Shown here: positions 1 through 64,000 of the stretch, piece by piece
Layout of the letters: each line of letters begins with the position of its first letter
Position numbering within the stretch: the stretch's first letter is position 1
Assembly: GCF_055900595.2 (NCBI RefSeq)
Contig: NZ_CM148325.1
Direction: 5' to 3' (one strand)
DNA length: 64,000 bases
Translations under genes and position numbers: made by a program
The notes under the pieces: generated by a model
Databases searched by the model: none
What the model was told of the DNA's origin: nothing
What the model saw: the letters and a program-made list of their open reading frames with translations, nothing else

Positions 1-1076
<1,076 letters not shown>

Positions 1077-1269
1077 TCACAACCCGAAGATGTTTCTTTC
1101 GATTCATCATCGTGTTGCGAAAATTTGAGAGACTCACGAACAACTCTCGTTGTTCAGTGTTTCAATTTTCAGCTTGATCCAGATTTTTAAAGAGCAAATA
1201 TCTCAAACGTCACCCGAAGATGAGTTTTGAGATATTAAGGCAGGTGACTTTCACTCACAAACCAGCAAG

Positions 1270-1345
1270 TGGCGTCCCCTAGGGGATTCGAACCCCTGTT
1301 ACCGCCGTGAAAGGGCGGTGTCCTGGGCCTCTAGACGAAGGGGAC
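1270..1345 (-). tRNA. gltT: tRNA-Glu (UUC) in the 16S-23S spacer
   Basis: Reverse complement reads GTCCCCTTCGTCTAGAGGCCCAGGACACCGCCCTTTCACGGCGGTAACAGGGGTTCGAATCCCCTAGGGGACGCCA, a 76-nt E. coli tRNA-Glu including the encoded CCA. Confidence 0.95.
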
Positions 1346-1430
1346 GTATCAGTCTGCTTCGCAAGACGCCTTGCTTTTCACTTTCTATCAGACAATCTGT
1401 GTGAGCACTGCAAAGAACAGTTCTTTAAGG

Positions 1431-2972
<1,542 letters not shown>

Positions 2973-3102
2973 AAAAGTTTGATGCTCAAAGAATTAAACT
3001 TCGTAATGAATTACGTGTTCACTCTTGAGACTTGGTATTCATTTTTCGTCTTGCGACGTTAAGAATCCGTATCTTCGAGTGCCCACACAGATTGTCTGAT
3101 AA

Positions 3103-3116
3103 ATTGTTAAAGAGCA
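3103..3116 (-). promoter_or_regulatory. rrn leader boxA antitermination element
   Basis: Reverse complement contains TGCTCTTTAACAA, the boxA consensus of rrn leaders. Confidence 0.8.
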
Positions 3117-3153
3117 GTGCCGCTTCGCTTTTTCTCAGCGGCGCGGGGTGTGC

Positions 3154-3181
3154 ATAATACGCTTTCCCGCTTCAGAGTCAA
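3154..3181 (-). promoter_or_regulatory. rrnB P2 promoter (-35 TTGACT, -10 TATTAT)
   Basis: Reverse complement reads GCTTGACTCTGAAGCGGGAAAGCGTATTATGCACACC, which matches the rrnB P2 core as I recall it. Confidence 0.8.
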
Positions 3182-3271
3182 GCATTTTTTTGCTTTTCTC
3201 TGTCGAGATTCTCAGGAGAATCTCGCTGACCCGGCGGCGTGTTTGCCGTTGTTCCGTGTCAGTGGTGGCGC

Positions 3272-3325
3272 ATTATAGGGAGTTATTCCGGCCTGACAAG
3301 AGGAAATTTAAAATAATTTTCCGAC
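3272..3325 (-). promoter_or_regulatory. rrnB P1 promoter core (-35 TTGTCA, -10 TATAAT) with A/T-rich UP element
   Basis: Reverse complement reads AGAAAATTATTTTAAATTTCCTCTTGTCAGGCCGGAATAACTCCCTATAATGCGCCACCACTG, the textbook rrnB P1 with its UP element. Fis sites would lie further upstream, overlapping the murI 3' end. Confidence 0.9.
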
Positions 3326-3344
3326 CGCGCAACATTCAACCAAA

Positions 3345-4202
3345 TCAGTCTAAAACTGCCAGTTTTTCGAGCGTTTCGAAGCCGTAGCGCTGTAAAACGG
3401 GCAATAATTGTTCAGCTTCTGGCGTCATTGCCATACAAAAGGCAATATTCGCATCGGCGGATTTTGCATCCGGGGCTTCATGTTCTAACAACCAGGCCGT
3501 TCGGCGAGCAATCGCTGCGCCAGAATCCACCAGCCGTGTTCCCTCTGGCAGCACTTGTAACAGTTCTTCTTGTAGTAGAGGGAAGTGGGTACACCCCAGA
3601 ACAACGGTATCTGGTGGCTCTTTCATTCTTAACCACGGGCGCAAGATACGCTTTAGTGCATCCAGAGAAACATCTTCGCCATGCAGCTTCGCTTCAGCCA
3701 ACTCAACCATCTCTGCCGAGCCCAGCATTTCTATCTGGCATTCATTAGCGAAACGCGCGATCAGCTCATGAGTATAAGAACGTTTAACTGTTCCGCGGGT
3801 TGCCAGTAATCCGACAATGCCATTTGCCGTCAGACGTGCAGCAGGTTTAATCGCCGGCACGACACCAACAACCGGGAAGTCGAACTTTTCGCGTAATGCA
3901 GGAAGTGAAACGGTACTGGCGGTGTTGCAAGCGACCACTGCCAGCGCAAGGGGATAGCGTTCTTGCACTGCGGTGACAATTGCCACCACTCGCTCAACAA
4001 TAAACTCTTCGCTTTTTTCGCCATAAGGGAAAGCGACGTTATCGAAAGCATAAATGTAATGGAGATCCGGCAAGAGATGCCGGATCTCGTCATAGACCGA
4101 CAACCCACCGACGCCGGAGTCAAACACCAGCACGGTGGGACGTGGTTCAGAAGGTGTAGCTGCCAGACAAGGTGTATTCCCGTCCTGCAGTTTGGTAGCC
4201 AT
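3345..4202 (-). CDS. murI: glutamate racemase
   Basis: ORF 3345..4214; translation from the internal Met ([33 protein letters not shown]...) matches MurI. The start at 4202 gives the known 56-nt overlap with the btuB 3' end. Confidence 0.9.
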
Positions 4203-5991
4203 AGACTGTCTCATAATCTTTGTCGAACAGGTTGGCTATTTTACCACGAACTGTCAGGTGAGAGGTGACCGGATACGCAACCGCAAGATCCCACAAGCTC
4301 ACACCGCCCATTTTCACGGTTTGATACGGCCAGGAGGAGTAATCCTTATCATAGCGAGTGCCTAAATACTGATAAGTAATACCCCAGTCGAAGTCATACA
4401 ACTGCCAGTCGAGCTGGTATTTCACCTGCTGTTTAGCACGGCGTAACAACGGCGTGTCGGTAATTGCATTGCGCGCATCGACATAATCATAACTCACAGT
4501 ATGCGTCAGTGGTCCGGTATCAAAATTGGCGGTCGCCTCGACGCCCTTAATTCGCGCTTTCCCTTCGTTATAGTATTTCAGGGTGTGATCATCGTAATCG
4601 ATCAAGTCACTGACATCGTTACGATATCCAGAAATACGCCAGTTCACCCCAGCGGTTAAGCCTTCAAACGCGCCTTCCCACTGTTTGCTTTTCTCAGGTT
4701 CCAGATTTGGATTTCCGTAGAAGCCATACAGTTGTCCAAGATTTGGTGCCTTATAAGATGTCCCGTAGGAAGCAATGAAGCGATAGCCTTCGATGAATTC
4801 CCAACCAGCGCTGGTTTGCCAGGTTCCATGACGACCAAACTGTGAGTTATCGTCGCTGCGTGCTGCGCCTTCAAAGGTAAAATCGCCGACTTGTTGCAGC
4901 CCGGTCAGATAGATGCCGGTATTACGTTGATCATATCCATCCTCAACGTAACCTGTACCCGGCGTCGTAGTCTGTTTCTGCCAGTCGACACCCGCACCAA
5001 TACTACCGTGACCAACGATGACATTGTTTGCCCACTGGACGGTGTATTGCTTCATCTCATCAAGCGTCGCCGACGAATCATAACGACCATAATGCGGATC
5101 GTAGTTGTAATCTTTGCTATGGCTATAGCTGGTAATGAGTTGTGATTTAATCAGTTCGCCGTTATAGCGCAGCCCGGCGTCCCAACTTTGGCTATAGAGT
5201 TTACGGGTATCGAGCAACGGTGAGCCGGGAGAATAATATGCGTCATAATTGGTATGGTTATCATAGCCATAGCCGCGCACAAAACCGCTCCAGACATCAG
5301 TAAAGTTATGCTCCAGCGCGCCATAAAGCGTTTTACTTAAAAAACCATCGTTATCTGGCTGAGCTTGCGTTCCGGTATTACCATAGGCGACAACATCATA
5401 ACCATGAGTATGGGCATAATCGCCCAACAGCGTTACCCGTGTCTTATCTCCCAGTAGTTGCTGTGTAGAAACATCATAGTTCTGATAGCTATTGCTTCCC
5501 CACCCTGCTGAAATTTCCGTTCCGGGTTGATCGCGCGTCGTGATGATATTCACGACCCCACCTATTGCATCGGAACCATAAACAGCGGAGCGCGGCCCAC
5601 GGATATATTCAACACGCTGGACAAGCGCAATAGGGAACTGGCTAAGGTCGGCAGAACCACTCACCCCCGCCAGATTCAGGCGTACGCCATCAATTAACAC
5701 CAACACATGACTGGCATTTGTACCGCGAATAAAAATAGAAGAGAGTTGACCTGAACCGCCGTTTTGGGTGATATCGACACCCGGAAGACGGCGCAGCACA
5801 TCATTGACCGAGGTCGACTGCCAGCGGTCGATATCCTGACGCGTCACAACGGTGGTTGGTGCAAGCACAGTGCTGCGCGGCTGTTCAAAACGGTTAGCCG
5901 TAACGACGAGAGTATCCGGGCTGGTATCCTGTGCCCAAGCAGAAAATGCCGTGACGGAACACGCCGTCAGCAGCGAAGCTTTTTTAATCAT
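4147..5991 (-). CDS. btuB: TonB-dependent outer-membrane vitamin B12 transporter
   Basis: ORF 4147..6036; the mature start [20 protein letters not shown] gives 614 aa, the length I recall for BtuB. The TonB box (DTLVVTA) and C-terminal beta-barrel are present. The first 15 codons of the ORF belong to the leader. Confidence 0.93.
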
Positions 5992-6232
5992 TGTAAAGCA
6001 TCCACAATAGAAGAAGGATGCCGCAGGCTTCATCAATATTACGCGATGATGAGAACCAGATGCGACGTTAGCCGGCAGGTCTTCGGGCTTGGAGGGGTAT
6101 ATAAAATACTAAGAGATGATGACTTCCCACCGGATGGCAGTGTCCGCATAACGCAATCATCGCACCTTTCCTTACCGCTGCGCGTCAGCTCCAGATTTGC
6201 ACTGGATTCCCTATTAACTCACAGGACCGGCG
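5992..6232 (-). promoter_or_regulatory. cobalamin (B12) riboswitch in the btuB 5' leader
   Basis: Reverse complement matches the btuB leader as I recall it (GCCGGTCCTGTGAGTTAATAGGGAATCCAGTGCGAATCTGGAGCTGACGCGCAGCGGTAAGGAAAGGTGCGATGATTGCG...). Boundaries are approximate. Confidence 0.8.
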
Positions 6233-6359
6233 AGTGGATGCTACAGGTTGTAACAAGTTGCTGTCCAGACGTAGCTCACAAATAGAAATACATCAAGATC
6301 TGGACATCTGATGAGCAATCCCTACAATCGCCGCGTACATTTCATTTTCAGGATACATC

Positions 6360-7460
6360 ATGACCCCCGAACACCTTCCAACAGAACAGTATGAAGCGCA
6401 GTTAGCCGAAAAAGTGGTACGTTTGCAAAGTATGATGGCGCCGTTTTCTGACCTGGTTCCGGAAGTGTTTCGCTCGCCGGTCAGTCATTACCGGATGCGT
6501 GCGGAGTTCCGCATCTGGCACGATGGCGATGACCTGTACCACATCATTTTCGATCAACAAACCAAAAGCCGTATCCGCGTGGATAGCTTCCCCGCCGCCA
6601 GTGAACTTATCAACCAGTTGATGACGGCGATGATTGCGGGTGTGCGTAATAATCCCGTTCTGCGCCACAAGCTATTCCAGATTGATTACCTCACTACGCT
6701 GAGTAATCAGGCGGTGGTTTCCCTGCTGTACCATAAAAAGCTGGATGACGAATGGCGTCAACAGGCGGAAGCTCTGCGCGATGCGTTGCGCGCACAAAAT
6801 TTAAATGTGCATCTGATTGGTCGGGCAACGAAAACCAAAATCGCGCTGGATCAAGATTACATCGACGAACGTCTGCCGGTCGCAGGGAAAGAGATGATCT
6901 ACCGTCAGGTAGAAAACAGCTTTACCCAGCCGAACGCGGCGATGAATATTCAGATGCTGGAATGGGCGCTGGACGTCACCAAAGGCTCAAAAGGCGATTT
7001 ACTGGAGCTGTACTGCGGCAACGGTAACTTCTCATTAGCCCTGGCGCGCAATTTTGATCGGGTATTAGCCACCGAAATCGCCAAGCCGTCGGTCGCTGCC
7101 GCGCAATACAACATTGCCGCTAACCATATTGATAACGTCCAAATTATTCGTATGGCGGCAGAAGAATTTACTCAGGCGATGAATGGTGTGCGCGAGTTTA
7201 ATCGCCTGCAAGGGATCGACTTGAAGAGTTATCAGTGCGAAACCATTTTTGTCGACCCACCGCGCAGCGGTCTGGACAGTGAAACCGAGAAAATGGTGCA
7301 GGCGTATCCACGTATTCTGTATATCTCCTGCAACCCGGAAACATTATGTAAGAATCTGGAAACATTAAGCCAGACGCACAAGGTTGAACGTCTGGCTCTG
7401 TTTGATCAGTTCCCCTATACGCACCATATGGAGTGCGGCGTATTACTGACCGCTAAGTAA
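6360..7460 (+). CDS. trmA: tRNA (uracil54-C5)-methyltransferase
   Basis: 366-aa ORF with a SAM-methyltransferase fold ([15 protein letters not shown]) and the catalytic Cys region (ISCNPETL); divergent from btuB as in E. coli. Confidence 0.92.
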
Positions 7461-7464
7461 AGCC

Positions 7465-7492
7465 CATGCCGGATGCGCTAGCATCCGGCATG
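7465..7492. terminator. GC-rich hairpin between convergent trmA and yijD (bidirectional terminator / REP-like)
   Basis: Inverted repeat CATGCCGGATGC-GCTA-GCATCCGGCATG immediately after the trmA stop codon. Confidence 0.6.
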
Positions 7493-7498
7493 AACCGA

Positions 7499-7858
7499 TT
7501 ACTCAGCAACTTCCTGCTTACGGTTACGCATCTTCGCGCCAATCCAGAACACCATAATGACGGACAGTACGGCCGGGAAGAAGTTAGAACCTATATCCGG
7601 ATATTCCGCACGAACCACAGTGCTATACAGCAGAACGCCGAGAATAAAACAGGCAGCTGCCAGACCCGGCAAGCCTACCGGCATAGTGCGATTAAGATAA
7701 CGTTGATGCAGGCAGTAAACCGTCAGCACCAGGGAAATAATCGGGAATACAGAAAATGGCACAATGGAGCTAAACAGCGCTGCGAAAGTACCATTAATCG
7801 ATAAGCCAGCCACCAGCGCCAGCAGCAGCGTACCTCTATCTTGATTTGCTTGTTTCAT
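7499..7858 (-). CDS. yijD: inner membrane protein YijD (DUF1422)
   Basis: 119-aa hydrophobic ORF; its start codon overlaps the fabR stop by 1 nt (TAATG). Syntenic position next to fabR. Confidence 0.85.
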
Positions 7859-8505
7859 TACTCGTCCTTCACATTTCCCGGAATAATTGCGGTTTTCTCT
7901 TGTTCACGGCGATACCAGTAATAAGCCCCTTTCGAAATCATTCGCAGTTGCAGTACCAGTCGCTCTTCTAATTGCCGACGTTGTTCGACGCCGACGTCCA
8001 ACGCCTCGGCACCCGCACTGAAGACAATCGTCACCATGGCTTCGGCTTGCGCTTCAGTAAACGCACGCGGCATATGGTTTTCGAGTTCCAGATAGTCCGC
8101 AAGTTCCGCAATGAAGTGCTGAATTTCACGCGCAACGGCGGCACGAAACGCAGCGGAGGTGCCGGAGCGTTCCCGCAATAATAACCGGAAGGCGTTAGGA
8201 TTATTACCGATGAACTCCATAAATGTGGAGACCGAGGTGCGGATCACACTCCCGCCTTTGGCGATACGCTGACGCGCCTGGCGCATGAGTTGGCGCAGCA
8301 TTAAACCGCTCTCATCAACCATGGTCAGACCGAGTTCGTCTACGTCGCGAAAATGCCGGTAAAAAGAGGTGGGAGCAATGCCCGCTTCACGCGCCACTTC
8401 ACGCAAACTCAGGCTGGCGAAGCTGCGTTCAGCACTTAATTGGCTAAATGCGGCTTCCACCAACGAACGGCGGGTTTTTTCTTTTTGTTGCGCTCTTACG
8501 CCCAT
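7858..8505 (-). CDS. fabR: TetR-family repressor of unsaturated fatty acid biosynthesis
   Basis: ORF 7858..8601; TetR-type HTH ([20 protein letters not shown]). The start is uncertain: 8505 (MGVRAQQ...) is taken here, but in-frame ATGs at 8562 and 8601 are also possible. Confidence 0.85.
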
Positions 8506-8839
8506 CACGATGTCTGAATCCTTGCCAAAAGTACTGCTGGCACTATACCAGAGAATGAACATACTGGATTGCTCCAGTGTTGTGAATGAACCGTAACGCA
8601 ATAAAACATATTTACTGCAATTCTTTGGCTGGTTCTTTTACGAACAACGGAAACCTGCCACTTAAACGGTGAGTACTGGCGATAAAAATCCAATAAAACG
8701 TTCAAGGCAAAAGTAAGAAACAGACAAAGCAAAGGCCGCTCACGATATAGCCAGATAAATGACGGGGATCAATTGGCTTACCCGCGATAAAATGTTACCA
8801 TTCTGTTGCTTTTATGTATAAGAACAGGTAAGCCCTACC

Positions 8840-10240
8840 ATGCCACATTCCTACGATTACGATGCCATAGTAATAGGTTCCGGCCCCGGCGGCGAAGGCG
8901 CTGCAATGGGCCTGGTTAAGCAAGGTGCGCGCGTCGCAGTTATCGAGCGTTATCAAAATGTTGGCGGCGGTTGCACCCACTGGGGCACCATCCCGTCGAA
9001 AGCTCTCCGTCACGCCGTCAGCCGCATTATAGAATTCAATCAAAACCCACTTTACAGCGACCATTCCCGACTGCTCCGCTCTTCTTTTGCCGATATCCTT
9101 AACCATGCCGATAACGTGATTAATCAACAAACGCGCATGCGTCAGGGATTTTACGAACGTAATCACTGTGAAATATTGCAGGGGAACGCTCGCTTTGTTG
9201 ACGAGCATACGTTGGCGCTGGATTGCCCGGACGGCAGCGTCGAAACACTAACTGCTGAAAAATTTGTTATTGCCTGCGGTTCTCGTCCATATCATCCAAC
9301 AGATGTTGATTTCACCCATCCACGCATTTATGACAGCGACTCAATTCTTAGCATGCACCACGAACCGCGCCATGTACTTATTTACGGTGCTGGAGTGATC
9401 GGCTGTGAATATGCGTCGATCTTCCGCGGTATGGATGTAAAAGTGGATCTGATCAACACCCGCGATCGTCTGCTGGCGTTTCTCGATCAAGAGATGTCAG
9501 ATTCTCTCTCCTATCACTTCTGGAACAGTGGCGTAGTGATTCGTCACAACGAAGAGTACGAGAAGATCGAAGGCTGTGACGACGGTGTGATCATGCATCT
9601 GAAGTCGGGTAAAAAACTGAAAGCTGACTGTCTGCTCTATGCCAACGGTCGCACCGGTAATACCGATTCGCTGGCGTTACAGAACATTGGGCTGGAAACT
9701 GACAGTCGCGGACAGCTGAAGGTCAACAGCATGTATCAGACCGCGCAGCCGCACGTTTACGCGGTGGGCGACGTGATTGGTTATCCGAGCCTGGCGTCGG
9801 CAGCCTATGACCAGGGGCGTATTGCCGCACAGGCGCTGGTGAAAGGTGAAGCCACCGCACATCTGATTGAAGATATCCCTACCGGTATTTACACCATCCC
9901 GGAAATCAGCTCTGTGGGCAAAACCGAACAGCAGCTGACCGCGATGAAAGTGCCATATGAAGTGGGCCGCGCCCAGTTCAAACATCTGGCACGCGCACAA
10001 ATCGTCGGCATGAACGTGGGCACGCTGAAAATTTTGTTCCATCGGGAAACAAAAGAGATTCTGGGCATTCACTGCTTTGGCGAGCGCGCTGCCGAAATTA
10101 TTCATATCGGTCAGGCGATTATGGAACAGAAAGGTGGCGGCAACACTATTGAGTACTTCGTCAACACCACCTTTAACTACCCGACGATGGCGGAAGCCTA
10201 TCGGGTAGCCGCGTTAAACGGTTTAAACCGCCTGTTTTAA
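8840..10240 (+). CDS. sthA: soluble pyridine nucleotide transhydrogenase
   Basis: 466-aa ORF with an FAD-binding GSGPGG motif and a pyridine nucleotide-disulfide oxidoreductase fold; matches SthA/UdhA over its full length as I recall it. Its 3' end overlaps oxyR by 18 nt. Confidence 0.95.
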
Positions 10241-11140
10241 CACTTTATCGAAATGGCCATCCATTCTTGCGCGGATGGCCTCTGCCAGCTGCTCATAGCG
10301 GCTGCGCAGCGGTGAGCCCGGACGATAAACCAGGCCAATAGTGCGGCGTGGTTCCGGCTTAATACACGGCAAATAAACAACCCCATCGCGTTTACGCTCC
10401 GGCGGCACAGCCAGCGCAGGCAGTAAAGTGATCCCGCTACCTGCCGCCACCATGTTGCGCAGAGTTTCCAGGCTGGTCGCGCGGAAGTGTGTATCTTCAT
10501 CCGCCCCGGCTTCAAAGCAGAAACCCATTGCCTGATCGCGCAAACAGTGACCATCTTCCAGCATCAGCAGTTTTTCCCCTGCCAGATCGGCCATTGGTAC
10601 GCATTCGCGGTTCGCCCACGGGTGATCTTCATAGATAGCCAGCAACATTGGCTCATCAAACAACGGCACTTCAATGAATGCTTCGCTCTCTTTCACCAGC
10701 GCGAGGATCACGCAATCGAGTTTGCCGCTGTCCAGTTGCGCCAGTAACTGGTGGGTCTGTGCTTCATGCAGATACATTTCCAGCTTTGGAAAGGTCTGGT
10801 GCAGCATCGGGATAATATGCGGTAACAGGTAAGGCCCAACCGTGGGAATCAAACCAATATGCAGCGGCCCGGACATTGTCTCGCCCTGCTGGCTTGCCAT
10901 CTCTTTAAGGACTTTCACCTCACGCAGCACGGTACGCGCCTGATCCACCAGCAGCATTCCCGCCTGGGTGAATAACACTTTACGGCTGGTCCGCTCCAGC
11001 AACATCACGCCCAGCTCATCTTCCAGCTTACGAATTTGCCCGCTAAGCGTCGGCTGGCTAACGTGGCAGGAATCTGCCGCACGCCGAAAATGACGGTGTT
11101 CAGCCAATGCCACCAGGTACTCAAGATCACGAATATTCAT
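10223..11140 (-). CDS. oxyR: LysR-family hydrogen peroxide-inducible regulator
   Basis: ORF 10223..11170; the internal start [40 protein letters not shown] gives 305 aa, the length I recall for OxyR, and includes redox Cys199 and Cys208. Confidence 0.95.
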
Positions 11141-11235
11141 TATCCATCCTCCATCGCCACGATAGTTCATGGCGATAGGTAGAATAGCAATGAACGATTA
11201 TCCCTATCAAGCATTCTGACTGATAATTGCTCACA
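11141..11235. promoter_or_regulatory. oxyR-oxyS divergent promoter region with OxyR operator
   Basis: Intergenic segment with repeated ATAG/CTAT half-sites (GATAGTTCATGGCGATAGGTAGAATAGCAATGAACGATTATCCCTATC), typical of the OxyR binding site upstream of oxyS. Confidence 0.65.
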
Positions 11236-11352
11236 GAAACGGAGCGGCACCTCTTTTAACCCTTGAAGTCACTGCCCGTTTCGAGAGTTTCTCAACTCGA
11301 ATAACTAAAGCCAACGTGAACTTTTGCGGATCTCCAGGATCCGCTTTTTTTT
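11236..11352 (+). ncRNA. oxyS: OxyS small regulatory RNA with intrinsic terminator
   Basis: Sequence GAAACGGAGCGGCACCTCTTTTAACCCTTGAAGTCACTGCCCGTTTCGAGAGTTTCTCAACTCGAATAACTAAAGCCAACGTGAACTTTTGCGGATCTCCAGGATCCGCTTTTTTTT matches oxyS; the 3' hairpin GCGGATC...GATCCGC is followed by a U-run. Confidence 0.92.
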
Positions 11353-11391
11353 ATTCTACAGGCCCACAGCAAGAGAGCCTGATAGTAACAG

Positions 11392-12675
11392 TTACTCAAT
11401 CCGATCTTTGACAATAAAGAAGTAACACAGCGCCCCGGTGAACGTCACACAGGCCGCGATAACCAGCGCCAGATTAAACGAGTGCGTGGTATCCACTACC
11501 CAACCGGTTACGATCGGAGCAAAGGAAGCAAAAACAAAACTGCCAAAGTTTTGAATCCCGGCGATGGAAGCCACTTTTGTTTCTGACACCATCACCTGCA
11601 CCAGTCCCCATGCAGATGTTCCCGCGAAATGCACGCAGAACAGCGCCATTGAGATAAACGCTACAGCCTGGGCTGGCGAGGAGGATTGCACGACCAGCAA
11701 CGTGCCTAATGCCGACATCATCAAACCGCAGACAATAGCCGTTTTACGCGTCTTCGCCAGGTCGTAGCCTTTTTTCGCCAGCCGATCGACAACAATACCG
11801 TTAACCCACATCCCGACCGCCGCCGCGAGGAAAGGAATCGCCGCCACCCAACCGGTTTTCGCCAGACTGAAGCCTTGCTCGGCTTGTAAATAACCGGGTA
11901 ACCACGCGATGTAGAGCCAACCGGTATAATTGACGCCAGAGAAACCTAAAATCATCCCCCAGGTTGTCCGATGCTTAAACAGCGCCAGCCACTCGCTAAA
12001 TTGTAATTGTGGACGCGGTTTAACCGGCGCGGAGAGATAGGTCCGTTCTTCGTCGGTCAGGACAAACTGCGCCCGGTTGCGATACCACGCGTACCAACAG
12101 ATCCCAACCAGAATCCCCGCCACGCCGATGATGACGAACATTGCCCGCCAGCCCCATGCCAGCTGCATCAATACAAGAGCAGGAGGCGCAATAGCCTGAC
12201 CGATAACGGTAGATGAGTTAAAAATCCCCAGCGCCGTGCCGCGTTCTTTTTGCGCATACCAGTCGGTGATCGACTTTACTCCCGCAGGCATAAATGGCGC
12301 TTCGCCAATACCCAGACCGATACGCATTAAAATAAAGTGGCTAAAAGAATTAACCATTCCTGTTAATGCCTGCATTAATGACCAGAATATTAAGCCTGCA
12401 CCTAAAACTATTCGTGGGCCAAAGCGGTCTAGCAAAATACCGGAAGGGAGTTGTGAAAAACCATAAGACAGAGAAAATGCAGAAAGCAAAACGCCAAATT
12501 CTGTCGCCGATAATCCTAACTCGCCACGAATCGCTTCGCCTGCCACGCTCAATGACGAACGGTCGAGGAAATTAACGATCCCCGCCATAAATAATAAAAC
12601 CAGCGTTACTGTCTGAATACGACGAATCCGTTGCGGTTTATTACCCGCAACACTGGTTGACACATCAACGTCCAT
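11392..12675 (-). CDS. MFS transporter, anion:cation symporter family (sugar-acid permease, DgoT/GudP-like)
   Basis: 427-aa ORF with about 12 predicted TM segments and an N-terminal FLDRSSLSVAG motif, reminiscent of hexuronate/aldonate ACS-family permeases. Confidence 0.75.
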   Translation of the reverse strand: MDVDVSTSVAGNKPQRIRRIQTVTLVLLFMAGIVNFLDRSSLSVAGEAIRGELGLSATEFGVLLSAFSLSYGFSQLPSGILLDRFGPRIVLGAGLIFWSLMQALTGMVNSFSHFILMRIGLGIGEAPFMPAGVKSITDWYAQKERGTALGIFNSSTVIGQAIAPPALVLMQLAWGWRAMFVIIGVAGILVGICWYAWYRNRAQFVLTDEERTYLSAPVKPRPQLQFSEWLALFKHRTTWGMILGFSGVNYTGWLYIAWLPGYLQAEQGFSLAKTGWVAAIPFLAAAVGMWVNGIVVDRLAKKGYDLAKTRKTAIVCGLMMSALGTLLVVQSSSPAQAVAFISMALFCVHFAGTSAWGLVQVMVSETKVASIAGIQNFGSFVFASFAPIVTGWVVDTTHSFNLALVIAACVTFTGALCYFFIVKDRIE

Positions 12676-12741
12676 TTTTAGCTCCTTGAGCGGAATTAAT
12701 CGATTTGCTGACTATTCAGAAAATAATTAAGCGAACCGTTA

Positions 12742-13956
12742 TTACCAGTTCCACAATGTGCCATCTTCCAGTCGTGCGACGGGGAGATACGCCGGGTCAT
12801 ACGGATATTTCGCCGCCAGTTTCTCATCGAAAGAAATACCCAGCCCCGGTTCATCGCCTGGGTGCATATAACCTTCATCGAAGCGCCAGCTGTGCGGGAA
12901 GACTTCAAGCATTTGTTCGGAATAGCCCATGTACTCCTGAACACCAAAGTTTGGCACCCAGAGGTCAAAATGCAGCGCCGCCGCATGACAAACAGGCGAT
13001 AAATCTGAAGGGCCATGCGAACCGGTACGTACCTGATAAAGCGATGCAAAATCGGCAATCCGTCGCATCCCGGTAATGCCGCCTGCATGGGTAATCGTCG
13101 TGCGAATATAGTCAATCAGCTGCTCTTCGATTAACTGCTTGCAGTCCCAGATACTGTTAAACACTTCACCGACCGCAATCGGCGTCACAGTATGCTGGCG
13201 AATCAGACGAAAACATTCCTGGTTCTCGGCAGGCGTCGGATCTTCCATCCAGAACAGGCGGTAATCCTCTATGCTCTTCCCAAAGCGTGCCGCTTCGATA
13301 GGAGTCAGGCGATGGTGCATGTCATGCAACAGATGTTCGTTAAAACCGAACTTATTACGCACCGCTTCAAATAACTTCGGTGTAAAATCGAGATACTTTT
13401 CTGAAGACCACAACTGCTCTTCCGGCCACAGGCCTTTGGTTGCCGGTTCATACGCCAGTCCTTTGCCCTTCGCCAGGCCATAAGTGGTTTGCATACCCGG
13501 TACACCGCACTGCACACGAATCGCCTTAAAGCCCATCTGCTGGTGCTTTGCATAGTCTTCAAGGACTTCATCAATCGTGCGCCCGGTGGTGTGGCAATAA
13601 ACCATCACGCCTTCACGAGAAGCCCCACCAAGCAGTTGATACAATGGCATATTTGCCGCTTTGGCTTTGATATCCCACAACGCCATATCAATGGCAGAAA
13701 TGGCCGACATCGTGACGGGGCCACGTCGCCAGTAAGCACCTTTATAAAAGAATTGCCAGATATCTTCGATACGACTGGCATCGCGGCCAATTAATTGTGG
13801 ACAAAGATGATCTTTCAGATAAGAAGCGACCGACAATTCGCGACCATTTAATGTGGCATCTCCCAATCCACAAAGTCCGCTTGCAGTGGTTATTTTAAGC
13901 GTAACGAAATTACGTCCTGGGCAAGTAACAAAAACATCTGCAGCAATAATTTTCAT
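12742..13956 (-). CDS. enolase-superfamily dehydratase, RspA/ManD-like (putative D-mannonate/aldonate dehydratase)
   Basis: ORF 12742..14016; from the internal Met ([24 protein letters not shown]...) it is 404 aa and aligns along its whole length with the E. coli starvation-sensing protein RspA as I recall it. Confidence 0.8.
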
Positions 13957-14343
13957 TATTGCAATCTCCTGTGTTGTAAATAGACGCTTCAAACTTAATT
14001 TTACGCCTACTACCATACAAGAGAGAAAGAGCGATTATTCAACCGTGATCACATTAAAAATAAAAATTTCCACCGAGGAACAAAAATATCCTCAAATCTC
14101 ACCTACACTATTAACTACCATCGTTAAAACAACGTGTTAAATAATCACATAACAAATTCCTTTAAGGAAGGGAGTTATAACAACAACAAAAGATAATCAT
14201 ATTTTACTTAATTCAATACGTATCGATAGGTTTATTTAAAAAGGATTTTTCGGAATGAGAGATGAAAAGAAGATACACAAGCAGGAAGAAATACGATTAA
14301 TATTAGTTGCGGTAAGGGTAGCCGTTCCTCCCTTCCGCAACCC

Positions 14344-14444
14344 ATTAACCGTTGAAGTCACAGACTATTTCAGGCATTTCTCAACTCAAAATAACGACAG
14401 CCAACGTGAACTTTATGGCTCTCCAGGATCTGCTTTGTTTTCCA
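14344..14444 (+). other. degenerate duplicate of the oxyS 3' half (relic, not a functional gene call)
   Basis: Roughly 75-80% identity by eye to oxyS 11262..11352 on the same strand (shared blocks TTAACC, TTGAAGTCAC, TTTCTCAACTC, AGCCAACGTGAACTTT, CTCCAGGATC). The terminator stem is eroded. Ends exactly at the kinase stop codon. Confidence 0.6.
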
Positions 14445-15923
14445 TCAAACAACGGAGCTCAGCGCACTGGCTACCTGTTTAAAGCGAGCAAACCGTCGCC
14501 TGAGCATGTGTGCTTTTTCTACATTCGGTTCAAGACGAATCACGTTGAGCTGCGTAGCCTTCATGGCCTGTTTGAATCCAGAATAAGCCCCTCCTCCTAC
14601 TGCCGCACACATTGCAGCCGCTCTACAACCTGACTGTTCAATATCGACAATTTCAAGAGGCATTTTGCTGGCATCACAAAACATCTGCATCCAGATTCTG
14701 GAATGCGTTGGCCCGCCAGAGAAACGAATCGTTTGCAATGACTTATCAATCTCAATAAGACGGTCCTGATGCAACAAATGAGAAAAGACAATGCCCTGAT
14801 AAATAGCGTACACCAAATCTTCTCTTTTATGATGCCCACACAGCCCCAAAAATCCCCCGCTTAATGCCTCATGGTAATTCGAGCCAAACAACCACGGGAA
14901 AAAGAGAATATCATTCTGCTTCTCATACCCTCGTTCCACCCACTCATTAATCACCCGATAACTGTCAGGAAGATCCGGTAAAAATTGCTGCAAGAACCAT
15001 GTCAAATTACTGGCTGATGTAGGGCTTCCCTCATGGGCGAAAAATGTACCTGGAATGCTAAATTTCCCCCATACATAGGGATAATCAGAAGGAATAATGC
15101 GATCAAAGATTCGCGTTGCAATTGACCAGGTGCCAGCAACCGCACTTAACGTTGTACTGTCATAGATGCCAGAAGTGAGCGCCGCACCAACGACATCAAA
15201 AACACCACCAAAAACAGGCGTTCCGGCGAGAAGCCCACATTGGCTGGCTGCTTCAGATGTCACAAACCCAGCTAAATCAGCGGAGCCAATAATATCGGGA
15301 ACCTTACCCGCAACTTCCTTAATCTCAAATAGGCGAAAAAGTTCAGCATCATAAGCACTGGTATATTGATTATAAAAATTACTGCCTGAAATATTGGTTT
15401 CTTCACAAGCCAGTTTGCCAGTAAGCCGTGAACGTATGTAATCATGAACCATCAAAATGGTTCCGATGCGGCCATAATTGTCAGTCTCATGTTTTTTCAA
15501 CCAATGCAATAGTGCTACAGGGTGCGATGGCCAGAGCTGTTGCAGACTACGGTGATAACTTTCGCGGTCAATTCCTTGTTCTTTCCAGCTTGCAACCAGT
15601 TGTTGTGCGCGAGAATCAGAGGAAACAATGCCGTGTCGTAAGGGCTTACCTTGCCGGTCGAGCAGGTACAAACCTTTACCATGAGCAGAAAAACTGATGC
15701 CATCAATCTGACTCGCAGTAATATTGTTATCTGACATCGACAGTGAAATGACCTGGCACGTTACCTTCCATAACGCCTCCATGTCGCGTTCGCAAAAACC
15801 AGGACATGGGCTTAACAGAGGTAACGCCTGCGAAGAGACACCTATTTCACGTCCTTCTGCCGTATAAATTCCCGCTTTGGTTTCTGTACCACCTAAATCG
15901 ACACCAATAAAATACCGCTCCAT
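14445..15923 (-). CDS. FGGY-family carbohydrate kinase, L-xylulokinase (LyxK)-like
   Basis: 492-aa ORF with an N-terminal GVDLGGT phosphate-binding motif; global resemblance to E. coli LyxK/SgbK. Confidence 0.8.
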   Translation of the reverse strand: MERYFIGVDLGGTETKAGIYTAEGREIGVSSQALPLLSPCPGFCERDMEALWKVTCQVISLSMSDNNITASQIDGISFSAHGKGLYLLDRQGKPLRHGIVSSDSRAQQLVASWKEQGIDRESYHRSLQQLWPSHPVALLHWLKKHETDNYGRIGTILMVHDYIRSRLTGKLACEETNISGSNFYNQYTSAYDAELFRLFEIKEVAGKVPDIIGSADLAGFVTSEAASQCGLLAGTPVFGGVFDVVGAALTSGIYDSTTLSAVAGTWSIATRIFDRIIPSDYPYVWGKFSIPGTFFAHEGSPTSASNLTWFLQQFLPDLPDSYRVINEWVERGYEKQNDILFFPWLFGSNYHEALSGGFLGLCGHHKREDLVYAIYQGIVFSHLLHQDRLIEIDKSLQTIRFSGGPTHSRIWMQMFCDASKMPLEIVDIEQSGCRAAAMCAAVGGGAYSGFKQAMKATQLNVIRLEPNVEKAHMLRRRFARFKQVASALSSVV

Positions 15924-15939
15924 GATCCCTCCTTAGTTT

Positions 15940-16803
15940 CTAAATATTATCCCAGCCGGCAAAGCGCATTTTCTCTTCAATCCATTGACGTGCATGAATA
16001 ATTTCTAATAGAGGTTCCGTCGCTTTTTCTGTCCACATTTCTATCAGAAACGTTCCGCGATAATTAAGATTACGCAGGATCTTAAATAATTTAATAAAAT
16101 CTACACACCCTTCACCAAAAGGAACGTCACGAAATTGCCCTGGAGAATCAGGCGTTACTGGGTACGTATCTTTAAGATGGATTGCGGCAATTCGATCAAT
16201 CCCCTTTACCAGCTCACTTTCCAGTTCATTACCCCATGCGGTCAGATTGCCAACATCCGGATAAACGGTAAACCAAGGGGAATTAATTTTTGTATCCAGG
16301 ACTTTCCATTTACTAATAGAATTAATAAATGGCGTATCCATGATCTCTACAGCACACATAACTTGTGCCGCTGCGGCCTGTTCAGCTGTCCAGGCCATCG
16401 CATCTTCAAACCAGGCGATAGTTTCTTCATTCTGCGGCTCATAATAAACGTCATAGCCTGCCAGTTGGATTGTTCGAATCCCCAAATCCTGCGCCAGGCG
16501 TAACGCCTTCAACATAATCGTACGTGCCTGCTGACGAGTATCTCTATCATGGCTACCAAATGGAAAACGCCGGTGAGCAGACAGGCACATTGTCGGAATA
16601 CGGATCCCCGTTTGCTGAATGGCGCTAATAAGCTCCATACGCTCGGTGAGCGACCAGTCCAGGCGGGCGAGTCGTTCATCATTCTCATCTACCGACATCT
16701 CAACAAAATCAAAACCGCAAGATTTAGCCAGGGCTAGTTTCTCTACCCAACTGGTATTCCTGGGTAGCGCTTTTTCATAAATACCTAACGGGTGGCGTCG
16801 CAT
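15940..16803 (-). CDS. L-ribulose-5-phosphate 3-epimerase (UlaE/SgbU family, TIM barrel)
   Basis: 287-aa ORF; the N-terminal LGIYEKALP...FDFVEMSVDE...RLDWS...CLSAHRRFP pattern matches UlaE/SgbU closely. Confidence 0.82.
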   Translation of the reverse strand: MRRHPLGIYEKALPRNTSWVEKLALAKSCGFDFVEMSVDENDERLARLDWSLTERMELISAIQQTGIRIPTMCLSAHRRFPFGSHDRDTRQQARTIMLKALRLAQDLGIRTIQLAGYDVYYEPQNEETIAWFEDAMAWTAEQAAAAQVMCAVEIMDTPFINSISKWKVLDTKINSPWFTVYPDVGNLTAWGNELESELVKGIDRIAAIHLKDTYPVTPDSPGQFRDVPFGEGCVDFIKLFKILRNLNYRGTFLIEMWTEKATEPLLEIIHARQWIEEKMRFAGWDNI

Positions 16804-17879
16804 TATTTTCCCTCACGAGTGATCAATTGTTGTTGAAAGATTTTCCGGCTCTTATTCATGTCACGCTGCAACTGCCATTTTTGTTTGATGAATTTAAATG
16901 CCAGTGCGGCGATCAATGTGATCCCCCATACCGCCAGATTGAAATGCAAACTAAGTCCCAACAGACTAAGGCCGGTAGCAATAACCTGAAGCACAAGTAA
17001 GGCACAAAAAACATGACTGACTTTACCCGCCCCACCGAATGGATCTGTGCCTCCCAATACAATTGCAAGAACCGTCAAGAGCAGATAGGAATCGCCATAG
17101 CCCATACGCGCCGAATTAAATCGCGCGAGCATAATAAGACCTGCTAATACACACAACATGCTGGATATAGCATATATAGCAATTAATACGCGGTCGGTGC
17201 GAATACCGCTAAACCATGTGGCGTTAATATTACTGCCACACATATAAATCGTTTTTCCCGTACGGGTTTTGCCGAGGAACAGAGCTAAAGCAACGGTGGT
17301 GACGATAAAAATTATCATCGGTACTGGGATCCCCATGATAACTTCAGACCCAATACTGCGGACTACTGGTGGCATACCACTTAAAGCTGCCCCCTTAGTC
17401 AGGTAAATACCGATACCACTAATAATGGTCATGCTACCCAATGTGACCAAAATAGGGTGAGCGCCTATATGAGAAATAATTGACCCAGTAATAGCTCCAA
17501 TGATGATGGCAATAAGCATCGCCCCGACAATAGCCAGGAAGAGCCAAAACAACTGACTACCTGTAGATGCATCTGCGGGTACATATTGAATCAACAGCCA
17601 GGCCATAAACAGGCTGGTCAGATTCGCAGTACCGATGATTGCCAGATTGAGCCCCCCGCTCAACATGGGTATAAACATCGCAAACGTGAGCAACCCAAGC
17701 TCTGGCAATTGAAATGCAATGCTCAGAAAAGTATTGCCGGTGAAAAAACGCCCCGGCATTACCAGACTAAATAACACCACCGCAATAAAACATATTGATA
17801 ATAAGCCTGAACTGGTACCATCTAGTGGAAAAAATATCCGCTTGTTCATTTCGATCCTCCCGTTAGACGAAACCAACAT
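16803..17879 (-). CDS. monosaccharide ABC transporter permease (CUT2 family)
   Basis: 358-aa polytopic membrane protein immediately downstream of a paralogous permease. True start may be the internal Met (MNKRIFF) at 17849. Confidence 0.75.
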   Translation of the reverse strand: MLVSSNGRIEMNKRIFFPLDGTSSGLLSICFIAVVLFSLVMPGRFFTGNTFLSIAFQLPELGLLTFAMFIPMLSGGLNLAIIGTANLTSLFMAWLLIQYVPADASTGSQLFWLFLAIVGAMLIAIIIGAITGSIISHIGAHPILVTLGSMTIISGIGIYLTKGAALSGMPPVVRSIGSEVIMGIPVPMIIFIVTTVALALFLGKTRTGKTIYMCGSNINATWFSGIRTDRVLIAIYAISSMLCVLAGLIMLARFNSARMGYGDSYLLLTVLAIVLGGTDPFGGAGKVSHVFCALLVLQVIATGLSLLGLSLHFNLAVWGITLIAALAFKFIKQKWQLQRDMNKSRKIFQQQLITREGK

Positions 17880-18855
17880 CAGTTTCTTTACGTTTTTTGT
17901 AATGGGTCACACAAATCGCCGAGACAATAACCACTCCAATAACGATATTGACGAAATAACTCGAGATGCCAATCAAATTAAGGCCGTTTTTAAGAATACC
18001 GATAAGAAATACGCCCATAAGCGTACCAATGACCGTACCACGTCCGCCTGATAAACTGGCACCGCCCAATACCGCTGCAGCCAGCACATCCAACTCTCCG
18101 CCAACCAATGCATTCGGCACAACTTCACTCATACGGTAAGCTTGCAGCATTCCACCAATTGCTGCAGCGGCACCAAGATAACCATAAGCAAACAGATAAA
18201 TTAGCGACACCCGAATCCCAATACGTCTTGCTGATTCGGTATTCCCTCCCACGGCATAAAGCTGACGCCCAATATGGGTTTTGTTCATTATCATCCACGT
18301 CAGAAATGCCATTCCCAGCATAACCACTAACGGTAATCCGATCTGGTAATCTTCTCCGCCAAATTCAAAACTCAGGAAAGAACGCTGCGTAATCCACCAA
18401 TCCGGTAAATCGTAAATACTGTGGCCATTAGTCAACCACATCAACATACCGAACAGTAGCGACTGCATACTAATCGTAATGATGATGGAAACGACATTAA
18501 GGTAATAAATAAGAATAGCGTTTATCAAACCAAAAATGATGCCAAGAAAAACAGCAAACACCAGACAGAAAAATGGATTTGATAGCGTTTCATTAAGCAG
18601 TAACGACGCCACAACATATTGCACAACCGAAGCTACTGCTGCAAAAGAGATATCAATTCCGCCAGTAACCAATACGACAAATAATCCGAGGGCGAAAATA
18701 CCCGTTACGGCATAACTTTCCGAGAGATCGAGCAAGTTCTGTATTGATAAAAACTCATCGCTCATGATGGAAAAAAATACCAGCATGAGAACAATGACCC
18801 ATCCTAACCAAGCTTCGACTGAACGAGGAAACCGCAGCCGCATAAAGCTAACCAT
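17863..18855 (-). CDS. monosaccharide ABC transporter permease (CUT2 family)
   Basis: 330-aa polytopic membrane protein; start overlaps the ATPase stop by 8 nt (translational coupling). Confidence 0.75.
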   Translation of the reverse strand: MVSFMRLRFPRSVEAWLGWVIVLMLVFFSIMSDEFLSIQNLLDLSESYAVTGIFALGLFVVLVTGGIDISFAAVASVVQYVVASLLLNETLSNPFFCLVFAVFLGIIFGLINAILIYYLNVVSIIITISMQSLLFGMLMWLTNGHSIYDLPDWWITQRSFLSFEFGGEDYQIGLPLVVMLGMAFLTWMIMNKTHIGRQLYAVGGNTESARRIGIRVSLIYLFAYGYLGAAAAIGGMLQAYRMSEVVPNALVGGELDVLAAAVLGGASLSGGRGTVIGTLMGVFLIGILKNGLNLIGISSYFVNIVIGVVIVSAICVTHYKKRKETDVGFV

Positions 18856-20365
18856 TAATCACCTCCGCCAACTGCTGCTCGGTATAATTCGAAGGCAACA
18901 GCTCATTAATAATCTTTCCGCGCTTCATATGAAAAATACGATCGCAGTTATAATAAGCTTCTGGTGCTTCATCAGTAATTAATATCACTGAAATACCCAC
19001 ACCTGAAAGCCGATGAATAAGCTGGTAAATACTATCTTTTGCGCCAATATCTACACCTACCGTTGGCGCATCCAGAATTAAAACCTTAGGTCGTGTTAAA
19101 ATCCATTTAGCCAGGACAACCTTTTGTTGATTGCCGCCAGATAGCGTTGAAAGTGGATTATTTGGATCGGTGACTTTAATATCCAAATCCTGGATCCACT
19201 CCTTGACTAAGGTTTCTTTTCGATTTTCATCAATAAACCCCGATGCCGTCTTTAAACGATCCAGAATCGAGAGCACCATATTATCGCTGATAGATTGGGG
19301 TAATACGGCCCCCAGTGTCAGGCGATCTTCTGAAACATATGCTATTCCCAGTTTTACCGCATGCGTGTTGTCTTTAATTGTAACGGGCTTACCTTCCAGA
19401 TAAATATCACCACTATCTGGTCGAGTAATACCGAAAAGACTCAATGCTAATTCAGTTCTCCCCGCACCAAGTAAACCACACAATCCCAGAACCTCGCCCT
19501 GGTGTAGTTTTAGAGAAACATCTTCAAATTGCCCTTTTCTGCATAATTTGTTTAGTTCAAGGACTACTTTGCCTTCAACGCTATTTGGTAGCTTCTTCTG
19601 GTGGACTATAGTTTTTCCGGTCATTAACTCAGTAATATCGCCCGGAGAAAGTTGATTGGCAGCCCACGTTCCAATTATCTCTCCATCACGGATGACCGTA
19701 ATCCGATCTGAAATTTCCTTAACTTCATCAAGGCGGTGGCTAACAAAAACTACGGTAATATTTTTATCGCGTAAGTAATTCACTGTGCGTAGTAATTGAT
19801 TAACTTCTGTACGCGTCAATGATGCCGTTGGCTCGTCCATGATGACTAAGCGGGCATCGGCAATCAGAGCCCGGCAAATCGCGACCTGTTGGCGTTGTGC
19901 AATCGGCAAATGTTGTACTAACGCATCAGGATCGAGATTGAATTGCAGCTCCTGAATTATTTTCTGCGATACATCTCGAAGTTGTTTTTTTCTGTGCAGC
20001 CCTAAATATCCCTTCAGGTTGTATTCAAAAGCGATATTTTCAGCAACAGAAAGATTTGGGAATAAAGAAAGATCCTGATATATCACCTGAATACCCAGTT
20101 CCCGAGCTTTATCAGGAGAAAGACGAGTCCAGGACTTACCATCTATAATAATTTCACTTCCCGAATCAGGGACATAAACACCACACAGCGTTTTGATCAG
20201 AGTACTTTTACCACACCCATTCGCACCAGCAAGACAATGAACCTCACCTTTATTTAAGGTAAGATTGATATTCTTTAGAGCCCTATGGCCACCGAAACTT
20301 TTCGTTAGTGACCTTAGCGTCACTAATGGTTGCTCCGCATTCTTCTCTATAATATGAGGCATCAT
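18848..20365 (-). CDS. sugar ABC transporter ATP-binding protein with duplicated nucleotide-binding domains
   Basis: 505-aa ORF with Walker A GANGCGKST, a second P-loop GLLGAGRTE and the ABC signature LSGGNQQKV; architecture of RbsA/AraG/LsrA-type importers. Confidence 0.85.
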   Translation of the reverse strand: MMPHIIEKNAEQPLVTLRSLTKSFGGHRALKNINLTLNKGEVHCLAGANGCGKSTLIKTLCGVYVPDSGSEIIIDGKSWTRLSPDKARELGIQVIYQDLSLFPNLSVAENIAFEYNLKGYLGLHRKKQLRDVSQKIIQELQFNLDPDALVQHLPIAQRQQVAICRALIADARLVIMDEPTASLTRTEVNQLLRTVNYLRDKNITVVFVSHRLDEVKEISDRITVIRDGEIIGTWAANQLSPGDITELMTGKTIVHQKKLPNSVEGKVVLELNKLCRKGQFEDVSLKLHQGEVLGLCGLLGAGRTELALSLFGITRPDSGDIYLEGKPVTIKDNTHAVKLGIAYVSEDRLTLGAVLPQSISDNMVLSILDRLKTASGFIDENRKETLVKEWIQDLDIKVTDPNNPLSTLSGGNQQKVVLAKWILTRPKVLILDAPTVGVDIGAKDSIYQLIHRLSGVGISVILITDEAPEAYYNCDRIFHMKRGKIINELLPSNYTEQQLAEVING

Positions 20366-20428
20366 AATATTCCTGAATACGACTAAAGGAATTCCGGGTC
20401 AAATTTGACCCGGTGATTTACAGTAAAA

Positions 20429-21433
20429 TTACAAGCCTAGCTTCACTAAACGTCGTGTATTTTCAAGATCGAGCTTTTCTGGATTATCACTATAAATAGT
20501 GTTGTTATTAACCTTGATCTCGCCCATATCACCGATTTTTACACCGTCTTTAATAGGTTCACCGTTCATCATTGCCGTCGCAACCTGGACAAAAACCTTA
20601 CCCGCAATCATAGGGTTTGAAATATATCCCCCATCAATGGCACCTTTTTCGAGTAGCTTAATTCCCTGACCTGGAGTGAAGGTTCCAAAAACGCAAATTG
20701 CATCATTTTTCTTCCGCTTATCAATAGCACGCCCCGCACCAATTGGTCCTTGTGAACCAAATGACATAATGCCTTTAAGATCTTTATATTTAGACATTAA
20801 ATCGTTCGTCGTGCGCATTGAATCATCCACCGACTCAGCAACACCAAAACGATCTTCAACCAACGTCATATTTGGATAATGTTCTTTTTGATAGGCAATC
20901 GCGGCATTGGCCCAGTCATTTACCAAAGGCACAGTCAGACTGCCGACAAACATGGCGTATTTACCTTCTTCGCCCATACACTTCGCCATATCTTTCATAT
21001 GATTGGCACCCATTGTCTGGGTATTTAACAACTCAAAATCCCAATCTGCATTTTTTTGATCTGGTGATTCGTGGGTAATAACTTTAATACCGGCTTCTTG
21101 TGCACGCTTAAGTACAGGTTCAAGAACCTTTGCATCGTTAGGAACAACACCAATAACATCCACTTTTCGTGCAATTAAATCTTCAATCGCCCGAACCTGT
21201 TCAGCTGGATCTGCCGTTGTAGGGCCGACCTGCCATGCATCAACCCCCAATAGTTTTCCTTCATTTTTAATGCCTTGTTCCATCACATTAAACCAGGGAA
21301 TTCCACCGACTTTTACTACTACCCCCATCGTAAAAGGTTTATTCGCTTTTTGTGATGTTACAGTCTGATCAGCCCATGCAGCAGTGGAAGATAATACGGT
21401 AGCAATAAGGCAGGGTAAGATTAATTTTTTCAT
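20429..21433 (-). CDS. periplasmic sugar-binding protein (type I PBP, ABC substrate-binding component)
   Basis: 334-aa ORF with an N-terminal signal peptide (MKKLILPCLIATVLSSTAAWA) and LsrB/RbsB-like fold features; first gene of the transporter operon. Confidence 0.75.
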   Translation of the reverse strand: MKKLILPCLIATVLSSTAAWADQTVTSQKANKPFTMGVVVKVGGIPWFNVMEQGIKNEGKLLGVDAWQVGPTTADPAEQVRAIEDLIARKVDVIGVVPNDAKVLEPVLKRAQEAGIKVITHESPDQKNADWDFELLNTQTMGANHMKDMAKCMGEEGKYAMFVGSLTVPLVNDWANAAIAYQKEHYPNMTLVEDRFGVAESVDDSMRTTNDLMSKYKDLKGIMSFGSQGPIGAGRAIDKRKKNDAICVFGTFTPGQGIKLLEKGAIDGGYISNPMIAGKVFVQVATAMMNGEPIKDGVKIGDMGEIKVNNNTIYSDNPEKLDLENTRRLVKLGL

Positions 21434-21555
21434 CGTAATTTCCTTAAGAAATAGTTCAGGTGTCAGGAAAACTCGATATAATATCGACCTGACTATTTAT
21501 ATAATTTATAATCCCTTAGGCATTGATTAATAATTTAGACAATAAATAACGCCTA

Positions 21556-22365
21556 TTATTTATCAACCTCCACAATGTTTAATTGTGGAAATTGTGTTCG
21601 ATACCGAGTATCTGTACAAACATTAGTCACCAGAATATCGATTTCATCCAGCGTGCATATTTTACTAAATGCATACTGTTCAAACTTAGTGGAGTCGACC
21701 AGCAATATTTTTTGTCCTGACACCTGAAGCATCACCTGTTTAAGTCTGGCATTAATTTCACTGCCATCGCGGACACCATTCCCCAGATTCAACCCCTGGC
21801 ATGAAAAGAAAAAACTGTTGATTTGAAAATTTCGGATCGCACTCTCTGCAACCGGGCCATGAAAATCATCATGTCGCTCAGAATACTCACCACCGATACC
21901 AATAATTCGAACTCGATCACGGCAAGCTAACGCCTGAATTATCCGTAATGAATTTGTAACTACGGTAACATCTATATCGGGAATTTGACGAGCTAAAAAC
22001 CAACAAGTACTACTGTTATCCATTAAAATACAATCACCAGGGTGAATAAATTGCAATGCGGCCTTCGCAATTCTGGCTTTTATATCAGGATTTTCTTCAG
22101 TCCGTTTACGGAATGATTCCGCACGATCGATACTATTATCTTGCCACGCATTATCGGCGAGCATAACCGGAGCGCTATCAGATGAATCCAGAGCGACCGC
22201 GCCACCAAAGCTACGGATTAACTTTTTGTTGCGCTCCAGTACCGTTAAATCCCGACGAATTGTCTCAGGAGACGCTTTAAATAATCGTGATAATTCAGTT
22301 ACCCGCACAGCACCTTGTTTTTGTACATGTGCGCATATCATTTTATGGCGCTCTGCCTGCAACAT
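21556..22365 (-). CDS. DeoR-family transcriptional regulator
   Basis: 269-aa ORF with an N-terminal HTH (VRVTELSRLFKASPETIRRDLTVLE) and a C-terminal DeoR sugar-phosphate-binding domain. Confidence 0.8.
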   Translation of the reverse strand: MLQAERHKMICAHVQKQGAVRVTELSRLFKASPETIRRDLTVLERNKKLIRSFGGAVALDSSDSAPVMLADNAWQDNSIDRAESFRKRTEENPDIKARIAKAALQFIHPGDCILMDNSSTCWFLARQIPDIDVTVVTNSLRIIQALACRDRVRIIGIGGEYSERHDDFHGPVAESAIRNFQINSFFFSCQGLNLGNGVRDGSEINARLKQVMLQVSGQKILLVDSTKFEQYAFSKICTLDEIDILVTNVCTDTRYRTQFPQLNIVEVDK

Positions 22366-22806
22366 AGTATCGGTCCGTTATTATCAAATTAGCATGCTTA
22401 TATAATTAACTGTTCCCTCATAAAATAAAGTGATAGGAATCAAGATTCATTTTATAATTATAATCGCAAACAGGAATGGTGATCTTTATCACAAATTAAA
22501 TTGAGAACACTCTACTATTTGACATTACTTTGAGATATCGGTCACTAAATAAGTCTTATTCTGCCATCTAACGAAAAATTTAAATACAAAAACAAAAATA
22601 ATCGGGCATAGCAATCGCTTCCATTCATGACCGAATACGCCCGAATAAAACCGTTTATACCCACTTATCCTCTTTCGTTGCCTTCTTACATGCCTTGAAT
22701 ATTTTACATTTCTTATATTCAGCGTAATTTAGGAAACATAATTTATGAGCAAAAAAAGCCCAAACTCAAAAGTTAAAGTTTATTTATATAATACATACAG
22801 ATTATC

Positions 22807-23511
22807 GTGGAGTTAAAAATGGATATGCTAAAGGAAAAAGTTCTTGCTGCGAATTTATCATTACCCCTTCATCAGTTAGTGACGTTTACCTGGGGAAATG
22901 TTAGTGGTGTTGATCGCGAAAAAGGTGTCATGGTTATTAAACCTTCTGGGGTCGAATACAGCCAAATGGGCATTGCAGATATGGTGGTAGTGGATTTACA
23001 AAGTGGTGAAGTTATTGATGGACACAGGAAACCCTCTTCAGACACCGATACTCATCTGGCGCTATACCGTGCTTTCCCGGATATTGGTGGTATCGTTCAT
23101 ACCCATTCCCGACACGCCACAATATGGGCTCAGGCCGGAAAAGATCTCACGGCCTTTGGGACAACCCACGCTGATTATTTCTACGGCACTATCCCCTGTA
23201 CACGCCCCATGAAGGATGACGAAATTAATGGACAATATGAATATGAAACGGGGCGAGTGATTATTGAAACGTTCAGACAACGAGAAATATCTCCCGCTGA
23301 CATTCCGGCTGTTTTAGTAAACAGTCATGGCCCCTTTGCCTGGGGAACTGATCCCGCGAACGCCGTGCATAACGCCGTTGTACTTGAAGAAATTGCCTAT
23401 ATGAATCTCTTTACACAACAACTACAGCCCCATCTTACGGCTATTCAACAGCCTCTACTGGATAAGCATTTTTTACGCAAGCATGGTGCCAATGCTTATT
23501 ACGGGCAGTAA
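22807..23511 (+). CDS. L-ribulose-5-phosphate 4-epimerase (class II aldolase fold, AraD/SgbE/UlaF family)
   Basis: 234-aa ORF closely resembling AraD ([74 protein letters not shown]), including the conserved metal-binding His residues. Confidence 0.85.
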
Positions 23512-23560
23512 CCCTCTTAGCATGGCCTGGCGTTTTGCCAAGCCATAAATCGCCTAAGAC

Positions 23561-24934
23561 TTACTCCAACCGCGCCTGCGCAAAAGCAATCGCCTGCGCC
23601 ACCTGCTGCGGTGAGACGCCGCCTTTTGCCGCACGCTTGTCGAGGCACGATTGCAGCGACAGAATCGGATAGACATCTTCGCCAATCACCTGACTGAATT
23701 TCTGCAACTCACTGAGCGGCAGATCTTCCAGCGGTTTGCCCTGACGAATGGCTTCCACCACCGCTTCACCAACAATATGGTGCGCCTCGCGGAACGGCAC
23801 ACCTTTCGCCACCAGGTAATCCGCCAGTTCAGTGGCGTTCGCATACCCCTGCTGCGCCGCTTCCTGGCAACGTGGGCGTTTCACCTGAATGCCGTCCAGC
23901 ACCAGCGCCGCCATATGCAGGCAGTCCAGCCAGGTATCGAGCGCGTCGAACAGACCTTCTTTGTCTTCCTGCATATCTTTGTTATAAGCCAGCGGCAAAC
24001 CTTTCAGCGTCATCATCATGCCAGTCAACGCGCCCTGAACACGACCGCATTTACCGCGAATCAGCTCCAGCGCATCCGGGTTTTTCTTCTGCGGCATTAA
24101 TGATGAACCGGAAGTCACGCGATCAGAAAGCTCCACAAAACCCGCTTCGCCGGTGTTAAAGAAAATCAGATCTTCGGCAAAACGCGACAAATGCACCATA
24201 CCGATAGCGGCGGCAGAAAGCAGTTCCAGCACGTGGTCGCGGTCAGAAACGCTGTCGAGACTGTTACGGGTCGCCGAAGCAAAGCCCAGCCAGCCTGCTA
24301 ACTGTTCACGGTCGATTTCATAGGCCGTTCCCGCTAGTGCGCCACAGCCTAACGGGCTGACATCCAGACGCTTAAGCGCATCCTGCAAACGGCTTTCATC
24401 ACGCGCCAGCATCTCAACATAGGCCAGGCACCAGTGCGCGAACGTCACCGGTTGGGCGCGTTGCAGGTGAGTGTAACCTGGCATTACCGCGTCCTGATTG
24501 TTTTGTGCGGTTTCCACCAGCGCCGATTGCAGCTGTCGGTTAGCCGTCAGCAACTCGCTAACGGTATCCTTGCACCACAGTTTCAGATCGGTCGCCACCT
24601 GATCATTACGGCTACGCCCGGTGTGCAGTTTTTTGCCTAACTGGCCCACTTTGTCGATCAGTTTGCCTTCCACCCAGCTATGGATATCTTCGGCGTCGCT
24701 TTCAAGAATTTGTTGTGGCCTGGCGCGAACATCTTCCAGCAGCACATTGAGCGCCTCTTCCAGTTGCACCTGTTCTTCTGCGGTTAACACGCCTACCGTT
24801 ACCAGCGCTTTGGACCAGGCCACAGAGCCAACAATATCCTGCTCCGCCAGACGGTAATCAAAGCGCAGTGAGTCGTTGAATTGTTTAAACCGTTGATCTG
24901 CTGCCTGGGTAAAACGCCCGCCCCAAAGTGCCAT
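23561..24934 (-). CDS. argH: argininosuccinate lyase
   Basis: 457-aa ORF ([44 protein letters not shown]...) with the fumarate-lyase signature [12 protein letters not shown]. Confidence 0.95.
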
Positions 24935-24994
24935 AACTCTGTTTCCTTATTTTGAAATTCAATGCCGGAAAGCTACATCTCCGGCCAACAAAAC

Positions 24995-25771
24995 TTAAGC
25001 TAAAATCCGTGTACCCATCGGCATACCGTTAAACAGTGCCGGAAGCTGTTCCGCATGACGCCAGGAGGCAATATCTACCGGGCGACCCAGTGTGCGCGCA
25101 GCGTCCAGCGCCGCGTTCACTTTCACTATCATGCCGTCAGTAATAATGCCCTGCTCAATCAGTTGTTCTGCTTTCGCTGCGGTCATTTCGGCAATACGTT
25201 GCCCTTTGCCGTCGAGAATACCGCTGACATCAGAGAGCAAAATCAGATCCGCGCCCAGCGTTGCCGCCAGCGCCGTCGCCGCCTGGTCAGCATTGACGTT
25301 CATCAGTTGCCCTTCGTCCGTTACGCCAATGGAGCTGACCACTGGTAGATAACCGTTTTCCAGCAACGTGTTGATAAGCTTAGGCGAACCTGGCTGCGCC
25401 AGTCCAACATGGCCTAACTCTTCATCGAGCTGGGTCACTTTTACGCTGTCGCCGTCGCCAAGAAACAAACCTACGGCTGCAATCTGATGTTTCTTCGCCC
25501 ATGCCAGCAGGGTTTTATTTGCCGTTCCCGCCAGCGCTCCGGTGATAATGTCTATCTGATCCGCAGGCGTCACCCGCAGGCCGTTTTTCTTTTTCACCGG
25601 CAGATTCAGTCCTTTCATCAGCTCATCCACCACGCAGCCGCCGCCGTGGACAATCACCAGCGGACGCTGATGTGACTCGCGATAATTCACCAGGGCGCTA
25701 AACAGACGTTCCAGCGCCTCTTCACTATCCAGCAGTACGCCGCCCAGTTTGATAATTAATGGATTCATCAT
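24995..25771 (-). CDS. argB: acetylglutamate kinase
   Basis: ORF 24995..25804; the internal start [20 protein letters not shown] gives 258 aa, the length I recall for ArgB. Confidence 0.93.
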
Positions 25772-25778
25772 TGCACCC

Positions 25779-26783
25779 CTAAATAAGAGACTGCGTTTCC
25801 GCATAGCCGAAACGAATATTGGCGCACTGTACCGCTTGTGCTGCCGCGCCTTTCAATAAGTTGTCTTCGGTCGCCACAATAATCAGATGTTCCCCCTGAA
25901 CGGCAAAACCGATATCGCAGAACGGCAGCCCGACGACATTTTTCAGCGCCGGAACGCCTTTGTCATACAACCGTACCAGCGGTTTATGGGCATACGCCTG
26001 CTGTAACGCTTGCGCGACTTGCGCCTGGTTCACGCCTGGCTTCAGGCGGCAGGTAATGGTTTCGAGAATGCCGCGCGGGAAATTGCCCAGATGCGGGGTA
26101 AAAATAACGTCAGCACCGAGATGCGTGGCGATCTCCGGCTGGTGGCGATGGGTAAAGACACCATACGGTTGCAGGCTAACTTCACAAAAACTATTTGAAA
26201 TCGCTGCCTTACGTCCTGCTCCGCTCACACCACTGGTGGCGTTGATAACCGGCCACTGATTGAGGTCAAGAAGATCGGCATCAATCAACGGTTTCAGCGC
26301 CAATTGCGCCGCCGTCGGATAACAGCCAGGCACCGCAATTAAGTTCGCTTCTTTTAATTTATGACCGCACCACTCCGCCAGACCGTAAGCTGCCTGTTCC
26401 AACAGTTCCGGGTATTGATGGCTAAAGCCGTAATATTTTTCATAGAAGGTGGCGTCGTTAACACGAAACGCGCCGGAAAGGTCGAACACCACACAGCCCG
26501 CTTCAAGAAATTGTGGCGCTAAATCGTGACTAACTTCATGGGCAGTAGCAAGAAACACCACGTCCACCCCTGGGCTAAACTCACTGATATCCGACATCGG
26601 CTGCAACGGCAGATCAACGATGCCTTTTAGCTGCGGATGCAAATCGGAGATTAACTTTCCCGCATCATTGCTTTGCGCTGAAACAGTCAAAGCGGTTATG
26701 TTCATATGCGGATGGCGATTTACATAGGTCACTAGCTCTGCGCCAGCGTAACCGCTGGCACCCACAATCAGCGTATTCAACAT
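25779..26783 (-). CDS. argC: N-acetyl-gamma-glutamyl-phosphate reductase
   Basis: 334-aa ORF ([27 protein letters not shown]...) with the catalytic Cys region (PGCYPTAA). Confidence 0.95.
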
Positions 26784-26870
26784 CGGGGCTATTCACCTTC
26801 TTATGTCTGGTTGCCTGGTTAAACGTAAAACATTCACCTTACGGCTGGTGGGTTTTATTACGCTCAACGT

Positions 26871-26916
26871 TAGTGTATTTTTATTCACAAATACTGCATG
26901 AATATTGATACTATCA
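26871..26916. promoter_or_regulatory. ARG boxes (ArgR operator) in the divergent argE/argCBH control region
   Basis: Tandem ARG-box-like sequences (TGTATTTTTATTCACA and TGCATGAATATTGATACT) between the argC and argE starts. Confidence 0.75.
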
Positions 26917-26936
26917 TGACCAGAGGTGTGTCAACA

Positions 26937-28088
26937 ATGAAAAACAAATTACCGCCATTTATCGAGATTTACCGTGCTCTGATTGCCACACCTTCAATAA
27001 GCGCCACGGAAGAGGCACTCGATCAAAGCAATGCAGATTTAATCACTCTGCTGGCGGACTGGTTTAAAGATTTGGGCTTCAATGTGGAAGTGCAGCCCGT
27101 GCCGGGAACTCGCAACAAATTTAATATGCTAGCCAGTTGCGGACAGGGAGCTGGCGGTTTGCTGCTGGCGGGGCATACCGATACGGTGCCATTTGATGAC
27201 GGCCGCTGGACGCGCGATCCGTTTACGCTGACGGAGCATGACGGCAAGCTTTACGGCTTAGGCACCGCCGACATGAAAGGCTTTTTTGCGTTTATCCTCG
27301 ATGCACTACGCGATGTCGACGTCACGAAACTGAAAAAACCGCTCTACATTCTGGCGACTGCCGATGAAGAGACCAGTATGGCAGGAGCGCGTTATTTTGC
27401 CGAAACTACCGCCCTGCGCCCGGATTGCGCCATCATTGGCGAACCGACGTCGCTGCAACCGGTACGCGCGCATAAAGGCCATATCTCGAACGCCATCCGT
27501 ATTCAGGGCCAGTCGGGGCACTCCAGCGATCCAGCACGCGGAGTTAACGCGATCGAATTGATGCACGACGCCATCGGGCATATTTTGCAATTGCGCGATA
27601 ACCTGAAAGAACGTTATCACTACGAAGCATTTACCGTGCCATACCCTACGCTCAACCTCGGGCATATTCACGGTGGCGATGCATCTAACCGTATTTGCGC
27701 TTGCTGTGAGTTGCATATGGATATTCGTCCGCTGCCAGGCATGACACTCAATGAACTTAATGGTTTGCTCAACGATGCATTGGCTCCGGTGAGCGAACGC
27801 TGGCCGGGTCGTCTGACGGTCGACGAGCTGCATCCACCGATCCCTGGCTATGAATGCCCACCGAATCATCAACTGGTTGAAGTGGTTGAGAAATTGCTCG
27901 GAGCAAAGACCGAAGTAGTGAACTACTGTACCGAAGCGCCGTTTATTCAGACGTTATGCCCGACGCTGGTGCTGGGACCTGGCTCAATTAATCAGGCTCA
28001 TCAGCCTGATGAATACCTGGAGACACGGTTTATCAAGCCCACCCGCGAACTGATCACCCAGGTGATTCACCATTTCTGCTGGCATTAA
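26937..28088 (+). CDS. argE: acetylornithine deacetylase
   Basis: ORF 26898..28088; the internal start [22 protein letters not shown] gives 383 aa, the length I recall for ArgE (M20 peptidase family). Confidence 0.93.
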
Positions 28089-28091
28089 AAC

Positions 28092-28142
28092 GTAGGCCAA
28101 ACAATGTCGGATGCGATGCTTGCGCATCTTATCCGACCTACA
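28092..28142. repeat. REP (repetitive extragenic palindromic) element
   Basis: GTAGGCCAAACAATGTCGGATGCGATGCTTGCGCATCTTATCCGACCTAC, an imperfect palindrome of the REP type just downstream of argE. Confidence 0.7.
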
Positions 28143-28389
28143 CCTTTGGTGTTACTCAAGGCGATTTTTTAACATTTCCATAAGTTACGCTTATTTAAAG
28201 CGTCGTGAATTTAATGGCGTAAATTCCTGCTATTTATTCGTTTGCTGAAGCGATTTCGCAGCATTTGACGTCATCGCTTTTACGTGGCTTTATAAAAGAC
28301 GACGAAAAGCAAAGCCCGAGCATATTCGCGCCAATGCGACGTGAAGGATACAGGGCTATCAAACGATAAGATGGGGTGTCTGGGGTAAT

Positions 28390-31041
28390 ATGAACGAACA
28401 ATATTCCGCATTGCGTAGTAATGTCAGTATGCTCGGCAAAGTGCTGGGGGAAACCATCAAGGATGCGTTGGGAGAACACATTCTTGAACGCGTAGAAACT
28501 ATCCGTAAGTTGTCCAAATCTTCACGCGCTGGCAATGATGCTAACCGCCAGGAGTTGCTCACCACTTTACAAAATTTGTCGAACGACGAGCTGCTGCCCG
28601 TTGCGCGTGCGTTTAGTCAGTTCCTGAACCTGGCTAACACCGCCGAGCAATACCATAGCATTTCGCCGAAAGGCGAAGCAGCCAGCAATCCGGAAGTGAT
28701 CGCCCGCACCCTGCGTAAACTGAAAAACCAGCCGGAACTGAGCGAAGACACCATCAAAAAAGCAGTTGAATCGCTGTCGCTGGAACTGGTCCTCACGGCT
28801 CACCCAACCGAAATTACCCGTCGTACGCTGATCCACAAAATGGTGGAAGTGAACGCCTGCTTAAAACAGCTCGACAACAAAGATATCGCCGACTACGAAC
28901 ATAACCAACTGATGCGCCGCCTGCGCCAGTTGATCGCCCAGTCATGGCATACCGATGAAATCCGTAAGCTGCGCCCAAGCCCGGTAGATGAGGCCAAATG
29001 GGGCTTTGCCGTAGTAGAAAACAGCCTGTGGCAAGGCGTACCGAATTACCTGCGCGAACTGAACGAACAACTGGAAGAGAACCTCGGCTACAAACTACCC
29101 GTCGAATTTGCTCCGGTGCGTTTTACCTCGTGGATGGGCGGCGACCGCGACGGAAACCCGAACGTCACTGCCGATATCACCCGCCACGTCCTGCTGCTCA
29201 GCCGCTGGAAAGCCACCGATCTGTTCCTGAAAGATATTCAAGTTCTGGTTTCTGAACTGTCGATGGTTGAAGCAACTCCGGAACTGCTGGCGCTGGTCGG
29301 CGAAGAAGGTGCCGCAGAACCGTATCGCTATCTGATGAAAAACCTGCGTTCCCGCTTGATGGCGACACAGGCATGGCTGGAAGCGCGCCTGAAAGGTGAA
29401 GAAGTACCAAAACCAGAGGGTCTGCTGACGCAGAACGAAGAACTGTGGGAGCCGCTCTACGCTTGCTACCAGTCCCTTCAGGCGTGTGGCATGGGTATTA
29501 TTGCCAACGGCGATCTGCTCGACACCCTGCGCCGCGTGAAATGTTTCGGTGTACCGCTGGTCCGTATTGATATCCGTCAGGAGAGCACCCGTCATACCGA
29601 AGCGCTGGGCGAACTGACCCGCTACCTCGGCATCGGCGACTACGAAAGCTGGTCAGAGGCCGACAAACAGGCGTTCCTGATCCGCGAACTGAACTCCAAA
29701 CGCCCTCTTCTGCCGCGTAACTGGCAACCGAGCGCCGAAACGCGCGAAGTACTTGATACCTGTCAGGTAATTGCTGAAGCACCGCAAGGTTCCATTGCCG
29801 CCTACGTGATCTCGATGGCAAAAACGCCGTCCGACGTACTGGCTGTACACCTGCTGCTGAAAGAAGCGGGTATTGGATTTGCGATGCCGGTTGCACCGCT
29901 GTTTGAAACCCTTGATGACCTGAACAACGCCAACGATGTCATGACCCAGTTGCTCAATATCGACTGGTATCGCGGCCTGATTCAGGGCAAACAGATGGTG
30001 ATGATTGGCTATTCCGACTCAGCAAAAGATGCGGGGGTGATGGCGGCTTCCTGGGCGCAATATCAGGCACAGGATGCATTAATCAAAACCTGCGAAAAAG
30101 CGGGTATTGAACTGACGCTGTTCCACGGCCGCGGCGGTTCCATTGGTCGCGGCGGCGCACCTGCCCATGCGGCGCTGCTGTCACAACCGCCAGGAAGCCT
30201 GAAAGGCGGCCTTCGCGTGACCGAACAGGGCGAGATGATCCGCTTTAAATATGGTCTGCCAGAAATCACCGTTAGCAGCCTGTCGCTGTACACCGGGGCA
30301 ATTCTGGAAGCCAACCTGCTGCCACCGCCGGAGCCGAAAGAGAGCTGGCGTCGCATTATGGATGAACTGTCAGTCATCTCCTGCGATCTCTACCGTGGCT
30401 ACGTACGTGAAAACAAAGATTTTGTGCCGTACTTCCGCTCCGCTACGCCGGAACAAGAGCTGGGCAAACTGCCGTTGGGTTCACGTCCGGCGAAACGTCG
30501 CCCGACCGGCGGCGTCGAGTCACTGCGCGCCATTCCGTGGATTTTTGCCTGGACACAAAACCGCCTGATGCTCCCCGCCTGGCTGGGTGCAGGTACGGCG
30601 CTGCAAAAAGTGGTCGAAGATGGCAAGCAGAGCGAACTGGAAGCCATGTGCCGCGACTGGCCATTCTTCTCGACGCGTCTCGGCATGCTGGAGATGGTCT
30701 TCGCCAAAGCAGACCTGTGGCTGGCGGAATACTATGATCAACGTCTGGTAGACAAAGCATTGTGGCCGTTAGGTAAAGAGTTACGTAATCTGCAAGAAGA
30801 AGACATCAAAGTGGTGCTGGCGATTGCCAACGATTCTCACCTGATGGCCGATCTGCCGTGGATTGCGGAGTCTATTCAGCTGCGAAATATTTACACCGAC
30901 CCACTGAACGTATTGCAGGCCGAGTTGCTGCACCGCTCCCGCCAGGCAGAAAAAGAAGGCCAGGAACCGGATCCTCGCGTCGAGCAAGCGTTAATGGTTA
31001 CTATTGCCGGGATTGCGGCAGGTATGCGTAATACCGGCTAA
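28390..31041 (+). CDS. ppc: phosphoenolpyruvate carboxylase
   Basis: 883-aa ORF ([30 protein letters not shown]...) with the PEPC active-site motifs VLTAHPTE and [10 protein letters not shown], and C-terminal ...MRNTG. Confidence 0.97.
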
Positions 31042-31057
31042 TCTTCCCCCCTCCTGC

Positions 31058-31087
31058 AAACCCTCGTGCTTTTGCGCGAGGGTTTTC
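31058..31087 (+). terminator. ppc intrinsic terminator
   Basis: Hairpin CCCTCGTGC-TTTT-GCGCGAGGG followed by a T-run, just after the ppc stop codon. Confidence 0.7.
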
Positions 31088-31224
31088 TGAAATACTTCTG
31101 TTCTAACACCCTCGTTTTCAATATATTTCTGTCTGCATTTTATTCAAATTCTGGATATCCCTTCAGATATCCTTAAGGAATTGTCGTTACATTCGGCGAT
31201 ATTTTTTCAAGACAGGTTCTTACT

Positions 31225-32958
31225 ATGCATTCCACAGAAGTCCAGGCTAAACCTCTTTTTAGCTGGAAAGCCCTGGGTTGGGCACTGCTCTACTTTTGGT
31301 TTTTCTCTACCTTGCTACAGGCCATTATTTACATCAGTGGTTATAGTGGCACTAACGGCATTCGCGACTCGCTGTTATTCAGTTCGCTGTGGTTGATCCC
31401 GGTATTCCTCTTTCCGAAGCGGATTAAAATTATTGCCGCAGTAATCGGCGTAGTGCTATGGGCGGCCTCTCTGGCAGCGCTGTGCTACTACGTCATCTAC
31501 GGTCAGGAGTTCTCGCAGAGCGTTCTGTTTGTGATGTTCGAAACCAACACCAACGAAGCCAGCGAGTATTTAAGCCAGTATTTCAGCCTGAAAATTGTGC
31601 TTATCGCGCTGGCCTATACGGCGGTGGCAGTTCTGCTGTGGACACGCCTGCGCCCGGTCTATATTCCAAAGCCGTGGCGTTATGTTGTCTCTTTTGCCCT
31701 GCTTTATGGCTTGATTCTGCATCCGATCGCCATGAATACGTTTATCAAAAACAAGCCGTTTGAGAAAACGTTGGATAACCTGGCATCGCGTATGGAGCCT
31801 GCCGCACCGTGGCAATTCCTGACCGGCTATTATCAGTATCGTCAGCAACTAAACTCGCTAACAAAGCTACTGAATGAAAATAATGCCTTGCCGCCGCTGG
31901 CTAATTTCAAAGATGAATCGGGTAACGAACCGCGCACCTTAGTGCTGGTGATTGGCGAGTCGACCCAGCGTGGACGCATGAGTCTGTACGGTTATCCGCG
32001 TGAAACCACGCCGGAGCTGGATGCGCTGCATAAAACCGATCCGAATCTGACCGTGTTTAATAACGTGGTGACGTCTCGTCCGTACACCATTGAAATCCTG
32101 CAACAGGCGCTGACTTTTGCCAATGAAAAGAACCCGGATCTGTATCTGACGCAGCCGTCGCTGATGAACATGATGAAACAGGCGGGTTATAAAACCTTCT
32201 GGATCACCAACCAGCAGACGATGACCGCCCGCAATACCATGCTGACGGTATTTTCGCGCCAGACCGACAAGCAGTACTACATGAACCAGCAACGTACGCA
32301 GAGTGCGCGTGAATACGACACCAACGTGCTGAAGCCGTTCCAGGAAGTACTGAATGACCCTGCGCCGAAGAAACTGATCATCGTTCATCTGCTGGGTACG
32401 CATATCAAATACAAATACCGCTACCCGGAAAATCAGGGCAAGTTTGATGGCAATACCGATCATGTTCCGCCGGGACTAAGCGCAGAAGAGCTGGAGTCAT
32501 ATAACGATTATGATAACGCTAACCTGTATAACGATCATGTGGTTGCCAGCCTGATTAAAGACTTTAAAGCAGCAGACCCGAACGGTTTCCTGGTTTACTT
32601 CTCTGACCACGGTGAAGAGGTTTACGACACGCCACCGCACAAAACTCAGGGGCGTAATGAAGACAATCCGACGCGCCACATGTACACCATTCCGTTCCTG
32701 CTGTGGACGTCAGAAAAATGGCAAGCGACTCATCCGCGTGATTTCTCGCAGGATGTTGATCGTAAATACAGCCTGGCGGAACTGATCCACACCTGGTCAG
32801 ATTTGGCGGGCTTATCTTACGACGGTTACGATCCAACCCGTTCAGTGGTGAATCCGCAGTTCAAAGAAACTACCCGCTGGATTGGTAACCCGTATAAGAA
32901 AAACGCACTGATCGATTACGACACTCTGCCGTATGGCGATCAGGTGGGTAATCAGTAA
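31225..32958 (+). CDS. eptC: phosphoethanolamine transferase (LPS core heptose modification)
   Basis: 577-aa ORF with an N-terminal five-TM domain and a C-terminal sulfatase-like domain (LVLVIGESTQRGRMSLYGY); syntenic position of yijP/eptC. Confidence 0.9.
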   Translation: MHSTEVQAKPLFSWKALGWALLYFWFFSTLLQAIIYISGYSGTNGIRDSLLFSSLWLIPVFLFPKRIKIIAAVIGVVLWAASLAALCYYVIYGQEFSQSVLFVMFETNTNEASEYLSQYFSLKIVLIALAYTAVAVLLWTRLRPVYIPKPWRYVVSFALLYGLILHPIAMNTFIKNKPFEKTLDNLASRMEPAAPWQFLTGYYQYRQQLNSLTKLLNENNALPPLANFKDESGNEPRTLVLVIGESTQRGRMSLYGYPRETTPELDALHKTDPNLTVFNNVVTSRPYTIEILQQALTFANEKNPDLYLTQPSLMNMMKQAGYKTFWITNQQTMTARNTMLTVFSRQTDKQYYMNQQRTQSAREYDTNVLKPFQEVLNDPAPKKLIIVHLLGTHIKYKYRYPENQGKFDGNTDHVPPGLSAEELESYNDYDNANLYNDHVVASLIKDFKAADPNGFLVYFSDHGEEVYDTPPHKTQGRNEDNPTRHMYTIPFLLWTSEKWQATHPRDFSQDVDRKYSLAELIHTWSDLAGLSYDGYDPTRSVVNPQFKETTRWIGNPYKKNALIDYDTLPYGDQVGNQ

Positions 32959-32977
32959 TTATCAGCCAAGTGCTATT

Positions 32978-33030
32978 TGCCGGATGCGACGCTTGACGCG
33001 TCTTATCCGGCCTACAGATCGCGGCGGTAG
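32978..33030. repeat. REP element
   Basis: TGCCGGATGCGACGCTTGACGCGTCTTATCCGGCCTACA, canonical REP consensus, followed by a partial second unit. Confidence 0.75.
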
Positions 33031-33155
33031 GCCAGATAAAGCGACTGAAACTGCCGCAATGTTTACATCGCACTCCCATCAGGCCACACTTTTCAGGTGG
33101 CCTTTTTTCATAATGCCAGTTACTGTTTTCCCGTCTATGTACCTAAGGGAATAAC

Positions 33156-34007
33156 ATGTATCACGACGTCAGCTATCTGCTCTCCCGCCTGATCAACGGC
33201 CCGCTGTCCCTGCGCCAGATTTACTTTGCCAGCAGCAACGGCCCGGTGCCCGATCTTGCGTATCAGGTCGATTTTCCACGGCTGGAAATTGTGCTGGAAG
33301 GTGAGTTTGTTGATACCGGCGCTGGAGCAACGTTAGTTCCCGGCGATGTGCTGTACGTTCCCGCTGGTGGCTGGAATTTTCCACAATGGCAAGCCCCCGC
33401 CACTACCTTTAGCGTGCTGTTTGGCAAACAGCAACTCGGCTTCAGCGTCGTGCAATGGGATGGCAAACAATATCAAAATCTGGCGAAGCAACACGTCGCC
33501 CGACGCGGCCCGCGCATTGGTTCTTTTCTGCTACAAACGCTCAATGAAATGCAAATGCAGTCGCAGGAGCAGCAAACGGCCAGACTTATCGTCGCTAGCC
33601 TGCTTAGCCACTGCCGCGATTTGCTCGGCAGCCAAATCCAGACCGCCTCACGTAGCCAGGCACTATTTGAAGCTATTCGCGATTATATCGACGAACACTA
33701 TGCCACCGCGCTTACCCGCGAATCTGTCGCACAGGCGTTCTATATTTCGCCAAATTACCTCTCGCACCTGTTTCAAAAAACGGGGGCCATTGGTTTTAAC
33801 GAATACCTGAATCACACGCGACTGGAACACGCTAAGACGTTATTGAAAGGCTATGACCTGAAGGTAAAAGAAGTGGCGCACGCCTGCGGCTTTGTTGACA
33901 GCAACTACTTCTGCCGTCTGTTTCGTAAAAACACCGAACGCTCGCCGTCGGAATATCGTCGGCAGTACCACAGCCAACTGACAGAAAAACCGACTACTCC
34001 AGAATAA
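33156..34007 (+). CDS. yijO: AraC/XylS-family transcriptional regulator
   Basis: 283-aa ORF with an N-terminal cupin-like domain and a C-terminal AraC HTH; its 3' end overlaps frwD by 14 nt (convergent). Confidence 0.88.
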   Translation: MYHDVSYLLSRLINGPLSLRQIYFASSNGPVPDLAYQVDFPRLEIVLEGEFVDTGAGATLVPGDVLYVPAGGWNFPQWQAPATTFSVLFGKQQLGFSVVQWDGKQYQNLAKQHVARRGPRIGSFLLQTLNEMQMQSQEQQTARLIVASLLSHCRDLLGSQIQTASRSQALFEAIRDYIDEHYATALTRESVAQAFYISPNYLSHLFQKTGAIGFNEYLNHTRLEHAKTLLKGYDLKVKEVAHACGFVDSNYFCRLFRKNTERSPSEYRRQYHSQLTEKPTTPE

Positions 34008-34335
34008 GGTGGGTTTGCTGCGGCGCAGAAAGCACTTTGCGCACCGCGCTCATTACCCGCTGCGGCTCACGCAGGAATGCGTAGATGCTGCATTGCACAT
34101 AGCGGCAATGTTCAAATCGCTCGGCACCGGCAAGCTCGATATCCGTAATTAACAGCGCAACATCCGCCCGACGGATATCCTCGTCCGCTAAACGATTCTC
34201 CGTCCCCAGCGCGCCCTGAGTTTCAATGCTGACGCCCCACTTCTCTATCTGGCACAACTTTTCCAGCCGTTCCGCCGCCATATAAGTATGCGCCACGCCA
34301 CTGACACAGGCGGTTACTGCCACCAGGTATGCCAT
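33994..34335 (-). CDS. frwD: PTS fructose-like EIIB component
   Basis: ORF 33994..34398; the internal start MAYLVAVTACVSGVAHTYMAAE gives 113 aa, the length I recall for FrwD, with the phosphorylatable Cys in the CVSGVAHTYMAAE motif. Confidence 0.9.
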   Translation of the reverse strand: MAYLVAVTACVSGVAHTYMAAERLEKLCQIEKWGVSIETQGALGTENRLADEDIRRADVALLITDIELAGAERFEHCRYVQCSIYAFLREPQRVMSAVRKVLSAPQQTHLILE

Positions 34336-34336
34336 T

Positions 34337-35215
34337 TTAACCTCCCACGGTAACCTGAAATCCGGCCCGTTCTGCCATTTCGCGCATCGTTGCCACATCG
34401 GCTGACGACGGCGCTGGCACCTCTTTCATCGACCATGTTTTCCCCAGCAGACGGTATTTTGGTTCGCCGTACTGGTGAAACGGTAACAGATGGATCTGCC
34501 TGATATTCAGCGGGATCAGCACGTCCAGCGCCTGCTGCATATTCTCCCGGCTGAGTGTGAAACCAGGGATCAGCGGTAAACGCGGGGTCACGTTGACACC
34601 CTCACTCACCAGCAAACGCAAGTTCTCCAGCACGCGTGGCAGGTTCATCTTCACCACATCCCGCGCCTGAGTCACGTCCATAATTTTTAAATCGAACAAC
34701 ACTTCATCGCACAATTTCGCCAGCGGTAACAACTTGCTGGCTGGCGCGTCTCCGGCAGTTTCGATGGCGCATGACACACCCCATAGCCGCAGTCGCTGTA
34801 AAAAACGGGTCGCAAACTCCGCCTGCATTAACACTTCGCCGCCAGAAAGCGTGACGCCACCGCCGGACGCGCGAAAGAAAATGTCATCTTTCATCACTTC
34901 CCGCTCCAGCGCGTCAAGGCTGATATCGCGACCAATCCGTTCAAACGCGCCGGAGGGGCATTCATCCGCATCACGCAAACATTTTGCGCAGTGCAGGCAT
35001 TTCGCCTCTCTGCGCACCGTCTGGATTTTGCCGGAGATCGACTCCGGATTAGCACACCACGGGCAAAGATGCGGGCAGCCTTTAAAAAAGACCACCGTGC
35101 GGATGCCCTCACCGTCATTCAGTGAATAACGCTGAATGTTGAAAATGCGCGCCACGTCATCGCGGCGCGTTTCTACAACGTTACAGCTGATGTGCTGTCC
35201 GGCGGATGATGTCAT
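34337..35215 (-). CDS. pflC: glycyl-radical enzyme activating protein (radical SAM)
   Basis: ORF 34337..35242; the internal start MTSSAGQHISCNV gives 292 aa, the length I recall for PflC. Radical-SAM CPHLCPWC motif plus additional Cys clusters. Confidence 0.9.
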   Translation of the reverse strand: MTSSAGQHISCNVVETRRDDVARIFNIQRYSLNDGEGIRTVVFFKGCPHLCPWCANPESISGKIQTVRREAKCLHCAKCLRDADECPSGAFERIGRDISLDALEREVMKDDIFFRASGGGVTLSGGEVLMQAEFATRFLQRLRLWGVSCAIETAGDAPASKLLPLAKLCDEVLFDLKIMDVTQARDVVKMNLPRVLENLRLLVSEGVNVTPRLPLIPGFTLSRENMQQALDVLIPLNIRQIHLLPFHQYGEPKYRLLGKTWSMKEVPAPSSADVATMREMAERAGFQVTVGG

Positions 35216-37478
35216 CCTGGATCTCCTTCGACAGTTCGACAAAGAAGGCGCTGTATCCGGCTACGCGCACCACCAGCCCGGCATAATCTTGTGGGCGCTG
35301 TTGCGCTTCCCGCAACGTGTCGGCGTTCACCACGTTAAACTGAATGTGTTGTAATTTAAGCTGGGTAAATGCCCGTAAGAAGTCGGCTAGTTTGCGTAAT
35401 CCCGCTTCACCTTCCAGGGTCGCCGGAGTGAATTTCACGTTCAGCAATGTACCGTTAGAAAGCAGCGTGTTATCGAGCTTGCTGACTGATTTCAGTACCG
35501 CCGTTGGTCCTTGTGCATCCTGGCCCAGCATGGGAGACAAACCACCGTCTGCCAGTTGTTCCCCGGCAAAACGGCCGTCTGGCGTCGCACCAACCACCGC
35601 TCCCAACGGGACATGAGCAGAAACGGTATACGATCCTGGCGTGAAGTAGCCACCGCGCGGGTTCTGGTATTTTTCCACTTCTTTGCAGTAATGACGCAGG
35701 AGTTCAGCGCTAATGTTATCCACCTCGTCGATATCGTTACCGTATTTCTCAAAGCGGTTAATTAAGCGAGCGCGGACTTTTTCGCCTTCTGGCGTTGCGA
35801 AGTTGGCTTTTAATACCGACAGCAATTCGTCAAAACTTAAACGCTGTTGCTCAAAAACCATCCCTTTCAACGCATGGAGAGAATCGCTCAGGTTGGCGAT
35901 ACCGATCCCCTGTACGCCGGAGAAGTTATAACGCGCGCCGCCATCGGTAATATCGCGGCCTTTTTCCAGACAATCGCTGATAAACGATGAGAGCAGCGGT
36001 ACAGGAGCCCAGTCACGATGGCCGATATCACAAATATTGCTGCCTTCAACCATCAGGGTGATGTAGTGGCTGATCTTGACGCGGATCTGTTCCAGCAAAC
36101 CTTCATAACTCAGCGCAGCATTACCTTCATTTTCATGCAGGCAGATTTCCATCACTTTCAGCAGGTTAAACATCGCGATGTCATGCAGACCGTAGGTTCT
36201 GCCGGGAATAGATAATTCCACGCACCCCACTACGGAATAGTCGCGCGCATCTTCCAGCGAAACGCCACGGTTGAGGAACGCTGGCACCACCACTTCATCG
36301 TTGAAGATTTGCGGAATACCCGTGCCGAGGCGGATGGTTTCTGCGGTTTTCATCAGGAACGGCGTGTCGATCAAGGCGTTAGTGCGCACGCCGAGGTTCG
36401 GTTGCGGCAATTGCACGCTTTGATAAGCGTCAAGGCAAAGGAACGAAAGCACGTTCACCGCGCTACGTCCGTTCTCGGTTAAACCGCCGAGCAGTGCGGT
36501 ATAGCCGGTCGGGAAACCTGCGAAATAACGCGCACTGCGGGTGGAGCGTAAAAGCACGATGTCATTGCATTTCACCCATAAAGATTCGAGCAGTTCTTTC
36601 AGGAACGCCGGATCTTCGCCCTGGGTTAATGATGCCTGATAGAATGGCAACATATACTGGTCGAAGCGCCCTAAAGACAGCGAGCTGGCGTTGGATTCGT
36701 ATTGCAGAATGATGTTCATGTACCAGAACAACTGGCACGCCTGCCAGAATGTCTGTGGCTTATGTTCGGCGTTATGGCGGGAGATCTCCGCCATAGTCAG
36801 CAGTTCTTCGCGACGCTGGGCATCAGTGCAGTTTGCCGCCATCGTTTCCGCCAGTTCGGCGTAACGCAAAATGTGTTTCTGCGAGGCTTCGAGCAATAAC
36901 AGCGCAGCCTGATAAAAGTGATTCTCCGGCTGTTGCTGGCAATGTTGCTGCATCTGCGCCACCAGCTCACCCAGCCCGTGATTCAGCAGGCGCGGGTAAT
37001 CAATAATGATGTGCCCCTGGCCTTTATCTGTCTGGTTGATACTGAAAATCTGCGTGCTGGTCGCGGCTTTTACTTCATCCGTCATCTGCCCGTTAATAAA
37101 ATCTTTCATCGAGCGTTTTTCCCAGTATGGGAACAGCTCTTCGCGGTAGATACGTTTATCTTCTTCACTAATGGCGAAGCGGTCCTGCGGTCGCGTCGGA
37201 AATTGATCCAGCTCTTTCAGCAGCCAGTAAGGGTCCATTTCCGGCGACATAATCCCGGCGCGCGGTTTTACGGTACGGTTACCAGCAATCAGTTCTTCAT
37301 CACGAATCGAAATTTCAACATGTTCAAGGATATACGCTGTTGCTTTCGCCCGGCGCAATATCACTGGTTCGCCTTCGGTTTGCCGATGGCTGGCGGTATA
37401 AAGCAGCGCCCGCTCCAGCGAGATTTCACGGGTATTAGCAAACAGTGCAGTTTTAAGGCGAGAGATACGATTCGTCAT
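35181..37478 (-). CDS. pflD: pyruvate formate-lyase-like glycyl radical enzyme
   Basis: 765-aa ORF with the C-terminal glycyl radical motif (VRVAGYSAFF); its 3' end overlaps the pflC start by 35 nt. Confidence 0.92.
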   Translation of the reverse strand: MTNRISRLKTALFANTREISLERALLYTASHRQTEGEPVILRRAKATAYILEHVEISIRDEELIAGNRTVKPRAGIMSPEMDPYWLLKELDQFPTRPQDRFAISEEDKRIYREELFPYWEKRSMKDFINGQMTDEVKAATSTQIFSINQTDKGQGHIIIDYPRLLNHGLGELVAQMQQHCQQQPENHFYQAALLLLEASQKHILRYAELAETMAANCTDAQRREELLTMAEISRHNAEHKPQTFWQACQLFWYMNIILQYESNASSLSLGRFDQYMLPFYQASLTQGEDPAFLKELLESLWVKCNDIVLLRSTRSARYFAGFPTGYTALLGGLTENGRSAVNVLSFLCLDAYQSVQLPQPNLGVRTNALIDTPFLMKTAETIRLGTGIPQIFNDEVVVPAFLNRGVSLEDARDYSVVGCVELSIPGRTYGLHDIAMFNLLKVMEICLHENEGNAALSYEGLLEQIRVKISHYITLMVEGSNICDIGHRDWAPVPLLSSFISDCLEKGRDITDGGARYNFSGVQGIGIANLSDSLHALKGMVFEQQRLSFDELLSVLKANFATPEGEKVRARLINRFEKYGNDIDEVDNISAELLRHYCKEVEKYQNPRGGYFTPGSYTVSAHVPLGAVVGATPDGRFAGEQLADGGLSPMLGQDAQGPTAVLKSVSKLDNTLLSNGTLLNVKFTPATLEGEAGLRKLADFLRAFTQLKLQHIQFNVVNADTLREAQQRPQDYAGLVVRVAGYSAFFVELSKEIQDDIIRRTAHQL

Positions 37479-37528
37479 GAGGAACTCCTGTGGGAAAGCG
37501 AACCCGCCCTTACGGGCGGGATAAGAAC

Positions 37529-37849
37529 TTAAGCGGTTTGCGCCAGGTGAGCTTCAATTTTGCTCATAATGGCATCAGCACGTTTTACCGCGTCGCTGAT
37601 GTTGACGCGCACAATGGTCTTGCCAGCAAAACGCTCTTCAAACTTGATGCCGATATCTTTGGTCAGAATCACCATATCGGCGCTCGCCACGTCTTCCGCA
37701 GTCAGTTCATTTTCCAGACCAATCGAGCCCTGGGTTTCTACTTTCACTTCCCAGCCTTTCGCTTTCGCGGCACTTTCCAGCGCCTCTGCCGCCATATAAG
37801 TATGGGCAACACCAGATGGACACGCGGTTACTGCAATAATTTTCGTCAT
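37529..37849 (-). CDS. frwB: PTS fructose-like EIIB component
   Basis: 106-aa ORF (MTKIIAVTACPSGVAHTYMAAEALE...), an EIIB-Fru domain paralogous to frwD. Confidence 0.92.
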   Translation of the reverse strand: MTKIIAVTACPSGVAHTYMAAEALESAAKAKGWEVKVETQGSIGLENELTAEDVASADMVILTKDIGIKFEERFAGKTIVRVNISDAVKRADAIMSKIEAHLAQTA

Positions 37850-37863
37850 GGCTCGTTCCTCAA

Positions 37864-38943
37864 TTAATTAATTTCAAAATCCAAATCCAGGTCGTCTTCT
37901 TTTTCATCAGTCGAAGACCCATTTTTACGCGCCAGACTTTTCAGCACGTTCACGCAGACTGCCGTCACCACTGCTCCGACAGCCACTGCGGCGATATAAC
38001 CCAGCTTGCCTTCAACCACCGGCAGCACAATCAGACCACCCCAGCCTGCATAGCACTGCGCACCGACCAGCGCCGCAGTTACTGCACCACAAACTGAACC
38101 GACCATGATGGAAGGAATGACACGCAGCGGATCGGCAGCGGCGAAAGGAATCGCCCCTTCAGTAACACCAACGCACCCCATCACCAGCGCCGCTTTGCCG
38201 GTTTCGCGCTCTTCTGCAGAGAAATTTTTACGACCAATCAGCGTCGCCAGCCCCATGCCCAACGGTGGAACACAAATCCCAACAGCGGCAATAGCCACCA
38301 CGGTATAAACACCCTGAGCAACGCAAATCAGCATGAAGGCATAGGCCACTTTGTTAACCGGACCACCCATATCGAACGCCAGCATCAGCCCCATGATCAC
38401 CGCCAGCATAACAATGCTGCCCTGCTGCATCCCCTGTAGCCACTGAGTCAGGCTGTTGGTCAACGCACCCACCGGCTCGCCCAGTCCCCACATCATGACA
38501 CCAGCGGTAATCAGTGTGCCGACGATCGGAATGATGAAGATTGGCATCACCGAGCGCAGAACTTTATGCACCGGAATTTTCTTCAGATAATGCACCACGA
38601 TGCCGCCGATAATCCCTGCGATCAGCGCACCAAAGAAGCCCGCGCCAAAGCTGTTACCAACCCAGGCACCGATGGCGCACGGAGCCAGCGCAGAACGTTC
38701 TGCAATGGAATAACCGATGTACGCTGCGAGGAAAGGCACCATCAGCGTCAACCCCGCAACGCCGATATCAAACAGTTTTTTTAGATTCGGATCGGCTACG
38801 GCATCCGGCACTGCGCCTTTGCCATACAAAATGACGGAAACCTCCAGCAAAATACCGCCCGATACCACGAAGGGAATCATATGTGAAACGCCCGTCATTA
38901 AATGCTGACGGGTATTTTTCAGGATCTGCACCAACTCATTCAT
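37864..38943 (-). CDS. frwC: PTS fructose-like EIIC permease component
   Basis: ORF 37864..38964; the internal start MNELVQILKNTRQHLMTGVSHMIPFVV gives 359 aa, the length I recall for FrwC; polytopic membrane protein. Confidence 0.9.
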   Translation of the reverse strand: MNELVQILKNTRQHLMTGVSHMIPFVVSGGILLEVSVILYGKGAVPDAVADPNLKKLFDIGVAGLTLMVPFLAAYIGYSIAERSALAPCAIGAWVGNSFGAGFFGALIAGIIGGIVVHYLKKIPVHKVLRSVMPIFIIPIVGTLITAGVMMWGLGEPVGALTNSLTQWLQGMQQGSIVMLAVIMGLMLAFDMGGPVNKVAYAFMLICVAQGVYTVVAIAAVGICVPPLGMGLATLIGRKNFSAEERETGKAALVMGCVGVTEGAIPFAAADPLRVIPSIMVGSVCGAVTAALVGAQCYAGWGGLIVLPVVEGKLGYIAAVAVGAVVTAVCVNVLKSLARKNGSSTDEKEDDLDLDFEIN

Positions 38944-39251
38944 AAGCTGCTCCCGGGCTTGCAAAAGCCCATGTCCATATTTTTGATGGAGGAAACAATA
39001 GGCAATCGCAGGCGGAGCAAACAGTGGATAAAAAGGCCATTTACTGGACTTTTGTAATATCAGTACAAAAATGCGATCCGCCTCATAACTTGCGATACCC
39101 CGGAAGCATGCCGCAGAACGGCGTCTTGTGAGACGCGTCGCAAATTGACGGTTACATTACATTTGTCCAGCTTTTGGCAGATTTGTCACATGGCAGGCCG
39201 TTGCCGTGCGCTCTTATCCTGTAAACAGAGAACCGTACCGGGAGAAAGGCA

Positions 39252-41753
39252 ATGGCCCTGATTGTGGAATTTATTTGTGAGCTACCTAACGGCGTACATG
39301 CCCGTCCGGCAAGCCACGTTGAAACGCTGTGTAATACTTTTTCATCACAAATTGAGTGGCATAACCTGCGCACTGACCGCAAGGGCAACGCCAAAAGCGC
39401 CCTTGCGCTGATTGGCACCGATACGCTGGTGGGCGATAGCTGCCAGTTACTGATTTCCGGGGCCGATGAACAGGAAGCGCATCAGCGTTTAAGCCAATGG
39501 CTGCGCGATGAATTTCCCCACTGCGACGCGCCGCTGGCGGAAATAAAATCTGACGAACTGGAGCCGCTGCCGGTATCATTAACCAACCTGAATCCGCGTA
39601 TTATCCGCGCCCGCACCGTATGCAGTGGTAGCGCAGGCGGCATTCTGACGCCAATCTCTTCTTTAGATCTCAACGCGCTGGGTAACCTCCCCGCAACCAA
39701 CGGCGTTGACGCCGAGCAATCCGCGCTGGAAAACGGCCTGACACTGGTACTGAAAAATATTGAGTTTCGTCTGCTGGATAGCGACGGTGCTACCAGCGCG
39801 ATTCTGGAAGCGCACCGATCCCTGGCTGGCGATACTTCCCTGCGCGAACATTTACTGGCAGGCGTCAGCGCCGGATTAAGCTGCGCCGAAGCAATTGTCG
39901 CCAGTGCGAATCACTTTTGCGAAGAGTTCGCCCGTTCCAGCAGCAGCTACCTGCAAGAACGCGCGCTGGATGTGCGCGATGTCTGCTTCCAGTTACTCCA
40001 GCAAATCTACGGCGAGAAACGCTTTCCGGCACCGGGCAAGCTAACGCAGCCCGCCATTTGTATGGCGGATGAACTGACCCCTAGCCAGTTCCTCGAACTG
40101 GATAAAAATCACCTCAAAGGATTGTTGCTCAAAAGCGGCGGCACCACCTCACACACGGTGATCCTTGCCCGTTCGTTCAACATTCCGACGCTGGTTGGTG
40201 TGGATATTGATGCCCTTACTCCGTGGCAGCATCAAACGATTTATATCGACGGCAACGCTGGGGCGATTGTGGTTGAGCCAGGAGAAGCCGTAGCCCGTTA
40301 TTATCAGCAAGAAGCCCGCGTACAGAACGCCCTTCGTGAGCAACAGCGTGTCTGGCTGACCCAACAAGCCCGTACCGCTGACGGTATCCGCATTGAAATT
40401 GCCGCTAACATCGCTCACTCCGTCGAAGCGCAGGCCGCATTCGGCAATGGTGCGGAAGGCGTTGGTTTGTTCCGCACTGAAATGCTCTATATGGATCGCA
40501 CCAGTGCACCGGGCGAAAGCGAGCTGTACAACATTTTTTGTCAGGCGCTGGAGTCCGCCAACGGACGCAGCATTATTGTGCGCACTATGGATATTGGCGG
40601 TGACAAACCCGTTGATTATCTGAATATTCCCGCAGAGGCAAACCCGTTCCTCGGTTATCGCGCCGTACGTATTTATGAAGAGTACGCCTCGTTGTTTACC
40701 ACGCAGCTACGATCGATCCTGCGCGCCTCCGCTCATGGCAGCCTGAAAATCATGATCCCGATGATCTCTTCAATGGAAGAGATCTTATGGGTGAAAGAAA
40801 AACTGGCAGAAGCTAAACAGCAGCTGCGTAACGAACACATTCCGTTTGATGAGAAAATCCAGCTCGGTATCATGCTTGAAGTGCCGTCAGTAATGTTCAT
40901 CATCGATCAATGCTGTGAAGAGATTGATTTCTTTAGTATTGGTAGTAATGACCTGACGCAATATCTGCTGGCAGTGGATCGCGATAACGCTAAGGTAACT
41001 CGTCACTACAACAGCCTGAATCCGGCATTCTTACGAGCGCTTGATTACGCCGTGCAGGCAGTGCATCGCCAGGGCAAATGGATTGGTCTGTGCGGTGAAC
41101 TGGGGGCGAAAGGTTCCGTGCTGCCGTTGCTGGTCGGTTTAGGGCTGGATGAGTTGAGCATGAGTGCACCGTCAATTCCGGCGGCGAAAGCGCGAATGGC
41201 GCAACTTGATAGCCGCGAATGCCGCCAGTTGCTCAACCAAGCAATGGCCTGCCGTACTTCGCTGGAAGTGGAACACCTGCTGGCGCAATTCCGCATGACG
41301 CAACAGGATGCACCGCTGGTCACCGCCGAGTGCATCACGCTGGAAAGCGACTGGCGCAGCAAAGAAGAAGTGCTCAAAGGCATGACCGATAACCTGCTGC
41401 TGGCGGGCCGCTGCCGCTATCCGCGTAAACTGGAAGCCGACTTGTGGGCACGCGAGGCCGTTTTCTCTACCGGTCTGGGCTTTAGTTTTGCCATTCCCCA
41501 CAGCAAATCAGAACACATTGAGCAATCCACCATCAGTGTAGCGCGTCTGCAAGCGCCGGTGCGCTGGGGCGATGATGAAGCACAATTCATCATTATGTTA
41601 ACCCTGAACAAACACGCTGCGGGCGATCAGCATATGCGCATTTTCTCGCGCCTCGCTCGCCGCATCATGCACGAAGAATTCCGTAACGCGCTGGTTAACG
41701 CCGCCTCTGCCGACGCTATCGCCAGCCTGCTGCAACATGAACTGGAACTGTAA
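39252..41753 (+). CDS. ptsA: multiphosphoryl transfer protein (HPr - Enzyme I - EIIA-Fru fusion)
   Basis: 833-aa ORF with an N-terminal HPr-like domain ([10 protein letters not shown]), a central PEP-utilising Enzyme I domain ([21 protein letters not shown]) and a C-terminal EIIA-like domain. Confidence 0.9.
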
Positions 41754-41764
41754 AAGGAAACATC

Positions 41765-42427
41765 ATGGAACTGTATCTGGACACCGCTAACGTCGCAGAA
41801 GTCGAACGTCTGGCACGCATATTCCCGATTGCCGGGGTGACAACTAACCCGAGCATTATCGCGGCCAGCAAGGAGTCCATCTGGGAAGTGCTGCCGCGTT
41901 TGCAAAAAGCGATTGGTGATGAGGGTATTTTGTTTGCTCAGACCATGAGTCGTGACGCACAGGGTATGGTGGAAGAAGCGAAGCGCCTGCGCGACGCCAT
42001 TCCGGGCATTGTGGTGAAAATCCCGGTAACTTCCGAAGGTCTTGCCGCCATTAAAATGCTGAAAAAAGAGGGTATTACTACACTTGGCACCGCTGTATAT
42101 AGCGCCGCACAAGGGTTATTAGCCGCGCTGGCAGGGGCAAAATATGTTGCTCCGTATGTTAACCGCGTCGACGCCCAGGGCGGTGACGGCATTCGTACGG
42201 TTCAGGAGCTGCAAGCGCTGTTGGAAATGCACGCGCCAGAAAGCATGGTGCTGGCTGCCAGCTTTAAAACACCGCGTCAGGCGCTGGATTGTTTGCTGGC
42301 AGGATGTGAGTCCATCACCCTACCCTTAGATGTAGCGCAACAAATGCTCAACACTCCTGCGGTAGAGTCGGCTATAGAGAAGTTTGAGCACGACTGGAAT
42401 GCCGCATTTGGCACTACTCATCTCTAA
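41765..42427 (+). CDS. fsaB: fructose-6-phosphate aldolase 2 (transaldolase-like)
   Basis: 220-aa ORF ([31 protein letters not shown]...) with the Schiff-base Lys region ([11 protein letters not shown]). Confidence 0.92.
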
Positions 42428-42437
42428 AGGAGCAATT

Positions 42438-43541
42438 ATGGACCGCATTATTCAATCACCGGGTAAATACATCCAGGGCGCAGATGTCATTAATCGTCTG
42501 GGCGAGTACCTGAAGCCGCTGGCAGAACGCTGGTTAGTGGTGGGTGACAAATTTGTTTTAGGTTTTGCTCAATCCACTGTCGAGAAAAGCTTTAAAGATG
42601 CTGGACTGGTAGTAGAAATTGCGCCGTTTGGCGGTGAATGTTCGCAAAATGAGATCGACCGTCTGCGTGGCATCGCGGAGACTGCGCAGTGTGGCGCAAT
42701 TCTCGGTATCGGTGGCGGAAAAACCCTCGATACTGCCAAAGCGCTGGCACATTTCATGGGTGTTCCGGTAGCGATCGCACCGACTATTGCCTCTACCGAC
42801 GCGCCGTGCAGCGCGCTGTCTGTTATCTACACCGATGATGGTGAGTTTGACCGCTATTTGCTGTTGCCAAATAACCCGAATATGGTCATTGTCGACACCA
42901 AAATCGTCGCGGGCGCACCTGCACGTCTGTTAGCGGCGGGTATCGGCGATGCGCTGGCGACCTGGTTTGAAGCGCGTGCTTGCTCTCGTAGCGGTGCGAC
43001 CACAATGGCGGGCGGTAAGTGTACTCAGGCAGCGCTGGCGCTGGCTGAACTGTGCTACAACACGCTGCTGGAAGAAGGCGAAAAAGCGATGCTTGCCGCC
43101 GAACAGCATGTAGTAACTCCAGCACTGGAACGCGTGATTGAAGCGAACACCTATTTGAGCGGCGTTGGCTTTGAAAGCGGTGGGCTGGCTGCGGCGCACG
43201 CGGTGCATAACGGCCTGACTGCAATCCCTGATGCCCATCACTATTATCATGGTGAAAAAGTGGCATTCGGTACGCTGACGCAGCTGGTTCTGGAAAATGC
43301 GCCGGTGGAAGAAATCGAAACCGTAGCTGCACTTAGCCATGCGGTAGGTTTGCCAATAACCCTCGCTCAACTGGATATTAAAGAAGATGTCCCGGCGAAA
43401 ATGCGGATTGTGGCAGAAGCGGCATGTGCAGAAGGTGAAACCATCCACAACATGCCTGGCGGCGCGACGCCAGATCAGGTTTACGCCGCACTGCTGGTAG
43501 CCGACCAGTACGGTCAGCGTTTCCTGCAAGAGTGGGAATAA
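42438..43541 (+). CDS. gldA: glycerol dehydrogenase (iron-containing alcohol dehydrogenase family)
   Basis: ORF 42384..43541; the internal start [24 protein letters not shown] gives 367 aa, the length I recall for GldA; [13 protein letters not shown]-binding motif. Confidence 0.92.
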
Positions 43542-43549
43542 TCTATGCC

Positions 43550-43725
43550 AAACTCCCGGCTTGTCCGGGAGTTTGAACGCAAAATTGCCTGATGCGCTAC
43601 ACTTATCAGGCCTACGAAATATATGCAATGCATTGAATTTACGTGTTTTTTATGTCTGACAAGGCGTTCACGCCGCATCCGGCACTCTGTGCCATTAATC
43701 TGATACTCCCACGTTGTTCGGGAGT
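43550..43725. repeat. terminator hairpin plus a cluster of REP units (BIME-like) between gldA and yijF
   Basis: Hairpin AAACTCCCGG-CTTGT-CCGGGAGTTT after the gldA stop; REP units TGCCTGATGCGCTACACTTATCAGGCCTAC and TGACAAGGCGTTCACGCCGCATCCGGCA; further hairpin ACTCCCACGTTGTTCGGGAGT. Confidence 0.75.
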
Positions 43726-43812
43726 TTTTATCCGCTTCTGGACATTTTCTCCACAGAACAATCGTTAGCCCGGAAGGTCGAATCTGTGAATATTTTTTCA
43801 CGGACGAAACAG

Positions 43813-44430
43813 ATGAAAGCTTCACTGGCGTTGTTCAGTCTTCTGACGGTATTTACCAGTTACTCCTTAAAATCTCCCGCTGTTCCACCAACCGTGGTAC
43901 AAATCCAGGCCAACACCAATCTTGCCATCGCAGACGGTGCCAGACAGCAAATTGGCAGCACGCTATTTTACGATCCGGCGTATGTGCAGCTTACTTATCC
44001 TGGCGGTGATGTCCCGCAAGAGCGCGGCGTATGTTCCGATGTGGTGATCCGTGCCCTGCGCAGCCAGAAGGTCGATTTGCAGAAACTGGTTCACGAAGAT
44101 ATGGCGAAGAATTTTGCCGATTATCCGCAAAAGTGGAAGTTAAAACGCCCGGACAGCAACATCGATCACCGTCGGGTGCCTAATCTGGAAACCTGGTTTA
44201 CCCGCCACGATAAAACGCGCCCCACCAGCAAAAACGCCAGTGACTACCAAGCGGGCGATATTGTCTCCTGGCGATTAGATAATGGGCTGGCACATATTGG
44301 GGTGGTTTCAGATGGCTTCGCCCGCGACGGTACGCCGCTGGTGATACATAACATTGGCGCAGGCGCGCAGGAAGAAGACGTGCTGTTTAGTTGGCAGATG
44401 GTGGGGCACTATCGGTATTTTGCTAAATAA
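43813..44430 (+). CDS. yijF: DUF1287 family periplasmic protein
   Basis: ORF 43714..44430; the internal start MKASLALFSLLTVFTSYS (signal peptide) gives 205 aa, the length I recall for YijF. Confidence 0.85.
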   Translation: MKASLALFSLLTVFTSYSLKSPAVPPTVVQIQANTNLAIADGARQQIGSTLFYDPAYVQLTYPGGDVPQERGVCSDVVIRALRSQKVDLQKLVHEDMAKNFADYPQKWKLKRPDSNIDHRRVPNLETWFTRHDKTRPTSKNASDYQAGDIVSWRLDNGLAHIGVVSDGFARDGTPLVIHNIGAGAQEEDVLFSWQMVGHYRYFAK

Positions 44431-44456
44431 GCGCTCGCCCCACATGAAGAAAAAAT

Positions 44457-45362
44457 TCAGATCCTTTTTACACTGACGGCTTCTTTTTTCTTACGGCTCA
44501 CCAGCGCCAGTGCCAGCACAATCAGCACAATACCGCTACCTTCAACGGCCCCCGGATTTTCACCGAGCAGCCACCAGGAAAAGAGTACGCCACAAACGGG
44601 AACAGCCAGTGTACTTAAGCTGGCAATACTGGCGGGCAAGTTTTTCAGCACAAACAACCATAAACTCCAGGCCAGCGCCGTCGCCAGAATCGCACTGTAG
44701 GCCAGCGCCCAGAATACGGTGGGCTGCCAGTCAATTTCACGTTGCGGCACCAGTAAAGCGACCGCACTCATCACCAGCGCCGCATACAACATCTGCCAGG
44801 ATGTTAACGACAATAAATCCACGCGCGGATGACGGGCGTAAAGGCGTTTAGCGACAATGGCACTCGCCCCCCAACTGACACCAGAGAGGATCGCCAGCAT
44901 GGCGCTTTTCATCGAAGAGAAATTGAGTTGCCACGGCTGCAACACCAAAAATAAGCCGAAAGCGGCAATGAGAATCGCGAAATATTGCCCGCGTCGCAGG
45001 CGTTCACCGAGAAACAACGCGGCGAAAATCACCACCCAGAATGGCATGGTATAGCTCAGGATTGCCACCTTCCCTGCTCCGCCGCTCACCAGCGCCCACT
45101 GCGCCAGGCCAACCATCCCGCAGGTTTGTAACAGGGCAATGGCTAAGGTGTATTTAAAGGGCGTCGGGCGCATGCCGCGACCGCGTAATAAAAGGACGAT
45201 GAATAAAACGAGAGCGCCGAAAATGCAGCGTAAAGCGGTAAAGTCGAAGGCACCGATGTAGCTGGTGACTTGCTTCATGAAAATCCAGCTATAACTCCAG
45301 ATAAGTGTGAGCACAACCAGGCCACTGATTGCCAGTGGGTTGCTCTTTCCTGCGGCAGACAT
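44457..45362 (-). CDS. yijE: EamA/DMT-family transporter (reported cystine exporter)
   Basis: ORF 44457..45395; the internal start [26 protein letters not shown] gives 301 aa, the length I recall for YijE; ten predicted TM segments. Confidence 0.88.
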
Positions 45363-45455
45363 GAGAGATCCAGTGTGTAGTTTTCCTGTGGACACTATAC
45401 GCCGGTAAAGAAACTTCAGCGACTGCCTGAAAGACAGTCGCTGAAAAAGGTCAGA

Positions 45456-47690
<2,235 letters not shown>

Positions 47691-47964
47691 TTATAATTGA
47701 ATTAATCCACGGATGCGATAGTTGAGATCTTACATATTGTTGGTTAAAGAGATGTAGATCAAATTGATCGTAATTAAGCTTTTTTGATTATGTCCGAATT
47801 CGGACAAATGCTTTATAAAAAAGGGTTTTAGCTTCCTATTCTTCAAGGAAGGAGGGCGAAAACAAAGCTGACAACCTTATTTTTCCGCCCTCATTTCGAG
47901 GCAGCATTTTGTGCTCTGTTTAAAATTTGTGATCACAGTGTGATTTTCACAAAAGCCACACTAT

Positions 47965-48858
<894 letters not shown>

Positions 48859-48902
48859 TTACCTCATCAATCGCTTGTAGTTATATGTTGTGTTGTGCAC
48901 AT

Positions 48903-48942
48903 CTATCCGTTTAGACGTCCAGATGTAAAGATGAAGGAAAAG
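48903..48942 (-). promoter_or_regulatory. MetJ operator (tandem met boxes) upstream of metF
   Basis: Reverse complement contains TTTACATCTGGACGTCTAAACGGATAGATG with repeated AGACGTCT-like 8-mers. Confidence 0.7.
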
Positions 48943-49237
48943 CTGAAGGGCGTCAACCGAAAAATGACCAATGATGGTGAGGAAAAATCAGGGAAGATGA
49001 AAAAAACTCATCTTAATTAGAGGTAATAAAGAGATTTCTTTATAGCGCAATCAACCTCACTCGTTTTGACTGATATACAGGCAACACAACGGCACCTGTT
49101 CTCATTCGAAAAACAACGCCCTGCCACCAGATGGTGATGCTAAAGCATCTGATTCGGCCTGCGCTCTCGTGTAGGCCGAATACAGAATCTGCGAAATCAA
49201 CTGGTAACAAACAGTAGAGTCAACTCAGTGCGTACTT

Positions 49238-50797
49238 TTATTTAATATCTTTCACGCGCATACCGTTGATCTGTTCATCCGTGATGGTGTTACCCGCTTT
49301 AAAGTAATCAACCACCGCGTGATAAACGTAATAACCGCCCGTCGTATTGCGCGCTTTACCCTCGGTAAACGCGGTAAAACCATCTCCACCATCAGCAAGG
49401 AAACTCTGAGTAGCAATGTGGTAAACCGTCGCATCTTCAATCGGTTTGCCATTCAGCGTCAGCGAGATAACCCGCTGACCAACCGGCTTGCTGCTGTCGT
49501 ACTTCATTTCCAGGCCTTTCGATACCTGTAAAACGCCATTACTTAAACTTGCGCCGTGTTCCATCAAACCGCGTAATTGTTTACCCGTGAGTTCCATCGT
49601 CACCAGTTCGTTGGGGAACGGGAAGGTACTGATGACGCCACCCATCGTAATTGCACCCGCCGGGATCTCATTGCGAATCCCACCAGAGTTGGTTAACGCC
49701 AACTGGGTATTTTTACCCGCCGCTACCAGTAAAGCGTCCGCCGCCAGGTTCCCCAGGGATGCCGATTCACCATAGGCACGTTTTAATTCAACTGGCGATT
49801 GCGCCACCGTTTGCTGCACGACTTCATCCAGCTTTTTATTCCAACTATCAATCACCTGTTTTGTTTGCGCATCGGGCTTCCACTCGTCGGCGTAAAGGGT
49901 TTTAAGCTCGAAGTTTTTCACCGTAAAAGTGTGCGGTTTCTCTTTGTAGTCGAGAACCAGTTTACCCACATCAATCCCACCGCTGTCAGTGGAGAGGATG
50001 AGCGTATTGCCGACTTTAATCGGTTCCGGCGTACCCACATGTGCATGCCCGGTGATCAAAATATCCAGCCCTTTCACCTGACTTGCCGTCTGAATATCTT
50101 TATCCAGTGCGCGGCGCACATCTGTGCCCCCCATACTGGACTGGCGGGCCGGAACACCTTCGTGAATCAGCGCAACGGTCAAATCAACCTTGCCTTTGAG
50201 TTCATCGATATAACGTTGTAGCCATTTAATTTCATCACGCGCCTCAATACCCACTCGCGTTGCCGCAGATACCGTATCATTAAAGGCAAATACACCGTGC
50301 AAACCTATAACACCAATTTTCACGCCGTCTTTTTCAATAATGGTATATGGCTTATCCCAGAATGATTTACTGCTGTTCTGATAAAAAACATTACCCTGCA
50401 CAATCGGGAATTGTGCCTGACTCAACTGTAATAACGTATTGTCCCAGCCGTGATCAAATTCATGATTACCTATAGTGGCCGCATCGAACGGCATGGTATT
50501 CATAATATCGATAATCGCCTTGCCTTTAGTCAGGCTGCTGATATACGGCCCGGTAAAATAGTCACCCGCATCAAAAAACCAGGTCGCTTTGTTTTTAGCT
50601 TTTTCTTGTTTAACAAGCGTAGTGATATTTGCCCAGCCGCCAATATCCCGTTTACCCTCAGCAATCCACGGCACTTTATAGGGCTCTACATGTGCGTGGA
50701 GGTCATTGGTATAAATAATGGTGACATCTTTGGCGCAGGCCCAAAACGGCAGTGTTAATGCGATACCCGCAGCAAGCATTTTAATTTTCATAAACAA
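49238..50797 (-). CDS. secreted 5'-nucleotidase / UDP-sugar hydrolase family metallophosphoesterase (UshA-like), paralog 1
   Basis: 519-aa ORF with a signal peptide ([18 protein letters not shown]), calcineurin-like motifs ([30 protein letters not shown]) and a C-terminal 5'-nucleotidase domain with the FPF nucleobase clamp. Start may be M3 or M7. Confidence 0.8.
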
Positions 50798-50923
50798 TCC
50801 CTTCCAGTGAGATAAAGGATTGCTACATTACGTTCTGAAAGGCTTTTTTATGTGAGAATACTCACATCCAGAGGCAATAACTGTAGGACAAAATCGACGA
50901 CCTTATGAAATCGTTGGTGATAT

Positions 50924-52051
50924 ATGTCAAATCTGTTTGCGATTAATGTCTGTAAAACGTTCGGTTGTCGAAATTTGGGATTGGCCTCATCGGAAGATTA
51001 CAGTTGGCCAGACTATAAACTGGGTTTTCCGGCACTGCACTGCCAGGCATGCGGAAGTTACCCCCCTTTGTTTGATGAACAACAATTTCGTGACTGGTTG
51101 TCAGTTCACATGACTGCGTGTGCCATAGAAACAGGGCATTTTTGTCCATCATGCTATTGTAAAGAAAAGATTTTTTATGGCCACAACCCGCATGGAACAC
51201 AACGCGTTCAATGCCGTTCATGCAAAAAAGTCTGGACTCCGAAACAGCAGCCAGCAAGAGAAATTACGTATCCCCAGTCCATTGAAACCGTTCAACTGTT
51301 CATGCCCTTTCAAGGAGCCAGCGCACTACAAAAGCTCTATGTTTTAGTCAGTCTTGACGCCACTCGTGGCAACATCCTTCATCTCTCCACGAATTATACG
51401 CAACATCAGACAGGAGACAGTCTGCGGTACAGTTACAGAGGCAATACAGAACCAACTGAGCACCATAGCGATATTGTGCAGAGGGTAGATATGCGTGAAG
51501 CGCAATTCTTGCGCCGGAGCCAGTTCGATGAAATTCAGTATGGCAGTGCTGTGCTCAAGCGCAATGGCAAGGGAGCCATACTACGCCCGGTTATCACGGC
51601 TCACGGGCATTTCAGAATACTGAAAATCCGCTTTCCACATGTCAAAACGCATATCATTTCACACGAATGTTTTCTGAGAGGCGCAATTATTACAGCCTGG
51701 GCAGATCAGTTCCGCCAACAACAAGGCGAACTTTGGTTCGTAGAAGAAGAAATCAGCGACCGTAACGCTGATATTCCCTGGCATTTTCAGGGAACGACAT
51801 ACCATGGTTGGTGGCAAAATCAGTGGCAACGCTGGGGGCAGGGGAATAACAGCAAGATGGTCTGCCTGCTCACAGGAGTCTCCTTAGAAAGGGGCGCAAA
51901 TGTTTCTCTGGCAACCAGTCGTTGCTTTATCACATGGCTGACAGACCAACACGACTTTACCCAAAGCGCGTTATTATCCGCAGGTCGCGTAACGAAAATG
52001 CTGACCTCACTGGCGTTAAAATACAATGAATCGCTCACTCCATCTTGTTAG
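50924..52051 (+). CDS. hypothetical Cys-rich protein with a transposase-type zinc-ribbon motif
   Basis: 375-aa ORF. N-terminal Cys pairs (CKTFGC, HCQACG, FCPSCYC, QCRSCKKVW); the segment CPSC...GTQRVQCRSCKKVW resembles the IS1/IS1595 transposase zinc ribbon. No recognisable DDE triad or HTH seen by eye. Confidence 0.5.
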   Translation: MSNLFAINVCKTFGCRNLGLASSEDYSWPDYKLGFPALHCQACGSYPPLFDEQQFRDWLSVHMTACAIETGHFCPSCYCKEKIFYGHNPHGTQRVQCRSCKKVWTPKQQPAREITYPQSIETVQLFMPFQGASALQKLYVLVSLDATRGNILHLSTNYTQHQTGDSLRYSYRGNTEPTEHHSDIVQRVDMREAQFLRRSQFDEIQYGSAVLKRNGKGAILRPVITAHGHFRILKIRFPHVKTHIISHECFLRGAIITAWADQFRQQQGELWFVEEEISDRNADIPWHFQGTTYHGWWQNQWQRWGQGNNSKMVCLLTGVSLERGANVSLATSRCFITWLTDQHDFTQSALLSAGRVTKMLTSLALKYNESLTPSC

Positions 52052-52280
52052 TCAATACACTCGACAAACGACCATAAATTAATGGGATCACTATTTCTCA
52101 TTTAATTAAATATATGAATGTATGACTGAAAAATATAATCACAGTCAATGTTTAATTAATAACATTATTTGTTACTAAGATCACATAATACTTTCCTGAC
52201 CTATGCTTACATAAAAATAAGACACGGAGTTCCTTTTATTTAAATAATTCAACCAATGTAACAACCCCTATCAAGGAGGG

Positions 52281-53834
52281 ATGATGAGAACTGTATTTAC
52301 GACTTTATCAGTCATATTCAGCGTGATGTTTTCTCACAGTATACTAGCTCAGGACGTTACTATTTATTATACGAATGATATTCACGCACATGTCAATCCG
52401 GCAAAAATTCCCGCTGTTGATAAGAACAGACTTGTAGGTGGTATGGCTAATATTGCAGGCATCGTTAATGAAGCGAAGAAAAAAAACAAAGATGTCTTTT
52501 TCTTTGATGCAGGCGACTATTTTACCGGTCCGTATATCAGTACCCTGACCAAAGGTGAAGCTATTATTGATATCATGAACACCATGCCCTTTGATGCGGT
52601 GTCCGTTGGTAATCACGAGTTCGATCACGGCGTGCCCAATATGGTATCTCAGTTATCAAAAGCAAAATTCCCCATTCTGCTGGGAAATATTTACTACACC
52701 GATACAAATAAACCAGTTTGGGATCATCCGTGGACTATTATCGAAAAAGATGGTTTAAAGATTGGTGTGATTGGATTGCATGGTGCATTCGCTTTCTATG
52801 ATACAGTCGCGGCAAAAGCACGTGAAGGCGTAGAAGCCAGAGACGAAATTAAATATTTAAATAAAGCACTTGCAGAATTAAAAGGTAAAGTCGACATTAC
52901 CGTTTTGCTAATTCACGAAGGTGTTCCGGCGCGTCAATCAAGCTTTGGTAGTAAAGATGTGGAGCGGCTACTACAGGCAGATATTGAGACAGCTAAAAAA
53001 GTGAATGGTGTTGATGTCTTAATTACCGGTCACGCACATGTCGGAACACCGCAACCAATAAAAGTTAATAACACATTAATTGTATCTACCGATGCATACG
53101 GCACCGACATCGGAAAACTTGTGCTTGATTACAATCCGAAAACGAAGAAAATTGATAGTTATAATGGTGAGTTAATCACCATCTTCGCAGATCAATTTAA
53201 ACCTGACACCATCGTTCAAAATACTATCGATAAATGGAGTGCAAAGCTTAACAAAATAACACAGGAAGTTGTCGGCCATTCTCCCGTAGTTTTAACACGT
53301 GAGTATGGCAGTTCTTCTTCTACCGGTAACCTTATTCTTGATGCAATGATGGAAAAAACACCAGATGCCATTGCCGGATTTCAAAATAGCGGTGGGATGC
53401 GAGCTGATTTTCCTAAAGGTGATATCACGCTGGGAGATGTTATTAGCACATTCCCCTTTAATAATGACCTCATCGAGATGGATTTGACGGGCCGCGATCT
53501 CAAATCGTTGATGACGCATGCAACCAATCTAACTAACGGTGTGTTACAGGTTTCAAAAAGCGTTGCGGTTGTCTATGACAGCAAAAAACCACTGAACCAA
53601 CGGTTAATCTCTTTCACCATTAACGGCAAACCCGTGGAAGATAATCAAACATATCGTATTGTCACGCACTCCTTTTGTGCCAGTGGTGGTGACGGTTTTG
53701 AAGCATTTTTGAATGGAAAAAATGTGAAGACGATACCGGGAACAACCTCGGCGGAATCTATCATCGATTATTTCAAAAATCATAAACCTGTCACCCCAGA
53801 CTTAACTAAACGAGTAATGGACGTCGCCAAATAA
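52281..53834 (+). CDS. secreted 5'-nucleotidase family metallophosphoesterase (UshA-like), paralog 2
   Basis: 517-aa ORF with a signal peptide (MMRTVFTTLSVIFSVMFSHSILA-QD) and the same catalytic motifs (YTNDIHAH, GDYFTGP, GNHEFD, GHAHVG, TFPF); the most divergent of the three copies. Confidence 0.8.
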   Translation: MMRTVFTTLSVIFSVMFSHSILAQDVTIYYTNDIHAHVNPAKIPAVDKNRLVGGMANIAGIVNEAKKKNKDVFFFDAGDYFTGPYISTLTKGEAIIDIMNTMPFDAVSVGNHEFDHGVPNMVSQLSKAKFPILLGNIYYTDTNKPVWDHPWTIIEKDGLKIGVIGLHGAFAFYDTVAAKAREGVEARDEIKYLNKALAELKGKVDITVLLIHEGVPARQSSFGSKDVERLLQADIETAKKVNGVDVLITGHAHVGTPQPIKVNNTLIVSTDAYGTDIGKLVLDYNPKTKKIDSYNGELITIFADQFKPDTIVQNTIDKWSAKLNKITQEVVGHSPVVLTREYGSSSSTGNLILDAMMEKTPDAIAGFQNSGGMRADFPKGDITLGDVISTFPFNNDLIEMDLTGRDLKSLMTHATNLTNGVLQVSKSVAVVYDSKKPLNQRLISFTINGKPVEDNQTYRIVTHSFCASGGDGFEAFLNGKNVKTIPGTTSAESIIDYFKNHKPVTPDLTKRVMDVAK

Positions 53835-53868
53835 AATATCATTTATCAGTCTATTTATTTAACAAGGA

Positions 53869-55494
53869 ATGCGAATGAAAACAGTGCAGCGTACTTTACT
53901 TGCCGCAACATTGCTGACTATTTTTTCGGTCTCAGCCATGGCGCAGGATGTCACGATTATTTATACCAATGATCTTCACGCTCATGTGGATTCTTATAAA
54001 GTGCCGTATATCGCAGACGGAAAACGCGACATTGGCGGCTTTGCCAATATATCTACTTTAGTAAAACAAGAGAAAGCGAAAAATAAAGCCACCTTTTATT
54101 TTGATGCTGGAGACTATTTCACCGGCCCTTATATCAGCAGTCTGACAAAGGGCGAAGCAATAATTGACATTATGAATACCATGCCTTTTGACGCAGTATC
54201 AATCGGTAATCATGAGTTTGACCATGGCTGGGATAATGCCCTGCGACAATTAAGCAAAGCGAATTTTCCTGTTTTATTGGGCAATGTTTATCATAAAGAG
54301 AGTGAGAAACCCTTCTGGAACAAGCCCTACACCATCCTGGAAAAAGATGGCATCAAGATTGGTATTATTGGGCTACACGGCGTATTTGCATTTAATGATA
54401 CGGTCTCGGAGCTCTCTCTCCAGGGACTCGATAATGACAATAATAACCGCTTTGATAAATCTTCCGAGACCCTTAAGAATCAGGGGATTGAAGCACGTGA
54501 TGAAGTGAAGTATTTGCAGCATTATATCGACGAGTTACGTGATAAGGTTGACCTCACTGTGGCGCTGGTTCATGAAGGCGTTCCGGCGCGTCAGTCCAGC
54601 ATTGGCAATACAGATGTTAGACGCGCTCTTGATAAAGATATTCAAACCGCTAGCAAGGTGAAAGGATTGGATATTCTGATTACCGGGCATGCCCACGTCG
54701 GAACGCCAGAGCCAATCAAAGTCGGCAACACCTTAATCCTTTCAACTGATAGTGGCGGTATCGATATTGGTAAATTAGTCCTTGATGTCAACCCTACAGC
54801 TCGTACCCATAAAATGAAGAGCTTTGAGCTGAAAACAGTTTATGCCGATGAATGGATACCCGATCCAACGACACAAAAAGTTATCAATGGCTGGAATAAA
54901 AAACTGGCGGATATTGTACGCCAACCAGTGGGTGAATCATCGATTGCATTAACTCGCGCCTATGGTGAGTCATCGCAACTAGGCAACCTGTTTACCGATG
55001 CAATGCTTGTCGCTGCTCCGACTGCACAGATTGCATTGATAAACTCCGGCAGCTTACGTGCGGATATAAATGCAGGCACGATTACCTTTGGCGACATTAC
55101 CAGTACATTCCCCTTCAAGAATGAACTTACTGAAATGGATCTCAGCGGTAAGGATCTGCGTAACCTACTGGAACACGGGGCATCGCTTACCAATGGCATC
55201 CTGCAAATGTCAAAAGGCGCAGAAATGCGCTATACCCCGCAGAAACCAGTAGGTCAGCGCATAGTATCTTTTAAAATTAATGGTGAAGAGATCGTTGATA
55301 CGAATATTTACCATGTTGCAACAACGACTTTCCTTGCACTGGGGGGCGATGGTTTTCTGGCATTCAAAGAAGGGAAAAATGTTCAGGTCCGCGCCGGAAA
55401 TAACATGTCCGATGTCGTGATCGATTATTTGAAGAAAGGCCACAAGATTACGCCTGCACAGGTAAATGAAATGCGGGTGGACGTTAGCAAATAA
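53869..55494 (+). CDS. secreted 5'-nucleotidase family metallophosphoesterase (UshA-like), paralog 3
   Basis: 541-aa ORF with a signal peptide (...FSVSAMA-QD) and the same motifs; very similar to paralog 1 (roughly three-quarters identical by eye) but with an extra roughly 24-aa Asn/Asp-rich insertion (ELSLQGLDNDNNNRFDKSSETLKNQG). Confidence 0.8.
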   Translation: MRMKTVQRTLLAATLLTIFSVSAMAQDVTIIYTNDLHAHVDSYKVPYIADGKRDIGGFANISTLVKQEKAKNKATFYFDAGDYFTGPYISSLTKGEAIIDIMNTMPFDAVSIGNHEFDHGWDNALRQLSKANFPVLLGNVYHKESEKPFWNKPYTILEKDGIKIGIIGLHGVFAFNDTVSELSLQGLDNDNNNRFDKSSETLKNQGIEARDEVKYLQHYIDELRDKVDLTVALVHEGVPARQSSIGNTDVRRALDKDIQTASKVKGLDILITGHAHVGTPEPIKVGNTLILSTDSGGIDIGKLVLDVNPTARTHKMKSFELKTVYADEWIPDPTTQKVINGWNKKLADIVRQPVGESSIALTRAYGESSQLGNLFTDAMLVAAPTAQIALINSGSLRADINAGTITFGDITSTFPFKNELTEMDLSGKDLRNLLEHGASLTNGILQMSKGAEMRYTPQKPVGQRIVSFKINGEEIVDTNIYHVATTTFLALGGDGFLAFKEGKNVQVRAGNNMSDVVIDYLKKGHKITPAQVNEMRVDVSK

Positions 55495-55504
55495 TAAAAA
55501 AATT

Positions 55505-55540
55505 ATAATGCCATTCATTCACTGAATGGCATTATTTTTC
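55505..55540 (+). terminator. intrinsic terminator after nucleotidase paralog 3
   Basis: Hairpin AATGCCATTCA-TTCAC-TGAATGGCATT followed by ATTTTTC. Confidence 0.7.
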
Positions 55541-55572
55541 TCTAAATCAACAATAAATAATGAGATATATTT

Positions 55573-56433
55573 ATGTGTATAAAAAAGCACGGGATAGCTT
55601 TATCGATTCTATTAATACCTTGCATTGGAAACGCTCAGGAAATTAAAAGTGAGGAAGGCTGGTTACATCAAAGCTTGAATGTCATTGGTCGCACAGACTC
55701 TCGCTTTGGCCCAAGGCTGACTAACGACCTCTACCCTGAATATACTGTAGCAGGAAGAAAAGACTGGTTTGATTTTTATGGTTATGTTGATCTACCAAAA
55801 TTCTTTGGCGTCGGCAGTCACTATGATGTTGGGATCTGGGATGAGGGCTCACCACTATTTACGGAAATAGAACCTCGGTTTTCCATTGACAAATTGACCG
55901 GATTAAATCTTGCGTTCGGCCCTTTTAAAGAATGGTTCATTGCAAACAACTATGTCTATGATATGGGTGACAACCAGTCATCCCGGCAAAGTACATGGTA
56001 TATGGGGCTTGGTACAGATATCGACACGGGTCTACCAATTAAGCTTTCTGCCAATATATACGCCAAGTATCAGTGGCAAAACTATGGTGCCGCTAATGAA
56101 AATGAATGGGACGGATATCGATTCAAAATAAAATATAGCATTCCTCTTACCCATTTATTCGGAGGGCGATTGGTATACAATAGTTTTACTAACTTTGATT
56201 TTGGCTCCGATCTTGCGGACAAATCACACAATAATAAACGAACCAGTAATGCTATTGCTTCAAGCCATATCCTTTCCCTGCTATATGAACACTGGAAATT
56301 TGCATTTACACTACGTTATTTTCACAACGGTGGACAATGGAATGCTGGGGAGAAAGTTAACTTCGGAGATGGTCCATTTGAATTAAAAAACACAGGATGG
56401 GGAACCTATACTACTATTGGTTATCAATTTTAA
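55573..56433 (+). CDS. Tsx-family outer-membrane nucleoside-specific channel (paralog of tsx)
   Basis: 286-aa ORF with a signal peptide ([23 protein letters not shown]). Long blocks match E. coli Tsx as I recall it ([83 protein letters not shown]), and the C-terminal aromatic residue is typical of beta-barrels. Confidence 0.85.
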
Positions 56434-56614
56434 ATCAGGTGATGTTTTAGATATTTTTACTTAATGCCATTTTGTAATTGTCATAAATAACTTCACCATT
56501 CACACTGTGAATTCATCGCTCAACACAAAAGCCCCCTTATTACCGGGGCACTGACCAAAGGCAAAATGACAATCAATCACCACCTCCGCAGGAGGTGGTT
56601 TAGAGGTGACAACA

Positions 56615-56641
56615 AAAGCTGGCAACTGCCAGCTTTTGTTC
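56615..56641. terminator. bidirectional intrinsic terminator downstream of metL
   Basis: Perfect palindrome AACAAAAGCTGGCA-ACT-GCCAGCTTTTGTT immediately 3' of the metL stop; a second hairpin ACCACCTCC-GCA-GGAGGTGGT lies at 56578..56598. Confidence 0.75.
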
Positions 56642-56649
56642 AATAATCA

Positions 56650-59082
56650 CTACAACAACTGCGCCAGACGGTTAATATCCGACTGAATCGCCCCAGCGGT
56701 GACGTCGCGCCCTGCACCTGGCCCGCGGATCACCAGCGGGTTGTCGCGATACCAGCGGCTTTCGATGGCAAAGACGTTATCGCACGGTAGTAGTGATGCC
56801 AGCGGATGGTCTTCACGCACCGCTTCCACGCCCACTCGCGCTTTGCCGTTGGCATCGAAACGCGCCACGTAGCGCAACACCAGCCCCATTTCACGGGCCG
56901 CTTCCAACCGTTGTACCATCTGCTCATTAAGTTCATCGCCATTTTCAAAGAAATGGTCGATGCTTCCACCTTCGCAATGGGTTGGCACCAGTGATTCAAC
57001 ACGCACCTGGTCCGGTTCAATGTTGTAACCCGCTTCACGCGCCAGAATCACCAGCTTGCGCATCACATCTTTGCCGGAGAGGTCATCACGCGGGTCAGGT
57101 TCAGTTAAGCCCTGCTGCCACGCCTGATCCACCAGCTCAGTAAACGGCACGCTACCGTCGAATTGCAGGAACAGCCAGGAGAGCGTGCCGGAGAAGATCC
57201 CGCTGATCGACAAAATAGTGTCGCCGCTGTCGATCAGATCGCGCACGGTATGGTTGATCGGCAAACCTGCGCCGACGGTGGCGTTGTATAGCCAGTGACG
57301 CCCGGTTTTTTCGAACGCGTCGTGGATCTGGCGATATTTATTGCTGTCGCTCGCTCCCGCCAGTTTGTTGGCACTGATGACGTGGAAACCGTGGCTGGCG
57401 AAATCGAGATACTGATCAGCAAGCTGCTGGCTGGCAGTAACGTCCAGCACAACTAAATCATCATACGGATGGGCACGCATCCACAGGAATAGCGACTCTT
57501 CATCCTGTTCGACGGCTTCATCATTAAAGAAGGCTAGCGCACGGCTGGCGTCCAGCCCGTCATAGCTCAACAGGCTGCGACGGCTGTCCACCACGCCTGC
57601 CAGCACAAATTCAAAGCCGGTGCGCGCCGAGAGCGTGCTCTGCTCACGGGCGAACAGTTCCAGCCAGCGGGAACCGATATTGCCCTTACCGAACAATACC
57701 AGGCCGATGCGTTTTTCTGCGCGGAAGACGGACTGATGCAGCCCCTGAATCAGGCTTTCGGTCGGGCCGGTGCGCAGTACTGCCACCAGGCTGATGCCGT
57801 CATCGGACTGCCAGGTAAACTCGACCGGCTGGCCTTTCAGTTGCTGCCAGAAGCGGTGGCAATGCAGCGGGTTACGGGTGACGCCCGCCCCAACCATCGC
57901 CACCAGCGCCAGCCCCTGACGCAGACGCAGTTCGCCGGGTAATCCTGCTTCGTCGAGGATTTTCAGCGCACTGTCGGCCACTTCCGAGGTGTAGCAAAAT
58001 TGCAGCAACTGGCGATCGTTATGCACGCCAACTGCCAGTGGGCGCACCTGAGCACGTTTCAGGATTTGGTCGATCTCTTTATGCGCCAGTTTAAAATCCT
58101 GACTGGCGGGCACCTGAAACTCAATCAAACAGACATCATCGTGGCTGGTGACAATACGCGCGCCAGTACCTGAGGCCAGCACGCGTTCAATGCGCGTGGA
58201 ACCTTGATCCGGCGTGTAGCTACAGCGCAGCTGCAGGTCGATTTCGCTGCCAGAAACTGGCTGTAAAGTACGGGCGTGAAGAACGGGGGCCGCCAGACGC
58301 GCCAGTTCGCTGGCTTCATCCAGACGCAGCAACGGCAGCAGGCAGGCGTCTTTCACTTTACGCGGGTCGGCGCTATATACCCCGGCGACATCGCTCCAGA
58401 TGGTTACGCGGGAAACTCCCGCCAGCGCACCGATTTGTGTCGCGGAATAGTCGGAACCGTTACGCCCCAGCAGCACCGTTTCACCGGCGTTGTTGCGGCT
58501 GATAAATCCGGTCACCACCAGGCGTTTGCCCGGATGTTGCACCAGTAGTTGTTGCAGCAATGGGTACGAAAGGCCTTCATCAACCTGTGGTTGCGCGGCA
58601 CGTTCAGCGCGTAAAAACTCGCGGGCATCAAGCCAGGCCGCAGGCAATCCTTGTTGATTAAGCACCGCAGACATTAAGCGTGCCGACCACACTTCCCCGT
58701 GGCCCACCACTTCTGCATACACCGCATCATTAATACCGCTGTCGAGCAGCGCCGCGAGGCGTTCCAGATCGCTGACAAAGGCGCTAATGAGGCTATCGGC
58801 TTCTTCGGCGGGTAGCAGGCCGCTAATCAGATCGCACTGATAGCGACGCAGCGTTTGTTGAACCTGATGCGCAGAGAGACGATCGGCCTGGCTTAGTTTC
58901 AACCAGTTAATCAACTGGTTAGTGGTGCTACCGGCGGCGGAAACCACCATCATATCGTCAGGCTGAGAGTACTCCGCCATAATGCCCGCGACACGCAAAT
59001 AACACTTCACATCAGCCAGACTACTGCCACCAAATTTATGCAGTTGACGACCTTTCGCCCCTGCCTGCGCAATCACACTCAT
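56650..59082 (-). CDS. metL: bifunctional aspartokinase II / homoserine dehydrogenase II
   Basis: 810-aa ORF (MSVIAQAGAKGRQLHKFGGSSLADVKCYLRVAGIMAEY...) with an N-terminal aspartokinase domain and a C-terminal homoserine dehydrogenase domain. Confidence 0.95.
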   Translation of the reverse strand: MSVIAQAGAKGRQLHKFGGSSLADVKCYLRVAGIMAEYSQPDDMMVVSAAGSTTNQLINWLKLSQADRLSAHQVQQTLRRYQCDLISGLLPAEEADSLISAFVSDLERLAALLDSGINDAVYAEVVGHGEVWSARLMSAVLNQQGLPAAWLDAREFLRAERAAQPQVDEGLSYPLLQQLLVQHPGKRLVVTGFISRNNAGETVLLGRNGSDYSATQIGALAGVSRVTIWSDVAGVYSADPRKVKDACLLPLLRLDEASELARLAAPVLHARTLQPVSGSEIDLQLRCSYTPDQGSTRIERVLASGTGARIVTSHDDVCLIEFQVPASQDFKLAHKEIDQILKRAQVRPLAVGVHNDRQLLQFCYTSEVADSALKILDEAGLPGELRLRQGLALVAMVGAGVTRNPLHCHRFWQQLKGQPVEFTWQSDDGISLVAVLRTGPTESLIQGLHQSVFRAEKRIGLVLFGKGNIGSRWLELFAREQSTLSARTGFEFVLAGVVDSRRSLLSYDGLDASRALAFFNDEAVEQDEESLFLWMRAHPYDDLVVLDVTASQQLADQYLDFASHGFHVISANKLAGASDSNKYRQIHDAFEKTGRHWLYNATVGAGLPINHTVRDLIDSGDTILSISGIFSGTLSWLFLQFDGSVPFTELVDQAWQQGLTEPDPRDDLSGKDVMRKLVILAREAGYNIEPDQVRVESLVPTHCEGGSIDHFFENGDELNEQMVQRLEAAREMGLVLRYVARFDANGKARVGVEAVREDHPLASLLPCDNVFAIESRWYRDNPLVIRGPGAGRDVTAGAIQSDINRLAQLL

Positions 59083-59084
59083 TT

Positions 59085-60245
59085 TTACCCCTTGTTTGCA
59101 GCCCGGAAGCCATTTTCCAGGTCGGCAATTAAATCTTCGCCATCTTCAATACCGGTGGAGATACGCAGCAGCGTCTCGGAGATCCCGGCGGCAGCACGCG
59201 CTTCTGGCGCCATGCCTGCATGTGTCATGGTTGCGGCGTGAGAGATTAAACTTTCCACTCCCCCTAATGATTCCGCCAGCGTAAACAACGACAACCCGCC
59301 CAGGAAACGACGCAGCGTCTGCTCATCGCCATCCAGTTCAAAACTCAACATTGCGCCAAAGCCTTTTTGCTGGCGCGCAGCAATTTCATGCCCCTGATTT
59401 TCCGGCAGCGACGGGTGATACAGTTTTTTCACTAACGGCTGGGTTTGCAGATATTTCACTATCGCCTGCGCGTTGCGCTGCGCCAGCTCCATACGCGGCA
59501 CCAGCGTTCGCAAACCGCGCAGCAACAAATAACTGTCAAACGCGCCGCCCGTCACGCCAATATTGTTTGCCCACCAGGCCAGTTCGGTGACAACGTCCGG
59601 GTCTTTAGCAATCACCACGCCAGCCACTACATCTGAGTGACCGTTCAGATATTTCGTGCATGAATGCAACACCAGATCGGCACCTAATGCCAGTGGATTT
59701 TGTAATGCCGGGCTTAAGAAGGTGTTATCCACCACGCTCACCGCCCCGACTTCCCTTGCCAGATGGCAGATTTTCGCAATATCCACGACGCGTAACAATG
59801 GATTACTTGGGCTTTCTACCAGTACTAGTTTGGGTTTTTCTGCCAGTGCAGCCTGCAATGCCTGCTCATCTCCTTGATCAACAAACAGCACGCGATAACA
59901 GCCGCGTTTCGCCAGGCTGTCGAACAGGCGATAGCTGCCGCCGTAGCAGTCGTGCGGCGCAACCAGCAAATCGCCAGGTTTCAAAAAGACGGTCGTTACC
60001 AGGTGGATGGCAGACATGCCGGTATTAGTCAGCACTGCACCAGCACCGCCTTCCAGTTCAGCCAGCGCACGCTGAACCACATCGCGCGTTGGGTTTCCGC
60101 GACGCGAGTAATCATGCGCGCGCGGTTCATTAAATCCGGTAAAGTTATAGGTGCTGGAAAGATGGATGGGAGGGACAACGCAACCATACTGTTCGTCGTC
60201 ATTTAACCCGCTACGCACTGCAATGGTGGCCTGTTTACGCGTCAT
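59085..60245 (-). CDS. metB: cystathionine gamma-synthase
   Basis: ORF 59085..60422; the internal start MTRKQATIAVRSGLNDDEQYG gives 386 aa, the length I recall for MetB; PLP-binding Lys region (HSCTKYLNGHSD). Confidence 0.95.
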   Translation of the reverse strand: MTRKQATIAVRSGLNDDEQYGCVVPPIHLSSTYNFTGFNEPRAHDYSRRGNPTRDVVQRALAELEGGAGAVLTNTGMSAIHLVTTVFLKPGDLLVAPHDCYGGSYRLFDSLAKRGCYRVLFVDQGDEQALQAALAEKPKLVLVESPSNPLLRVVDIAKICHLAREVGAVSVVDNTFLSPALQNPLALGADLVLHSCTKYLNGHSDVVAGVVIAKDPDVVTELAWWANNIGVTGGAFDSYLLLRGLRTLVPRMELAQRNAQAIVKYLQTQPLVKKLYHPSLPENQGHEIAARQQKGFGAMLSFELDGDEQTLRRFLGGLSLFTLAESLGGVESLISHAATMTHAGMAPEARAAAGISETLLRISTGIEDGEDLIADLENGFRAANKG

Positions 60246-60304
60246 GTGATGAAGTTCCCTGGGCTTGGTCGGTGAAATGTCAGGCACCAGAGTAAACATT
60301 GTGT

Positions 60305-60340
60305 TAATGGACGTCAATACATCTGGACATCTAAACTTCT
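60305..60340. promoter_or_regulatory. MetJ operator (tandem met boxes) in the metB/metJ divergent region
   Basis: TGGACGTCAATACATCTGGACATCTAAACTTCT, four tandem 8-bp AGACGTCT-like repeats. Confidence 0.75.
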
Positions 60341-60521
60341 TTGCGTATAGATTGAGCAAATCCCAAATAGCCGTTAAAATTATATGCATTATCACGCCGA
60401 CAGGTGCATTACACGATGTCACGGTAACGCCTGTACGGTAAACTATGCGGGTTTACGGTCAGTACCCACATAAATTGTGTGGTCTGGTCTCAATTTATTG
60501 ACGAAGAGGATTAAGTATCTC

Positions 60522-60839
60522 ATGGCTGAATGGAGCGGCGAATATATCAGCCCATACGCTGAGCACGGCAAGAAGAGTGAACAAGTCAAAAAGATTACGG
60601 TTTCCATTCCTCTTAAGGTGTTAAAAATCCTCACCGATGAACGCACGCGTCGTCAGGTGAACAACCTGCGTCACGCTACCAACAGCGAGCTGCTGTGCGA
60701 AGCGTTTCTGCATGCCTTTACCGGGCAACCTCTGCCGGATGATGCCGATCTGCGTAAAGAGCGCAGCGACGAAATCCCGGAAGCGGCAAAAGAGATCATG
60801 CGTGAGATGGGGATTAACCCGGAAACGTGGGAATACTAA
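60522..60839 (+). CDS. metJ: methionine repressor (ribbon-helix-helix)
   Basis: ORF 60477..60839; the internal start [30 protein letters not shown] gives 105 aa, the length I recall for MetJ. Confidence 0.95.
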
Positions 60840-60898
60840 AGCGGAAAAGAGCGGCGCGGAGTTAACCAGCCGCTTTTTTCATACATGGACGTTTAACT

Positions 60899-61507
60899 AT
60901 GAAATACAGGCTACTGATCCTCAGCCTGCTGGTTTCTGTGCCTGCCTTTGCCTGGCAGCCGCAAACTGGCGACATCATCTTTCAAATCTCTCGCTCATCG
61001 CAAAGTAAAGCGATCCAACTGGCGACCCATTCCGATTACAGCCACACCGGTATGCTGGTGATGCGTAACAAAAAGCCCTACGTTTTTGAAGCGGTCGGCC
61101 CGGTGAAATACACCCCGCTCAAGCAGTGGATCGCCCATGGTGAAAAGGGCAAATACGTTGTTCGCCGCGTTGAAGGCGGACTGAGTGTTGAACAACAGCA
61201 AAAACTGGCGCAAACGGCAAAACGTTATCTCGGCAAACCGTACGATTTCAGCTTCTCGTGGAGTGATGATCGCCAGTACTGTTCGGAAGTAGTGTGGAAG
61301 GTTTACCAGAACGCACTGGGAATGCACGTGGGTGAACAGCAAAAACTGAAAGAGTTCGATCTCAGCAACCCGCTGGTTCAGGCGAAGCTCAAAGAACGTT
61401 ACGGGAAAAATATTCCGCTTGAGGAAACGGTGGTCTCGCCACAAGCCGTTTTCGATGCGCCACAACTCACCACAGTCGCCAAAGAATGGCCGCTGTTTTC
61501 GTGGTAA
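60899..61507 (+). CDS. yiiX: DUF830-family putative lipid-binding hydrolase / peptidoglycan peptidase-like protein
   Basis: 202-aa ORF with a signal peptide (MKYRLLILSLLVSVPAFA) and conserved Cys/His residues; syntenic position. Confidence 0.85.
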   Translation: MKYRLLILSLLVSVPAFAWQPQTGDIIFQISRSSQSKAIQLATHSDYSHTGMLVMRNKKPYVFEAVGPVKYTPLKQWIAHGEKGKYVVRRVEGGLSVEQQQKLAQTAKRYLGKPYDFSFSWSDDRQYCSEVVWKVYQNALGMHVGEQQKLKEFDLSNPLVQAKLKERYGKNIPLEETVVSPQAVFDAPQLTTVAKEWPLFSW

Positions 61508-61527
61508 TACGACCAAAATTCAGACAC

Positions 61528-61555
61528 AAAAAAAGCGCCGTGCGGCGCTTTTTTC
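61528..61555. terminator. bidirectional intrinsic terminator between yiiX and rpmE
   Basis: AAAAAAGCGCCG-TGC-GGCGCTTTTTT, a hairpin flanked by A- and T-runs. Confidence 0.8.
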
Positions 61556-61567
61556 GGAAATCCGGTC

Positions 61568-61819
<252 letters not shown>

Positions 61820-61823
61820 CTAA

Positions 61824-64000
<2,177 letters not shown>

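Follow-up and report, generated by a model that had tools for sequence, protein, structure and literature searches.

Why does one of three neighbouring 5'-nucleotidase paralogs of E. coli carry a segment that the other two lack, and does the segment alter what the enzyme does? The question is raised by the 64,000-nucleotide stretch of contig NZ_CM148325.1 (assembly GCF_055900595.2) that was analysed here, hereafter the window, in which a first-pass annotation had picked out an Asn/Asp-rich insertion in the third paralog. The three genes are positioned as follows.

49238-50797, minus strand: paralog 1, comparator without the insertion, corresponding to the crystallised c4898 protein (PDB 3IVD/3IVE); identified from the ORF, alignment and a structure match.
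52281-53834, plus strand: paralog 2, comparator without the insertion, directly upstream of paralog 3; identified from the ORF, alignment and Pfam.
53869-55494, plus strand: paralog 3, c4898-type 5'-nucleotidase gene, 541 aa; identified from the ORF, Pfam, a PDB match and RefSeq.

Judging from its domains, motifs and predicted two-domain fold, paralog 3 is a member of the 5'-nucleotidase/calcineurin-like metallophosphatase superfamily. In RefSeq the gene starts 6 nt later, giving 539 aa, and is named 'bifunctional metallophosphatase/5'-nucleotidase'. The product contains an N-terminal Metallophos domain (PF00149, 43.7 bits against a Pfam gathering cut-off of 21.5) and a C-terminal 5_nucleotid_C domain (PF02872, 127.7 bits against 23.6). 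An AlphaFold2 model built from a 70-sequence alignment (mean pLDDT 86) matched 3IVD with an E value of 3.8e-87 and TM scores of 0.89/0.96; it also matched CD73, UshA and the Thermus 5'-nucleotidase, and was nearer to closed CD73 (TMq 0.74-0.76) than to open CD73 (0.52-0.54). The following elements frame the segment under study, and the conservation given for each motif was read from the same 70-sequence alignment.

53869-53943, plus strand: probable Sec signal peptide, MRMKTVQRTLLAATLLTIFSVSAMA followed by QD, read from the sequence.
53968-53985, plus strand: metallophosphatase motif I, NDLHAH, residues 34-39, with N34, D35 and H37 invariant.
54205-54222, plus strand: motif GNHEFD, residues 113-118, the last catalytic motif ahead of the insertion, with G113 to D118 invariant.
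54571-54579, plus strand: motif HEG, residues 235-237, the first metal-ligand motif past the insertion, with H235 and G237 invariant.
54685-54696, plus strand: motif GHAH, residues 273-276, with G273, H274, A275 and H276 invariant.

The N-terminus shows a basic start, a hydrophobic core and an A-x-A cleavage motif, and was modelled as a helix at residues 3-22 with low pLDDT; because a Sec signal peptide is probable, the enzyme is probably periplasmic. The DAGD motif (79-82) and the substrate motifs of the C-terminal domain (N392/S393/G394/R397, F416 and GGD at 492-494) were also present, and all motif columns were invariant with the exception of L36, E236, H39 and F496, each of which was conserved to at least 90%. 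With these motifs intact and a predicted structure resembling closed CD73, paralog 3 looks catalytically competent.

The insertion was delimited by paralog alignments and by a codon alignment of orthologues.

54409-54477, plus strand: the inserted segment ELSLQGLDNDNNNRFDKSSETLK, residues 181-203, in place of three residues in paralogs 1 and 2.

When the three paralogs are aligned, 23 residues of paralog 3 (ELS...TLK) stand opposite three in paralog 1 (AAT) and three in paralog 2 (AKA), so that the insertion first recognised against paralog 1 is genuine and is absent from paralog 2 as well; its net size, however, is 20 aa (60 nt) rather than the approximately 24 aa proposed at first. An equally good register places the insert at 54427-54486 (LDN...NQG), following a retained 'QG'. 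The stretch covering both registers, 54409-54486, translates to ELSLQGLDNDNNNRFDKSSETLKNQG in the frame of the 541-aa ORF at 53869-55494. The insert lies within the N-terminal metallophosphatase domain, as proposed; it falls between GNHEFD and HEG. Its description as Asn/Asp-rich also held, with these two residues making up 8 of 26 positions (31%) against 13% in the remaining mature protein (binomial P = 0.015), and DNDNNN is the sole run of at least four Asn/Asp residues across the three paralogs. The term low-complexity fits only weakly, as the least complex stretches of paralog 3, by 12-residue entropy, lie elsewhere. The GC content of the insert DNA is that of the gene.

It is hardly credible that the segment is artefactual or scar-like, be it a wrong frame, an assembly error, what is left of a mobile element or a hypervariable tract prone to slippage. 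The frame of the insert is correct, because its flanks align with the paralogs in the same frame of a continuous ORF and because substitutions among the orthologues are mostly synonymous; in addition, the same segment is shared by four genera and by hundreds of complete genomes, and the alleles of paralog 3 contain no indels. These observations ruled out a wrong frame, misassembly and a hypervariable tract. Searching 5,426 E. coli genomes with the insert DNA (word size 11, E at most 1) gave no copies beyond a single locus per genome, and the insert is therefore neither a repeated nor a mobile element. A scar would nevertheless agree with the two copies of CAGGG, at 54421-54425 and 54481-54485, which lie 60 nt apart like a target duplication or the ends of a tandem duplication, and with the in-register match between the insert and the 60 nt upstream of it (20-25 of 60 positions identical, whereas other offsets average 15.4 +/- 3.5). 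This duplication signal is not significant, because in E. coli an equally good match is reached at 12% of other offsets. The insert may have originated in an ancient tandem duplication of 60 nt. At the nucleic acid level, the RNA folding of 54395-54500 was no better than that of shuffled sequence (z = +0.41), and promoter-like hexamers within the insert were dismissed, since they matched at 9 of 12 positions and such sites were fewer in the region than in shuffles.

The insert did not vary in length among the 658 complete E. coli genomes that carry paralog 3 or across four genera, and it was also found in the orthologues of E. albertii, Citrobacter and Enterobacter. Every orthologue with at least 81% identity possesses it, as does a paralog-1/paralog-3 chimera (P0015, 75% identical), while it is absent from all of the approximately 100 homologues compared at 73% identity or below. 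As judged from the sequence phylogeny, the insertion has a single origin: with the insert columns removed, the 15 insert-bearing proteins formed one clade in 50 of 50 neighbour-joining bootstraps, and their sister clade, from Cronobacter and Atlantibacter, lacks the insert.

The first-pass annotation had further suggested that the segment might be a site of variation, a view contradicted by its invariant length and by purifying selection on its sequence. In most orthologue pairs, pS within the insert was 0.4-1.0 compared with a pN of 0-0.24, corresponding to a dN/dS of about 0.02-0.16, and the rest of the gene gave a dN/dS of 0.03-0.09. Within E. coli, amino acid changes in the insert were seen solely at residues 200-201. 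Purifying selection means that the segment matters; a role in substrate choice does not follow from it. These data bear on the simplest explanation, namely that the insert is a tolerated and essentially functionless surface loop fixed by chance in one paralog lineage, which we regard as unlikely. A 13-residue core (GLDNDxNNRFDKS) and the overall length have stayed nearly or entirely fixed, respectively, despite synonymous sites that are nearly saturated between genera, and five hydrophobic positions are conserved among the orthologues (L182, L/I184, L187, F195 and L202). Such constancy argues against neutrality, even if the constraint on the insert is somewhat weaker than that on the remaining gene in several pairs and if the AlphaFold model shows it as low-confidence coil (pLDDT below 50 at residues 182-204, with just two short helical turns). 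Loop length in the family argues in both directions. Of 189 family domain copies, taken from a set of 150 representatives obtained by clustering at 50% identity, 159 have a loop of 7-8 residues and 186 one of 5-13 residues, and the 28 residues of paralog 3, where paralog 1 has the short loop VSAATRVG, are the longest; the insertion is therefore not common to all family members, and loop length is otherwise tightly limited. On the other hand, unrelated insertions of 22, 19 and 12 residues occupy the same site in three distant relatives (P0178, P0259 and P0216, respectively), as would be expected of a site that tolerates additions.

The position of this loop was then read from a profile alignment to CD73, which is gapless from the conserved D-E of the next helix back to the loop and in which the residues replaced by the insert align with S185-N186-P187 of CD73. 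Ser185 and Asn186, in the N-terminal lobe of CD73, form a pocket of the interdomain cleft that is touched by the base substituents of inhibitors (PMC8403083, PMC13077603). By this homology, the insert is probably located at the rim of the substrate cleft, in a place equivalent to the Ser185/Asn186 loop, although with a pLDDT below 50 it could point away from the cleft. The earlier suggestion of a surface loop accordingly needs to be divided: a loop is plausible in view of the low model confidence, but an arbitrary surface site is at odds with the alignment to a cleft-rim loop.

We give about an even chance to the explanation that the insert is a selected enlargement of this cleft-rim loop that alters substrate recognition or domain closure. 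A loop normally of 7-8 residues, corresponding to the 'SNPG' loop of classical 5'-nucleotidases, has gained a net 20 residues in the N-terminal metallophosphatase domain of one lineage of probably periplasmic c4898-type 5'-nucleotidases. The gain occurred a single time, in the ancestor that the paralog-3 orthologues of Escherichia, Citrobacter and Enterobacter have in common, and the insert has been kept since then, its length fixed and its core nearly so. In the closed enzyme, the loop would lie on the N-domain rim of the interdomain cleft beside the base of the bound nucleotide, where the insert may serve as an additional lid or recognition element that shifts either the accepted nucleotide (its base or leaving group) or the closure of the domains. 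The insert may thereby help the three co-resident paralogs to cover different ranges of substrates in an island for nucleotide/nucleoside scavenging.

The first-pass annotation had also raised metal binding, a further reading that is suggested by the composition of the conserved core and is compatible with a cleft lid.

54430-54456, plus strand: core DNDNNNRFD, residues 188-196, nearly invariant among orthologues and EF-hand/DxDxDG-like.

In this reading the insert would be a structural or regulatory Ca2+ site, with D188, D190, N192, the backbone of R194 and D196 as candidate ligands, as in EF-hand and DxDxDG loops; we consider it possible but rather unlikely. The orthologues follow the pattern D-N-[DN]-x-[NS]-[NH]-R-F-[DS], which retains oxygen donors at loop positions 1, 3, 5 and 9 (D188 invariant, D/N at 190, N/S at 192 and D/S at 196) together with a hydrophobic residue at position 8, and leaves position 4 freely variable (N/K/E). 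Short helices predicted at residues 185-188 and 200-203, with low AlphaFold confidence, flank the core, and Ca2+ is available in the periplasm, where the enzyme probably resides. In these respects the core shares with EF-hand and DxDxDG loops the acidic/amide pattern, the hydrophobic position 8 and the flanking helices; it differs in that residue 199, at position 12, is S/A/G in all orthologues and position 13 is E/A, so that the canonical bidentate Glu/Asp is absent. The missing twelfth ligand would have to come from water or a distant residue, and in the periplasmic galactose-binding protein the twelfth-position Ca2+ ligand is indeed supplied from elsewhere. The Phe at position 8 presumably falls outside the PROSITE EF-hand pattern, which would count against a Ca2+ site, as does the low AlphaFold confidence across the putative loop. 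No Pfam family was matched by the insert, whether or not its flanks were included, at a threshold as loose as E = 10 (the speed filters of HMMER may hide very weak matches), and phmmer with the same threshold found no match to the insert among all PDB chains. The D-x-D-x-N-N-x-F-D core might bind Ca2+ without being a canonical EF-hand.

The genomic neighbourhood of paralog 3 offers another perspective.

55573-56433, plus strand: Tsx-like nucleoside channel gene, a constant neighbour of the insert-bearing nucleotidase, identified by Pfam Channel_Tsx (E = 4.9e-70).

The product of this gene scored 491.8 bits with the NCBIfam Tsx model (cut-off 311). A tsx-like gene adjoined the insert-bearing gene in all five genomic contexts examined, in both gene orders and including a minimal two-gene locus, and the insert-less relatives examined (the Cronobacter sister gene, a lone paralog-1-like gene and a lone paralog-2-like gene) had no tsx neighbour; this sample is small and was picked via paralog 3. 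The association would be expected if the insert were a docking element for a partner, such as the co-encoded Tsx-like channel or another envelope protein. We find this quite improbable, as the adjacency is already explained by a shared nucleotide-to-nucleoside scavenging pathway, the contexts were few and selected through paralog 3, and a 13-bp hairpin with T-runs parts the two genes in E. coli. Very improbable, too, is the broader proposal that the insert is a self-contained module (a non-canonical Ca2+ switch or a docking loop) coupling the activity or location of the nucleotidase to the Tsx-like outer-membrane channel; if true, it would imply a physically coupled unit of nucleotide hydrolysis and nucleoside transport in the envelope of extraintestinal pathogenic E. 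coli. The same island has already been described as GR 31 (metL..metF) of ExPEC/APEC strains, containing one Tsx-like ORF and three UshA-domain ORFs of 1620, 1551 and 1554 bp, for which a coordinated nucleoside processing and transport system was proposed (PMC12928451). The passages of that paper considered here do not mention the insertion that lengthens the 1620-bp ORF.

Returning to the enlarged cleft-rim loop, if this explanation is true, the insert would be a simple determinant of substrate preference that sets one of three co-resident periplasmic 5'-nucleotidases apart, and it would help to explain why ExPEC-type E. coli (536, Nissle 1917, ST95, APEC) maintain three paralogs together with an extra Tsx channel; if it is false, the insert represents routine paralog divergence. 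The insert is a modest and ordinary example of enzyme diversification, and its function is putative.

Among known systems, the closest is c4898 of E. coli CFT073, a putative 5'-nucleotidase crystallised with uridine (3IVD) and cytidine (3IVE), which is 67% identical to paralog 3 and shares with it the two-domain fold (TM 0.96, target-normalised), the catalytic and substrate motifs and the island. The two differ in their partners, a 375-aa hypothetical gene for paralog 1 and tsx for paralog 3, and in their frequency among complete E. coli genomes (1843 with paralog 1, 658 with paralog 3). Searches of the literature for c4898/3IVD and for adjacent CFT073 locus tags brought up nothing but unrelated papers. 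UshA of E. coli and NadN of Haemophilus influenzae are, like paralog 3, periplasmic enzymes of nucleotide scavenging that combine a metallophosphatase with a 5'-nucleotidase C-terminal domain, but both lack the insert, and the alignment of paralog 3 with UshA breaks at the insert loop. Assignment of paralog 3 as UshA (equivalog NF007109, 156.3 bits against an NCBIfam cut-off of 600) or as the NAD nucleotidase NadN (TIGR01530, 121.6 bits against 436) was rejected. Human ecto-5'-nucleotidase CD73 (NT5E) belongs to the same superfamily and has the same fold, and its loop Leu184-Ser185-Asn186-Pro187 aligns with the insertion site; it is approximately 24% identical to paralog 3, its loop is short with an SNPG motif and, unlike paralog 3, it is a GPI-anchored eukaryotic dimer. 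Because this homologous loop of CD73 is exploited by high-affinity inhibitors, the natural loop enlargement of paralog 3 provides a small, useful data point on how the pocket of these enzymes may be tuned.

The window belongs to an E. coli chromosome and contains an island of approximately 7.5 kb flanked by metF and metL, with a G + C content of 43%, compared with 50% for the whole window. The genes of the island and its borders are as follows:

47965-48855, minus strand, metF, island border
49238-50797, minus strand, paralog 1, 5'-nucleotidase of 519 aa
50924-52051, plus strand, hypothetical protein of 375 aa
52281-53834, plus strand, paralog 2, 5'-nucleotidase of 517 aa
53869-55494, plus strand, paralog 3, 5'-nucleotidase of 541 aa
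55573-56433, plus strand, Tsx-like channel gene
56650-59082, minus strand, metL, island border

Paralog 1 is the counterpart of the crystallized protein c4898 (PDB 3IVD/3IVE). All three paralogs score below the NCBIfam equivalog cut-offs for UshA, NadN and CpdB and therefore form a separate c4898-type subfamily. Paralog 3 lacks none of the metal-ligand and catalytic motifs (NDLHAH, DAGD, GNHEFD, HEG and GHAH) or the C-domain motifs (NSG..R, STFPF and GGDGF), and almost every residue of these motifs falls in an invariant column. Its N-terminus resembles a Sec signal peptide, suggesting that the enzyme is probably periplasmic. The 375-aa protein, Cys-rich at its N-terminus, matched no Pfam family, and its only hit, below threshold, was to the zinc-finger region at the N-terminus of IS1 transposase (E = 7e-4, 19.6 bits versus a cut-off of 100); a similar-sized Pfam-less gene, divergently oriented, accompanies the paralog-1-like gene in all clusters seen to contain such a gene. 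In addition, paralog 3 and the tsx-like gene are separated, from stop codon to start codon, by 78 nt that hold a perfect palindrome with a 13-bp stem (55505-55535, ATAATGCCATTCA-TTCAC-TGAATGGCATTAT) and T-runs on both strands, which could be a bidirectional terminator, an attenuator or a protein-binding site.

Translated in the frame of paralog 3, positions 54409-54486 read ELSLQGLDNDNNNRFDKSSETLKNQG. In the three-paralog alignment, paralog 3 has 23 residues (ELS...TLK) against three in paralogs 1 and 2, between the strongly conserved flanks FAFNDTVS and GIEARDE. The insertion of approximately 24 aa proposed in the first-pass annotation is therefore real, but the net gain is 20 residues (60 nt). 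Its description as an Asn/Asp-rich low-complexity segment holds for composition, as Asn and Asp make up 31% of the segment versus 13% of the remaining mature protein (P = 0.015, a moderate enrichment), but only weakly for complexity, as the segment lies outside the lowest-entropy stretches of the protein. DNDNNN is the sole Asn/Asp run of at least four residues across the three paralogs. The G + C content of the insert is the same as that of the gene, and the predicted RNA fold of the region is no better than that of shuffled sequence (z = +0.41). An old tandem duplication would fit the pentamer CAGGG (encoding Q-G), which is found at both ends of the insert with a spacing of exactly 60 nt, and the in-register identity of 20-25/60 to the preceding 60 nt; however, this identity is not significant against other offsets (15.4 +/- 3.5).

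Among the best 120 database relatives, all proteins with at least 81% identity, including those of E. coli, E. albertii, Citrobacter and Enterobacter, carry the segment at exactly equal length, and all those with at most 73% identity are without it, the sole exception being a chimeric protein, P0015. In a neighbor-joining tree calculated with the insert columns removed and P0015 left out, the 15 insert-bearing proteins formed one clade in 50/50 bootstraps, and their sister was an insert-free Cronobacter/Atlantibacter clade reading S-AxM-RQGIEARDE at the site. The insertion therefore arose once. For a broader survey, 1.84 billion cluster representatives were searched with HMMER, yielding 150 diverse relatives whose 189 domain copies were aligned to a family profile, with the loop measured from Thr of NDT to Ile of GIE. 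Of these copies, 159 had a loop of 7-8 residues and 186 a loop of 5-13; the outsized loops were those of paralog 3 (28), one domain of relative P0178 (22) and relative P0259 (19). The site is normally tightly limited in length, and unrelated insertions have been accepted a few times.

P0015 is encoded at the paralog 1 position of an E. coli draft assembly (GCA_001520995.1; locus L009, 3398-5011). Its ends are ~98-100% identical to paralog 1, and its middle (roughly residues 100-200, insert included) is ~92-100% identical to paralog 3; the contig stops ~350 nt past paralog 2, inside paralog 3. Either gene conversion involving the inverted paralogs or faulty assembly may account for this chimera, and no complete E. 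coli genome carries the insert twice.

Probes of 701 nt and 86 nt spanning the insert each matched 658 of the 5,426 complete E. coli genomes, always as a single full-length piece, one per genome, at 95-100% identity; strains 536, Nissle 1917, ST95 and APEC isolates are among the carriers. The most divergent class shows substitutions only, with amino-acid changes limited to residues 200-201, and the alleles are SSETLK, SSATLK and SSAPLK. Single full-length matches in 658 genomes and substitution-only alleles rule out an artefact or a variable tract. The suggested site of variation is likewise refuted, since the length is constant in these genomes and across orthologues with at least 81% identity. 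Across the three E. coli alleles compared, E/A at residue 200 and T/P at residue 201 (54466-54471) constitute the whole insert polymorphism; these residues are also among the most variable insert positions between genera.

When seven orthologues extracted from their contigs were aligned by codon, the 23 inserted codons showed pS of 0.4-1.0 between genera and pN of 0-0.24, and dN/dS, where computable, was ~0.02-0.16 in the insert versus 0.03-0.09 for the remainder of the gene. The core G-L-D-N-D-x-N-N-R-F-D-K-S is nearly invariant among orthologues, hydrophobic positions are conserved (L182, L/I184, L187, F195 and L202), and the changes cluster at residues 191 and 199-201. The insert is part of the working protein.

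The alignment of a profile from 70 family members with human CD73 is ungapped from the loop up to the conserved D-E that opens the next helix. The residues replaced by the insert fall on Ser185-Asn186-Pro187 in the SNPG loop of CD73, a motif also present in the Thermus enzyme 2Z1A. In CD73 co-crystals, Ser185 and Asn186 of the N-terminal lobe line a pocket in the interdomain cleft that is contacted by substituents on the inhibitor base (PMC8403083; PMC13077603). By homology, we infer that the insert extends from the rim of the substrate cleft on the N-domain side. The AlphaFold2 model of paralog 3 (mean pLDDT 86; TM 0.96 to 3IVD) is nearer to closed than to open CD73 (TMq about 0.75 versus 0.53). 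Within the insert it shows no more than two short turns of helix (residues 185-188 and 200-203), with pLDDT < 50 at residues 182-190 and 192-204, so that the surface loop suggested initially is reasonable. A further segment of 18 residues follows the HEG motif (residues 240-257; 54586-54639) in all c4898-type relatives; ~16 of its positions lack an equivalent in CD73 and the Thermus 5'-nucleotidase in the profile alignments, and residues 240-246 have pLDDT < 50. It is a subfamily-wide insertion, separate from the paralog-3-specific insert.

In residues 188-196 (D-N-D-N-N-N-R-F-D), side chains with oxygen donors occupy positions 1, 3, 5 and 9 of an EF-hand loop, with a hydrophobic residue at position 8 and free variation at position 4, as expected in EF-hand-type loops. 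However, S, A or G occupies position 12, E is found at position 13 in only some E. coli alleles, and the peptide had no match among Pfam profiles or PDB chains. As for the metal binding suggested initially, a canonical EF-hand is ruled out by position 12 and the missing matches; a DxDxDG-type site, or one like that of galactose-binding protein, in which the last ligand is supplied from elsewhere, is possible by analogy.

A tsx-like gene adjoins the insert-bearing gene in every genomic context compared, with varying gene order. The pair lies between metF and metL in E. coli and Citrobacter enshiensis; in E. albertii it belongs to a cluster of four nucleotidase genes plus tsx near kdsA/chaA; in two Enterobacter genomes it is at another chromosomal site, and in assembly L006 it makes up the entire locus. 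The E. albertii cluster (L004, 3004-10611), near kdsA, chaA and narXL at a different site from that of E. coli, encodes nucleotidases of 518, 522, 520 and 536 aa, with tsx before the insert-bearing gene, whose N-terminal signal sequence resembles that of E. coli paralog 1 (..LPLWACAKE). No tsx neighbor was seen in the insert-free relatives examined, which were the Cronobacter sister gene, a lone paralog-2-like gene, and the pair of 375-aa hypothetical gene and paralog 1 that stands alone in ST131 E. coli and Kluyvera. Among the 5426 complete E. coli genomes, paralog 1 occurs in 1843 and the par2-par3-tsx block in only 658. From these differing contexts and counts, the island (49238-56433) is modular, with paralog 3 plus tsx as one module. 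This pairing is explained most simply by a shared pathway; a physical link between the paralog 3 product and the Tsx-like channel has a low probability.

The best-supported reading is that the insert is a selected enlargement of a cleft-rim loop, which would set the substrate handling of paralog 3 apart. The insert variant is new, having been previously undescribed, and the enzyme family and the island are already known: paralog 3 shares 67% identity with c4898 (3IVD/3IVE), and the island corresponds to 'GR 31 (metL..metF)' of ExPEC/APEC strains, which a 2026 paper (PMC12928451) suggests to be a system for handling and transporting nucleosides.

Follow-up and report, generated by a model that had tools for sequence, protein, structure and literature searches.

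A second Tsx-type channel gene clustered with UshA-family nucleotidase genes in a metF-metL island of E. coli

This locus raises the question of whether a Tsx-type gene lying beside nucleotidase genes is a second nucleoside channel, and what such a channel would do there. A sequence-only reading of the DNA had described a second, non-syntenic Tsx paralog, suggested that it was coupled to secreted nucleotidases as a dedicated uptake route, and proposed that variant surface loops might change phage or colicin susceptibility. We analyzed the whole 64,000-nucleotide stretch in which the gene lies (hereafter the window), which is E. coli DNA. The gene is called tsx2 here, its product Tsx2, and the three nucleotidase genes nucA, nucB and nucC.

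The tsx2 gene is part of an island between metF and metL (Table 1) with a GC content of 43%, compared to 51% in the rest of the 64-kb window. The genes of the island are ordered nucA (−), a gene for a Cys-rich 375-aa protein (+), nucB (+), nucC (+) and tsx2 (+), followed by the convergent metL. The placement of the channel gene next to nucleotidases was thus confirmed, as three UshA-family genes are its neighbors. Canonical tsx occupies the yajD-yajI interval in K-12 and was found in 5419 of 5426 complete E. coli genomes. Genomes with tsx2 had two Tsx-like places each, and strain 2D contained both a 100%-identical copy of tsx2 and canonical tsx. Because canonical tsx lies elsewhere and carriers have two Tsx-like places, tsx2 is a true second copy and a paralog of tsx, as the terms second and non-syntenic had implied. 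The possibility that it is simply the canonical gene at its normal locus was ruled out by its position between nucC and metL and by the presence of both copies in carriers.

How the island came to this site was also investigated. A search of the island ends for tRNA, integrase and terminal repeats (direct or inverted) gave none, and no Rfam RNA elements were found within the island. Synonymous divergence between E. coli and Citrobacter enshiensis was ~1.0–1.6 for four of the five island genes, while metF and metL gave 1.24 and 0.98, respectively. Since the island genes have diverged about as much as the flanking genes, long-standing vertical inheritance with recurrent loss and acquisition by transfer are equally likely.

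Table 1. Features of the metF-metL island, with positions counted from the first nucleotide of the window.
Feature	Position	Strand	Basis or remark
Whole insertion, 7,645 bp	49006–56650		BLAST against K-12 and composition; takes the place of 199 bp of the metL-metF spacer in K-12
nucA, UshA-family nucleotidase	49238–50797	−	PGAP start 50791; 1105-bit near-identical match to 3IVD; catalytic motifs intact
CRP-type core TGTGA-N6-TCACA, perfect (TGTGAGAATACTCACA)	50851–50866		Center of the 126-bp spacer between nucA and the 375-aa gene
Conserved Cys-rich 375-aa protein	50924–52051	+	Divergent from nucA; common to all versions of the gene set
Palindrome AATGTTTAATTAATAACATT, then one-mismatch CRP-like site TGTTACTAAGATCACA (52170–52185)	52147–52185		~100 bp upstream of nucB
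nucB, UshA-family metallophosphatase/5'-nucleotidase, Sec leader	52281–53834	+	Catalytic motifs intact
nucC, UshA-family metallophosphatase/5'-nucleotidase, Sec leader	53869–55494	+	PGAP start 53875; catalytic motifs intact
Terminator- or attenuator-like hairpin, 13-bp stem, then U-run	55505–55535	+	Terminator scan; between nucC stop and tsx2 start
tsx2, Tsx-family outer-membrane channel gene, intact	55573–56433	+	286 aa; ORF, NCBIfam, Pfam and PDB matches, AlphaFold2 model
Predicted Sec signal peptide of Tsx2	55573–55635	+	Sequence and alignment to the Tsx leader; inferred cleavage before QE
Perfect 14-bp inverted repeat, bidirectional terminator	56611–56640		Repeat I15; terminator scan; interval between tsx2 and convergent metL

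The tsx2 reading frame runs on the plus strand from an ATG at 55573 to a TAA at 56433 with no internal stops. Its product matched the NCBIfam model NF011686 (Tsx) at 491.8 bits, where the cut-off is 311, over profile positions 6–289 of 289, and the Pfam family Channel_Tsx (PF03502) end to end (positions 4–244 of 244, E = 5.6e-70). Alignment to the sequence of the Tsx crystal structure 1TLW (E = 1.4e-114) required a single internal gap of 5 residues. An AlphaFold2 model built from 45 homologs (pLDDT 85, pTM 0.81) had 12 strands, and Foldseek superimposed this predicted structure on 1TLW with a target-normalized TM score of 0.92–0.93 and an rmsd of 1.4–1.6 Å. Compared to mature K-12 Tsx, global identity was 64% (170/265), and the long blocks of identity reported by the sequence-only reading were recovered as uninterrupted runs of 18 and 26 aa. 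Tsx2 ends in ...TIGYQF, where Tsx has ...GYNF; the aromatic end is the outer-membrane insertion signal (beta-signal). In net charge, mature Tsx2 is less acidic than Tsx (−6 versus −12), and its last 92 residues, which hold L5/L6, carry +1 versus −5. Among the Tsx proteins of related modules described below, the Enterobacter hormaechei type has −12 and that of C. enshiensis −9. Family membership and fold predict that tsx2 encodes a working Tsx-type nucleoside channel of 12 strands. The protein is present in RefSeq as WP_000334959.1 (the allele of this window) and WP_000275563.1 (the allele of MS 57-2); the two differ at 6 aa, five of them within the first 29 residues, in the leader and N-terminus.

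We compared Tsx2 with Tsx by structural class. Six extracellular loops were assigned from the model strands, with residues F27, G28 and R32 (surface loop), 198–207, and N249 and N254 (phage-receptor area) as anchors. The extracellular loops had the lowest identity (55%), followed by the strands (68%) and the periplasmic turns (72%). The proposal that the differences fall in surface loops is partly supported: the loops are the most diverged class, but strands b1, b2 and b11 have also diverged (36–46% identical to Tsx). The center of the protein, from b6 to b8 including L4, is nearly unchanged.

Residues for both functions of Tsx are given in PMC6499177 and PMC8245764. Mutation of F27, G28, S217, G239 or G240 abolishes nucleoside transport (PMC6499177). 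The T6-receptor area comprises residues 198–207, N249 and N254, and also R32 (PMC6499177, PMC8245764); changing N254 to Lys or Tyr impairs T6 receptor function (PMC6499177, PMC8245764), and R32P confers resistance to T6, U115 and albicidin (PMC8245764). Aligned to these positions, Tsx2 keeps all five transport-critical residues. In the receptor area, A202–I206 of L5 is deleted and the substitutions D198K, G200H, K207N, N254P and R32T are found, so the variant parts do include mapped phage-receptor determinants. Within the group of receptor determinants that includes N254 and R32, N249 is the only position kept in the alignment. L5 also varies more than any other segment when the E. coli and C. 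enshiensis orthologs are compared. T-even phages, CdiA-STECO31 and albicidin use Tsx as a receptor (PMC8245764, PMC5371414). With the transport residues kept and the T6-type receptor determinants changed, it is probable that Tsx2 transports nucleosides and that phages adapted to canonical Tsx do not use it as a receptor.

The neighboring enzymes were examined for where they would act. All three fall far short of the curated UshA, CpdB and NadN cut-offs and keep all metal-binding motifs. For an ortholog of nucA the structure has been determined (PDB 3IVD/3IVE); this is the structural-genomics target c4898 of CFT073, solved with uridine and cytidine. The leaders of the three enzymes are of the Sec/signal-peptidase-I type (...ACA|KD, ...ILA|QD and ...AMA|QD) with no lipobox. 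Given these leaders and the periplasmic UshA/CpdB family to which they belong, the nucleotidases most likely act in the periplasm and not, as had been supposed, as secreted enzymes. For periplasmic enzymes, a chain in which a secreted enzyme makes the nucleoside and the channel imports it is an unlikely geometry. Nucleosides would be released inside the outer membrane, so a channel is not logically needed downstream of the nucleotidases. The 375-aa protein matched no Pfam, PADLOC or NCBIfam family and gave weak matches to IS1/InsA-type and PHROG transposase Zn-ribbons. Its homologs were confined to Enterobacteriaceae, with 60–67% identity to those of C. enshiensis and E. hormaechei. The AlphaFold2 model of this protein was too poor to use (pLDDT 40).

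The association of these genes recurs outside E. coli. We defined the gene set as a Zn-ribbon protein gene divergent from nucA, at least one more UshA-like nucleotidase gene and a clustered Tsx-like gene, all of which are present in the window. Sets of this kind (the Zn-ribbon protein, two to four UshA-like nucleotidases and a Tsx-like channel) were found in five species at four different loci. C. enshiensis contained all five genes at the same metF/metL site as E. coli. In E. hormaechei, at an unrelated site published as genomic module EhGM3 (PMC2801613), a homolog of the 375-aa gene (67%) is divergent from a nucA ortholog (90%), followed by a nucB ortholog (72%) and a Tsx-like gene (59%). 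In Klebsiella sp., the 375-aa homolog is followed by nuc-Tsx-nuc, and in E. albertii, near kdsA/prfA, by nuc-nuc-nuc-Tsx-nuc, placing the Tsx gene between nucleotidase genes in both, whereas tsx2 lies at the end of the E. coli cluster. The E. hormaechei, Klebsiella and E. albertii proteins resemble Tsx2 in being a second Tsx beside nucA/nucB/nucC orthologs and the Zn-ribbon protein. They differ in sequence (58–59% identity), length (293 aa versus 286) and chromosomal site.

Two types of Tsx partner were apparent, that of E. coli and C. enshiensis and that of E. hormaechei, Klebsiella and E. albertii. A rough neighbor-joining tree placed both outside the canonical enterobacterial Tsx clade. Across the sets, identity was 90–91% for nucA and 87% for nucC, versus 58–59% for the Tsx partner between the two module types, which suggests possible independent recruitment or replacement of the channel, as opposed to co-inheritance. 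Accessory Tsx genes also occur in other nucleoside-catabolic clusters. One in Salmonella lies beside an AdoHcy-hydrolase-like gene and a nucleoside:H+ symporter gene, and one on a plasmid-like contig is flanked by genes for a NupC-like permease and a pyrimidine-nucleoside phosphorylase. Given these clusters, nucleoside or nucleotide loci seem to recruit Tsx paralogs as their outer-membrane gates repeatedly. The proposed functional coupling to nucleotidases is supported in silico by the recurrence of the set in five species and at four loci; secreted cleavage followed by import is not the likely sequence.

Candidate regulatory signals were located in the island. Within the 64-kb window, only the spacer between nucA and the 375-aa gene contains a perfect CRP core. 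This core is conserved in C. enshiensis, where the palindrome upstream of nucB is also identical. The nucleotidase promoters look dependent on cAMP-CRP. No CRP-like sites were seen upstream of tsx2. The hairpin that precedes tsx2 folds with −18.7 kcal/mol (z = −5.05). C. enshiensis retains it with a single compensatory change of a base pair, and in the MS 57-2 allele the hairpin is weaker (−8.1 kcal/mol). A perfect −10 element, TATAAT, at 55504–55509 overlaps the left arm of the hairpin. The search for a dedicated sigma-70 promoter of tsx2 returned this −10 only, with no credible −35. The Shine-Dalgarno sequence of this allele is weak (GAGA), and together with the terminator-like hairpin this means that expression of tsx2 may be low.

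A published RNA-seq experiment lists the gene under the name of its paralog. In CFT073, tsx2 is c4894 (C_RS23130). RNA-seq of this strain with TosR, an AT-tract-binding regulator, overproduced lists "tsx, C_RS23130, c4894" among the 25 most-induced genes (PMC5956150), with a log2 fold change of +3.3 (~10-fold) and an FDR of 8e-9. The nucleotidase genes are absent from this top-25 list (PMC5956150). The CFT073 genes beside metF are C_RS23150 (nucA), C_RS23145 and C_RS23140, which identifies C_RS23130/c4894 as the paralog. Expression studies can conflate both genes, and the TosR-induced "tsx" of CFT073 is c4894 and not canonical tsx. Because of the hairpin and U-run between nucC and tsx2, and because the top-25 list contains no nucleotidase genes, co-transcription of tsx2 with the nucleotidases is doubtful. 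The gene seems to be under separate control, lying in AT-rich DNA and responding to TosR.

The distribution of tsx2 was surveyed in the same 5426 complete E. coli genomes. It was present in 660 (~1 in 8), always as one copy and always chromosomal, and at least 80% of the gene was kept in 658 of the 660 carriers. At least 80% of the island was found in 658 of the 5426 genomes. The metF-metL interval occurs in two other states. In ~1,186 further E. coli genomes (~22%), nucA and the 375-aa gene are present alone at ~87% identity, with the 3' end of the 375-aa gene overlapping the end of metL and nucA sometimes containing an internal stop. This short state, which has no Tsx gene, was also seen in Citrobacter freundii and Pseudocitrobacter. 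The presence of nucA and the 375-aa gene alone in these genomes indicates that the channel is dispensable for what these two genes do. The empty state, exemplified by K-12, accounts for the ~66% of genomes without the island. A megablast search of E. coli for a third Tsx of the E. albertii type gave no match, and an apparent "E. coli 55%" homolog (P0117) proved to be canonical tsx in a frameshift-ridden assembly.

This locus has been described before. In a 2026 study (PMC12928451) it is "GR 31 (metL..metF)" of BEN2908, an avian pathogenic strain, and is listed as complete in APEC O1, IMT5155, RS218/UTI89, IHE3034, 78-Pyelo, CFT073 and LF82/NRG857c. Of the ORFs given there, one is Tsx-like, with 67% identity to Tsx of Salmonella, and three are UshA-like. 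The idea linking nucleotidases and Tsx was already proposed there, and the gene is annotated in RefSeq. Literature queries with the CFT073 locus tags c4894–c4899 gave no relevant match. The present analysis is a modest extension: it adds the gene set across genera, the three-state metF-metL polymorphism, the contrast between transport and receptor residues, the likely periplasmic location of the enzymes and the finding that the "tsx" induced by TosR is the paralog.

We consider it reasonably probable that tsx2 provides the outer-membrane channel of an accessory nucleotide/nucleoside salvage set that is patchily distributed in Enterobacteriaceae. Nucleotides reaching the periplasm would be dephosphorylated by the three nucleotidases, Tsx2 would raise the permeability of the outer membrane to nucleosides and possibly also to the substrates of the enzymes, and existing inner-membrane permeases would then import the nucleosides. 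The channel would feed the periplasmic nucleoside pool in parallel, or possibly admit the substrates of the enzymes, rather than import their products. The data show that the protein belongs to the Tsx family and has its predicted fold, that the gene is intact, under purifying selection and transcribed in CFT073, and that its neighborhood is conserved; what the channel carries, where the enzymes act, control by CRP and insensitivity to phages are inferred.

Known systems provide partial parallels. ScrY, BglH, NanC, ChiP and LamB are substrate-specific porins encoded within catabolic operons, and like tsx2 they are channels co-located with enzymes for one nutrient class. Their barrels are unrelated or distantly related to Tsx2, and the arrangement of tsx2 and the enzymes is known here as co-location. 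K-12 Tsx (b0411; 1TLW/1TLY/1TLZ) shares with Tsx2 the family, the predicted 12-strand barrel (TM 0.93), a Sec leader and a C-terminal Phe. It differs in its yajD-yajI locus; tsx2 encodes a less acidic protein with the L5 deletion and has no evident DeoR/CytR-type tsx promoter region. The island enzymes resemble E. coli UshA and CpdB and Haemophilus influenzae NadN in joining a metallophosphatase to a 5'-nucleotidase C-terminal domain and in their Sec leaders and metal motifs, but they are three paralogs where the UshA, CpdB and NadN type has one each. In the NadN system, entry through the outer membrane is followed by periplasmic cleavage of nucleotides and uptake of the nucleosides.

The same observations bear on other explanations. 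Tsx2 could be a spare channel that is not recognized by T6-like phages, colicin K, class III CdiA or albicidin and keeps nucleoside import going when canonical Tsx is lost or mutated under their attack, its linkage to nucleotidases being incidental. The changed receptor determinants and kept transport residues would suit such a role, as would the part played by Tsx as the receptor for T-even phages, CdiA-STECO31 and albicidin, and both the far faster evolution of the Tsx partner than of the enzymes across modules and the variability of L5 between orthologs point the same way. Chance co-carriage is hard to credit, however, for a linkage found at four loci in five species, and the loops are near-invariant within E. 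coli (five of the 6 aa differences lie in the leader/N-terminus), unlike the outcome of an arms race. We therefore regard a spare channel as unlikely. It is very unlikely that Tsx2 has changed its specificity, letting in phosphorylated substrates (nucleoside monophosphates, NAD-type or other nucleotides) and thereby supplying the periplasmic nucleotidases directly. The channel gene does lie inside the nucleotidase operons of Klebsiella sp. and E. albertii, Tsx2 is less acidic than Tsx overall and in the L5/L6 part, and several lumen-proximal strands have diverged. All known nucleoside-transport residues are conserved, though, the lower acidity is absent in the E. hormaechei type and partial in C. 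enshiensis, and nucleotides already pass general porins.

Whether tsx2 does anything at all in nature was also considered. Under a further alternative, it would be a silent or decaying remnant of an old island, silenced by H-NS, making no natural contribution and being lost. The absence of the island from about two thirds of genomes and its reduction to nucA and the 375-aa gene in about a fifth more, with nucA sometimes a pseudogene, speak for this view, as do the AT-rich region, the upstream hairpin and U-run, and the weak ribosome-binding site. The induced transcript was detected only under artificial TosR overexpression, and in SMS-3-5 an identical sequence carries a RefSeq pseudogene flag ("missing C-terminus", 15 nt short). 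Selection speaks against this. Between E. coli and its C. enshiensis ortholog (85% aa identity), tsx2 has a dN/dS of 0.049, compared to 0.043–0.058 for the nucleotidases, 0.015 for metF and 0.029 for metL; the gene is under purifying selection. The frame is complete with an intact ...GYQF beta-signal, and nearly all carriers keep at least 80% of the gene. Its C-terminus equals that of the allele annotated as intact, two other genomes with 100% identical DNA have it as the intact protein WP_000334959.1, and the SMS-3-5 flag is an annotation inconsistency, so that a pseudogene was rejected. A silent relic is accordingly quite unlikely, and the channel of an accessory salvage set remains our preferred reading.

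A broader version of this salvage reading can be formulated. The Zn-ribbon, nucleotidase and Tsx-like genes would form a self-contained, catabolite-controlled nucleotide-utilization locus of Enterobacteriaceae, with a Tsx paralog retuned to let phosphorylated nucleotides through to the periplasmic enzymes. In ExPEC lineages it would also give a nucleoside route blind to phages, colicins and CDI, which would do away with the usual fitness cost of tsx loss and might be an entry for albicidin-class compounds. We consider this broader version improbable.

Many T-even phages, colicin K, class III CDI toxins and the antibiotic albicidin gain entry by way of Tsx. In CFT073, UTI89, RS218, APEC O1, BEN2908 and LF82, well-studied extraintestinal pathogens that carry the island according to PMC12928451, Tsx2 could alter how cheaply resistance to Tsx-dependent phages is gained, and it could affect whether loss of tsx truly blocks albicidin-type drugs. 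The recurring set of nucleotidase and Tsx genes is a testable candidate for a nutrient-salvage locus and modestly extends the known biology.

The site between metF and metL was found in three states, referred to as empty, short, and full, with K-12 representing the empty state. The short state consisted of the UshA-family nucleotidase gene nucA and the 375-aa gene, the 3′ end of which overlapped metL, and occurred in ~1,186 E. coli genomes as well as in C. freundii and Pseudocitrobacter; nucA carried an internal stop in some of these short-state loci. The full state, containing all five island genes, was present in 658 genomes. Divergence of the metF and metL flanks within E. coli was unusually high for housekeeping genes, with a dS of ~0.2 for both genes between the window strain and MS 57-2, and the 3′ 550 bp of metL shared only 92.7% identity with K-12. 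This divergence points to recombination in the surroundings of the island or to a long-standing polymorphism there.

Features of the metF-metL island and of related loci in other genomes
Feature	Location	Strand	Remarks
metF	window 47965-48855		flank of island
Conserved Cys-rich 375-aa protein gene	window 50924-52051	+	divergent from nucA
Perfect palindrome AATGTTTAATTAATAACATT	window 52147-52166		upstream of nucB
metL	window 56650-59082		flank of island
metF-metL site comparison loci	L012, L013, L014, L017		L012 and L013, E. coli strains 131 and 266917_2
tsx2, SMS-3-5	L001 10001-10846		NC_010498.1
327-aa multi-pass membrane protein, C. enshiensis	L003 11292-12275		between Tsx paralog and metL
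Salmonella enterica cluster 1	L020 4742-8191		AdoHcy-hydrolase-like, Tsx-like, nucleoside:H+ symporter, NUDIX
Salmonella enterica cluster 2	L021 3789-8215		GntR, NupC-like, Tsx-like, pyrimidine-nucleoside phosphorylase

The two E. coli alleles of tsx2, the Tsx paralog, differed at six amino acids, five of them within the first 29 residues, which comprise the signal peptide and mature N-terminus (window 55573-55660); H194N was the single difference beyond this region. RefSeq flags the SMS-3-5 copy as a pseudogene "missing C-terminus". Judging from the DNA, this flag is an annotation inconsistency, because identical copies in other genomes are annotated as intact (WP_000334959.1). The "tsx" reported as TosR-induced in CFT073 has the locus tag c4894/C_RS23130 (PMC5956150, Table 1), which is the metL-linked tsx2, not canonical tsx; at least one expression study has therefore confused the two genes.

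C. enshiensis encoded an extra membrane protein, which had no Pfam family and was absent from E. coli. Further divergent Tsx-family genes were embedded in other nucleoside clusters of Salmonella enterica; cluster 2 lay on a plasmid-like contig that also carried ccdAB and kfrA.

The palindrome upstream of nucB was identical in C. enshiensis and is a candidate operator for some regulator. The 375-aa gene was included in all full and short versions of the locus (E. coli, E. albertii, Citrobacter, Pseudocitrobacter, Enterobacter, and Klebsiella), and was divergently oriented from nucA throughout. Its product was assignable to no known family, with only weak matches to IS1/InsA-type Zn-ribbons, and AlphaFold2 yielded no usable model (pLDDT 40). 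One possibility is that this protein is transposase-like, domesticated, and acts as a regulator of the nucleotidase/Tsx gene set.
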